A DNA stretch of 64,000 nucleotides from Ginglymostoma cirratum (taxonomy: Eukaryota), in NCBI GenBank assembly GCA_024137785.1, contig JAHRHZ010000221.1:1-64000 (forward strand), given 5' to 3'. This document shows positions 1-64,000 of the stretch, piece by piece (position 1 is the first letter of the stretch; each line of letters opens with the position of its first letter). The notes beneath the pieces were generated by a model. The model searched no databases. It was not told the origin of the DNA and saw nothing but the letters and a program-made list of their open reading frames with translations. The position numbers were made by a program, and so were the translations under genes.

Positions 1-165
1 CTCTATCCATCCTCTATCCGCCTCCCCCTCTCTCCCTATTTATTTCAGAACCCTCTTCCCCTCCCCCATTTCTGATGAAGGGTTTAGGCCCGAAACGTCA
101 AGTTTTCCTGCTCCTATGATGCTGCTTGACCTGCTGTGTTCATCCAGCTCCACACCTTGTTATCC
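1..165 (+). mobile_element. Penelope-like element terminal repeat (pLTR/3' end) fragment
   Basis: Closely matches the 3' end of the GIY-YIG element at 10790-10935 (tttatttcaga...gaaggg...gaaacgtca...tgatgctgcttg.cctgctgtgttc.tccagctccacac). Confidence 0.8.
68..103 (+). ncRNA. Minimal type I hammerhead ribozyme motif (Penelope-associated)
   Basis: CTGATGA core at 72-78; stem II GGGT/GCCC at 80-83/88-91; GAAAC at 92-96; GTC cleavage triplet at 97-99; stem I ATTT(68-71)/AAGT(100-103). Confidence 0.65.
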
Positions 166-939
166 CTGGGATCCTGCTGTGCCATCTCTCTGTCTCTCTC
201 TCTCTCTCTAAAGATTTCCATGCTGTGTATTTGAACGGATCCTGTCTCTTTTTCTCCCAGGGAATTGTTGTTCGCTCAGAAGATCCAAAGAGAGAGAGAG
301 TGTGTTTGGGACAAGGTGACCTTTGAACAAGAGCATTCTCCAAGAGTGGGGGCCATGGTTGTGAGGCCTGAGGCCTGTATGACAGGATGTGCCCCGTGTG
401 GCCTATGCGAGTTGTGCCTGTTAATTAGCCCGAGGTTTGATTTTCTCTGCGGGACCCTGGTTTGTTCAGGGGCCTCTGGTTAGCCGCGTGCGGTCAGATT
501 GCGGCCCTGCGGTTTTAAAACAGGTTTGAAACCTGGGGTTAGAGTAGCCAGAGCCTTGGGATATGACACAAACATGTCAACCCAGCAAATGTCTGACAGA
601 CAGGACTCCCCAAAGAGGAAATTAAAACCCAAAATGTGAAACCTTTCCTAAAGTCTTGTTGTAATGTCGAAGTCATGTGGGATATGTGTGGGCCAGGGTG
701 ATAGAATTTGAGAGTCACATCAATAAAACACAGCTTGGCCATTTTAATCCAATTCACCGACGATGTGAGGCAGTCTCTCTGTCCACCTCTCCCTCTCCTC
801 TCTAGAACCCTCACCAACTTTCTTTTGTTGTTTTATAAACTGATAAAACATCCCACAGACAGCAATGTGCCTCATCATTACTTTAAAATGGGGAGATAGA
901 AATACTTTTCAGAACGAGGTGATTTCTGTGACGGAGGAG

Positions 940-1760
940 GTAAGGAAGGAAAAATAGATATGGACAGAGAGAGAATGTGAGGGAGAGAGGGAGAGAGAGA
1001 GAGAGACAGAGAGATGAAGGGGTAAGAAATGAAAAATAGATGTGGACAGAGAGAAAGTGTGTGTGAGACAGGGAGAGAGAGGAAGAAGGTGGGACTTTGT
1101 TTGGAATGTCCCCAGTTGCCCCNNNNNNNNNNNNNNNNNNNNNNNNNNNNNNNNNNNNNNNNNNNNNNNNNNNNNNNNNNNNNNNNNNNNNNNNNNNNNN
1201 NNNNNNNNNNNNNNNNNNNNNNNNNNNNNNNNNNNNNNNNNNNNNNNNNNNNNNNNNNNNNNNNNNNNNNNNNNNNNNNNNNNNNNNNNNNNNNNNNNNN
1301 NNNNNNNNNNNNNNNNNNNNNNNNNNNNNNNNNNNNNNNNNNNNNNNNNNNNNNNNNNNNNNNNNNNNNNNNNNNNNNNNNNNNNNNNNNNNNNNNNNNN
1401 NNNNNNNNNNNNNNNNNNNNNNNNNNNNNNNNNNNNNNNNNNNNNNNNNNNNNNNNNNNNNNNNNNNNNNCAGAGAGACNNNNNNNNNNCAGAGAGAGAG
1501 AGACAGACAGCGACAGAGAGACAGAGAGAGAGAGACGGGGACAGAGAGACCAAGAGAGACAAAGTGAGTCAGCATCTGAGGAAACTGTGGTCGATGGTGG
1601 AGTTTTCTCTGTCTCTCCGTCTCTAGAAGCAGGACCCAACACATCAGGGAAAATTATAACATGGGATAGAGGGAAAGAAACAGAGACGTTGACAAAGAGA
1701 GAAAGGAAGACACAGACAGGAACAGAAAGAGAGTGAATGAAACAGGGACAGAGAGAGATA
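940..1760. repeat. GA-rich low-complexity/microsatellite tract spanning assembly gaps
   Basis: (GA)n/(GAGACA)n runs flanking N runs at 1123-1470 and 1480-1489. Confidence 0.85.
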
Positions 1761-2759
1761 CACATAGGTGGGGGTTGCAGTGTCTCAGTCTTTCCAGTCT
1801 CTGGTTTATAACCGCAGGATGTGTTCCTATGGAAGTGTAGTGGCATGTGGGATCTTGCTGTGCAGTTGCTCCTCCATCCCAACAGCAGCCCTCTGGGGGA
1901 GGGTGGAGGTTGGCGTTGGGGAATGGAGTCAGGAGCCTGTGAGGGGACAGTGCGTGCATTGGCAGGGAGTCACATTTGTGAATTGGTGGCAATTGGAGGG
2001 GATTGTTCAGGTGGACAGGTGCCTCAGTCCTGCGGGTGCTGTATCAATGCGGGCTGTGGGACTCAGGGACAGGGACGCTGGGGGGCGGAGGGGGAGGGGG
2101 TGGTAGTTAGATGTAGAGGTGGTAGAAACTGCAGGGTCTGACCCTCCCTCCTGCCTGACAAACAGAACACGTCTCCTCTCTCAATTAATGGGTGACCATT
2201 CTCATGTTGTGGGATATCATGGTGGGGGGTGGGAGCGCAAGAGAGAGAGAGACGTAGAGAGAGAGTATGAGACGGGGGAGGGACAGAGAGAGACTGAGAG
2301 AGAAATTGTGAGACAGGGAGAGAGAGAGAGAGAGAGAGACCCACCGTAAGAAACTTGACTGTGAAGGTGCTGGCAACTGTGGGATCCTGCTGCGTAAAGA
2401 GAAAATTACCTGCAGACCTCCTAAACGTCATCGTCTTCAATGTTCTCCAGTGTGGGCTGGGCCAGCTGGTGGGATCCTGCTGTGCAGAATTTCCTTCACT
2501 CCAATGTCAGCCCCAATCTGGTGTGGACGGTGGTGAGGGGGTGGGGAGAGGTGGAGGTGCGTTGCTGAAGGGTGGGGGAGGGTCTCTGTCAGGGTGCTGA
2601 AGAGACAGGCCGGTGCTCTCACACAGGGCTGCCCATGGGATCTTGCTGTGCCAGTCCCCAGGGACCTGTTGGGTTCAGTTTGCTGCTGGAGTCTGATGGT
2701 GGGTGGAGTGTATTACTCTCCCATCCCCAATCCCAACCCGAAACTCAGCTCTCATCACC

Positions 2760-3550
2760 CCCTCACCACACACTCACACGTTCACACATACTGACACACA
2801 CACACGCGCGCGCGCACACTCACTCTCTAAGACTCACACACTCTCACACTGACACTCACACTGACACACACACACNNNNNNNNNNNNNNNNNNNNNNNNN
2901 NNNNNNNNNNNNNNNNNNNNNNNNNNNNNNNNNNNNNNNNNNNNNNNNNNNNNNNNNNNNNNNNNNNNNNNNNNNNNNNNNNNNNNNNNNNNNNNNNNNN
3001 NNNNNNNNNNNNNNNNNNNNNNNNNNNNNNNNNNNNNNNNNNNNNNNNNNNNNNNNNTCACACTCTCACACACACATACACTCTCACACACACAGACACA
3101 GTCACACTCACACACACACTCAACACACACACATACACACACTCATATTCACACGCAGTCACANNNNNNNNNNNNNNNNNNNNNNNNNNNNNNNNNNNNN
3201 NNNNNNNNNNNNNNNNNNNNNNNNNNNNNNNNNNNNNNNNNNNNNNNNNNNNNNNNNNNNNNNNNNNNNNNNNNNNNNNNNNNNNNNNNNNNNNNCACTC
3301 ACACACTCTCTTACACACACAGACACACACACANNNNNNNNNNNNNNNNNNNNNNNNNNNNNNNNNNNNNNNNNNNNNNNNNNNNNNNNNNNNNNNNNNN
3401 NNNNNNNNNNNNNNNNNNNNNNNNNNNNNNNNNNNNNNNNNNNNNNNNNNNNNNNNNNNNNNNNNNNNNNNNNNNNNNNNNNNNNNNNNNNNNNNNNNNN
3501 NNNNNNNNNNNNNNNNNNNNNNNNNNNNNNNNNNNNNNNNNNNNNNNNNN
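2760..3550. repeat. (CA)n-rich microsatellite tract with assembly gaps
   Basis: CACA/CACT runs flanking N runs at 2876-3057, 3164-3295 and 3334-3550. Confidence 0.85.
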
Positions 3551-4159
3551 TCGCTAATATCCGCACGACAGGCCAGTGAGATGGGAACATATTTCAAACG
3601 TGAGGCAGAAGGGACCTTTTGATCAAAGTGTAGAGGAAAACAGAGAGAGAGATGTCAATCAATTCTCGAGAGTAGTGGAAAGGTGAACAGAGATGGAGAG
3701 GTGGATGGGGACAGAGAGAGAGAAAGGGGGAACGAAATGAAAGTGAGAGAGGGGAGTGAAAGAGAGAGAGAGAGAGAGAGAGGTGACTGTTGTAGATGTG
3801 GAAGGTTCATCGATATTTTGTGTAGAAAGAGTAGCAATTGCAGACAAAGTGGGCTTGGGGCTGTGGGCGATAAACAGCAGTGGGACAGACAGGGCATCAG
3901 TCTGTGTTTTACCCCACCCTTGCCCCTGAAATGTGACGGAGAAACAGCTGGAGGGGGCAGGTTAAACACGGAGGGAGAGACGGGGGTGAGAGAGAGAGAG
4001 AGGGGAGGGGAGAGAGAGACACAGGCTCTGGGAGTAACCCCCTGCCACTGAGTCACTGCCTGGGCCCTGAGAAAATAAAAGGGACACTGGGGGCAGTTAG
4101 AAAGCATTTGCCCCTCGGTCCCAGTTGAAAATCTGTCCCTGTTTAAAATTGGAGGGTGG

Positions 4160-4395
4160 GGAGAGACCTTGGCATTGTGGCATTATCGCTGGACTATTAA
4201 CCCGCAGACCCGGGTCAGGCTGTGAAACCATTGTCTGCTGTTGGGGCAAAAAAAAGCCCCATTTGGCTCACCGATGTCATTTAGAAAAGGAAATGTGCTG
4301 TCTTCACCTGGTCTGGCCCATGGCAACTACCTTCTGGGCAATTAGGGATGGGGCAGCTAGCGACATTGGCAGCCCATCAACGTAGGAACAAAAAT
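4160..4395 (+). mobile_element. Degenerate tRNA-derived SINE (same family as 42485-42795)
   Basis: Head ggcattgtggcattatcgctggactattaa; body tcac..atgtc.tttag..aaggaaat...cacctggtctggcc; tail gggcaattagggatggg. Confidence 0.7.
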
Positions 4396-4665
4396 CACAA
4401 GATAGGCAAACCGGTCTCGGGAATGGGATGGGATTTCCAAACGTGGCTCACTGGACCAACAAGTCTGCGTTTCTCGCCACAGATGCTGCCAGGCCTGCTG
4501 GGTTTCTCCAGCACTTCCTGAGTTTTTGTTGTTGTTTCAGATCCCCAGCATCCGCAGTTCTTGGTTTTATTTTAGTGCAGTCAGGTCTTCTGTTTGCTGG
4601 TGCAGGCACAACGGGATGAATGGCCTCTTTCTGTGCGAGAAAAGTCTACAAGCAAATCTGTCAAA

Positions 4666-5240
4666 TTACAACAGGCAACTACTCAGCAACCGGTGTCTAT
4701 TGTGTTTAACCTGTAACAGGCAACTACTCAGCAACCGGTGTCTATTGTGTTCGACCTGTAACAGGCAACTACTGAGTAACCGGTGTCTATTGTGTTCGAC
4801 CTGTAACAGGCAACTACTCAGCAANNNNNNNNNNTCTATTGTGTTCGACCTGTAACAGGCAACTACTCAGCAACCGGTGTCAGTTGTGTACAACCTGTAA
4901 CAGGCCTCTACTGAGTAACCAGTGTCAGTTGTGTTTGACGTGAAACAGGCCACTGCTCAGTAACCAGCGTCGATTGTGTTCAACCTGTAACAGGCAACTA
5001 CTCAGCAACCGGTGTCTATTGTGTTTAACCTGTAACAGGCAACTACTCAGCAACCGGTGTCTATTGTGTTTAACCTGTAACAGGCAACTACTCAGCAACC
5101 GGTGTCTATCGTGTTTAACCTGTAACAGGCAACTACTGAGTAACCGGTGTCTATTGTGTTTGACGTGAAACAGGCCACTGCTCAGTAACCAGCGTCGATT
5201 GTGTTCAACCTGTAACAGGCCACTACTCAGCAACCGGTGT
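4666..5240. repeat. 45-bp tandem minisatellite
   Basis: Unit CTGTAACAGGCAACTACTCAGCAACCGGTGTCTATTGTGTTTAAC, roughly 12-13 copies; explains the 15-aa periodic ORFs. Confidence 0.95.
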
Positions 5241-5341
5241 TGACTGGGAGAATTCGTTACTGCCTGGCAACTGACGTGAACTGTTTCCAACTGACCCCAC
5301 AAACCACTTACAGCTGTTGGGGAAAAGTGTTGAGACCAAAT

Positions 5342-5495
5342 GGTGGCACAGTGTGTCTCACGGCAATGGGGGAACCAGGTCCGATTCCACCCTTGGGTGA
5401 ACGTCTGTGTGGAGTTTTCACGTTTTCCCTTTTGTCTGCGTGGGCTTCCTGACACCTGCTCCGGTTTGCTCCCACCGTCCAAAGACGTGCATGTT
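5342..5495 (+). mobile_element. HE1/V-SINE 5' half (interrupted)
   Basis: ggtggcacagtg head and V-domain-like gtctgtgtggagttt.cac.tt.tccc...tctgcgtggg...ctccggttt.ctccca...tccaaaga.gtgca; continues at 8741. Confidence 0.75.
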
Positions 5496-5711
5496 CAGAA
5501 GGTGGTGGTGGACTGGGCAGTATGTGGGCTCCTCAGCCTAGGGCACACCCATTTTGTAGTTGTTTTCTTTTCTCGTTCTTCTGTCTCTTGTAATTTTTTA
5601 AATTGCTTTTGAGAAGCCTACCTTGGACCAGCCATGTAGAGCAGGCTGGGGGCGTGGACAGGAGTGGGCTGGAGGCTCGAGCAGAGTGGGGACACCTAGT
5701 GTTCTGGAGGG

Positions 5712-8410
5712 CCAAGTATAGCATTGTTGTTGCTGTTCCAGAGACTTGGTTAAGGGAGGGACAGGATTGGCAGCTTAATGTTCCAGGATACAGATGTTTC
5801 AGACAGGATAGAGGGGGATATAGAAGGGGTGGGGGAGTGTTAAGGAGAATAACACAGCTATACTGCGGGAGGTCACCTCAGGTGGCTCATACAGAGAGGC
5901 AACATGGGTAGAGCTCAGGAACAGGAAGGGCGCTATCACCATGTTTGGGGTTTACTATAGGCCTCCCAGCAGCCAGCAGAAGATAGAAGAACAGATATGT
6001 AGGCAGATTTAGAGCAAGTTGTAAAAGTAACCAAGTTGTAGTCATGGGTGATTTTAACTTCCCATATATTGACTGGGACTCACTCGGTGCTTGGGGCTCA
6101 AGTGGGGCAGAGCTTGTAAGGATCATCCAGGAGAGCTTCTTGAAACTGTATGTAGATAGTCCAACTAGGAAAGGGGCCATACTGGATCTAGTATTGGGGA
6201 ATGAGCCTGGCCAGGGCATTGACGTCTCAGTAGGGGAGCAGCTCGGGAACAGTGATCACAATTCAGTAAGCTTTAAGGTACTGATGGATAAAGATCGGTG
6301 TAGTTGTCAGGTGAAGGTGCTAAATTGGGGGAAGGCTAATTACAACAGTATTAGGCAGGAACTGAAGAAATGTAGGTTGGAGGCAGATGTTTGAGGTCAA
6401 ATCAACATATGGTATGTGGGAGGCTTTCAAGTGTGAGTTGCTGAGAACTCAGGACCAGCACGTTCCTGTAAGGATGAAGGATAAGTATAGCAAGTTAAGG
6501 GAACCATGGATAATAAGAGATATTGTGAGCCTAATCAAAAAGAAAAAGGAAGCATTTCTCAAGGCTAGGAGGCTGGGATCACATGCAGCGAGGGTGGAAT
6601 ACAAGGAAAGTCAAAAGAAACTTTAGCAAGGAGTCAGGAGGGCTAAAAGGGGTCATGAAAAGTCATTGGCGAACAGGGTTAAGGAAAATCCCAAGGCTTT
6701 TTATACATAGATAAAGAGCAAGAGGGTAGCCAGGCAGAGGGTTGGCCCACTCAAGGACAGGGAAGGGAACTTATGTGTGGAGCCAGAGGAAATGGCTGAG
6801 GTATTAAATGAGTACTTTGCAACAGTATTCACCATGGAAAAGGACTCGGTGGATGATGAGTCTGGAGAAGGAGCTTTAGATAGTTTGGGTCATGTTGAAA
6901 TCAAAAGGGAGGAGGTGTCGGGGGTCTTGGAAAACATTAAAGTAGACAAGTTCCCAGAGTCTGATGGGATAGAGAGGCAAGGGAGGAAATTGCTGGGGCC
7001 TTGAGGGAAATCTTTGTATCCTCACTGGCTACAGGGGAGGTCCCAGAGGATTGGAGAATAGCCAATGTTATTCCTTTGTTTAAGAAGGGTGGCAAGGATA
7101 ATCCAGCTAATTACAGGCCGGTGAGCCTTACGTCAGTGGTAGGGAAATTATCGAAGAGGATTCTTTGAGACAGGATTTACTCCCACCTGGAAATCAATGG
7201 GCGTATTTGCAAGAGGAAACATGGTTTTGTGAATTCACCAACTTGGTTGAGTTTTTTGAGGAAGTGACACAGATGATCGATGAGGGTAGGGCAGTGGATG
7301 TGGTCTACATGGACTTCAGTAAGGCCTTTAACAAGATCCCTCACAGCAGGCTGATACAGAAGGTAAAGTCGCACGGGGTCAGAGCTTGCAAGATGGATAA
7401 AAAAACTGGCTTGGTCACAGAAGACGGAGGGTAGCAGTGGAAGGGTGTGTTTCTGAATGGAGGGCTGTGACTAGTGGCGTTCCTCAGGGATCAGTGTTGG
7501 GACCTTTGCCAATTGTAGTATATATAAATGATTTAGAGGAGTCTGATTAGTAAGTCTGCTGATGACATAAAGGTTGGTAAGATTGCAGATAGTGAGAAGG
7601 ACAATCAAAGGATACAGCTGGATATGGATCGGTTGGTGACTTGGGCGGAGAGGTGGCAGATGGAGTTAAACCCGGAAAAATATGTGGTAATGCATTTTGT
7701 TAGGTCTAATCCAGATGGAAAATATATAGTAAATGGCAGAGCCCTTAAGAGTACTGATAGGCAAAGAGATCTGGGTGTACAGGTACACAGGTCACTGAAA
7801 GTGGCAACGCAAGTAGAAAAGGTAGTCAACAAGGCATTTGGCATGCTTGCCTTCATCGGCTGGGGCACTGAGTTTAAAAATTGGCAGGTAATGTTGCAGC
7901 TTTATAGAACCTTAGTTAGGCCGCATTTGGAATATTGTGTTCAATTCCAGAAGGATGCGGTGGCCTTGGAGAGGGTACTGAAAATATTTACCAGGATGTT
8001 GCCTGGTATGGAGGGCATTAGCTACGAGAAGAGGTTGGAGAAACTTGAGTTGTTCCCACTGGAACGATGGAGGTTGAGGGGCGATCTGATAGAGGCCTAC
8101 AAGATTATGAAGGACATGGACAGAGTGGATAGCCAGAAGCTTTTTCCCAGGGTGGAAGAGTCAGTTACCAGGGGCCGTGGGTTTAAGGTGCGAGGGCAAG
8201 GTTTAAAGGTGATGTACGAGGGGAAATTTTTTACACAGAGGGTGGTGGGTGCCTGGAACTCGCTGCCGGGGGAAATAGTGGATGGGAATAGAGGGATACG
8301 GCCCCCGGAAGGGTAGGGGGTTTTAGTTGTGACAGGCAGCATGTCGGTGCAGGCTTGGAGGGCTGAAGGGCCTGTTCTTGTTTTGTAATTTTCTTCTTTG
8401 TTCTTTGTTC
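5712..8410 (+). mobile_element. CR1 LINE, 5'-truncated ORF2 (APE endonuclease + RT), disrupted
   Basis: ETWL...[47 protein letters not shown] motifs; tgttctt tail. Confidence 0.92.
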
Positions 8411-8660
8411 AGAGAAGGGACGGCCAGCAGGCTGGAGGTTCGAACAGTGTGGGGACGGCCAGTGGGCTGGAGGATCAGAGCAGAGCAGGGATGGTCAGGG
8501 GCTGGAGGCTCGAGCAGAGCGGGTACGTTCAGGGGGCTGGAGGTTCAAACAGACAGGGGACGGCCAGGGAGCTGAAGGCTCAAGCAGAGGGGACGGCCAG
8601 GGGGCTGGAGGATCAGAGCAGAGCAGGCATGGTCTGGGGACTGGAACATCGAGGGGAGAG
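8411..8660. repeat. Degenerate ~33-bp G-rich tandem repeat
   Basis: Repeated ggggacggccagggggctggaggttcgagcagag; also at 5640-5710 on the other side of the CR1. Confidence 0.8.
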
Positions 8661-8740
8661 GTGACAACATTGTAATCTTTTCACTGTACTCCTGCACTTC
8701 CATACTTGAGTGCATGCGACAATAAAGGAAATTCTACTCT

Positions 8741-8915
8741 AGGTTAGGGTGGCCGGCCGTATGAAATTGCCCCGTCGTGTCAGGGGATGCACAGGCTAGG
8801 TGTGTTACCTGTGGTAAATGCAGAATTACAGGGGTAGGGGTGGGATGCTGTTTGCAGGGTCAGTGCTGACTGGATGGGCCGAATGGCCTCTTTCTGCTCT
8901 GCAGGGATTCTATGA
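8741..8915 (+). mobile_element. HE1/V-SINE 3' half
   Basis: aggttagggtgg...aaattgccc...gatgggccgaatggcctctttctgctctgcagggattctatga, the CR1-type tail of HE1. Confidence 0.75.
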
Positions 8916-9078
8916 TGTTAAGCTAAGGGGACGGGTCCAAGCTGTTTCCGCGATCAACGTGAGGAATTGAGCTGTTTTGCCTGCATCACACGGCGAGAGG
9001 ATGATACCGGGAAGTCAGTAAGTGTGACTGGGAGAGGGAGTGCCTGTTGTTGGGAGTGAGTCAGTGCCTACCGGAAGT

Positions 9079-9295
9079 GCAGTTACCTGTGGGGAGGGAA
9101 TGCTGTGATGGATGAGGCCGTCCCATTGCACTTGGGCGTTGCTGGTTGCTGGTTGCTGGTTGCTGGTTGCTGGTTGCTGGTTGCTGGTTGCTGGTTGCTG
9201 GTTGCTGGTTGCTGGTTGCTGGTTGCTGGGCCCAAATGCGGGATTCTCGACTGCGGAATTTGTGGTAGTGGGGTGTGCGTTGGTGCTCTCCCATG
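9079..9295 (+). pseudogene. RNU1: U1 snRNA-like variant/pseudogene with internal microsatellite expansion
   Basis: AGTTACCTG (9081-9089; U1 has ACTTACCTG); U1A loop ATTGCAC (9125-9131); CCCAAATGCGGGATTCTCGACTGC; Sm site AATTTGTGG (9257-9265); SL4 TAGTGGGG..TGCGTT..GCTCTCCC.TG. Confidence 0.85.
9138..9228. repeat. Perfect (GTTGCTG)13 microsatellite
   Basis: 91 bp = 13 x 7 with no mismatches. Confidence 0.97.
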
Positions 9296-9741
9296 ATTGA
9301 TCAGCCAATAACGAGAGATACCCTGCTGTGCTCAACCAGCCCCATGCCTTGTTACCCTTTTGCCCAAAAGGGGGCGCGCTGTGTGCATGTATGTGTGCTT
9401 TTTTTTCACTGCAGTTTGTAACAAGGTAGACGTGATAACCATCGAATCAAATCAGAATCAGCAGATCTAGCAGTGTCCGCGGAGGGAGTGCGACGTCTTC
9501 AAAACTGAAAGACTTTGGAAAATTGCTTCCTTTTAGTCACCAGGCAAAGGCGGAGGAGGGGCTGTGCTTGATACGGAGAGCTGGGCAAAAGACAAAGTGG
9601 TTGTAAATGGTGGTGACAGAGGTACAGATGCAAGATGGTTTTAAGTTCAGGTGTGAAAGGGAGAGAATGGATCTGATGGTAGAGCAAATAAGACCCAAGG
9701 CTGGGCGTTTTGGGAGTGGTGAGGGGAGACATACATGCGGA

Positions 9742-10965
9742 TATTCTCTCTTCCCTCCTCTGATCTCCTCTTACCCACCCTCCTGCAAGAACGTGATCCT
9801 GTATTCCCAATTCCTCCACTGCGTCTGCTCCCAAGATGGGGGCGTTCCATTCCTGAACATCCCAGATGTCCTCCTATTTCAAGGACTGTAACTTCCCCCC
9901 CCTCCCCGCCCCACCCCAGTGATCAAAAATTCCCTCAACTGTATCACTTGCATTTCCCGCACTTCTTCTGCTGTCACATCCCCTCCCACCAACAAAGACA
10001 GAATCCCCCTTGTCCTCACATATCACCCCACAACGTCCACATCCAATGTATCATTCTCCGCCACTTCCGCCACCTACAATCCGACCCCACGACCAAAGAA
10101 ATATTTTCCTCCCCACCCCTATCTGCCTTCCGTAGGGACCACTTTCTCCACGACTCCCCCGTCCGCTCCACACTCCCTACTAACCCCACCATCACCCCGG
10201 CACCTTTCCCTGCAACCGCAGGAAGTGCTACACCTGTCCCTACACTCCCCCCACCACCTCCATTCAAGGCACAAAACAAATCTTCCATATCAGACAGGGG
10301 TTCACCTATGCATCTGTCAACTTGGTCTACTGTATCTGCTACTCCCGATGTGGCCTCCTCTACATCGGTGAGACCAGGCGTAGACTCGGAGACTGTTTTG
10401 TCAAGCATCTGTGCTCTGTTCGTGACAAATGACAACACCTTCTGGGTGCGAACTATTTTCACTTCCCCCTCCCACTCGCTGGGTGACATGTCCATTCTGG
10501 GCCTCCTCCAGTGTCACAATGACGCCACCCAGAAACTGGAGGAGCAGCACCTCATATTCTGCCTGGGGCGCCTACAGCCCGATGGCCTGAACATAGAATT
10601 CACCAGTTTTAAAATCGCCCCATCCCCGGCCTCATCCCATGTCCAAACCTCCCTCTCATCCCCACCTCCTTGACCTGACATGACCTGTCCATCTTCCCTC
10701 CCACCTATCCACCCCACCCATCCCACTGACCAATTCCCACCACTCCCTTCCTGCACTCACCTATCAACATTCCAACCACCTTCCCCAACCCCACCCCTCC
10801 TCTCTCTCTTTATTTCAGAGCTCCCCTACCCCTCCCCATTTCCAAAGAAGGGTCTGGACCTGAAACGTCAGTTTTTCTGCTCCTCTGATGCTGCTTGGCC
10901 TGCTGTGTTCCTCCAGCTCCACACTGTGTTGTCTCTGAGACCAGCATCTGCAGTTCTTGCTATCT
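9742..10965 (+). mobile_element. Penelope-like retroelement, 3' part with GIY-YIG endonuclease
   Basis: 10292-10411 reads RQGFTYASVNLVYCICYSRCGLLYIGETRRRLGDCFVKHL; also RIPLVLTYHP and KLEEQHLIFCLGRLQPDGLNIEF; pLTR-like tail with a decayed hammerhead. Confidence 0.9.
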
Positions 10966-11699
10966 CTTCCTTGCCTTTCCCTGTTTATAAAGTCAATGTC
11001 AGAGCTGTGCTAACATGAAATGGCTGCCGTGAACAAACCTAAAATGGCTGACTGACTGACTCCGACATCTATCGTCCTGGCTGTGCAGATTAAAACACAT
11101 CTCACCCTTTTTGTACGTTATCATCTCTCAGCCTCCTGCAGATGGAATACAGCGAGATGTGAACTGATGGTTTTTGGATGTTAGACTGAGGAGGGACAGT
11201 GTAAATAAATGGTACAATATTAAACTGGCTGCAGGAACAGAGCAGCCTTCAGTTTGGGTCTGGAATTCTGTCAGCACAGGAGAGGGGAAATGTGTCAGAA
11301 GCTGTTCACATTCATACATTCCTGCCTGGTAGAAATTTGTTTGTTTTGCAGAAGCAGATGTAGAACACTGTCAGAAGGGATATGCAAGTTTTGATTCATA
11401 AAGATGCAAATTCTAGGACCTCTTTGAAGTCACTGCCCTGAGATAGTTCAATGTTACATCAGTGTTGGTCTTGCTTACCAAGATTTCAGAGCGGTAAAAA
11501 TAGAAATTGGGTCAGCCACCCAATTTGTGAGGCCTTGTTCAGAATCTGTTAGATTTTTAACCTGCAATCCGACTAGTTATATCCTGAAAGCAGGACCTTA
11601 TAAAATTCCACATTGTCCTACTGTGGCTTCTAATTTTGTTATTTTAAAATAAAAATGGATCTACTATTAAACAAGCCTCCTTCGAATTGTGTGTTATTG

Positions 11700-11880
11700 A
11701 TGTATATTTGTGCAGGAGTAAGTGTGCATGTGCAAGATTGAGTGTGACAGTGAGGGAGTGAGTATGCATGTGAGGATAAAGATGTGACTGATGGAGTGAG
11801 TGTGACTGTGAGGGAGTGAGTGTGTGCATGTGTGTGAGAAACCGAGTGTGTATGTGTGTCTGTCTATGTGAGTGAAGGAG
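11700..11880. repeat. (TG/TGAG)-rich low-complexity tract
   Basis: Visible gtgt/gagt repetition. Confidence 0.7.
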
Positions 11881-12519
11881 GTCCTCCAAAGGGATATTAA
11901 TATCTTCAGTGAATAGGAAATTCTACAGTGCCAGAATTTCACAGTAAGACTTCCTCATGTTCCTCAATTTTCCTGGCATTAACTGGCAATGTATCATTTA
12001 TTCTTCTATTCGTTGGCTCTACATGATGTTAACTTTCTGATACAATCAACACCTCCTGGACAATAATCTTGAATAATTTTTCACCATTTTAAACAGAAGC
12101 ATTCTGTTTCTCTATTCTTCCTACAAGCATCAATCACATTTCACCACATTATATTCCATCCACCATTTTTAAAAATAGAATTCACATGAAACAAACAGCA
12201 AAGTAGATGATATGATGGGATGTAACAAACCGTGTTACACTCAGTACCTTCATCATGCAATGTTATAATATCCAGTCCGAAAACTGGCCTCTCCCAGGGA
12301 CAAATCTTCACTGGGTCTGGAAGTGTGCACTGGTCAGGGAACAGAGATTTTAATAAGTCATTGAGTTAGTTTGGAAATCTCTGCTTCAAAAGGATATTTC
12401 ACCACAATATATTCCATCTGCCAATTGCTTCCCAATCAGTGAACCTGTCCATATCTGTTCCCAGCCTCTTTTGTCATCCCCACAGCTTTCTCTCCCACCC
12501 AATGTGGTCTTGTCAGTGA

Positions 12520-13065
12520 ACACAGAACATAGAACTGTACAGCACAGTACAGGCCCTTCGGCCCACGATGTTGTGCCAAACTTCTACCCCAACCTCCACC
12601 CCCACATTATACTATCATCCATATGCCTATCTAATAGCCGCTTAAATGCCCCTAATTTGGCCGACTCCACTACCCTCTCCGGCAATGCATTCCACACCCC
12701 TACCACTCTGAGTAAAGAAACTACCTCTGACGTCTCCCCTATATTTACCTCCACTCATTTTAAAACTATGCCCCCTCGTAATAGCTACCTCCACGCTAGG
12801 AAAAAGTCTCTGGCTGTCCACTCTATCTATACCTCTGATCATTTTGTACAACTCTATCAAGTCACCTCTCATCCTTCGTCATTCTAAAGAAAAAAGCCCT
12901 AACTCTCTCAACCTTTCCTTGTAAGACCTTCCCTCCATTCCAGGCAACATCCTGGTAAATCTCCTCTGCACCTTTTCCAACGCTTCCACATCATTCCTGT
13001 AATGAGGCAACCAGAACTGGACACAATACTCCAGATGTGGCTGAACCAGGGTTTTGTATAGCTAA
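12520..13065 (-). mobile_element. CR1 LINE 3' fragment
   Basis: MRGDLIELYKMIRGIDRVDSQRLFP and (tgttcta)n tail on the minus strand. Confidence 0.9.
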
Positions 13066-13369
13066 ACCTGGAGACACTTTTCCTTTCTCGTATCCCCACT
13101 GGTACTAGCTCACCAACAGAAAATAACCCTGTTTATTGTCCACCGGCTAATCTTCTATCCTCCAGGACACAGCAAAAAAGGTTACACTCAGTATGTAGTC
13201 TGCCTTAACATTACAATGTTATAACATACTCTCAGAAAACTACTTGAGAGAAAAGGGAGGAAGACAGAAAATCAAGAGGTAAACAGAGAGACAGAGAGAG
13301 AGAGAAAGAGCTGTGAAGGCTCACTGAGCTGAATAGCTCTCTGAAGGATGTTACAAAATTCAGAGTCAG

Positions 13370-13600
13370 ATCTACAGTCATTGGACAGTGTGGAGATGGG
13401 ATTTGAAACCTGTAGAGAGGAAGTGTTCAATGGGGACAATGCAGAGGTGGGGGGGGGGTAACTTACCCTGTATCTAACTGCATGCTGTCCCTGTCCTAGG
13501 AGTGTTTGATGAGGATGGCATGTAAAGGAGGATTTACACTGTATCCAGCCCAGAATTGGTCCTGCCCTGGATCTGTACCAAAGGTTGTACAGGGGCATTA
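13370..13600. repeat. Degenerate ~66-bp shark minisatellite
   Basis: Related to the gggacagtgtagagggagctttactctgtatctaacc..tgctgt.cctgtcctgggagtgtttgat units at 24760-26590. Confidence 0.6.
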
Positions 13601-15599
13601 GAAACTAGAAGATTGGGAAAACTTTAAAGGTCGACAGAAAGCCATAAAAAGAGCTATAAAGAAAAGTAAGATAGAACATGAGAAAAATGTTTTGTGAAAA
13701 ACCTCTCCTGAAACTCTCTCTTAAGTTTTGATAGGATACAGGGTAAACAGGGTTGTCTGGACCCAATTCCTTCATGTGAAAGAGATATTGTCTTAAAACT
13801 GAACAATGAGATAAATTAACACACATGGGATTAAAGGGACAGTAGCAGAAAGGATACAATATTGGCTCAGAGACAGACACATGGCAGTGGGATCTTTTTA
13901 AAGATTGGGGTGAGCTATTGACTGCAATCCAATAGAGGCTCTTATCAGGAGCACTGCATTTTCTGTTATATATTAATTACTGGACTTGGGTTTACAGGAC
14001 ATAACTTCAAATTGCAGATGGCACCCAAATTGACAATGGAGTAAACAGGGAAGAGAACAGTAACAGACTTAAGGAGGATACAGGCAGACTGGGGAAATGG
14101 ACTGAGACAGCAAGAGAACAGAAATAGCAAGAACTGCGGATGCTGGAATCAGAGATAACGCAGTGTGGAGCTGGAGAAATATAGCAGGCCAGGCAGCATC
14201 AGAGGAGCAGGACAGTTGATGTTTCTCCAGCTCCACGCTGTGTTGTTAAGAGAACAGAAACACTGAGATGCGAATTGCTGCCTTTTGGAAAATAGACTGA
14301 GTAGATCAGTGCAAACAAGATGGTTGATTGTTGAACAGAGAAAACAGCAGTTTAATTTCTGCTACATTCTGGTTCTCCAAAATAATCAGTCTCTCTTGCT
14401 CCCACCTTCTCTAGGATGGATAGGAATGGGGGATAAACGCTGACCTGGCCAGTGATGCTCACATCCTGTGAATGAATGAAATAACAATCTTTTTACGTTC
14501 CCAATCATTTGCTGCCCTTCCAGACCAACTCAACGTAATTCATATCCCAGGACACCCATATCCCTCTGTACCTCAGAGTCCTGCAACGTCTGCCAGTTTT
14601 AATTAAAGTCTCTTGATTGATTCTTCTTGGCAAACATCAAACTCTCCATTTTCTACTGCATTGCACATTGTTTTACCCATTCACCTATTATCTCCCACAT
14701 TGCTCAATCTTAGACCTCTTACATCCTCTTCATAATTTACCCTCAACCTAGTTGCACCAAGAAAATGTTCAATTTTTAAATGAAAGATTGGCCTGATCTG
14801 ATGTCAGTGCCTTGTCATTTTACAGGAAATTGGCTGCTTTGATGATCTCAGCTTTGTGGGGGATTGGAATTCAGTGATGGATAACTCACTTCCTGACTCT
14901 CCACATCCTGACCACCATCTTCCAGGCAGAACTCAGGAATATGACAGAATACTCTTCACTTTACATGCTGACTGCAGCTTCATCCACACTCAAGATGCTT
15001 GACACAATCCAGGACTTTACAACACATTTGATTGACATCCCATCCAGTTCCTTAGACAATGACACAAAGTGGCTGCAATGTGTGCCATTTGTAAAATTCT
15101 CTGCAGCACCTTGTCAAGGCAGCTTCTTCAGCATTTCCCAAACCTGCGAAACCTACCACGCAGACAGAGGGTAGCAAGCTCCTAATAACACCAGCATCTG
15201 GATATTCCCCTCCAAGGAGCTCATCATTCTGACTTTGAACTATATCTCTCTCCTTCAGTGACACCACGTTAAGGACCTGGAGCTCCCCAGGTGATCCACT
15301 CTCTTGTGTAGTTTCCCCGAAATGGACGCAGCTACTTGGTAATTTGGCGACTATCAAGTGTGGAGCTTGGCTGATTTCAGTGGTGAAATTTTACTTTATT
15401 TTGGGTGTCGCCCCCTGCTGGCTTCAACTTAATGCCTCAAAAACATTTCAGTTTGATGATTGATGGGTTTTCCTTCTCGTTCTCACTGAATGCTGCTAAA
15501 GTGAAGATTTAACAATTTAGAATGACCAGAAACAATGCAGATTCCAAGCTGGGGGTGGCATTGTGGGGGTGGGGGGTGGTGGGGGTGAGCTGTGTAGGT

Positions 15600-15977
15600 A
15601 CACATCCTTATGCTGGGAGGCCACATTTGGAGTACTGCGTACAATTCTGGTTTTCCTGCTATAGGAAGGATGTTGTTTGAATGGAAATGGTGCAGAAAAG
15701 ATTTACAAAGATGTTGCCAGCACTGGAAGATTTGAGGTGTAAGGCTGGATAGACTGGGAGTCTTTTTTCCCTGGAGCACAGGAGGCTGAGGGGTAAAGTT
15801 ATCGAGGCCTATAAAATCATGAGAGGCATAGATAAAATGAATAATCAAGGTCTCTCTAGGGTAGGGGAGTCCAAAGCTAAAGGGGAGAGGTTTGAGGTGA
15901 GGAGGGGAACTTTTTCACACAGAGAGTGGTTCACATATGGCATGAACTGCCAGAGTAAGTGATAGAGGCAAACACAA
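15600..15977 (+). mobile_element. CR1 3' fragment (host; resumes at 19201-19360)
   Basis: aggccacatttggagtactgcgtacaattctgg...gaactgccagagtaagtgatagaggc, continuing atatttaaaaggcatttgg after 19200. Confidence 0.8.
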
Positions 15978-18900
15978 TTTTTTTTCTATTCATTTGTGGG
16001 ATGTGGGTGTCGCTGGCTGGCCAGCAATTCTTGCCCATCCCTAGTTGCCCTTGAGAAGGTGGTGGTGAGCTTCCTTCTTGAATCGCTGCTGTCCTCCTGC
16101 TGTGGGTTGACCCACAATGCTATTAGGGAGAAAATTCCAGGATTTTGACCCAGCGACAGTGAATAAATGGCGATACATTTCCAAGCCAGGATGGTGGGTG
16201 ACTTGGAGAGGAACTTGGAGGTGATGGTGTTCCTGTATATCTGATGCCCTTGTCCTACTAGGTGGAAATGGTCATCGGTTTGGAAGGAGCTGCCTGAGGA
16301 TCTTTGGTGAATTTCTGCAGTGCACCTTGTTGATGGTACAAGCTGCTACAACTGAGAGTCGGCAGTGGATGGTGTGAACGCTTGTGGATGTAGTGCCAAT
16401 CAAGCGGGCTGCTTTGTCCGGGATGATGTCAAACTTCTTGAGTGTTGTTGGGGCTGCACTCATCCAGGCAAGTGGGGAGTATTCCATCACACTCCTGATG
16501 TGTGCCTTGCAGATGGTGGACAGACTTTGGGGAGTCAGGAGGTGAGTTACTCACCACAGTATTCCTAGCTTCTGGCCTGCTCTTGTAGCCACTGTGTTCA
16601 TGTAGTGAGTCCAGTTGAGTTTCTGGTCAATGATAACACCCAGAATGTTGACAGTGGGGGATTCAGTGATGGTAACACCATTGAATGTCAAGGGACGATG
16701 GTTAGATTGTATCTTATTGGAGATGGTCATGGCCTGGCATGTGTGTGGTGCGAATGTCACTTGCCACTTGTCAGTCCAAGCCTGGATATTGTCCAAATTT
16801 TGTTGCATTTGAATATGGATTGCTTCAGTATCTGAGGAGTCACGAATGGTGCTGAACATTGTGCAATCATCGGTGAACATCCCCACTTCTGACCTTATGA
16901 TGGAGGGAAGGTCATTGATGAAGCAGCTGGAGATGGTTGGGCCTAGGACATTACTCTGAGGAACTCCTGCAGAGATGTCCTGGAGCTGAAATGATTGACC
17001 TCCAACAACCGTGACCATCTTCCCATGTGTCAGGTATGACCCCAACCACTGGAGAGTCTGCCCCCGATACCCATTGATTCCAATTTTGTTCGGGCTCCTT
17101 GATGCCACACTTGGTCGAATGCAACCTTGATATCAAAGGCTGTCACTCTCACATCACCTCTGGAATTCAGCTCTTTTGTCCATGTTTGAACTAAGGCTGT
17201 AATGTTGTCAGGAGTTGAGTGGTCCTGGTGGACCCCAAATTGGGCATTACTGAGCAGGTTATTGCTGAGCAGGTACTGCTTGATAGCACTGTTGATGACA
17301 CCTTCCGTCACTTTACCGATGATTGAGAGTAGGCTGACAGGGCAGTAATTGCCCAGGTTAGATTTGTCCTGCTTTTTGTGTACAGGACATACTTGGGCAA
17401 TTTTCCACATTGTTGGGTAGATACCAGTGTTACAACTGCATTGGAGCAGCTTGGGTAGAGAGGTGGCAAGTCTTGGAGCACAAGTCTTTAGCGCTATTGC
17501 CAGAATGTCGTCAGGACCCACAGCCTTTGCAGTATCCAGTGTCTCCAACCATTTCTTGATATCACATGGAATGAATCAAATTGGCTGAAGCCTGGTATCT
17601 GTAATTCTGGGGGTCACTGGAGGGGGCCAAGATGGATCATCCACTTGGCACTTCTGGCTGAAGATTGCTGCAGATGTTTCAGCCTTATCTTTTGCACCAA
17701 TGTGCTGGGCTCTTCCATCATTGAGGATGGGGATATTTGTGGAGCCTCCTCCTCCAGTGAGTTGTTTAATTGTCCACCACCATTCATGACTAGACTTGGC
17801 AGGACTTCAGAGCTTAGATCTGATCCGTTGGTTGTGGAATCACTTAGCTCTGTCTGTCACTTGCTGCTTTTGCTGTTTGGCGTGCAAGTAGTTCTGTTTG
17901 GTGGCTTCATCTTCAGGTATGCCTGGTATTGCTCCTGGCATGCCCTCCTGCACTCTCCATTGAACCAGGGTTGATCCCCTGGCTTGCTGGTAATGCTTGA
18001 GTGGGGGATAAGCTGGGCCATGAGATTACAGATTGTGCTGGAGTACAATTCTGCTGCTGTTGGTGGCTCAGTCTTGAGTTGCTAGATCTGTGCGAAGTCT
18101 ATTCCATTCAGCACAGTGATAGTGCCACAGAACACAATGGAGATTATTCTCCATGTAATGGTGGGACTTCTTCTTCACAAGGACCTTATGGTGGTCACTC
18201 TTACCAATACTGTCATGGACAGATGCATCTGCAGCTGGCAGATTAGTAAGGTTGAGGTCAAGTATGTTGTTCCCTCTTGTTGGTTCCCTCACCACCTGCG
18301 CAGACCCAGTCTAGCAGCTGTGTCCTTTAGGACCCAACCAGCTTGATTTGCAGTACTGTTGTCAAGCCACTCTTGGTGGTGGACATTGAAATCCCCCATC
18401 TAGAGTACATTTTCTGACCTTGCCATCCTCCGTGCTTCCTCTAAGTGTTGTTCAACATTGAGGAGTACTGACTCATCAGCTGAGGGAGGACGGTATGTGG
18501 TAATCAGCAGGAAGTTTCCTTCCCCATGTTTAACCTGAAGCCATGAGACTTCATGGGGTCTGGAGTCAATGTTGAGGACTCCCAGAGTGACTCCCTCCCA
18601 AATGTACACCACTGTGCCACCACCTCTGCTGGGTCTGTCCTACTGGTGAGACAGGACATATCCAGGGATGGTGATGGTGGTGTCTGGGACATTGTCTGTA
18701 AAGTATGATTCTATGTCAGGATGTTGCTTAACTAGATGGGAGATAGCTGTCCTAGTTTTGCCACTAAGCCCCAGATGTTAATGAGGAGGAGTTTGCAGGG
18801 TCGACAGGGCCGTACTATGAAGCACTGTACTATGTACTACGGTTCCCAGGTCGATGCCAAGTGACCTTTTCAGTTTCATTTCTTTGAGACTTTGTAGCGA

Positions 18901-19200
18901 TTGGTACAACTGGGTGGCTTGCATGGATATTTCAGAAGGCAGTTGAGAGTCAACCACATCGTTGCAGGTCTGGAGTCACACTGAGGCCAGACCAGGTGAG
19001 GGTGGCAGATTTCCTTCCCTGCAGGACATTAGTGAACCAGATGGGTTTTTCCGACAACTGGCAATGATTTCATGGCGATCAGTAGATCCTTAATTCCAGA
19101 CATTTTTAAAATCCCACAGTGGGATTCGAACCTGAGTCCCCCAAACATTCACTGGGTTTCTGGATTAATAGTCTCATGATAACTATTAGGCCATCACCCA
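15978..19200 (-). mobile_element. CR1-like LINE with tRNA-derived Pol III head and single EN-RT ORF (no ORF1), decayed
   Basis: A box 19183-19193, B box GGTTCGAATCC 19122-19132; EN begins ~18780 (NIWGLV...IPGYVLSH.DR...GGGT); TTYRPPS; SDHH; AFDIKVAFDQVWH; GVPQSNVLGP; MFTDDCT; poly-A tail at 15978-15985. Confidence 0.85.
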
Positions 19201-20639
19201 CCAATAGTTTCAATATTTAAAAGGCATTTGGAAAAGAACATGAATAAGAAAGGTTGAGATGGCTATTGACCAATGCAAGGAGGTGGGAGTAATTCCGTTC
19301 AGCAAATCTAGTCAGTCTTGACAAGAGGGCCAAAGGATCTGCTTCCATGCTGAATACCTCTGTGACGTGCCACTGAACTGAGCCTTCTCTATTCGAATCC
19401 TATCAATTTCAATCTGGGAAAATCTTCTATCGGGATTTCCCACCACAGAAATTTGAACACCGTGTTCAAAGACATCTCAGCATGGTTGGAATGTCTGAAG
19501 GCCTTCAAGGACAAGGGTGATGGGACATCACTGTCAATCTTCACTGTGAACCACTGCATTCACTGCCATTGCACCAAAACCACATTGTGACCATTCATCT
19601 TTCCAACCCCATGTCCCTAATGTCAATGTGGTCAGATTCTTCATCAGGTACATTGAGGTGATTGGAAACAACACTGAGGTCAATGACTTGTTTAGGTTTT
19701 GGAGCAGCAGGGCAGCAGGTCAAGGAGACCATGAGAACGAATGCTGCAGGATCCATCGTACACCTTTCCTCCAGCTTTACTACTGCGAGGGGTCAGGGCT
19801 TCCAGGTCTAAAATTATAAACACAAGGTGTGTGTTGCACAAATAAATTTGGAGACTTGCTGGTCAGCAGTAAAGCAAGAGGAGGCTGTGGTGCCATGATA
19901 ATGTCACCGGATTAGTATTTGAGAATCCCAGACTAACGCCCTGGATCATAAACAGAAAATACTGAAGAAACTCAGCAGGTCTAGCAGCTTCTGGGGAGAC
20001 ATAAACACAGTGAACATTTCAAGTCCAATGTGACTTTTGTTCTCATTCAATTCCTAATGCATTGAATTGTTCACCTCAAGGGTATAACAATCGATTAGAC
20101 ACTTGTAAACAAACTCCAGACAACACTGCAGTATGCACAGAACAAGTGGAGAATGAAACCAAAACCAAACGGACACACACAATATAGAAATACAGATCAT
20201 ATTTTAAACTATTCATCATTTGTCCCCTTTAGACCCCAATATCTGAAACAACACTGATAAATTATGAACTTCACCTACTCCACATTCTCACAATAGGCAC
20301 TATCTTCACCTGCTGCATTAATGTGTGTTGGACAATCCAGTGGGATCGATGGTAAACTGGATACCAATCCCAGATTCCTGATAGAAATTGGGAAAAGATG
20401 CCAAGCGTCTCGATGTCGTCAGCCAGATGTCCCGCGGACAGAGCCCCAAATATATACACCCGCTCTTCCCCTCAGCTCTTTGGGATTTTTACTGTTAGTT
20501 CCGAGTGGGAATGAGGTTGGGAATCCCTCCAAATGCCCTCTCCACCTGCCCCCTTCCCTTATTCATTCCTCTGTTGTATTCTCCCTTGTCCCTGTGTGAT
20601 CTGGGTGAGTATCCTCCCCCTGAGGCCACCCTCCACAGA

Positions 20640-21260
20640 CTGACTGCAGGAGACTGAAGGAGCGTCACCCGCCGCCCGCGCGACCTCAACCTTTTCAAAC
20701 CGCCAACGGCCAGAGCGCGAGCGGCGCGAGGAGAGGAGCGGGAAAGGAGAGCGACGACGATTGCAGGGTCACCGACCACGTGGGGTGGAGCGGGCCGATC
20801 GACACGCAGCGTCCAATCGCAAAGGGCCGAGCTCGATTAAAGCATGGGGAACGTGCGAGCGAGGCGCTGATTGGATATTCTGCGTCCGCAGCCCACCAAC
20901 CAGGAAGAACCAAGCTCTTCTGTTGCGATGGTGATGTCTGAGGGGGTGCGGCTGAGCTGTTGCCGTTGCAACGGAGGCTGCGGATCGGCTGAGGGTCACA
21001 TGGGGATTGAAGAGGCCCTGCTTTTTTCAAGCCCCCAACGGTTGAAGCGCGAGTGGAAAAGCGATGCTCTGATTGGCGGGGCCGATACCCGCGGGGCGTC
21101 GAGGTATGTTTTATATTTAAATCCCAACGGCCGGAGCGCGAGGTGGCAGTGAGAGCGGGAAACGCTGTGATTGGCGGAGCCCGGAGGAAAAGGTGGGGTG
21201 CGGGTATTTAAACCCCCGGATCCCCTCCCGGAGGGCGGTAGAGCATTGAGGGTGTATAGG
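20640..21260. promoter_or_regulatory. CpG-island promoter with CCAAT, E2F, MYB and CHR motifs
   Basis: Most CpG-dense stretch of the window; CCAAT/ATTGG at 20813, 20870, 21072, 21170; GCGGGAAA at 20738, 21155; CAACGG at 20704, 20969, 21036, 21125; TTCAAA at 20694; CACGTG at 20777. Confidence 0.7.
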
Positions 21261-21919
21261 ATGACGGCGACGAAGAAAATACATTATTATGAAAGAGAGG
21301 CAAAGAGTGGGGAAAAGAACAAGAAGCAAGAGGAAGCAAAATGTCGAAGTTGCACTCATGCGGTGAACTCAACACCCCCCCAGACACTTTCACGTTGTCT
21401 GGCTCAGTTGAATTCATTTTAAAATTCTGGATTCGTTTGTAAGAGAACCAAAAAAAGCACCCATCTTTGAAAAAAAAAACTAGCATGACGTCAGGAAAAT
21501 CAACAGGTGTCCTGAGCGGACAGAACCGGGCCCTCCGCTTCCAGGGCTGCCCCATATGTGACTCCAGTCCCCATGCGGAATTGTAAGGGCTCACCACGGA
21601 GTGACCCCTGGGGAATCTAGAGGGCACAGATTTAAGGTAATTGCCAAAGAAGTAACAGCGACTCGAGGAGCGTGTTTGCCCCCTGTAACACACTCCCTGA
21701 GACTGTGGTGAAGGCAGATTCAGTGGAGCCTTTCAAAAGGAAATCGGATCAGTAAGTGTAAAGAAAAGATTTACAGAATGATGGGGAAGAGGCAGGGGAC
21801 TAGCACTGGCTGATTTTTCTCCTTTAGTGTGACAGCATAGACAGGGAGAGGATGAATGGCGTTCTGTGCTCTGACTGTTCTACATCACTGTAACTCTAAT
21901 CAGTAAAAACGAAGATCAA

Positions 21920-22130
21920 ATCAAATTTCATTAATAATGATCATGGAACTACCTGATAGTCCAAAAATGTCTTTCGCTTATGTTCTTTCACAAAGAAATC
22001 TGCTATCCTGACCTGGTTTGCCTTCATGTGACTCCAGATCCAAATCAATGTGGTTGACTCCTAATTACCCTCTGAACAAGCCAGTTGGGTTGGATCAAAT
22101 GACATGGTGCCCACACCTCAAGAAGGAAGA
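21920..22130 (+). mobile_element. Old SINE body of the tRNA-headed CR1 family
   Basis: aaatctgctatcctgacctggtttgccttcatgtgactccagatcc...aatgtggttgactcctaattaccctctgaa matches 18930-19050 (reverse). Confidence 0.6.
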
Positions 22131-22759
22131 AGATTAAAATGTGAAGTAGTTACTGTAGATCTGGGTGAACTGGAGCTTGGGTTGAATTTTTGAATGGCTG
22201 AATGGCCTTCTCCTGCTCTTTAAATCCTGTTTTCCTCTATCGCACACCCTCTCGTGTTTCTCAGGTTTTGTTGCTTGGTGAAACATGAGCACTATCGGTA
22301 AGATCAGCAATTATTGCTCATCACTAATTGACCCCTGAGAAGGTGCCAGCGAGTTGGATTCTCCAACCCCTGCTGTCCATGTGGTGTACGTACGGACGGA
22401 GAGAGTGTCCAGGGTCCGAATCAAGCAACAGCGTCTGGTGCTGTAGAAGATGATGAATCTCCATAAGTTACCCCCTCAACTACGCAGCTGACAGACAATC
22501 TTGGCATCAGGAATGGAAGGGTTCTAAAACTGTAGCAATGGTGTAGGTGAAGGGTGTGCCCTCAGAATCTTGGAAAGAAGGGGGATGTGGCTTGGGGCAG
22601 TCAAAACAATTTTTCCTTGATTGCTAGTAAAGTAAATCAGATTTTCAGATAATTTGAGTGTTATTATAAATGAAGTAGTATTTCCTTATTCTTCAAATTG
22701 ATGATGTAAATGAATAAACGTGTTGAGAGATACTGGAGCAAGTCAGTCACTGATGCAGG

Positions 22760-24430
22760 GTGGTGATATAATTTGTCTTCCAGAGGTGTCAATGTAGGGA
22801 AAATATAAATTGGAGGTATATGCAGAGAATACAAACTGGTCCCATTACGGAGAGAGATTGAGCAGTTAGGCCTACACTCTTCCAAGTTTAGAAGAATGAG
22901 AGGAGATCTATTTGAGGTATATTAGATATTAGAGAATATTAACAAAGTAGACGTTGAGAGGGTATTTTCCCTTCTGGGGCAATGTAGAGCAAGAGGTCAT
23001 AATTTTAGAAGAGACAGTAGATATGGGGTATGCAGGGTAGATTGATCTCAGTAGGATAATAGGTTGGCACAACATCGTGGGCTGAAGGGCCTGTACTGTT
23101 CTATGTTGTATGTTTGAATGATTAGTGCCTGGTATCTATTAGCATATCTCAGGAATTATTGTTGGGTCTCTTATTGTTTACGTGATATATATAGAATGTG
23201 GAGGAGATGGTAAGTAAATTTGGAAATGGCACCAAGATTGGCTGGATGGTTGACAGTGAAATTGAAGGTCTCAGGTTATCAGAGGATATAAGGTAAAGTC
23301 ACCATAGTGTTCTCAGACCATAAGGCTACTCTCTCATTAGAAAGAGATGATTGAGATGCAAAGTTTATGAACAGATTGTCAGATGGGTAGATCAGCGACA
23401 GATACAATTTAACCCTAATGAAACAGGTGATGCACATCGGAAGAAATAACAAGACAAGGAAATACTCAATGAAAGGCAGGATATTCGGAAGCTCAGAGAA
23501 TGAAAGGGATCTTGGGTGCTTGTCCACAAATCCCTGAAATTGGCAGGGATTTTTGTTAAGCAGGCAGGCGAGACAGTTCCTTTATCAATCAAGGTGTAGA
23601 TTTAAGAGTAGGGACGTCATCTTGGAACTTTAGAGAACTTTGGTTAGGCCACAGCTGGAGTACTGTGTGCGCTTCTGGTCACCACCATATAATAAGGATG
23701 TGATTGCACTGGAGCTTCACCAGGATGTTGCCTGGGATGGATCTTGAAAGAGAGGTTGGATAAACTTGGGTACTTTTCTTTGGAGCAGAGCAGATATGAG
23801 GGGCACACCTGATAGCTGTGGATAAGATTACAGTGCATGGGAAGGGTGGACAGAAACTAGCTCTTCAAAGGTCAAGGGGTCACACTTTTCTGCTGGAAGG
23901 CAGGAGGTTTAGAGGATATTTGAGGAAAGTGGTTTACACCCAGAGACTTGTGGAATCTGGAATGAACTGCCTAGGTGAGTGGTTGTGGCGGGTAACCTCA
24001 TAACCTTTTAAAGAGGACTTGGATAAGCACTTGAAATGTCATGATGTTCAGAGCTTTGGGCCTAGTGTTGGAAAGTGGGACTAGTACAAATTTACCGCAG
24101 TTTTGGCAGTACAGACCCGATGGGCAAAGGGAGGGCCTCTTCTGAACTGCATGATTATATTCGATGATATAAAACGGGGATGAAGAGGAATAACTTCTCT
24201 CAAAGAGTGATGAATCTGTGAAATTCAAGACTCCTGTGTGCAGTGGATGCAGAGACGCTGAGTGTTGTTAAGAGCACAGACAGATTTTTAATTGATAATG
24301 GATTTAAGGGTTATGGAGAGTGGGTAGGAAGGTGGAGTTGAGGCCCAGATGGGGTGTGCAGTGATTATATTCACTGGTGGATCAGGCGCAAGGGCTGAAT
24401 TGCCTCGTCCTGTTCCTACTTCTAATGTTC
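22760..24430 (+). mobile_element. Cluster of old CR1 fragments
   Basis: agaagaatgagaggagatct, ggttaggccacagctggagtactgtgtgc and CR1-type tails. Confidence 0.75.
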
Positions 24431-24759
24431 TTATAAATTCAGTCCATTTGAACGAATAAACAGACATGACGGTTGAGAACCCTCTGAATTTATAACAGGA
24501 AAACATTATAAATCAAAACTCAAGGCTACACATCTCACTTGCTGTGAAACACCAAAGTCTTGAGCAATACAGCTGGGATGTAGTCAATTCTTGGTTCCAA
24601 ATAAGAATCATATTGCGCACGAAATGTTAATATTGTTTCCCTCTCCACAGATGCTGCCAGGTTTGCTGAGTTCTTTCCAGTACTTTCTCTTTTATGTCAA
24701 AACCCTTAGCCTTTGCTATTTCCAGTGCCTTCAATAACTTGTAGACTGTATTCTTCTAG

Positions 24760-26590
24760 CGAAGGTATACACTGAAATATAGAGGGAGCTTCACTCTGTA
24801 TAAATCATTCTATAACTACCCTGAGAGGTTTCCATGGGGAGAGTATAGAAAAAGCTTTATGCATTATCTAACCCCATGCTATCCCTATCTTGGGGGCAGC
24901 ATGTGTTTCATAGGGACAGTGTAGATGTAGCTGCATGCTGTATCTAATATCATGCTGTATCTGTCCAGGGAGTGTTTAATGTGAACAGTGTAGAGGGAGT
25001 TTAACTCTCTAACTAACAGTATCCTGGCAATAAAACCAAAGTTTTAGAGAACTTTATCAGACCTTCTTATCAGGCAGCATCTCGAGAGAGAGAGAGAGAG
25101 AGAGAGAAACAGACACATGACATTAAAATCATTCATTTTGAGTCCAGTGTCCCTGTCCTGGAAATGTTTGGGGATTGTGAGAAGGCAGCTTTATCCCATC
25201 TCTGACCCCATGCAGTATCTGTCCTGGAAATATTTAGTGGTCATAACATTGAGAAAGATTTACTCTGAATCTGTTCAGAGAAGTCAAGCTCAAGAGGACC
25301 ACTCCACCATTGGAGAGAAAAAACTGGTGGTTGTATAACGTGAGGGTCACAACACCTAAGGCGAGGAGCAAGGTCATGAAGTTGAAACCATCACGGTGAG
25401 CTCATTTATGGAGTCATACAACACAGAAACACACCTGTCTGTCCAACCAGTCCATGCATGGCTCCTATCCCTCTAAACCTCTCCTATTCATGAATCTATC
25501 AAAATGTCTTTTAAATGTTGTAATTGTACCCATATCCACCACTTTCTGAGGAAGTTCACTCAACACACGAACCACACTCTGTGTAAACAATTTGGTTCTT
25601 CTCTCTTTTTTAAATCTCTCTCCTCTCACCTTAAAAATGTACCCCTTAGTCTTAAAATTCCCCCATCCTAGGGAAAAGATAATGACCATTAACTCTACCT
25701 ATCCCTCACATTATTTTATAAACTTCAATAAGACCATTTGTTAACCTCCTACGCTCCAGTGAATGAAGTCTCAGCTGATCCTTACAACTCAAATCTCTCG
25801 TACTCAGCAACATCTTGTTAAATCTCTCCTGAACCCTCTTCATCTTGATAATATGCTTTCTATAACTGGATGACCAGAACTGGACACTGTATTCCAGAAG
25901 AGGCCTCACTCAGTTAAAGGGGGATTTGAACTCACACTGTTAGCTTGACACTCTATCATCAACAAGCTGTCTAGCAGATTGAGCTGACTGACTGTATGTA
26001 ATCCCATGCTGTACCTATCCTGGGAGTGTTTGAAGCAGACCGTGTAGAGGGTGCTTTAATCTGTATGTATCCCTGTGCTGTAGCAGTACTGGGAGTATTT
26101 GATAGGTAGGGTGTACAGCAAAGTTTATTCTGTAGCTAACCCGGTGCTATTCCTGGCCTTGAAGTATTAGAAAAGGACATTATCAAGGGGGCTTTAATTT
26201 CCACTTAACTTTAGTTTAAGAGAGTAGATGGAGTGTTGCTTTGTCTCATACCCCATGCTGTGTTTGTCCAAGCAATGTTTGATGAGAAGAGTGTGTGAGA
26301 AGCTTTACTTGCATTTTAAAAGAGTAGAGGGAGCTTTACTCTGTATGTTTCCTTGAATTTTTAAAAATCTATTCTGGGAGTGTTGGGTGGTGACAATGTA
26401 GAGAGAGATTTATTCTGTATCTCGCCCTGTTGTGCCCCTGCCCTGGGCTGTCTGACGGAGTCAGTGTAGAGAAGTTTTACTTTCATTTGAAAAGAGTAGA
26501 GAAAGCTTTACATTGTATATCACTGCATATCTGCTGTACCTGCCCTCTGACTGTTTGACTTGACAATTTAAAAGGAGCTTTTGTCTGGAT
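24760..26590. repeat. Degenerate ~66-bp shark minisatellite array interrupted by a SINE and a CR1
   Basis: Repeated gtagagggagctttactctgtatctaaccccatgctgtacctgtcctgggagtgtttga. Confidence 0.8.
25410..25908 (-). mobile_element. CR1 3' fragment nested in a tRNA-derived SINE (25300-25400 and 25910-25990)
   Basis: MRPLLEYSVQFWS, LFTQSVVRVLSELP; SINE head tcagctcaatctgctagacagc...gagttcaaatccc on the minus strand at 25920-25990. Confidence 0.75.
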
Positions 26591-27039
26591 CCAACCAATA
26601 TTTTGCAAAAGCATGCACAGCCAGCAGAACCGTGTGATACTCTGGAATTGTCATAAATATATTCAGTGACTTTTATTGACATTCAAATGAAATCACACAA
26701 TTGTGATCCGAGCAGCAACTCAGAACCATGGGCAATGAAGACTCTGTTCTTGAAGAGTGGAGATGTTTCTCTTCTTTGAATGTTGTTTGCGGTTCCTCTG
26801 GCAAAGTTTGGATGTTTTATTCCCTTAACTTTCTGTGTTTATTGTTGGGATGAATGCAATAAGTAAACTTGTATTTCAACAGTCCAACAGCCATCTCATC
26901 TCTTCCTATGTTATGTCTCATCTTTCACAACTGTCAGCAGATTGAGTAAACTTGAGTCTGAATTCTTCCATCAGATCTCAGTCAGTCTGCTGTACTGTTC
27001 CATAATGCATATCTCACCAAAGGAAGGAGGAATTGTCTT

Positions 27040-27925
27040 TGGAGATGGGGAGAAGCACAGATTCATCTGAATGATGCTAACGTTAAATTATAACAACTGT
27101 TTTCATCAGCCATGTGCGGAGTGTCTCAAGTATAGAACATTAAATTGGTCTAATTAAGGTAGTTAAGGCATTTGCTGAAGTACTTCATTACTGATTGTTA
27201 GCTAAAGTGGAAGGTCCCAGAATTGAAGGTGAATGATTGACCTGGTTAGGAACGTGGCTGATCAGTACATGTCAGAGTAAGGACAATTGCCAGACATTTT
27301 TATTGATAGACTGTGACGAGTGCTGTCTATAAGGATCTGTTGAGAAACCTCAATTACTCATATATTCATTGATACCTTGCTGAACAGAAGTCCATGTATC
27401 CAAATTTGACATGATGATTTGAAGTTATTATTGTAAGCTGTGTAAAGGGAAATAAAAGCAGTATAAAAATAAGCGCTATTGATCACATGACTGGACAATA
27501 CAAATGAGCAAATATATTTTCATGTGAACCAATCTGTGGTCATTCACACTGCACCTTAAAGAATATGACAGGCTACTTTTACTAGAGACCAGCTGAAACA
27601 GAGACTTGGGGCCGATGTATGTAGATCATGGAAATGACATATTCAGGTCCAGAAAATAGTCAAAAAGGGGACTGAAACGTTGGTCTTTATATCTGGAGGA
27701 CCAGAGTAGAAGAGCGGAGATGTCATATTTCCACTATCCAAAACATTGGTTATACCACACGTGGGGTGACTGTGAGCCAGCCTGGGCACCAGATCTTAGG
27801 AAGAATGTATTGACCTTGGAGACAGTGCAGCGTAGATTTATGAGAACAATACCCAGGCACAAGTGCTCAGAAATGAGCAGAGATTAAACAAACTGGGCTT
27901 AGATTCCTCGAATGTCAAAAGTGTC
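27040..27925 (+). mobile_element. Highly decayed CR1 RT fragment
   Basis: aaggcatttg..aagt, tgtatccaaatttg..atgat and agatcttaggaagaatgtattgaccttggag remnants. Confidence 0.6.
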
Positions 27926-28124
27926 CACTGTGTGGCAATGTAAGAACACCAGTGGGGGCTGGTGATCAGTGCACAGCACAGGAGGAGCCCAAGGGTTAGA
28001 ATGGCCTGGGTAAGCAAATGAGAGCTCTGTCTGAGGCTGAAGCAGTGTCTTTACAATCCTGGTATGTTTGACTCTGAGGTGAACAATCAAACACATTAAC
28101 TGAACCTTCACAAAGAACCATCAC

Positions 28125-28260
28125 TATTTCCACCTGAGTAACATCACTTGACACTGCCCTTTCTCAGCTTATCTGCAGCTGAATCCCTCATTCATGCATT
28201 TGCCACCTCTTGACATGGCTATTCAAATGCACCTTCAGCCAGCTTACTGCCTCCGTAATG
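28125..28260 (+). mobile_element. L2 LINE fragment
   Basis: Reads like YFHL.NI..L.P.LS.SAAE.LIHAF.TS.....SNA, the L2 ORF2 C-terminus. Confidence 0.6.
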
Positions 28261-29129
28261 TTCATCACCCTGACCATGACATTGTTTTTGAGATATTAAC
28301 AGGAGAAATAGAATAAATTGGGAGAAACTAGTTCCACTGGTTGGGGAATCTCGGACTGGAGGGTATAGCCTAAATATTTCAGGAGTACAACTGGGAGTTT
28401 TCTTTGTGCAAAGGATAGCTGAAATTTGAGATTCCATATGCAGCAACTGGTGCTTGATCAAGTGCTGATTTGAATCTGAGATTGAATATTTTTTGTAATT
28501 TAACATGTTAAGGGACATGGGGCAGAGACAGACATATGGTGTTTAATCACAGATTGGACATGCCTCAGTGTGGGAGGACAGTATGAGGTGGAGATTTTCA
28601 CCTGACTCCACACTTGCTCACATTGTTAAATATCTCACCTTGACCAGTGCTAATGGATTAACTGAAACTTTACCTGTTTCTTTCTCCACACAACCTGCCT
28701 GTCCTGCTGAGTTTTTCCAGCATTTTCTGCTTTCACTCTCAGCAGTTGTTTCATTGTAATAATAACCTTAGTCACTGGATTCATGTAATACTTGAATGTT
28801 GGAGTACACACCCAGCCAGCTTCCTACCTTATACACTCCATAAAGCTCATCAAACTGAACATGACACTGCAGTGCAGGGCGCCTTGAGGAGTAATATAAG
28901 TGTGCTAGGACCGGTAATAATAAGTGGGGGAAGAGAAACTGTTCTCTGCAGCTGTGACTGGAAGTTCCCAATGTTGTGTTACCTGCCTTGTGCCATGGTT
29001 AAAGATATCTGAAGAAGATATTGGAATGGGAGGAGGAGAATCTCGATGTCACGGTCTATGTAGGAATCAGTCATTGCTCACATTTGGAATGATGGTCTGC
29101 TCAGAATATTTCAGCTGTTAAGATGTATG

Positions 29130-32100
29130 GTTTTGAACATTTTGTAGCTAAACTAAAAGCAGAACCTCCAAGGTAATAATCCCTAGATTGCTACCTGAGC
29201 CATGGGCTAACAGGCACAGGGGGTAAGTAAGTCAAGGAGTTAAATATGTGGCTCAAAGATCGATGTGGGAGAAATGGATATCAGTCAGTGGTGGGCTGGC
29301 ATAAGTACAGGGGTGGAAGAGAACTGTTTTTGAGGGATGGGATTCACGTGCTGGGACCAGTGTCCTGGCAAGCTGAATAAGCAGAGGTATATCGATGCCT
29401 TTAAACTGTTGGGGATGGGTGAGTGCATTTTGGGGAAAGGGGTATATTGGCCTCAAAAGCTAAAGGATATGGCAGTGTTACGGGGCAGGTATTTGGATAA
29501 TGATGCTCAGAGGGATAGTCAAGAAAAGGCAGAGTGCACAAATGTAGGAGAAAGAGCAGCAATTATGTTCAAAGAGGGGGAAGATAATAAAATGGCAAAA
29601 TTGATGGCTCTTTATTTGAATATGCATGGCATCAGAAAAAAGTAGATGCATTAATGTCACCAATATGTGTTAAAGGGTCAGAACGAAGAGCCATTAGGGA
29701 GACATGGCTACAAGGAGACCAAAGCTGGGAATTAACTATTCAGGACCATGTGACTTTTCAAAAGAATGCAAAGGAAGGAAAGGGTCATTGGGTAGCATTG
29801 TCAGTTTGGGATGGAATTAATTTGATAGGAAGAAGTGATCTCAGATTGGAAGATGTAGAATCCATATGGCTTGAGGTAAGAAATAAAAAGAGGAAGATGA
29901 CGCCGATAGCAGTTGCAATAGGCCCCATAACAGTGGTTATCTGGTGGAATTGAGAATGAATCAGGAAATAATGAGGGCATGTAATAATGGTAGTACATTA
30001 ATCATGGTGATTTCAGTCTTTATGGTGATTGGGATAGTCAGATTAGCAGAAGTAGCTGCGAGGAAGAATTCAAACAGTGTATTCAGGACAGTTTCCAAGA
30101 ACAATATTTTGTGGATCCAATGAAGGATTAGGCTATTTTGGATCTGGTAATGTGTAATGAGGCAAGTTTAATGAATGATATCAGATTTAAAGACCCCCTC
30201 GGAAACAATGACAACCGCATGGTAGAATTCAACTTGAGTGGGAGAAACTTGGGTTGGAAATAACTGTGCTGAACTGAAATAAGAGTAATTACAAAGGAAT
30301 GGCGTCGCGCTAATTGAAGAGGACTATGAAAGGAGTTTGGCAGGAAAGATGTTTGATTTATTGTCACGTGTACCAAAATATAATGAAAAGCTTTGTTTAC
30401 AAGCAGATCATTACAAGCAAAGGATGTACAGATCAAAAGTATTATTGGCATACAGGTTACATTGTACAGGACATGTGCTAGGCGAGATCATTATTAGCAA
30501 GATCAGCGTTATGCGAGGCGAGAGAGTCCATTCATCAATCATAACGGTCAGGAAAAAGCTGTTCCTGAACCTGCTTGTGCATGTGTTCAGGCTTCTGTAT
30601 CTTCTGCCTGATGGAAGAGGTTGGAGGAGATCATTACCACAGTGCGATGGGTCTTTGATGTTGTTGGCAGCCTGTCTGCATCAGCCAGCAGTGTGAATGG
30701 AGTCCATGGATGTAAGGTTGGTTTCCATGGTGGTCTGGGCTGTGCACACCATCTTCTGTAGTTTCTTATGGTCCTGTGCAGAGCAATTGACATACCAGGC
30801 CACTGTGAATCCGGACAGTATGCCTTCAATGGTGCAGCTGTAGAAGTTGGTGAGGGACCTTACTGAAATGCCAAATTTCCTGAGCTGCCTGAGGAAGAAG
30901 AGGCCTTCTTGACTATTGCAACTACATGGGAAGTCCAGGACAGGCTGTCAGTTATTATCACTTCTGAGGAACTTGATGCTGTTCACCCTCTCAGCCTCAG
31001 TTCCGTTGATGGAGAGTGTGTTCTCCTTTCTTTCTGAAGTCAATGATCGGTGTTTTTAGTTTTGCTGACATTGAGAAATGGATTGTTTTCATTGCACCAC
31101 ATCCCCAAGCCCTCCATCTCTCTTCTGTATTTTGACTCACTATAGTTAGATATCTGTCCCACTACGGTGGTGTCATCAGTGAGGTTGTAGATGGCACTCA
31201 TTCGGAATTTGGCAATACAGCAATAGGTGTATAGGGAGTACAGTAAGAGACTGGGTACGCATCCTTGAGGGGGTTCCCGTGTTGAGTGTTATTGTGGAGG
31301 AGGTGCAGTTCCCTATCCTCACAGATTGCAGCCTATATGTCAGAAGGCTGAGGATTCAATGGCAGAAGATGGAGTGGAGACCAAGGTCACGGAGTTTTGA
31401 GATCAGTCTGGAGGGAATATTGGTGATGGAGGCAGAGCTGGAGTCAACGAGCAGGAGTCTGATGTAGGCGTCTTTGTTGTCCAGATGTTCCAGGGATGAG
31501 TACAGGGCTAGGAATGTGGCATCCTCTATTGACATGTTACGTTGGTAGGCAAGTTGTAGGGGATCGAGGCAGGCTGGGTGACTGCAGTTGATTGTGGACC
31601 ATGAACAGCCCACAACAGCTTGGGGCACGTCATGATTATTGAGGTCAGTGCCACTGGGCAGTAATTATTAAGGCACATTGCATGTACTTTCTTAGGTACA
31701 GGGTTGATGGTGGTCTTCTTGAAGCAGGAGGGTACTTTGGCTTGGAGGAGGGAGATGTTGAAAATGTTGGTGAATACCTCCACTTGTTGGTCCACACAGG
31801 ATCTGAGTGCTCAGCCGGAGACACCGTCCCAGCCCATCATTTTCCTCGGTTTGACTGCCTGGAAGACCAATCTGATGTTTGGAGTGACGACGGAGGGAAC
31901 AGATATGTCCGGTACTGGAGGGGCAGGCATAACCATGCTGCTGACATTCTGCTCAAACCGAGCATAGAAAGCATTGAGCGCATCAGGGAGGGACGTGTCT
32001 TTGTCCACTATCTTGTACTGCTTCATTTTGTATCCCGTAATATCGTTAAGGCCTTGTCATAGGCAGCAGGAGTCTGTTTGGTAGGCTTGGGCCTCTAACT

Positions 32101-33290
32101 TGGGGTCTGGTACTGCCTCTTGGCACCCCGATTACTTTGTAGACGTCATATCTGGATTTCCTATATTGGCCAGGGTCACCCAACTTGAATGCTGTACATC
32201 TGGTCTTCAGCAGGGAGTGGATTTCCTGGTTCATCCAAGGTTTATGGCTAGGGGACTCTCAGATTGAATTCTTTGGTAAGCAGTCCCCCACACATTTGCT
32301 AATGAAGTCTGTGACGGTGGTGGCATACTTGTCAAGGTTTTCCGCTGAACACTTGAACATGGTCCAGTCCACCAATTCCAAGCAGTCACGGAGACCAGCG
32401 ATGTATTCCTGAGGAACAACCGTCTGGTTGAGGAACAATATTTAAAAGAACAGTTTATGGCTCACACGAATGGTATATCTCAGTGAGAAAGAAAGGTTCT
32501 AGGAAGGTGATAAGCCAACCATGGTTAACCAGGGAAGTTCAAGATTGCGTAAGATTGAAAGAAAAAAACATACAATGTGGCAAAGCCAGAAAATTGGGAA
32601 AATTATAAAAACTAATGACCGAACAAAAAAGAGGCAGAAGAGAACTTTTGAGGGTCAACTTGCACATCAAGGTGGACATCAACAGCTTCTTTAATTATAA
32701 AATAAGGAACAGAGAGGCCTCTTAGAGAACGAGGCTGGGCAATACGAATGGGGAACTAAGAAATGGCAGAACAGTTGAATAAATACTTTGTATCAGTCTT
32801 CAATGTAGGAGTAGAGGGAATAAATATAATAAGTATCTCCAAGAAAAAGTGCTTGGGAAACTGATGGGGTTAGACCGTTAAAAGAAAGAACAAAAGAAAA
32901 AGTGGATGCACTGGATGTAAACCTCCAAGAATCCCTAGTCCTTGGAAAAATCCCACAGGATTGGAAAACTGCCATGGTAACATTTTTACTAGCAAAGGAA
33001 GAAGGCAACAAACAGGTAACCATAGGCCAATCACAGAAAATATTAGAGCCTATTATAAAGGATGTAACAGCAGAGTATTCGGAAATATGATCAAGCAGAG
33101 TCAGCATGGTTTCACAAATGGAAAATCATTAACTTAAAACATATATTAGAACTCTGTGAGGAGGTCAGAGCAGGATAGATAATGGAGAAGCATTCCTGTG
33201 CCATGGGGATCAGTGTTGGGGACACAATTATTCACAATATGTTACGATTTGAGTGAGGAAAGTTCATGTCCTGCAAAATCAGGTGGACAG
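29130..33290 (+). mobile_element. Decayed CR1 (ORF1 esterase end + EN + partial RT), split by a Rex1 insertion
   Basis: LYLNMHGI, ETWLQG, ESIWLEVRNK, KIPQDWKTAMVT. Confidence 0.75.
30352..32420 (-). mobile_element. Rex1/Babar LINE, RT region, decayed
   Basis: LPDALNAFYARFE, VPSCFKKTTINPVPKK, LNNYCPVALTSIIM, LDPLQLAYQRN, LEHLDNKDAYIRLL; tail gtgacaataaatcaaa. Confidence 0.9.
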
Positions 33291-33469
33291 TGTTAAATAA
33301 CAGAGTCAATACTTAGCAGTCTGAGCTCAACTCATAAGTCGTTTATTCACTTCATGTAGGGGGCATTTTGAAGACTATCCACTGAGTTTCAAATAATCAT
33401 GGTTTTAACACACGAAGTACAATTATGCACCCCATTCTGGACAGACAATCTACCTCTCAGTAGATTTTT

Positions 33470-33560
33470 CTGAAGGGTCCAGACCCGAAACTTCATCTTT
33501 CCTGTTTGTCTGATGCTGCCTGGCCTGCTGTGTTCATCCAGTTCCACGCCTTGTTACCTC
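33470..33560 (+). mobile_element. Penelope pLTR fragment
   Basis: ctgaagggtccagacccgaaac...tgatgctgcctggcctgctgtgttcatccag, as at 72-160. Confidence 0.75.
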
Positions 33561-33926
33561 TCTGTAGTCTTGGTGCATGTTCAAACTCAATGTTTAAACC
33601 TGGCTTTCCAGAGTCTGAACTGCCTTAAGTACAATCCAGCTTCGCTACAGTTAAGCGGGATAAACTTATTTGAAGCTAAATATACATTTCCTGAGACAAT
33701 AAAAGAGTTAACATATTTTCCTAAGATCATTAGATTATGATCTAAATGCCTGACTTTCTAATTAGTTGTCACAAATTAGAATGTAATATCCTGCTTAATC
33801 AAAAGGTGCAGGCCTGACCCCTCACCTCAGGAATTAGACCTGGGTTTTACCCCAGTCACATGTCCTGGATCTTCACTGAGTGTCTGTGACTGGTACCAAC
33901 TGGTTTTAAGTTATCTCTTGAAACTA

Positions 33927-34161
33927 TGTGCAGGTTGAAATTCCTGCACAGAGGCTGGTATTCTGTCAGCAAGTCACCCTTTATTTGTTGTGCACAGTAC
34001 CCTGGCTGTGGCCAGCCTGCTCAGAGTCAGTTCCCTGAACTGAGGGGATTCCAAATTCCCTGTTTATGTTGGTTGGCCAGGGCTTCTTGATTGGCCCGTG
34101 TTAACAACCCCAATGAAAGAACTCGTAGTCAATAAAGGCCCATCTGGTTCCAATCACCACA
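33927..34161 (-). mobile_element. Possible solo LTR
   Basis: TG...CA bounded ~235-bp segment with minus-strand AATAAA near 33980 and a CCAAT; no TSD found. Confidence 0.35.
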
Positions 34162-35513
34162 CAGTTCCCACGAAACTGTGTGTGGGCCCCACAATATCTT
34201 TGGGAGTCCCATGTACCTCATTATTCCTGGCCTTCAGTTATCTCTTCCTTGTGAGTCACAGACTCACAGTCTCCCTTCCCTTCATAGCCAGTAAACTCAT
34301 CCTTCAGTTGAAGACAAGTGTCAGCAAATTCTCAAAGTGCGGAGAGGTAATTCTCTGTGCCTTCCATTTTGTGCTCCTGGACATCTATTATTGTGTGTGC
34401 GCGCACGCTCAGTAATTTTCCACACAGGGGTATTCTGCTTTTAACCCCATATATCCTTGTTATCCTGTATAATGCTATGGCTGTTCTTGTCACTCACTGC
34501 AACCGTGTTTCTGTAGTGTTCCATCAATCTTTGTATGGCCCCACATTATAACTATACTTTCTACAGCACCCTCACTCATGTACAATCCCGCAAAGTAACT
34601 GTGATTCTGCAGAGTCCTGTCACTCTATGTACAGTTGCACGCTGTAACTGTGATAATAGATTCTCCCCAGAATCTTCTTTTCATAAACTAAGAGCTTTAA
34701 CTGCGGATGACAAAATTTTACGTACAATAATCCAATTTTCCATCCATACCCTTCCTTGGGCATGTTTCACACAAGAGTCTGAATGTTCACTGCAAGTTGG
34801 ACCAGGTTCTGATAGGGGGTTGAAACCGTAATGTTGTACTTATTTTCAGTTCTGCCAGTCTGTCACCCTTCAGTAAATATATAACTGTTTGTTGGAGCAA
34901 AGAATAGAATCGGAATTATATTTCCATATCGGTATCAATGTACTTCTTCCTTTTAGTAACTAAGTCCCTCTGGGAGGCCCCCCTGGTCAGATTAAACATG
35001 ACTGTGATCTCTGAGAGGAAGTGGAAGGAGAAGGAACTAATCTTGATGTTATCACTGAGTTTCGGACATCTGTCAAACATTAATCATAAACAATCATTGT
35101 GCTTCTAGAGAGCCAGAGCAGTTCCTTGAGAGATTTAGGAAGCTTTCAATCTGTCTCCAGTTTTAAAAATACAAATCACATCAACTTTTTGCTCGTTTCC
35201 TGACACTACATTCCTTTTCCCTGACTTTATAATACATCTGTTGTAGTGTATTGTTATCACTTCTGTACCTGTTTAACAGTGAGCACACCCAGGGAGGGAA
35301 TAATCCAGGGGCAATACAGAATACACACTGTCGATAGTCTGGATAGATCGTATCCATATTTTTATATACTTTCTTTCAGATCAAGAAGCTTCATATCATT
35401 TGTGAGATAGGTAATGGAACCCTTTCTCAAAAATACAACAGAAACATATCAACTAAAAATATCACAAAGTGCAGCCAGCTTAGAGTAAAAAAGGAAGGTG
35501 AGAGGGATAAGGA

Positions 35514-35547
<34 letters not shown>

Positions 35548-36529
35548 AAGATTGAGAGTTCGCAACTATGCGTGTGAGTGAGTGAGTATAAGTGACAGAG
35601 ACTATGTGTGAGAAAGATTCAATATGTGCGTGAGTGTGTGTCAGTATTCCTGGCTGTGAATGTGAGCCACTGAATAGTATATGGACGAGGAATCGGCCAT
35701 TCCATCCTTCAGGACTTCATAAAATTGAACATGATTCGGTAACCTAATAACCTTGTCTTCATTGATAGTATATCTCCATCAAACCTGAAGCATTTGAATG
35801 ACATTGTTTGAAGGGGTTTATTTGGGACTCTTAAATAGGTGAGCTCAACCAAACTGAATCAATTTAAAATTTTCCCAACGTCCTTTTCTAACTTTGAAGA
35901 TGGTTCAATAAGATTAATGTTTTTCTTTACTCAACTGACTGCAAATATTCTGTATCAGCACATCAATAATTAGAATATCCTTTGGGGTAGAGTTAACCTG
36001 CTTGTTTTAAACTTTAAACAATGGTTGGCAGTTAACTGTCCTCCTGAAATGTTGCACTCTCTAAGCCAACACTTCTACCAATCATTCAGCATTCTCCTTT
36101 CATACAGTATCAATGTTGTTTTCCTTTTACTTTGGTATCTCTTGTGAATTATCCTGATGAATGCTTAGCGACAAGCTTTGACAAAGTGTCTCTTTCGACA
36201 GCACTCAAATTTTGTGTTTATGGAAGAATGCTTGGTGAATGGATAGATCTTTTTATTTGATGTTTAATATATAGAAAATGTACAAGTGGTCAGATTAGGA
36301 GCTGGATGAATCAATTGAATTTATGTTGTGAACCATGGAGAAGTGGGACAAGAGAAAGGCAGTGCACTTTCCTCATCTCAGTCATAAAGTAAAACTGGAG
36401 GCTCACCGTGGGATACCCAATGCCAAAAACATGTAATTGGAAGTAGGAGAATAATAACTGGAAAAAGATAAATGGCTTTGGCAGTTGCAAAAACTTTTCT
36501 GGAGATGGACATTTTATCCCTGAGTGATC

Positions 36530-36860
36530 AACAGAAAGTAACCGTACAGTGCAGAAAGAGGTCATTCGGCCCATCATGTCTGCACTGAACCTCCAAAGAG
36601 CATCCCACTCTAACCCATGACCCATGTTAACTATGGTTACCCCACCTCGCTCGCACATTCCTGGACACAATGGGGTAATTTAACATAGCTAATTCACCTA
36701 ATTTGCGCAACTTTGGACTGGGGAAGAAAGTGGAGCACCCAATGGAAACCCACGCAGACACAGGGAGAACATGCAAACTTCACAAGTCACCCAAGGCTGG
36801 AATCAAACCCAGGGCCCTGATGCTGTGAAACAGCAGTGCTAACCACTGAGTTGCCATGTT
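36530..36860 (-). mobile_element. HE1/V-SINE
   Basis: Head ggcaactcagtggttagcactgctg...gggtttgattcc on the minus strand, V-domain, CR1-type tail. Confidence 0.85.
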
Positions 36861-36949
36861 ACCCTAAATTCCTCCTAATTTATGTCTTAAAAGACTTGTA
36901 TTTTATTCGGAGGCACGTCCCCTGCTTCTCGGTGGTTTTTCTAAATCAA

Positions 36950-37580
36950 TACAAGACACCACAGCTGGAATACTGTGAACAATTTTGGGTCTTTGTCTGA
37001 GGACAGATATACTGGAATTGTAGGCAGCCCAGAGAAAGTTCACTGCCTGACTTCAGGGATGGGGAGGGACTGTCTTATGAAGAGAGATTGAGTATGTTGG
37101 GCTTGTACATGTTAGAATTTAATGGAATGAGGGGCAGCTGAATTAAAACATACGGGATTCTTAGGGGACTTGAGAGGATAGAAATGGAACATTGTTTTCC
37201 TTTGTGGGAAAGTCGAGGACCAGAGGACATAATCTTGATAAGACATAGGAGCAGAAGTAGACCGGCTAGCCCATCAAGTTTTCTCCGTCATTTGGTGAGA
37301 TCATGGTTGTTCTGTTAATCTTCAACTCAATTAAGGATTGCACATTTAAGATGGAGATGAGGAGGAATTTCTTCCCTGAGGGTAGTATTTCTTTACCACA
37401 CAGGACTGTTGAGGCTGGGTTTTCAAGGCTGGACTGATAGATTTTTAAACAGTATGGGAATTGGGGTTATGGGGAAAAAGCAGGAAAGTGGAGTTGAGGA
37501 TGATCAGATCAGCTATGATTACACTGAATGGCAGAGCAGACTCAATGGGCTGAATGGCATATTTCTGCTCCTCCATCTTG
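36950..37580 (+). mobile_element. Old CR1 3' fragments
   Basis: gctggaatactgtgaacaattttgg...ttatgaagagagattgagt...gaggaggaatttcttc. Confidence 0.7.
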
Positions 37581-38065
37581 TGGAGTTATGGTCTTACCAG
37601 TCTTTTTCCGTCCCTCACTACCACTAGACCCTTGGATCTTAATTATTTCAGGGGCACTTCTTAGGTTTTCCTCTGTGAAGGCAGATGTAAAAATCCTTAT
37701 TTATCTTCTCTGCTATTTCTCTATTTATTATTATACATTCTCTTGCCTCTGCCTGAAATGGATCTACATTTGTCTTCGTTAATGTTTTCCATTTTACAAA
37801 CCTATAGTTCATGTTCCTTGCTTTTTTTTATACTTGTATCCTGTTTTCTCTTTCTCAATTTCTTAGTCCTCCCTTGCTGAATTCTATGTTTGAAGTTCGA
37901 TACAGTTGAAGTAGTTTTGGTTCTTTCTGATTCTCAACTACAGTCAGGGAAACTTCTCTCCAGGCATCATTCAAATAACTGCACAGGTCAGGTCAGGATG
38001 TACAAAACACAAGATCATGAGAGAACTGAGTGCAGCCCTCCAAAATCATGAGAGAAATATTGCAA

Positions 38066-41000
38066 AGAACGAAGAAAATTACAGCACAGGAACAGGCCCT
38101 TCGGCCCTCCAAGCCTGCGCTGATCCGGATCCTCTATCTAAACCTGTCGTCTATTTTCCAAGGATCTGTATCCTTCTGCTCCCTGCCCATTCATGTACCT
38201 GTCTAGATACATCTTAAATGACGCTATTGTGCCTGCCTGTACCACCTCCGCTGGCAACGCGTTCCAGGCACCCACCGCCCTCTGTGTAAAGAAATTTCCA
38301 CGCATATCTCCCCTAAACTTTTCCCCTCTCACCTTGAAATCATGACCCCTCATCATTGAGTCCCCCACTCTGGGGAAAAAGCTTCTTGCTACCACCCTAT
38401 CTATACCTCTCATGATTTTGTAGACCTCAATCAGGGCCCCCCTCAACCTCTGTCTTTCTAATGTAAATAATCCTAATCTACTCAACCTCTCTTCATAGCT
38501 AGCGCTCTCCATACCAGGCAACATCCTGGTGAACCTCTTCTGCACTCTCTCCAAAGCATCCACATCCTTTTGGTAATGTGGCGACCAGAACTGTACGCAC
38601 TATTCCAAATGTGGTTGAACCAAAGTCCTATACAACTGTAACATGACCTGCCAACTCTTGTACTCAATACCCCGTACGATGAATGAAAGCATGCCGTATG
38701 CTTTCTTGACCACTCTATCGACCTGCGTTGCCACCTTCAGGGTACATTGACCTGAACATCCAGATCTCTCTGTGCATCAATTTTCCCCAGGGCTTTTCCA
38801 TTTACCGTATAGTTCGCTCTTGAATTGGATCTTCCAAAATGCATCACCTCGCATTTGCCTGGATTGAACTCCATCTGTCATTTCTCTGCCCAACTCTCCA
38901 ATCTATCTATATTCTGCTGCATTCTCCGACAGTACCTTTCACTATCTGCTACTTCACCAATCTTAGTGTCATCTGCAAACTTGCTAATCAGACCATCTAT
39001 ACCTTCCACCAGATCGTTTATATATATCACAAACAACAGTGGTCCCAGCATGGATCCCTGTGGAACACCACTGGTCACAGTTCTCCATTTTGAGAAACTC
39101 CCTTCCATTACAACTCTCTGTCTCCTGTTGCCCAGCCAGTTCTTTATCCATTTAGCTAGTATACCCTGGACCCCATGCGACTTCACTTTCTCCAGCAGCC
39201 TACCATGGGGAACCTTATCAAATGCCTTACTGAAGTCCATGTACATGAAATCGACAGCCCTTCCCTCACCTATCAACTTTGTCACTTCCTCAAAGAATTC
39301 TATCAAGTTGGTAAGACACAACCTTCCCTGCACAAAACCATGCTGCCTATCACTAATAAGCCCATTTTCTTCCAAATGTAAATAGATCCTATCCCTCAGT
39401 ATCTTCTCCAGCAGCTTCCCCACCACTGATGGTCAATAATTTCCTGGATTATCCTTGCTACCGTTCTTAAACAAGGGGACAACGTTAACAATTCTCCAGT
39501 CCTCTGGGACCTCACCCGTGCTCAAGGATGCTGCAAAGATATCTGTTAAGGCCCCAGCTATTTCCTCCCTCGCTTCCCTCAGTAACCTGGGATAGATCCC
39601 ATCTGGACCTGGGGACTTGTCCACCCTAATGCCTTTTAGAATACCCAACACTTCCCCCCTCCTTATGCTGACTCGACCGAGAGTAATCAAACATCTGTCC
39701 CTAACCTTAACATCCGTCATGTCCCTCTCCTCAGTGAATAATGACGCAAAGTACTTATTAAAAATCTCACTCATTTTCTCTGACTCCTCGCATAACTCCC
39801 CTCCTTTGTCCTTGAGTGGGCCAACCCTTTCTCTAGTTACCCTCTTGCTCCTTATGTATGAATAAAAGACTTTGGGATTTTCCTTAACCCTGTTTGCTAA
39901 AGATATCTCATGACCCCTTTTAGCCCTCTTAATTCCTTATTTCAGATTGGTCCTACTTTCCCAATATTCTTCCAAAGCTTCATCTGTTTTCAGTCTCCGA
40001 GACCTTTGTATGCTTCCTTTTCCTCTTTGATAGTCTCACAATTTCACCTGTCATCCATGGTTCCCTAATCTTGCCCTTTCTATCCCTCATTTTCACAGGG
40101 ACGTGTCCGTCCTGTACTCTAATCAACCTCTCTTTAAAAGCCTCCCACATATCAGATGTGGATTTACCCTCAAACAGCTGCTCCCAATCCACATTCCCCA
40201 GCTCCTGTCGAATTTTGCTATAGTTGGCTTTCCCCCAATTCAGCACTTTTCCTTTCGGACCACTCTCGTCTTTGTCCATCAGTATTCGAAAACTTAGGAA
40301 TTGTGATCACTATTCCCAAAGTAATCCCCCTACTGAAACTTCAACCACCTGGCCGGGCTCATTCCCCAACACCAGGTCCAGTATGGCCCTTTCCCGAGTT
40401 GGACTATTTACATACTGCTCTAGAAAACCCTCCTGGATGCTCCTTACGAATTCTGCTCCATCTAGACCCCTAACACTAAGTGAATCCCAGTCAATGTTGG
40501 GAAAATTAAAATCTCCCATCACCACCACCCTGTTGCTCCTACGTCTTTCCATAATCTGTCTACATATTTGTGCTTTTATCTCATGCTCACTGTTGGGAGG
40601 CCTGTAGTACAGCCCCAACATTGCTACCGCACCCTTCCTATTTCTGAGTCTGTCCATATTGCCTCATTGCTCGAGTTCTCCAGTGCCCTCCTTCAGCTGT
40701 GATATCCTCTTTGACCAGTAATGCAACTCCTCCACCCCTTTGACCTCCCTGTCTATCCCGCCTGAAGCATCTATATCCTGGGATATTTAGTTGCCAATCT
40801 TGCCCTACCCTCAACCAAGTCTCAGTAATAGAAATAACATCATACTCCCAGGTACTAATCCAAGCCCGAAGTTCATCTGCTTTACCTACTACACTTCTCG
40901 CATTAAAACAAATGCACCTCAGACCACCTGCCCCTTTGCATTCATCATCTGCTCTCTGCCTCCTCTTCCCCTTAGTGACACTGACTTCATTATCTAGTTC

Positions 41001-41650
41001 CTTACAGGCTTTAGTTACTGCCTCCTTACTGTCCACTAACCTCCTCATTTGGTTCCCATCCCCCTGCCACATTAGTTTAAACCCTCTCCAACAGCGTTAG
41101 CAAAAGCAGCCCCTCGGACATTCATTCCAGTCCTGCCCAGGTGTAGACCGTCCGATTTGTAATAGTCCCACCTCCCCCAGAACTGGTCCCAATGTCCCAA
41201 AAATCTGAACCCCTCCCTCCTGCACCATCTCTCAAGCCACTCATTTATCCTGCCTATTCTTTCATTTCCACTCTGACTAGCAAGTGGCACTGGTAGCAAT
41301 CCTGAGATTACTACCTCTGAGGTCCTACTTTTTAACTTGGCTCCTAACTCCCTAAATTCTGCTTGTAGTACCTCATCCCATTTTTTACCTATATCATTGG
41401 TGCCTATATGCACCACGACAGCTGGCTGTTCACCCTCCCCCTTCAGAATGTCCTGCAGTCGATCTGAGACATCCCTGACCCGTGCACCTGGGAGTCAGGC
41501 CCCTGGTCCTTGCTCTAGTGCTGCTGCTGCTGCAAAAAATGGAGGCCGCTGATTGCATGAGGTAAGTTTTTAACTCGGAAACTTGCCTCCCGGCAGGCCC
41601 CTGGTCCTTGCTCTCACTGCTCCCGCTGCTGCTTCTGCAAAAAATGGAGC
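38066..41650 (-). mobile_element. CR1 LINE: ORF1 esterase (N-terminus missing) + disrupted ORF2 EN-RT + duplicated 5'UTR units
   Basis: VHIGTNDIG, DGLHL, CICFNARS, MGDFNFP, QHGFVQGR, YMDFSKAFDKVPH, SKFADDTK; tandem GGCCCCTGGTCCTTGCTCT...CTGCAAAAAATGGAG units at 41509-41650. Confidence 0.92.
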
Positions 41651-42074
41651 ATGTGACACAAAACTGGGGTTGTTCACTTATAAACAGTGGGGGCTGCACT
41701 GACTCACCTCTGATTTGCAGAGTAGAGGAAAGCCAAGAAGATAATTGAACAGTTTTAAGGTGATGGTAAATAGATCTTGACAAATGAGGGAGTCAAAGGT
41801 TTTTGGACTGAGGTGGGATTGTGAATTTGAGGCCACAGTTAAACTTACTGAATGGTGGAGGAGGCTTCAGGGGCTGCTTAGCTACTCCTGCTCCTAAATT
41901 GTATGTTCATCTGTAAGTTCATATCAGACTGCAAACTCCAGAGATAAAATTCCATTTCTAGTCACTGGATTAGGAAAACAGGAAATCAACATAACCACAT
42001 AATTCGACATCAAGAAACAAAGCCAGTGTGGCTGTTTACAACCAGAACAAAACCTCATCCACTCTTGGAAATTA

Positions 42075-42210
42075 AGCAAAGGATTGTTTCTCCTGTGGCA
42101 GAACCAACAAGCTGGTGCTCAACAACTGTTTCAGTGTCAAAACCCAGAACTACCCACTATCATTGAAGTAGATGCATCTTCAACAGCAATGGGGTGTGTG
42201 CTCTTTTAGA
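42075..42210 (+). mobile_element. Gypsy LTR-retrotransposon internal remnant
   Basis: KDCFSCGRT (knuckle-like) followed closely by NPELPTIIEVDASSTAMGCVLF (RNase H motif). Confidence 0.55.
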
Positions 42211-42484
42211 TACTGAGAGAAGGAAAGCACAGACCAACAAGATCACTGAAAAAGACTGAGTAGACATATAAAGTGATAGAGAAAGAAGGACGAATTGCGA
42301 CATGGACATTCAGAGCATCTGTCTCTACATCAAGACAGAGATAGGCCGCAAACCCTAGTGAGTCCCTTAAATTATAAGTTCGCAAACATTCCATCATGAG
42401 TACAATAATTCTGACTGAGGATGATTAAGGTTTGATGCAAAGGCACGGGATTTATTATGAAAACAGCAGAGTTTTTACAATATA

Positions 42485-42795
42485 TATTCATGGGATGTGG
42501 GTGTCACTGGCTAGGCCAGCATTTATTGCCCCTCCCTAATTGCCCAGAGGGCATTTAAGAGTCAACCACATTGCTGTGGGTCTGGAGTCACGTGTAGGAA
42601 GACATTAGTGAACCAGATGGATTTTTCTGCCAATTGGGAATGGGTTCATAATCACCATTAGACTCTTAGTTCCAGATTTTTAAAATTTGAATTCAAATTT
42701 GCCATCTGCCATGGTGAGATTTGAACCCAGGTCCCCAGAAAATTCCCTGGGTCACTTAACAGTCCAGCGATAATACCATAAGGCCATTGCCTCCC
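42485..42795 (-). mobile_element. tRNA-derived SINE (head + body + tail of the 15978-19200 LINE)
   Basis: Head tggccttatggtattatcgctggactgttaa, B box ggttcaaatc; body and tail align to 18933-19200 and 15985-16050. Confidence 0.85.
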
Positions 42796-43029
42796 CAATT
42801 TGACAAATGATTTACCCCGATCCCTGAGGCAAGGCCTGATCAAGATTAAATAGTTCTTGTTGAAAATGTAAAAATCTTTACACTCATAATGTGACAAAAG
42901 GCTAGAAACATGTATATGTATACGTGTATCATTTTTAGAATTTAGAGTCCAAACTGAAAGCAAATGGCTGTTAGCTACTTCTGTGAAAAGCTACCATTTT
43001 TTAAAAAAAAAATGGTCAGAGTCACATTT

Positions 43030-44825
43030 CAACATGGAAATGAGGAATTTACAGGAGCCGGGGGGTGATGGATAACAGTTTCAGGAAGGTTGAAAAACCA
43101 CAGATACAGTCAGGTAGGTGTGTTACCTCTTAGAAGAGTAGGAGAGGTGGGCAGATAATGCATGAGTCTCATTTGGCTATCCCCATCTTAAAAATGTTTG
43201 CTGTTTCGGAAAAGGTAGGGGGTGATGGTCTGTCAGGGGAATGTAGCACTGACAGCTAGGTTTCTGGTACCAAGACTGGCTCTACTGTAATGAGGGGTAT
43301 GTCAGGTTCCAAGCAATCAATTATGATTGGGGACACTTTAGTCAGAGGCACAGGCAGATGTTTCTGCGGCTGACAGCGAGAATGGTGTATTGCCTCCCTG
43401 GTGCCAGGGTCACTGAGAGGGTGCCGAATATTCTCAAAGGGGAGAGTGACCAGCAGGGGGCTGTTCATGTTGGTATCAACGATGTAGGAAGAGAAAAGGA
43501 CGAGGTTCTGAGGACAGATTATAGGAAATTAGGCAGGAGATTCAAAGGTAGGTCCTCGAGGATAGTAATACCTGGATTACTCCCTAGTGAGAGGAGGAAT
43601 AGGAGGATAGAGCAGATGAATGCGTGGCTGAGGAGCTGGCGCAGGGGAGAAGGATACATGTTTTTGGATCATTGGAATCATTTCTCGAGTAAAAGTGACC
43701 TGTATAGGAAGGATGGGTTGCACCTGAACTGGAAGGCGACTAATACACTGGCGGGGAGATTTGCTAGAGCTACTTGAGAGGATTTAAACTAGTAAAGGGT
43801 TGAGAAGAAGTGGGAGAGGATGCAGATAGAGAGAAAAGAAATGGCTAGTGCAGTTGAGAAAAGGACGAAGTCAAACAGTCCAGGCAGGCAGGAGCAAGAC
43901 AGAAAACAAGTAGGGGACTTATCAATTAAACTGCTTATATTTCAATGCAAGAGGCTTGAGAGGAAAGGCAGATTAACTTAGGGCATGGCTAGGAACATAC
44001 AGAGATATCATAGCTATTAAAGAAATATGGCTCAGGGATGGCAGCTTAATATTCTGGGGTATGGATGCTATAGGAAAGATAGAAAGTGGGGAGTAAGAGA
44101 GGACGGGGAGTGGTAATTCTGGTCAGGGATAACATTATGGCTGTACTTGGAGAAGAATATTCTGGGGAGTACATCCAGTGAAGTTATTTGGGTGGAACTG
44201 AGAAAAAAGAAATGGATGATCACCATATTGGGATTGTACTAAAGAGCCTCTCAACCCCAACAGTCAGCGGGAAATTGAGAAACAAATTTGTAACGAGATC
44301 TCAGTTATCTGTGGAATAATAGGGTTGTTATGGTAGGGGATTTTAACTTTCCAAACATAGACTGGGATTGCCATAGTGTTAAGGGCTTGGACGGAGTGGA
44401 ATTTAAGGGTGCACAGGAACATTTGCTTATTCAGTCCGTGGATGTACCTACTAGATAAGGAGCAAAACTTCACCTTCTCTTGGGAAATAAGACAGGGCAA
44501 GTGACTGAGGTGTCAGTGGGGGTGCATTTTGGGGCCAGTGACCATAATTCTATTAGTTTTAAAACAGTGATGGAAAAGGATAGACTGGATCTAAAAGTTA
44601 AAGTTCAAAATTGGAGGAAGGTCAATTTTGACAGCATTAGGCAAAAAATTGATTGGGGACGGCTGGAAAGTGGAAATTCTTCAAAAATGAAATAATGAGA
44701 AGTCCCGATACAATATCTTCCTGTAGGGAATGTTGGATGACTAGAAACATTGTGGCTCTGGTCATGAAAAAGAAGGAAGCGTATGTCAGGTATAGACAGT
44801 GGGGATCAAATGAATTCCTAGAAAA
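43030..44825 (+). mobile_element. Decayed CR1 (ORF1 SGNH esterase + EN)
   Basis: MVYCLPGARV, VHVGINDVG, DGLHLNWK, HFGASDHNSISF. Confidence 0.85.
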
Positions 44826-45238
44826 GGAAAATTTCTCTGGGTATGACTGGACAGATATGTGTGGAACCGACGAGGACAGGCCCATTCTGCTGGACACTGG
44901 AAGAGGATGGTGTGGTCAGTTGTGTGAAAGGCTGCAGACACATTGAGGAGGATGAAGAGGGACAGTGTACCCTGATTACAATCTCAGAGTTTGTCATTTC
45001 CATCAATCATAAAGATCATTGAAATAAATATTACCAGAAGTGGAAATGACCAATCCTGTAGGATGTGAGAGTAAAGGCAGAAAGTTTGCTTCATGTGTGA
45101 GTGACAACTGCTTGGTTTCAGTTTAACTTAATCTGTCAAACATATTTTAACAGAATATCTAAATGTGCAGGCATTTTGGGGATGGATATTAGACTTCAAA
45201 TAGGGGCAAATATTGCTGAAGTTGACTAGTTCCATTAC

Positions 45239-48200
45239 ATAGAACATAGAACTGTACAGCACAGTACAGGCCTTCAGCCCACGATGTTGTGCCGAAATTC
45301 TACCCTAAACCTAAGGTCTAACTAACCTCCACCCCCACATGCTGGCAGACAGCAAACTGGTTTGAAGTGTGTCTACTTCAATGCCAGGAGTATCCGGAAT
45401 AAGGTAGGTGAGCTTGCAGCATAGATAGGTACCTGGGACTTCGATGTTGTGGCCATTTCGGAGTCGTGGATAGAGCAGGGTCAGGAATGGATGTTGCAGG
45501 TTCCAGGGTTTAGATCTTTCATAAAGATCAGGGAAGGTGGTAAAAGAGGGGGAGGTGTGGCTTTGTTAGTCAAGGACAGTATAACGGTGGCTGAAAGAAC
45601 TTTTGATGAGGACTCGTCTACTGAGGTGGTATGGGCTGAGGTCAGAAACAGGAGAGGAGAGGTCACACTGCTGGAAGTTTTTTACAGGCCTCCGCAAAGT
45701 TCCAGGGATGTGGAGGAGAGGATCGGCAAAATGATTCTGGGCAGGAGTGAAAGGAACAGGGTGGTCATTATGGGAGACTTTAACTTCCCCAACATTGACT
45801 GGAAATGCTATAACTCGAATACGTTGGATGGATCGGTTTTTGTCCAATGTGTGCAGGAGGGTTTCCTGACACACTATGTCGAAGGGCCGACAAGAGGGGA
45901 GGCCACACTGGATCTGGTACTTGGTAATGAACCAGGCCAGGTGTTTGATTTAGTGGTAGGTGAGCACTTTGGAAAGAGTGACCATAACTCGGTTACATTT
46001 AGTTTAGCGATGGAAAGGGATAGGAACATGCCACTGGGCAAGAGTTATAGATGGGGAAGGGCAATTATAATGCGATTAGGCAAGACTTAGGAGGGATAGA
46101 ATGTGGTAGCAAAATGCAGGGGATGGGGACAATCGAAACGTGGAGCTGGTTTAAGGAACAGATATTGCGTGTCCTTGATAGGTATGTCCCTGTCAGGCAG
46201 GGAGGAAGTGATAAGGTAAGGGAACCTTGGTTTACAAAAGAAATTGTATCTTTTGTTAAGTGGAAGAGGGAGGCTTATGTGACATTGAGACGAGATGGTT
46301 CAGACGAGGCGATGGAGAGTTACAGATTAGTTGGAAGGATTTAAAGAGAGAGTTAAGAAGAGCAAGGAGGGGACATGAGCAGTCATTAGCAGGTAGAATT
46401 AAGGAGAACCCTAAAGCTTTCTATAGGTATGTGGGGAATAAAAGTATGACTAGGGTAAGAATAGGGCCAGTCAAAGACAGAAGTGGAAGTTGTGTGTGGA
46501 CCCTGCGGAGATCGGAGAGGTGCTAAACAAATATTTCTCATCTGTTTTCACTCGGGAAAAGGAGAATATTGTAGAGGAGAAGACTGAGATACGGGCCCTT
46601 AGACTTGAAAGGATTGAGGTTAGTAAGGAGGAGGTGTTATCAATCCTAGAAGGTGTGAAGGTAGATAAATCCCCTGGGCCGGATGGGATTTTTCCGAGGA
46701 TTCTCTGGGAAGCTAGGGAGGAGATGGCGGAGCCTTTGGCCTTGATCTTTGAGTCGTCATTGGCTATAGGTTTAGTACCAGATGACTGGAGGATTGCAAA
46801 TGTTGTGCCCTTGTTCAAGAAGGGCAGTAGAGATGACCCAGGTAATTATAGACCAGTGAGCCTTACATCTGTTGTAGGAAAAGTTTTGGAAAGGATTATA
46901 AGAGATAGGATTTACAATCATCGAGCAAGCAACAATTTGATTGGACATAGTCAACATGGATTCGTCAAGAGCAGGTCGTGTCTCACAAACCTCATTGAGT
47001 GTTTTGAGAAGGTGACCAAGCATGTGGATGAGGGTGGGGCAGTTGACGTGGTGTACATGGACTTCAGTGAAGCCTTTGATAAGGTTCCACATGGTAGGCT
47101 ATTGGAGCAAATGCGGAAGCATGGGATTGAGGGAGATTTAGCAGTTTGGATTAGAAACTGGCTTTCTGAAAGAAGGCAAAGAGTGGTGGTTGATGGAAAA
47201 TATTCAGCCTGGAGTCCGGTTACTAGTGGTGTGCCACAAGGATCTGTTTTGGGACCACTGCTGTTTGTCATTTTTATAAATGACTTGGACGCAGACATAG
47301 GTGGATGGGTTAGTAAGTTTGCAGATGACACTAAAGTCGGTGGAGTGGTGGACAGTGTGGAAGAATGTTGCAGGTTGCAGGGAAACTTGGATAAACTGCA
47401 GAATTGGGCTGAAAGGTGGCAAATGGAGTTCAATGCAGATAAATGTGAGGTGATGCACTTTGGGAAGAATAATAGGAAGGCAGAATACTGGGTCAATGGA
47501 AATATTCTTGGTAGTGTGGATGTGCAGAGGGATCTTGGTGTCCAGGTACATAGATCCCTGAAAGTTGCCACCCAGGTTGATAGCGCTGTTAAGAAGGCAT
47601 ACGGTGTGTTAGGTTTCATTGGTAGAGGGATTGAGTTCCGGAGCAGTGATGTCATGCTGCAACTGTCCAAAACGCTAGTGCGGCCTCACTTGGAATATTG
47701 CATACAGTTTTGGCCGCCCCATTACAGGAAGGATGTGGAAGCATTGGAAAAGGTGCAGAGGAGATTTACCAGGATGTTGCCTGGTCTGGAGCGAAGGTCT
47801 TATGAGGAAAGACTGAGGGACTTGGGTCTGTTTTCATTGGAGAGAAGAAGGCTAAGAGAGGATTTGATAGAGACATACAAAATGATCAGAGGATTAGATA
47901 GGGTGGACAGTGAGAGTCTTTTTCCGAGGATGATGACGTCGGCTAGTACGAGGGGCATAGCTGCAAATTGAGGGGTGATAGATTTAAGACAGATGTCAGA
48001 GGCAGGTTCTTTACTCAGAGAGTGGTAAGGGCGTGGAATGCCCTGCCTGCCAATGTAGTTAACTCAGCCACATTAGGGGCATTTAAACAGTCCTTGGATA
48101 AGCATATGGATGATGATGGGATAGTGTAGGGGGTGGGCTTAGATTAGTTCACAGGTCGGCGCAACATCGAGGGCCGAAGGGCCTGTTCTGCGCTGTATTG

Positions 48201-50763
48201 TTCTATGTTCTATGTTCTATGATACTATCAATGCTATGCCTATCTAATAGCTGCTTAAATGCCCCTAATGAGGCCGACTCCACTACCCTCTCCGGCAATG
48301 CATTCCACGCCCCGACCACTCTCTGAGTAAAGAACCTACCTCTGACATCTCCCCTATATCTACCTCCACTCATTTTAAAACTATGCCCGCTCGTAATAGC
48401 TACCTACCCCCCGAGGAAAAAGTCTCTGGCTGTCCACTCTATCTCTCCCTCTGATCATTTTGTACACTCTATCAAGTCACCCCTCATCCTTCGTCGTTCT
48501 AAAGAGAAAAGCCTCTCTCGACCTTTCCTCATAAGACCTTCCCTCCATTCCATGCATCTCCCCTGCCTGCTAGGGACAAACATATCAAGCACACGCAGTA
48601 TGCATTCCTTAAACAATCTCCATATTTCAATAGTGCTCTTCCCTGACATCTGTTCCCATTTTATGTTACCCAGTTCTTGCCTAACAGAATTGTAATTACC
48701 CTTCCCCCAATTATAAACCTTACCCTGCTGTATGTACCTATCCTTTCCCATGACTATTGTAAAAGTAACAGAGTTATGATCACTACTGCCAAAATGCTCT
48801 CCTACCAACAGGTCTAACACTTGGCCTGGTTCATTGCCAAGCACCAAATCTAAAGTGTCCTCTCCTCCTGTTGGTCTATCTACATACTGTGTCAGGAATC
48901 CTTCCTGAACGCACTGGACAAAATCCGCTCCATCTAAACTATTACAACTAAAAAGTTTCCAATCAACATTTGGAAATTTGAAGTCACCCATAACTACAAA
49001 CCAGTGACTTCTGCACCTTTCCAGTATCTGCCTCTCAATTCGCTCCTCCACTTCTCTGCAGCTATTAGGGGGTCTGCAAAAATAAAAACCCCAACAAAGT
49101 GACTGCTCCTTTCTTGTTCCTGACCTCAACCCAAACTGACTGTGTAGATATATCATTCTCTAACTGCCTTTCAATAGCTGCTATACCAGCCCTGACTAGC
49201 AATGTCACTTCCCCGCCTCTTTTTCCACCTCCCTATTTCTGTTAAAGCACCTATATCCCGGAACTTCCAACAACCATTCCTGTCCCTGAGTTACCCAAGT
49301 TTCTGTAATGGCCACAACATCGTAGTTCCAAGTACTGACCCATGCTCTGAGTTCATCCGCCTTATTTCTGATACTTCTAACATCGAAGTATACACATCTC
49401 AAACCATCTGTGTCCACAATTACGCTCCATCAACCGCATTTCTTTATTTAACAACCTCACTCGCTGTTGTGTCTGTTGGAAGGCTGAATACCTCATCCTC
49501 TGAATTACAAATCCGGTTCCCCACCCCCTGCCAATGTAGCTTAAACCATCCCGCATAGCTCGAGCAAACCTCCCTCCCAGGATATTTGTGCCCTTCCGGT
49601 TGAGGTGCAACCCGTCCTTACTGTACAGGTCCCACCTTCCCCAGAATGTGCTCCAATTATCCACATAATGGAAGCCCTCCCTCCTACACCAGCCTTGTAG
49701 CCATGTGTTTAGCTGCACTCTCTCCCTATTTCTTACCTTGTGTCACGTGGCACTGGTAGTAATCCAGAGATAACTACCCTGTTTGTCCTGGACTTCAGCT
49801 TCCAACCTAACTCCCTGTACTCGTTTTTTGCATTCTCAGTCCTTTTTCTACCTATGTCATTGGTACCGATGTGTACCATGACTGCTGGTTGCACACTCTC
49901 CCCCTTAAGGATCTTGAAGACACGATCCGAGACATCATGGACCCTGGCACTCAGGAGGCAACATACCATCCATTCATCTCATTCACGTCCACAGAACCGC
50001 CTGTCTGTGCCTCTTACTATTGAATCCCCCACTACAATTGCTCTCCTATTCTCCCCCCTTCCCTTCTGTGCTACAGGGCCAGGTTCAGTGCCAGAGACCT
50101 GTCTGCTATGGCCTTCCCCTGGTAGGTCGTCCCTCCCAACTGTATCCAAAATAGTATACTTATTATTGAGTGGAACGGCCACAGGGGATCCCTGCCCTGT
50201 CTGCCTATTCCCTTTCCCCTTCCTGACAGTCACCCAGCTACCTTTTTCCTGTACCTTGGGTGTGACCACCTCCACATAACTCCTCTCTATCACGCCCTCA
50301 GCCTCCCGAATGATCCAGAGTTCATCCAGCTCCAGCTCCAGTTCCCTAACACGGTTTGTGAGGAGCTGGAGTTGGGTACACTTCTCGCAGGTGAAGTCAG
50401 AGGAGACACCAGCAGTGACCCTTACCTCCCACATCCTGCAAGAGGGGCATGCAACTGCCCTACCTTCCATTCCCTCGACTCTAGATTTCCAGAAGAATAA
50501 AAAAAGCCTTACCTTACTGACCCTCCACACAGACTTTTTTTTTTGGTTAGAGGAGGAGGATGGGTGGGAGACACTACACATATGGTGTTGCGGGTTTAGC
50601 CAATGCCCGAATATATTAGTTCCTTCCTGGCTCGCGTTGTCTCCACATACCCGCTGCTCCAAACAAGAAGGCTGCTGCTGCACAAGGTAAGTTTTTATAA
50701 GGAAAAAAAAGCCTTACCTTCCCGTTGGCACCCTGGCCCGCACTCCCGCTGCTCCAAACAAGA
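45239..50763 (-). mobile_element. Full-length-ended CR1 with internal deletion of RT (5'UTR, ORF1, EN, 3' end), ATTAC TSD
   Basis: ORF1 CPSCRMWE...CEKCTQL, coiled coil, IVVGDSIVRG esterase; EN; jump to ORF2 C-terminus near 48553; ATTAC at 45234-45238 and 50764-50768. Confidence 0.85.
45341..48221 (+). mobile_element. Relatively young CR1 ORF2 (EN + RT) inserted antisense into the 3'UTR of the host CR1
   Basis: 493-aa ORF 46490-47971 with NYRPVSLTS, QHGF, GVPQGSVLGP, FADDTK; (tgttcta)n tail; frameshifts between EN and RT. Confidence 0.95.
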
Positions 50764-50847
50764 ATTACTTGAGGAGAACATCAGTCAGTACTGGGCACTG
50801 AAGCTCAAGAAGGATGTATTGACCTTGGTGAGGGTGCAGTGGAAATT

Positions 50848-51185
50848 TAGAATCATAGAATCCCTACAGTATAGGGATTTAGCCTGTTGAGTCCTCCAAA
50901 TAGCATCCCATCCAGACCCAGCCTTCTACCCTATCCCTGTAACGCTGAATTTCCTACAGGAAATCCACCTAGCCAGGACATCCCTGGACACGATGGGCAA
51001 TTTAGCAAGGCCAATCCACCTAACCTGCACATCTTTGAACTATGGGAGGAAATTGGAGGACCCGGAGGAAACCTGTGCAGACACATGGAGAATGTGCAGA
51101 CACCACACAGACAGTCACGCGAGGGTGGAATTGAACCCAGGTCCCTAGCACTGTGAGGTAGCAGTGCTAACCACCGTGCCACCCC
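50848..51185 (-). mobile_element. HE1/V-SINE
   Basis: ggtggcacggtggttagcactgctacctcacagtgctagggacctgggttcaattcc head; tail gggattctatgattcta. Confidence 0.9.
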
Positions 51186-51509
51186 AGAATGATGCCAGCT
51201 AAAAGTGTTACAACATTTATTTGACTTGTGTTCCCTCAAATGTAGAATTTAGAAGACTAAAGAGTGAAAGGTTAATTATGAGGTTCAAGCTGATTAACAA
51301 TTCGATTGGATAAATACAGAGAAATGATTTCTCCAGTGGTGGTGGGGGAGCAGGTCTTTAAAATTCAAGCCAGGCCATTCAGGGGGTGCTGCCAAGAAGT
51401 ATTTTTCACACAGAGTGATGAAAATCTCAAACTCTCTCTCATGAGCAGCTGACAAGTCTGGAGGATTAAGTGGAAAATTCAACATTGAGATTGACAGTAC
51501 ATTTCTGAA

Positions 51510-52560
51510 AGTGAGTTGGCGGTGGAGCTGGCCTTCTGGACTCCTGGCTCATGTGCTCTGTTTGCTTTTCTTTTTGTTTCTTCTCTTGTTTTTCTCTTTC
51601 TAGTTTTTTGTTTTTTTTTAAAGTTACCTCTTGTTGAAGAGTTTGGTCATAGCGACAGCATCAGCAGCAGTGAGTGGACCCAGCAGCATGGACTTGAGTA
51701 GGCCCAACAGTTCAGACTCATGGCTACTGAGGCAGAGGCGAGTTTGGATTCCTGGTGGTATCTGCATCCAGCGCAGATTCATAGAGGCAGTGGCAGAGGC
51801 AGGTTTGGGCCCAGTACGTGATCCGGCAACATCAGTACTGGCTGAATTGGCCAGGTGAGCCCGAAACTAACTCATGGCGACAGCGGTGTTGTGTTTAGGC
51901 CAGTGCTGTAACAAGTGGCCTTGGTGGCATCTGCATTGGCGAGAACCATTGAGGACTTAACATGGCGAAGGCGTCGGATTTTTTTTATTCCTTAATGGGA
52001 TGAGGGAGTCACTAATAGGCAGCATTTATTGCCCATCCCAGTTGCCCAGAGGGTGGGTCTGGAGTCACATACAGGCCGGACCACGTAAGGATGGCAGTTT
52101 CCTTCCGAAAAGGACATTAGTGAACCAGGTGGGTTTTTCTGACAATTGACAATGGATTCATGGTCATTACTACGCTCTTAATTCCAGATATTTATTGAAT
52201 TCAAATTCCACCATCTGGCATGGCAGAATTTGAACCCAGAGCCCAAGAATGTTATCTGGGTCTCTGGCTTAACAGTCCAACAATAATACCACCAGGCCAT
52301 CACGAGGTACGATGGCACCAGAAAGTGGCAACTTTCATTCTAGCATCGGTGGAGCGGTGAAGGGGGGGCTTGTGCAATGGAGCAGTTAATGAGGACTGTA
52401 AAATTGAACACTTTTTCTTTGTTTCTCCATTTTCTGCCTTTCTATTCTATGTTTTGGTTTATTTTTCTGTGTTTTAAGATGGCGTCGGAGAGTGGCGACA
52501 CCATGTAACACTTTTCACTGTATTTTGTCACAAAATACACATAATAATAAATGAATCAAA
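51510..52560 (+). mobile_element. Non-autonomous Rex1-tailed element with nested SINE
   Basis: Tail aagatggcg...cacttttcactgtatttt...aataaatgaatcaaa; layout like 5496-8740. Confidence 0.5.
51979..52303 (-). mobile_element. tRNA-derived SINE (same family as 42485-42795)
   Basis: gtgatggcctggtggtattatt.ttggactgttaa head, body and poly-A tail. Confidence 0.85.
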
Positions 52561-53016
52561 ACACATTATTCTTCTGAAGGAAATATTGAAGGATGTACAA
52601 CTGAGATAGGTAGGTACGCCTCAGCCATGATCCACTTGTGACCAATGGAATAGCATCGAGGGGCTGAATGGTCTACTCAAGTTCTGAGTTTCCTCTGTGT
52701 TTGAACAGAATCTCACAGTGTGCATCTGTCAAGTTATGAGACACCGGTTTGATATTTTCTTACATCTGTCAGATGTATGAAACTTGACAACAACCTCGGG
52801 TCTATTTCCTTCTCCTCACGTTTCCTGCAGGAGTTGGTAGCACCACAGAAACTGAACAGGAGGCCTCCCAGAGAGAACAGTGTTACTAAAAAGAATAAGC
52901 ACATACGGAAATATGATTCTAATTTAGTGAATAACACCAATTATTAGTTCTAGTAGCTATTGAAAAAAAGGTAAGACCAGCAGGACTGAAAATGTGAAGG
53001 AAAAAGAGGTTCAAAA

Positions 53017-54255
53017 ATGAGTCTCCTTGTAGAAGTGGAGAACAATCTGTCCTTTGGCCAGGAACTGCACAAAACTGTCTCTGAAGTGGAAAATCTTCAC
53101 CCTAAACTTGAGGAACTCGGTCAAGATTTTAACCATAAGATCCTGAGTTTATCAATAAACCTGGAGTTTGTCTCAGATTGAATGTGGTGATTAACTGGTG
53201 AACAACAAAGTGAATTGACCTTGTGATGGAGAAAAGTTGAATCATAATCATCAGCTAACCTATGAATCTGGATCATACACAGTTCATTTACAATCCACAC
53301 TGTCCTGGGATTACCACCTATTTAATCTCCTTCCACAGCCCATTTACAACCCACATTGTTCTGGGATTACCACCTATTTAATCTCCTTCCACATTTTATG
53401 GACTAACTGTCCCACCCTAAAAGGTTATTTACTCTATTTAAACTCCTGAGAAAATCTGTAGGTGAAAACTCTCTGGATATCAAACACATTTGAAGAAATC
53501 TCCTGAACATTCATCAATGCTCACATCTTCAACATAAAGACTGCCTGGATCATCTCCCTGCCAGGATTCATTCTGTCCCCTGTAGTACTGATTCTCTCGG
53601 TCAGAACCTGCTTCTAACCAATTGACAGACCAGGAAAGGACAACAGGCTTCCTTCCTGAAAAGACACTCTGAATTGGTTGTTGCCAGTTTATATCTGAAT
53701 GCTCACATAATGAAACTGATTCCAATTTTTCAAACTGGCAGAATTTCTTAGTCCACGTTTCTGGCTTGAGAGTGTAGCAGTAACAGAACCCTTCCACCAC
53801 TGTGTCCCCCTGGCAGGGAGACTTTCCAATATGTATGAACCCTCGGGAAACAATGGTCATTGAACAACTTCACCACATTCCTTCAATCCCGTCAGTCAAG
53901 GTCTATGTGGCCTCAGTGAGCCCTGGACCCGGTTTCACAACACAGCCTTACCGAGTGAGGTTTGAGAGGGAGGCAGTGAAGGAGACAACACGAGGGAAAA
54001 CTCAGGAGGGGCACATTCAAGGCTGGGCAACGTTTTCAGCTCACAAACAGTTTGCTGCATGTGGAGCTGACATAGTCAATGAAACAGTTCGAGTGCAGTT
54101 CCCATCAATCGTTGCTGATGGGGTGAGGTTATTTCTGGGTGTGTAAAGTTGCTTGTTGCTGATAAGGACTCAGTCTAAAAGAACCATTTCCGCTGTTTAT
54201 CTCAAGTGTAGCAGTGGACCGCTTCTGTGAGCAACCCACTGACCTGTACTGGGTC
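53017..54255 (+). pseudogene. Possible decayed leucine-rich-repeat gene
   Basis: Short frameshifted pieces: ENLHPKLEELGQDFNHKILSL, CPTLKGYLLYLNS, LDHLPARIH...SLGQNLL, LYLN.SHN; many stops. Confidence 0.3.
53285..53393. repeat. 56-bp tandem duplication
   Basis: catttacaa.ccaca.tgt.ctgggattaccacctatttaatctccttccaca at 53285 and 53341. Confidence 0.9.
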
Positions 54256-54604
54256 GGTGTTGGGGCTGGGAATGGGGTTGGAGGGTTTGGTGGGAAGGGG
54301 TGATCAGTAAAATGTGGATGATCGCCCCAATCTCATCCACTGCTTAACTCTGCATAATCAGAAACAACTACTGACCATTCAACTTTGAAACTGAAACTGT
54401 GAATGTTCAACTTAATTATTAACTCTTAAGTACAGACACATTTTAGATATTTATGTATTGATAAATAAACATGTATATTATTGTGAATTAATACATGTAT
54501 GTGTATATACATTTATAAATACATAGAGAGCATAAGACAGGAATTGAGACAGATGGAGTGATTTACTCACGCTGTTTACTACTACAGGATCAGACCTAAA
54601 ATTT

Positions 54605-54910
54605 CACAGGATCCCTACAGTGTGGAAGCAGGCCATTTGGCCTGCTGAGTCCACTGACACTCTGAAGAGCATTTAACGCCGATCCGTCCCTACATTTCGC
54701 TCCGAGTCTGCACATTATGTGGTATTTAACATAACCAATACAACTAACCCGCACATCTTTGGACTGTGGGAGGAATCTGGACCACCTGGAGGAAATCCAC
54801 ACAGATATGGGGAGAATGTGCAAACTCTACAAAGAAAGTCACGTGAGGGTGGAATCGAGCCCAGGTCCCTGGTGCTGTGAGGCAGTAGAGCTAACCACTG
54901 AGCCATTGAG
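54605..54910 (-). mobile_element. HE1/V-SINE
   Basis: Same head, V-domain and tail as 50848-51185. Confidence 0.85.
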
Positions 54911-55514
54911 CCCACAATACTGTCCCACTTTATACGATGTTACTAGTGAGGGTGACACAGTGACTGTCAGTGCAGTTACTGGTGCAGGAACAGGACTAAA
55001 GCTTTAAATGGTTTTACTGTTGAGGATGTGATACAGAAACACTCGGCACTGCTCCTGCTGCAGGTACAGTACCAAAACTTAATACAGTGTTACTGGTGAG
55101 GGGATAATACAGAGAAACCAGTGCTGTTGGCGATGCATGCAGTAATAATTCTTGAGGTAGTGTTACTGTTGAGGGTATGATACAGAGTCAATCAGTGCGA
55201 TTGTTACAGTCCGAATACTATTCAGCCATCTGTTGGTGTTACTGAAGTAGGTGAAACACTTAGTGGTATTATTATGGTACATGTGCTCCTGCCAATGGGA
55301 ACATGTTCGCTTGTCTATTTATTTTATCATTATGTACACCTCAATCACATATCCTTCATTACAATCCAGCTCTTCCACAGCAATTCTCTCAATTCACTTC
55401 ACCTCAATCATAGATTCGGACACCAAGCCACATTAATCTCTCCAATACTTCATTACACATAATACTATTCCCAAATTCCTCATTTTCACACAGATCCTTG
55501 GTCCTCTAATCCTT

Positions 55515-56020
55515 AGAGTCATAGAGACATACAGCAAGGAAACAAACCCTTCAGTCCGACTCGTCCAGATATTCTACATTAATCTAATCCCATTTGCCAG
55601 CATTTGGCCCATATCCCTCTAAACCCTTCCTGTTCATATACCCATCCAGATCCCTTTTAAAGGCTGTAATTGTACCAGCCTCCACCACCTCTTCTGGCAG
55701 CTCACTCCATACACCACCATCCTCTGCGAGGAAAAAATTCCTCCTTAGGTCTCTTTTAAATCTTACCTCTCTCACCTTAAATCTATGCCCTCTAGTTTTA
55801 GATTCCCCAACCCTGGGAAAAAGGCTTTGTCTATTCACCTTATCCATGCCCCTCATGATTTTATAAGCCGCTATAAGGTCACCCCTCAGCCTCTGACACT
55901 CCAGGGAAAATAACCCCAGCCTATTCAGCCTCTGCCTAGATCTCAAACCCTCCATCCATAGCAACATCCTTGTAAATCTTTTCTGAACCCTTTCAAGTTT
56001 CACAACATCTTTCCTATAGC
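55515..56020 (-). mobile_element. CR1 3' fragment
   Basis: LERVQKRFTRML...LRGDLI..YKIMRG. Confidence 0.9.
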
Positions 56021-56314
56021 TATATCCTATATCTTTCCTAATAATGAAGCAGATTATTGTTGAAAAGATTGTGTCAGAAAGTCGAAATGGTGTCAGACAT
56101 ACATTTTGTTGTCCTCTAATAATTTTGCTGTTAGAACTGAGCTTCCAAAAAAACAGGGGTAAAGCTTAGTTTTCAAAGCAATTATATCAGTAGACTGTGG
56201 TTTTTGGCAGATGTATCAGAAGGTTATTTGCCCATTGTTCTGTCAGTTCTTTGGTACATTGACCCAGTTAGATCAATGCCCTACTCTTTCTCTGCAACAC
56301 TGACCATTTTCGCC

Positions 56315-57130
56315 TTTTTTTGTTCTTTCATGTGGTGTGGGTGGTGCTGGTGAGGCCAATTGTTACCTATTCCTGGTTGCCTGTGAGATTTAATAGTGAA
56401 CTGCTTTCTTAACCCACTGTAGTTCATGTGATGTTAGTGCGCCCATGTTACTATTCGAAAGGTAGTTCCTGATTCCTCTCCATGATAGTGAATGAATTGT
56501 AACATAGTTCCAATTCAGGATGGTGTGTGTGGCTTAGAGTGGATCTTGCAGGTAGTGGTATTCCGTGTCATCCATAGTCACATCACACATCTGCAAGGTG
56601 CTATTGAAGGAGCTTGGTGAGTTGCTTCAGTGCATCATGCAGATGTTACACACTGCTAACATTACACATGAATGGTGGAAGAGTTGAGTGTTGGTGGTTG
56701 ATAGGCTCATGACACACTGGGAAAGTTTTTAATTTGTTTTGAATAATCTAGTGTTGTAACTATACAGAAAGTGTTGGACCAAGGGTACGATTTGTACTGC
56801 AGTACAAGTCTTCAGTACCACTGCTGGAATGCTGTCAGGACATGCAGCCAGTATCCAGTGCCTTCATGCATTTCTTGATGTTATGTGAAATGAATTGAAT
56901 TGGCTGAAGATTGACATTTGTGATGCTGAATACTTTAGGAGAGGGTCAAGATGGACCATCCACTTGCCACTTCTGGCTGAAGAGAATTGCAAGTGCTTCA
57001 AATTTGTCTTTTGAAGTGAGGTACTTGGTTCCCCAATCATTTTGTGGAAGCTGGTTTTTTCTAAAAAAGTTGTTGACCACCATTAATGATTCAGTGGGTG
57101 TGATACAGAGTTTTCATCTGAACTGATTCT
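56315..57130 (-). mobile_element. Old, internally deleted copy of the 15978-19200 LINE family
   Basis: Patches align to 15985-16400 and 17480-17830. Confidence 0.6.
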
Positions 57131-57519
57131 TCTGGAATGGTTTTTGAGTCTTCTTTTATGTCCCTGTCCATTCTTCATTTGTGTTGGGATTTCCTGTGTT
57201 TCTGTCTCTCAGGGACCCATGTGTACTCTCATTCATTTCTTCCTTCTGACATCCTTCATAAGCTTTTACAATCTCATTCTATGTTGGTTCCTAATTTTGT
57301 CTCCTCTTCAGTTTCCTTTTTCTTTATCAGTGGTTTGATGACCTTCTTCTGGATTCTAATATCCACCCAATCTTCACGTTTACTATTCTCTCTGCTATGG
57401 TGATCTGTTATCATAATAAGCAAGTCACTGACCCACTTAGCAGAGGAAACACTTTGCATCGATCTATCTTCCTGAAACCTCCCATCAGCTATTAGGTTAG
57501 ATCTTAACCTTTTCTATTC

Positions 57520-57700
57520 TGGCAACTTGTATGTATATAGCACCTTCAATATTAAAAACATTCCAAGGCACTTCACAAGAGGGATATAAAATATAATTTG
57601 ACACCAGGCCTCATTTGGAGATATGAGGCAGATGACCAAAGGTTTGGTCAAAGAGAATCTTAAAGGAGGAGGGAGAAATGGAGTGGTTGAAGGAGATTCC
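57520..57700 (-). mobile_element. L2-type 3' end fragment
   Basis: acttgtatgtatatagcaccttcaat...ccaaggcacttcaca. Confidence 0.55.
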
Positions 57701-57914
57701 AAAGTATAATGTCCTTGTATTTCCAACTTCATCATATCTGAAGTCCCTTATTTCTGGTAACTATCCTCTGATACCTTTCTGTGGTATTCACCTGTTAACC
57801 TGGGGTACAGTGCCCAGAATCATTGAACATCAATTAACTGTCTGTCTGACTGAGCAGCTGTGCGTTTCCAAAATCCTGCCGGCTCTATTAGTGTCTGTTG
57901 TCTGTTCTTGAAAG

Positions 57915-58690
57915 CTCAGAGGGTGATGTGTGTATCGAATGAGCTGCCAGAGGAAGTGATGGAGTCTGGTACAATTACAACATTTTAAAGGCATCTGGAT
58001 GTGTATACGAATAGCAAGGGTTGCAGGTGCAGCAGGTAATTAAAAAGGCAAATGGAATATTGTCTGCCATTGCTAGAGGGATGGAGTTTAAAAACAGGGA
58101 GGCTATGCTGCAGCTGTACAGGCTCCTGGTGAGGCCACACCTGGAGTACTGTGTGCAGTTTTGGTCTCCATACTTGAGAAGAGACATACTAGCTCTGGAG
58201 GGGGTGCAAAAGAGATTCACTCGGCTGATTCCAGAGTTGAGAGGGTTGGATTATGAGGAGAGACTGAGTAGACTGGGATTATATTCATTGGAATTCAGAA
58301 GAATGAGGGGAGGTCTTATAGAAACATATAAGATTATGAAGGGAATGGATAAGGTGGAGGCAGGGAGGTTGTTAGCAGGTGAAACTAGGACAAGAGGGCA
58401 TCGCCTCAGAATAAAGGGAAGCAGATGTAGGACTGAGGTCAGGAGGAACTTCTTCACCCAAAGGGTTGTGGATCTGTGGAATTCCTGCCCAGTGAAGCGG
58501 TTGAAGCTACCTCACTGAATGTTTTTAAGGCAAGGCTGGATAAATTTTTGAACAGTAAAGGAATTAAGGGTTATCGTGTGCGGGCGGATAAGTGGAGCTG
58601 AGTCTCAAAAAGATCAGCCATGAGCTTATCGAATGGCGGGGCAGGCTCAAGGGGCCAGATGGCCTACTCCTGCTCCTTGTTCTTATGTGT
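57915..58690 (+). mobile_element. CR1 3' fragments
   Basis: [18 protein letters not shown]...RNFFTQRVVDLWNS; tail cctactcctgctcct.gttcttatg. Confidence 0.9.
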
Positions 58691-58699
58691 CTTTTCCAA

Positions 58700-59045
58700 T
58701 GCCCAGAAAACACCCATTTTCTAGATCAGCATTGCTTGTAACTTGGCTGCTTGTGTGTAGGGCCATTCTGGTCTTTACCTGCATGCACTCTGTCAACTCA
58801 CTGCCATTGAGGTGGCTGCACTGGCAAAGAGACTGTCACACACATACACCAGGCATCTGCCTTGTACAAAACAGGTCTGGAAAAAGATGCAGTAGATTTT
58901 TCATTGACGATTATCACTTGCAGCTCTGAACTGCAGGACTCTGCTCTCCAGCTGTGCTCCAAGGAATGCAGGGAGATAAACATCAGCTCCTGGAAGACCA
59001 TCAGCTCAGTGAAAAACACACTGTGGACTTGCTCAAACTTGCTAG
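58700..59045 (+). mobile_element. Tx1/L1-clade ORF2 C-terminal fragment
   Basis: GCTGKETVTH (CCHC remnant) and INISSWKTISSVKNTLWTCSNLLV. Confidence 0.65.
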
Positions 59046-59252
59046 TGTCTCTCAGTCCCCTCACTCTCGGGGAGATATCTGTACACTGACTGGTGTCTCT
59101 CAATCCCCTCACTCTCAGGGAGATATCTGTACTCTGACTGGTGTCTCTCAGTCCCCCCTCTCTTTCAGGGACATACCTGTATATTGACTGGTGTCTCTCA
59201 GTTCCCCCCTCACTCTCAGGGAGATATTTGTACACTGACTGGTGTCTCTCAG
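59045..59252. repeat. 48-51-bp tandem repeat upstream of the IgH V promoter
   Basis: GTGTCTCTCAGTCCCCTCACTCTCAGGGAGATATCTGTACACTGACTG units start at 59045, 59093, 59141, 59191 and 59242 (partial). Confidence 0.93.
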
Positions 59253-59399
59253 TTTCTTTGCTGTTAACAACCTCTTTACTTTTGAAATAAAGAAACAGGA
59301 CAAACTGTGGACAGGATCTTTAATCTGATTATTGCTGCTGATCTGTAGCCTGTTGTTAAAATTACTAACTTGTAGTGAATTGAAATCTCTGCTGGAGGC

Positions 59400-59490
59400 G
59401 GGGACAGGAAGCTCTGTTTCTGGTTTCAGTGGGTGGAGCTGCCGTTGAAGTTGTGGGACCCTCACTCACTTCCCTCCCCTATTTAAACAT
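59400..59490 (+). promoter_or_regulatory. IgH V proximal promoter (TATA-like box, ETS site)
   Basis: TATTTAAA at 59480-59487, ~95 bp before the ATG; ACAGGAAG at 59404-59411. Confidence 0.55.
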
Positions 59491-59574
59491 CACTGACTCC
59501 AGCTCCAGATAGAGGTGCCCCTGAAGCAGCTGGATTTCCGGAGTGTCTGACTCTGTCTCTGCTTTTCCACTGCG

Positions 59575-59620
59575 ATGGGGATTGCTCCAAATCTCGGTGT
59601 CCTTCTGCTCTGTCTGACAG
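59575..59620 (+). CDS. Immunoglobulin heavy-chain (IgW-like) leader exon
   Basis: MGIAPNLGVLLLCLT-G, 46 nt, phase-1 donor GTGAGA at 59621; 122-bp intron ending ...ttttattctcag at 59742. Confidence 0.92.
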
Positions 59621-59742
59621 GTGAGAGCTCCCGAGGCTTTCTCCCCACACAGTGAGGCTGCTTCTTCCCAGATTCTGTGACTCTCTGTTTATCTGACAGG
59701 TGTATTAAGGTGTGCTCTCTTCTGTTACTCTTTTATTCTCAG

Positions 59743-60063
59743 GTGTCCAGTCTGAGATCGTCCTGAGACAGCCCGAGCCAATTGCGAAAAAGCCGGGGGA
59801 GTCTGCCAGACTGACCTGTACAGTGAGTGGGGAAGATATTAACCGCCACAGAATGATCTGGGTGAGACAGGTCCCCGGAAAAGGACTACAGTGGTTACTC
59901 TCTTATCACAAAGGATACAATACTCGCTACGCAAGCGGAGTTCAGGGGCGAATTACCTTTTCTATTGAATCTTCTGCTGCAACCTCCATTGAGATTCCAA
60001 ATCTGACAGTCGATGATACCGCCATCTATTACTGTGCGAGGGAGGCTGGGAACGGTGTTTGGA
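59743..60063 (+). CDS. IgH variable exon (IgW-type VH) with pre-joined D-like extension
   Basis: (G)VQS-EIVLRQPEPIAKKPGESARLTC...WVRQVPGKGLQWL...DDTAIYYCAR-EAGNGVW; open frame; canonical Cys/Trp/YYC. Confidence 0.93.
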
Positions 60064-60091
60064 CACAGCAGCATAAAGTTTAACACGAGTT
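60064..60091 (+). other. Recombination signal sequence, 12-bp spacer
   Basis: Heptamer CACAGCA (60064-60070), spacer GCATAAAGTTTA, degenerate nonamer ACACGAGTT (60083-60091). Confidence 0.7.
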
Positions 60092-60405
60092 CCTAATGAC
60101 GTGTGTATCCATGGATTCCACAATCCTGTTTCCCAGAGGGAAATATCTAAACATTGACTCGGATGATCAGGCAAAATGTCGATTTCTGGGAGAATAGAAG
60201 ACAAAAGGTGGCAATTCTGTTTCTGGGTAATTTGCAGGAACAAGTGTCGATAGACAGGAAAATGTGAAAACACATCATTTATGGATACATTTGGGACAGG
60301 ATTAGGTTGAAATTTCAGATGAAAATACAGGAAGTTGCTGCTCCAGGTTACAACACAATTTATGTTTACATTCCCTGGGGATTATTATATACGGTGCTCA
60401 GGGTC

Positions 60406-60444
60406 AGTTAGTGTATTGGGTGAATGAAGAGACAGAGCACAGTG
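60406..60444 (-). other. JH recombination signal sequence, 23-bp spacer
   Basis: Nonamer AGTTAGTGT (60406-60414), 23-nt spacer, heptamer CACAGTG (60438-60444). Confidence 0.85.
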
Positions 60445-60483
60445 ACTACTGGGGGAGCGGAACCTTTCTGGAAGTGACTTCAG
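60445..60483 (+). CDS. IgH joining segment (IgW-like JH)
   Basis: AC-TAC-TGG-GGG-AGC-GGA... = YWGSGTFLEVTS with WGxG motif; phase-1 donor GTAAGA at 60484. Confidence 0.93.
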
Positions 60484-61084
60484 GTAAGACAAACTTCTCA
60501 ATTCTACTCTTTTCTACTATACATTGTATTTAATTTGTGTTTTTGATAATTCAGTAAAATCAGTGAGATATTTCGGACAATTAGATGTTTCTATCCCAGA
60601 GTGGTGAATTTCTGTACAGTCAGGAATATACCCAGTAACTGGAACTGAAATCTGAGACTAGATTGAAAGTTAATATTAAACCCCAGAAAATCTAATAAAG
60701 ATTCCAGGATCTGTTTAGCATGTTCAGCTTGACCCAGATGACATTATTCAGGATACTTGCTGTGTTCAGGCATGTTTGATGATTTTGGGCTTCAGGATAT
60801 TTGGTGGTGGGTTAGGATTTTGTTATAATCAGAATTAAAAGACATGGTCCAATTGTTTTGTGATTTAATAATTGGTGTCACAGTAGTTTAAATTTTTGTT
60901 TTGAGACTTCATACCTTGTTGAACAGTTTTAAAAATAATAAGCTCTAGATTTCACTTGATAATTTTGCGAACAGAGAGAAATGCTTTGGACAGCGTGAGA
61001 CACAGGGATTAGTGTTTATTAAAAATACCTCATCCCAACAAGTTTGCAGTATTTTCCAGTGAATTCTCTGGACAGACAGTAGAA

Positions 61085-61185
61085 CAAAAACAACACTTCT
61101 GGAAAAGCCCAGCAGGTCTGGCAGCGTCTGTGAGGGAATAAAACAGAGTTAACATGTCAGGTCCAGTGACCCCTCCTCAGAACAG
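61085..61185 (-). mobile_element. Penelope-type pLTR fragment (second subfamily)
   Basis: Minus strand ctgaggaggggtcactggacctgacatgttaactctg...agacgctgccagacctgctggg; relatives at 4450-4570, 19950-20035 and 24610-24700. Confidence 0.55.
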
Positions 61186-62939
61186 GCTATGTGTGGACTG
61201 AAGTTGTGTCTCATTGAGACAGGATTTAGTGCGTGGCTTGACATTAATAGTTTAACTATCTGAGAGATTTGAAATCACCTCGCACTCTGAAATCTCATCT
61301 TTAACTGGACCCACATTGCAGTGTTGAGAACTGGAAGGGTTTCTATCTGGTTGAAAATGTTATTGAGCAACAACAGCATTGGATCAATTATTTTTCAGTT
61401 TGTGGATATCAGGTTATTCTGTTCACTGTTTCAACATTTGCAATTATTGGATTAAAATATTTGACAAGGGAACTCCACACTAACATGAACTGGTCGATGA
61501 TTGAATCTCACTGAGTGAAAGTCCAAATGGCAGGAATATGATTTTTTATTACAAGGTTAGTTGAACAAAGTTTAATATTCAGCCAGTTCTGACCACTGTG
61601 CTCTTTTAGTGGGGACGATCTCTCAAATAGAAGTTAGGTGTATGGGAAAGGAAGGGCACGATCCTTTCTCAGGGGCAGGTTTATGATCCACTCGCAATTA
61701 AGGAGCTTGAATTGACATTTCACAACCTTCCCAGGTGCAAAAGAGAGAGATATGTAAAGAAAACTGATTCTCGCATTATTTATGAGAGCTATGATATTCT
61801 CCCGTGTGCTTTTTAAGATGAGTGTTCTACATTTGTTTGAAACAGATTTCTTTTAGTAAATCATTAACTAAATTACCAGGAAGGACAATGATGATTTCAA
61901 CATTTCCTCCTGAGGACATTTAACAAAAAGGATGAATTTTACAAAAAGCACACAGTTACTTTCATTGCACCTCCTCTCTCTCTCCCTGGATTGACTGGTT
62001 TAGAAATTCCTCCCAGGGAGTGAGACAAAACAGGCAGTTTTCTGGCCTGCCACTCCTCCTGCCCAGTGCCTGAGCTTGAATTCCAGGGTCTGACCTGAAA
62101 TTGAATGCCAGGTGCAGTGTGGAACAGGCGGGTGATCCGATTACCCCAGGTTTCCCTCACCGCCTGTGAACAATTTCTTGGCTGCAGTGTTTGACTGTAA
62201 CACGGACTGTGTGGTGGGAACATCCCTGATCATAAACACAGAATGAGTCAGGAGTCAATTTTGCTGGAGTGAAACACCTCAGTCTGTGTGATTCCAATTC
62301 CCATTCTTTCTCATCAGAAAGATATCAAACTGTGGACAAATATTTCTTGTACTTGGGTGATTTTAGATGTGTTTCTGCAGTTGTTCTTGTTCAGCCTCTT
62401 GTCTGAATTTGCTCTCTGGGTGCGCTCGACTTCCTTTCTCATCTTGCTTTTTGTCTTTCACCATCTTTTCTTCCTTTTTTGTTACTTCCTTTCCTTTTTC
62501 TTGGTCTCTCCATCTCTTCCCCAGTTTTCATTACTCGAACTTTATCTTTCTCCTTTCTCACCCTCTCTGTCCTACAATTCCAGAAGGACAGTCCCACCAC
62601 CTATCAATGCGGTTACAGCTTGAACATTCTGGAAAGATGTTGAAAGGATCAGTTCAGTATGAGGAGTGAGGTCTGCAGTAGGATGTTGATGCTGGACTGT
62701 AATGGACTGGATGAGGCCCATTATAATGTATGGTGTGAGCTCCTGTTAACATTGAAAGACATTTCAAATCTCTCAGCATTAATTATTGAGGATCTAGGAG
62801 CTTTTAATTTGATAACTTCTGTGGTAGGGAAAAGGTATTTAAAATTCTGAATGACATTGAGAAAGTGGATGGAGGATATAAGGGAGCAAATTAAAAGCCA
62901 GACTACCACTGACACATTACAGTCCAGTCAGCCTGATGG

Positions 62940-64000
62940 CACAGCTGAGGAAATTTTTCAGAACAGTAATTCAGGATAAAATTGATGGCAACATCATTTC
63001 CTCAGGGTGTTCCAGTGATCTGTTATGTTCTGCCTGAAAGGACAGCAGGATCAGGTTCGGCTGTAAAGATCAAACTGGAATTGGATTGATGTTGAAAGGA
63101 AAACATTTGACAGCCCTCTGGGACAGTAACAGGGGAGTGGGATTGTGTGGTTAGTCACACCAAAGAGTCACCATGCACTGATATTTATAGCATGGACAGA
63201 GGGGAACCATCAGATGTAGCCTCTGGATTTTCAGAAGACTTTTGAGAAGTTACCACTCTGGGGATAAATAATTAGACTTGGGGGGAAATATACAAGTACG
63301 GATATAGAATCGGTCACGAGGCAGAAGCAGAGATTTGGAAGAAATGTATCATTCTCAGGATGGCGGGCTGTTACTATTCGAGTACAACAAAGGTCAATGG
63401 TAGTTCCACAACTGCTTGCAGTCCATATAAATGATGTAGATGTGGGGACCAATGCAAATATTTGCAAATTTTCTGATGACATCAAATTGAATGGGAACAT
63501 GATTTGTGAGGAGGGTGTAAACAGGCTTCAGGAAGATTAAACTGGCTTGGTCAGTGAGCTAGAACTGGACTTTTCAAATACAATATAAAGAAGTCTGAAG
63601 TTATTCACTTTGTTAGAAGAAAGCAGGAAGTCTAATTTGGATGCACAAGTGTCCAAAGGGATCTGGGTGTACTTGTCCATGAGTCACTCAAACCTAGTGG
63701 GTGGGTGCAGCAATTACTTCAGAAAGGAAACGATGTGTGGCATTAATTTCAAGGGGATTTGAGTACACAAGTAAAGATGCCTTCCTGCAGTTGTCTCGGG
63801 CCTTGGTGAGACCATACCCAGAGCATTGTGCACAGTTTTGGTCCCCTTCTCCAAGAAAGGATACAGTTGCCATGGAAGCAGTGCAATGGTTGTTTAACAG
63901 ACTAATTTTTGGGATGACAGGGTTGTCTAATGAAGAGGGATTGATGCAACTGGGTCTGTTTCCCCTGGAGTTTTGAAGACAGTGAGGTGATCTTACTGAA
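62940..64000 (+). mobile_element. Decayed CR1 fragments in the J-C intron
   Basis: ctggattttcagaagacttttgagaag, tgcaaattttctgatgac, LVRPYPEHCAQFWSP. Confidence 0.8.

Follow-up and report, generated by a model that had tools for sequence, protein, structure and literature searches.

LINEs are usually regarded as coding transcripts of RNA polymerase II (Pol II) and SINEs as short non-coding transcripts of Pol III. Canonical CR1 LINEs of vertebrates end in a microsatellite, not in poly-A. Within the CR1 group, Zenon elements have been listed for coelacanth, hagfish and five elasmobranchs, in every case ending in poly-A and lacking ORF1 (Stuart et al., 2026; PMC13343379), and the same source gives Zenons of all phyla as lacking this frame, which in canonical vertebrate CR1 lies upstream of ORF2. 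The word "tRNA" does not occur in the main text of that paper, and no description of a tRNA head, of T-run avoidance or of SINEs was found there. A Zenon with a single ORF and a length of about 3.3 kb is known from Lepidoptera to have given rise, several times independently, to short elements composed of its 5' and 3' ends (Persaeus; PMC6740152). According to this account, Persaeus shows neither tRNA homology nor a Pol III promoter, whereas the shark derivative treated below keeps a tRNA head and, this head being its retained 5' end, is a formal SINE. In Bov-tA, AfroSINE and SINE2-1_ACar, the middle and the tail of the SINE correspond to opposite ends of a LINE partner (Kojima, 2018; PMC5786205), as is the case here; in those examples, as described, a tRNA head has been joined to an already deleted non-coding element with RTE and Vingi partners only, whereas in the shark Zenon the coding LINE itself bears the head. 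The nearest precedent found is RTE-1_DAn with its relatives, LINEs of the RTE clade reported to carry a tRNA-like sequence (PMC5786205), and nothing further on this tRNA-like piece was retrieved in a literature search. SacSINE1 and the CmiSINEs are likewise tRNA-headed SINEs of sharks and chimaeras (PMC5499810); going by their description, an L2 tail and bodies of the Deu or CORE type set them apart from the SINE-A and SINE-B families introduced below, which have a Zenon tail. Searches of the literature did not yield a tRNA-headed or Pol III-transcribed Zenon.

The window analyzed here is a stretch of 64,000 nucleotides from Ginglymostoma cirratum (contig JAHRHZ010000221.1, positions 1 to 64,000) and contains a whole element of this kind on its minus strand (Table 1). 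The order of A box, B box, SINE body, EN-RT and poly-A given in the first-pass annotation was confirmed, both boxes lying exactly at the positions stated there, and the boundaries proposed there, 15977 and 19201, proved right within 1–2 bp. From its 5' end up to the endonuclease the copy measures about 430 nt, leaving, as had been claimed, no space for ORF1. Judged against the family majority, the stop codons and indels accumulated in its coding frame mark this particular copy as dead. Nucleotide comparison gave no match between the element and the canonical CR1 copies of the window, and a search of the PDB with its protein returned only distant matches to L1 ORF2p.

Table 1. Features of the Zenon-type element, its insertion site and related SINE copies (positions refer to the 64,000-nt window; "majority" is the family majority sequence).
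Feature	Position	Strand	Remarks
Zenon-type LINE copy, whole, about 3.2 kb	15979..19201	-	9% off family majority; coding frame with 8 stops and 7 indels
tRNA-derived head	19118..19201	-	nearest is tRNA-Ser(GCT) of the same genome
Pol III type-2 A box	19183..19193	-	2 changes versus family majority in window copy
Pol III type-2 B box, intact	19122..19132	-	
Non-coding conserved body	18909..19090	-	common to SINEs; near-invariant in the published shark and ray consensi compared
Small hairpin with 7-nt loop, then complementary triplet	18896..18929	-	hairpin damaged in window copy; triplet shares the frame of ORF2; candidate start element of non-AUG type
EN-RT reading frame, single	16041..18931	-	977 codons stop to stop in majority; decayed in window copy
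AP-endonuclease domain	18191..18785	-	N-terminal motif 18782, GDFN 18396, SDH 18199; relatives with PF14529/PF03372
Reverse transcriptase region	16551..17575	-	catalytic motif 16877-16866; Pfam RVT_1 E 1.4e-12 and 1.8e-09, above cut-off
3' tail stem-loop, common to SINEs	16000..16040	-	majority tail fold z -3.5
A-rich 3' end / poly-A	15979..15988	-	
CAAT, first copy of possible 4-bp TSD	15975..15978	+	chance-sized
CAAT, second copy of possible 4-bp TSD	19202..19205	+	
Host canonical CR1, portion before insertion	15617..15978	+	
Host canonical CR1, portion after insertion	19202..19280	+	
SINE-A copy	42485..42796	-	head and body to majority 292 joined to tail from 3218; private 36-nt gap
SINE-A copy	51979..52301	-	private gap (about 25 nt) immediately preceding junction
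Decayed SINE copy, same make-up	4160..4395	+	matches 4170-4211 and 4251-4318; tail by eye

After excision of the insert, the rejoined flanking sequences can be aligned without a break to three further CR1 copies in the window (468 columns at 65%, 94 at 72% and 111 at 69%). Since the host CR1 is thus continuous once the insert is removed, head and ORF came in as one unit, which sustains the earlier claim of a joint insertion, whereas the CAAT repeat that had been cited for it is of a size expected by chance. A comparison of 22 full-length copies gave a mean best match between flanks of 3.5 nt versus 3.2 nt for mismatched pairs, about 34% of which reach a match of at least 4 nt, hence showing no excess of target site duplications (TSDs) over chance; of the 31 copies reaching the 3' end, nine were left out of this comparison as a boundary could not be placed. 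With flank matches at about chance level, the CAAT pair is weak evidence of a target duplication, and the independent TSDs anticipated for further copies did not emerge. This Zenon family appears to leave little or no target duplication.

For an overview of the family, the genome (4.36 Gb) was searched with a head-plus-EN query, resulting in 12,722 first-look candidates. In all 39 other scored matches, head or body continues into the endonuclease, a result biased by the query employed; among the 39 fetched loci, the 3' end was reached in 31, with 23 uninterrupted at a length of 3.2–3.3 kb. The query bias was removed by taking copies found with the endonuclease alone. In these 55 distinct loci, the boxed head is reached in 39, while nine end in the body and seven between body and endonuclease, and a 5' end common to the shortened copies other than that of the head was not found in this EN-selected set. 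Starting from the body, 16 of the 25 continuation loci that come first by genome position run into the endonuclease. The head-EN junction is family-wide, bearing out the expectation of the first-pass annotation that it would recur across the genome.

The majority sequence of 24 copies shows one stop-free frame of 977 codons with EN and RT motifs intact, i.e., the intact consensus ORF for which the first-pass annotation suggested a check, while a second long frame or an ORF1 is absent from it. Individual copies are 6–10% away from this family majority. In a set of 87 distinct copies, those non-CpG variants that occur in at least 15% of copies split into 43 synonymous, 29 non-synonymous and 0 stop changes, versus 438, 1576 and 88, respectively, among singleton variants. 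The resulting ratio of about 0.18 (P 2.5e-12) demonstrates that the ORF of the source lineage has been under purifying selection, i.e., the headed masters required their protein. These results support a LINE family present in many copies and once autonomous, which has no ORF1 and whose tRNA-derived head is fixed, in agreement with the autonomous SINE-headed family postulated before, the window copy itself being dead. When an old copy (L041) was used as query to find a further Zenon family lacking the head, the main family alone was returned, and this old copy also has the body and a B-box-like remnant.

The element had been described as a CR1-like LINE without ORF1, an assignment which is corrected here: judged from its sequence, it is a member of elasmobranch Zenon and not a canonical CR1 deprived of this frame. 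Over the first 400 nt, the majority agrees almost letter for letter with RhiTyp_Zenon-1 in a comparison by eye, and the lengths are alike (about 3,290 and 3,293 nt, respectively). In addition to this consensus identity, the element shares with Zenon the single EN-RT ORF without ORF1 and the poly-A end, whereas the esterase-type ORF1 and the microsatellite tail of canonical vertebrate CR1 are lacking. Compared with the listed elasmobranch Zenons (RhiTyp_Zenon-1, CarCar, ScyCan, SquAca-1/2/3 and HypSab; PMC13343379), no structural difference is seen in the published consensus parts. A quick tree of 24 rows, containing no labelled Zenon references, places the element with weak support among ORF2-only relatives. 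Since the absence of ORF1 is a published Zenon trait (PMC13343379, main text), neither this absence nor the family itself is novel; the tRNA head and the T-run avoidance are. Over the full query, identity to the closest proteins from outside the sharks does not exceed 39% (amphioxus, 37%), reaching up to 44% on shorter RT stretches, while named shark gene models hold pieces with 64–78% identity. Hence, with such distant non-shark proteins and with published consensi from five elasmobranchs, nothing suggests recent horizontal transfer, transfer having been raised as a possibility in the first-pass annotation.

While the layout, the selection on the ORF and the loss of T-runs are demonstrated, the polymerase, the route of translation and the order of events are inferred, and for these the following course appears probable. 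TFIIIC would bind to the A and B boxes of the head, and Pol III would read the T-run-free element, including its ORF, through into the flank. The uncapped RNA would then be translated from a non-AUG, probably structure-dependent start within the conserved body, and the EN-RT would bind to the 3' stem-loop and copy the RNA. Copying would proceed by target-primed reverse transcription, which is established for LINEs, and would produce a small target duplication or none. As promoter and RT-binding tail sit at opposite ends, an internal deletion keeping both would yield a working SINE in one step. The best surviving alternative, in our view unlikely, is an ordinary Pol II LINE, whose ancestral Zenon would have acquired the head from a SINE in a single template switch; today the head would either be carried along as a passenger or act as a promoter element for Pol II, and the loss of TTT would have another cause, such as stability or export of the RNA, avoidance of slippage or a habit of codon use. 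Such a course would accord with published descriptions of LINEs as transcribed by Pol II (PMC10886601; PMC5786205) and of SINEs as 100–700 bp long, a size ascribed to Pol III processivity (PMC10886601).

Evidence bearing on these two readings comes first from the head. Among 27 tRNA sequences of the same genome, a set containing no tRNA-Leu, it is closest to Ser(GCT) with z values of 9.7 and 9.3, while the other 25 reach at most 5.5. The distance between A and B box is unchanged in 48 of 62 copies, and boxes at tRNA-like spacing together with tRNA homology are the hallmarks of a SINE2-type head. ARAGORN called no tRNA within the window, and Rfam gave only chance-level matches on three and six loci, not calling the head a tRNA. 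SINE heads usually go uncalled by tRNA finders such as these. The 5' ends are sharp: 37 of 87 copies, a set partly selected for the head, start within 3 nt of one point located 10–11 nt before the A box, which speaks against the Pol II alternative. Starts of Pol III transcription usually fall at such a distance upstream of the A box. In the first 400 nt of the published elasmobranch Zenon consensi, inspection by eye found an A box in seven of seven and a full B box in six of seven, and T4 in none of these seven. The three Zenons of hagfish and coelacanth do not show such a head and have runs of T4 or longer (first 400 nt, by eye), and the B-box words occur in no other consensus of the supplement of PMC13343379 (first 400 nt each). 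Both boxes have been retained across these shark and ray consensi though the spacer between them has changed, again arguing against Pol II as the transcribing enzyme. In dead copies, A and B boxes are kept no better than the rest of the head, as expected under neutrality, and hence do not add support for Pol III.

A second line of evidence for Pol III transcription is the composition of the sense strand. The majority has not a single run of four or more T in 3.3 kb, versus 14 such runs of A, 10 of C and 10 of G, which answers the check for TTTT depletion proposed in the first-pass annotation; with 3.9 runs expected (P 0.014, or P 0.16 when the codon usage of the element itself is kept), this count is modest alone, and therefore the weight of the argument lies on TTT. 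Three T in a row do not by themselves form a canonical Pol III terminator. The sense strand shows a 12-fold depletion of TTT, which is strand-specific as AAA is not depleted likewise. No other of the 64 trimers is as strongly depleted in the majority (3 TTT versus 27.8 expected). Within the ORF, two TTT contrast with 24.3 ± 4.9 under a protein-preserving null, where the lowest of 5000 draws was 9. Phenylalanine is encoded by 16 TTC and one TTT, and NTT codons stand before a T-starting codon in 0 of 23 cases versus 45 of 175 elsewhere (P about 0.001, by hand). The low share of phenylalanine (1.8%), in contrast, is no evidence for T avoidance, since none of the 10 conserved Phe columns has been lost and a share of 1.9% occurs in one relative. 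Canonical CR1 of the same genome does not share the bias, with 4.58 T4+ runs per kb in 32 fragments versus 0.18 in 24 Zenon copies, a difference of about 25-fold. Among related LINEs of other eukaryotes, taken from metagenome contigs, 80 of 80 loci contain T4+ runs (median 5.1 per kb) and have TTT observed/expected ratios of at least 0.55 (median 1.09), whereas the ratio is 0.08 in the majority and 0.16–0.46 in seven decayed copies. A pattern search revealed no A/B-box pair upstream among these 80 loci, many of their contigs ending too early to tell. A depletion specific for T and the sense strand, proceeding via synonymous sites and absent from same-genome CR1 and from all 80 related LINEs, is difficult to reconcile with the general causes invoked by the Pol II alternative. 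Nevertheless, as the control loci are distant (24–39% identical to the protein of the element) and unlabelled by clade, a lineage-specific codon habit older than the head may underlie the loss of T-runs.

The Pol III reading is weakest at the start of translation, as an uncapped RNA lacking an in-frame ATG has to be translated. Upstream of the endonuclease, the majority contains no in-frame ATG, whereas an out-of-frame ATG, which most of the published consensi share in the parts compared, opens a uORF of 35 codons overlapping the start of EN. Under the Pol II alternative, capped RNA would be translated without a special device, and the conserved out-of-frame ATG could feed reinitiation or frameshifting. 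For an uncapped RNA, a candidate start element is a small hairpin (majority positions 296–310) followed by a triplet at 327 that is complementary to its loop and in frame with ORF2. The frame from this triplet downstream is kept in the main consensi of four of five species, involving a length change of 3 nt, and is off by one in the fifth (by eye, published consensus parts). In the intergenic (IGR) IRES of dicistroviruses, an anticodon-like loop pairs with an in-frame triplet, and nested pseudoknots lie upstream. In Zenon, a loop and an in-frame triplet are present, but neither an Rfam match nor covariation accompanies them: the element loci match no IRES or ribozyme of Rfam, and no covariation behind the hairpin-triplet pairing was found. 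Body folding does not exceed that of shuffled sequences (z -0.3), a loose HDV-ribozyme pattern written from recall has no match in the first 600 nt, and indel lengths among dead copies did not place the translation start.

The SINEs of the window had been interpreted as this LINE minus about 16051–18932, which is correct with regard to the junction. In most of 60 loci of the family, here named SINE-A, majority position 292 is joined to 3218 (corresponding to 18933 and 16050 in the window) with one shared base. The exact junction 19-mer occurs 11,514 times in the genome and 0 times in the control, whereas the 19-mer for the LINE-type continuation has 1,370 occurrences, making SINE-A about eightfold more common than head-bearing LINE copies. 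The SINE-A majority, however, differs by 9.5% from the LINE ends, compared with a divergence of about 8% of SINE-A copies from their own majority, thus representing a sister lineage of the same active period and not a cut-down version of the present subfamily. Older LINE copies carry 8–10 of 17 SINE-A diagnostic states. SINE-B, a mostly older family, has its junction near 316|3213 (247 matches, 0 in the control), and single copies show still other deletion junctions (L326, L338 and L349). Repeated deletion fits this variety of junctions as well as the states found in old LINEs and has its precedent in lepidopteran Zenon/Persaeus. Hence, SINE-A and SINE-B likely arose by deletion from older generations of the headed LINE. 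Of the earlier claim that the SINE is an internal-deletion product, its composition from the two LINE ends with a fixed junction is confirmed, and the direction of the change is only likely. Alternatively, SINE-B may have been the source of SINE-A, and the LINE may originally have received its head from an ancient SINE.

The numerical dominance of SINE-A also bears on a further alternative, which we regard as improbable: Pol III would make an uncapped template, and the protein would come from a minority of Pol II read-through transcripts, acting largely in trans, the element being in effect a giant SINE paying for its own enzyme. Such a dual use would account for terminator avoidance together with the lack of a usable start on Pol III RNA, and the eightfold excess of SINE-A would indicate efficient action in trans. 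On the other hand, purifying selection along the source lineages is explained more simply if each master translates its own RNA, and no Pol II start is visible inside or before the head. A local one-off chimera or chance nesting, with a SINE placed in front of a 5'-truncated LINE, might be suggested by the great abundance of SINE-A and the chance-sized 4-bp TSD but is rejected as hardly credible, given the same seamless head-body-EN join at dozens of unrelated loci and in the published consensus parts of five species and a host CR1 continuous across the whole unit. Equally discarded is a deletion of ORF1 restricted to 15979–19201, as the family majority and the EN-selected copies also lack this frame.

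Returning to transcription by Pol III, we put forward its full version more tentatively, giving it somewhat less than an even chance: the Zenon of sharks and rays would be an autonomous element with a coding RNA of 3.3 kb made by Pol III and translated free of cap and AUG from a structured leader, an arrangement kept since the split of sharks and rays, with about 950 codons rewritten against T-runs and with SINEs emerging by simple deletion.

If Pol II should make the RNA, the result reduces to a tRNA head that has not been remarked upon in an already catalogued family, along with two SINE families derived from Zenon. If the Pol III reading is true, however, a coding LINE driven by this polymerase would break the division into Pol II-transcribed LINEs and Pol III-transcribed SINEs, and a natural Pol III RNA of 3 kb would be translatable, probably independent of cap and AUG. 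Moreover, deletion of a headed LINE would be a second path of SINE birth besides the addition of a head to a deleted one, and the SINE body would gain a plain function as the leader of the LINE.

A second head-plus-tail family of the Zenon-type LINE, SINE-B, has its junction near 316/3213 of the family majority (the majority sequence from 24 LINE copies of the same genome) and is represented by 247 exact matches to this junction. Its head is of an older type, similar to the SquAca consensi. Besides, three individual internally deleted copies were found, with junctions differing from those of both SINE-B and SINE-A, the head-plus-tail SINE present in the window. The hexamer AATAAA occurs in the tail of SINE-A (window 42485-42545 and SINE-A majority) and in some older LINE copies, while the present LINE majority shows a one-base variant at this site. 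Older fragments of the family in the window have 67-84% identity to the majority sequence. The canonical CR1 ORF2 remnants listed with them served as control in the comparison of T4+ runs against Zenon copies.

Table. Zenon-derived copies and canonical CR1 remnants
Feature	Location	Junction
Internally deleted copy	L326:1231-2032	496/2960
Internally deleted copy	L349:1377-1829	413/3098
Internally deleted copy	L338:1221-1632	338/3219
SINE-B copies	L300-L324, L332, L340, L347	
Older Zenon-family fragment	window 14402-14484	
Older Zenon-family fragment	window 14882-15260	
Older Zenon-family fragment	window 21995-22076	
Older Zenon-family fragment	window 22305-22378	
Older Zenon-family fragment	window 56315-57041	
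Long canonical CR1 ORF2 remnant	window 5896-8280	
Long canonical CR1 ORF2 remnant	window 38192-40979	
Long canonical CR1 ORF2 remnant	window 45335-47956	

The coding RNA of the Zenon majority (window 16041-18785) folds better than dinucleotide shuffles, with a mean z of -1.7 over 18 windows versus -0.3 to +1.1 for 12 control LINEs, a comparison to be read with care as single contigs are set against a majority sequence. In a separate folding run, values of -3 to -6 were obtained in single windows.

About 1.4 kb from the head of the Zenon element, window 20640-21250 is rich in CpG; it bears two TATA-like words, and each strand has CCAAT boxes, several in all. This stretch looks like a bidirectional gene promoter. 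Translated Zenon LINE pieces also occur inside annotated shark gene models (P0002, P0012, P0016, P0042, and P0052), where they are either exonised or mis-predicted.
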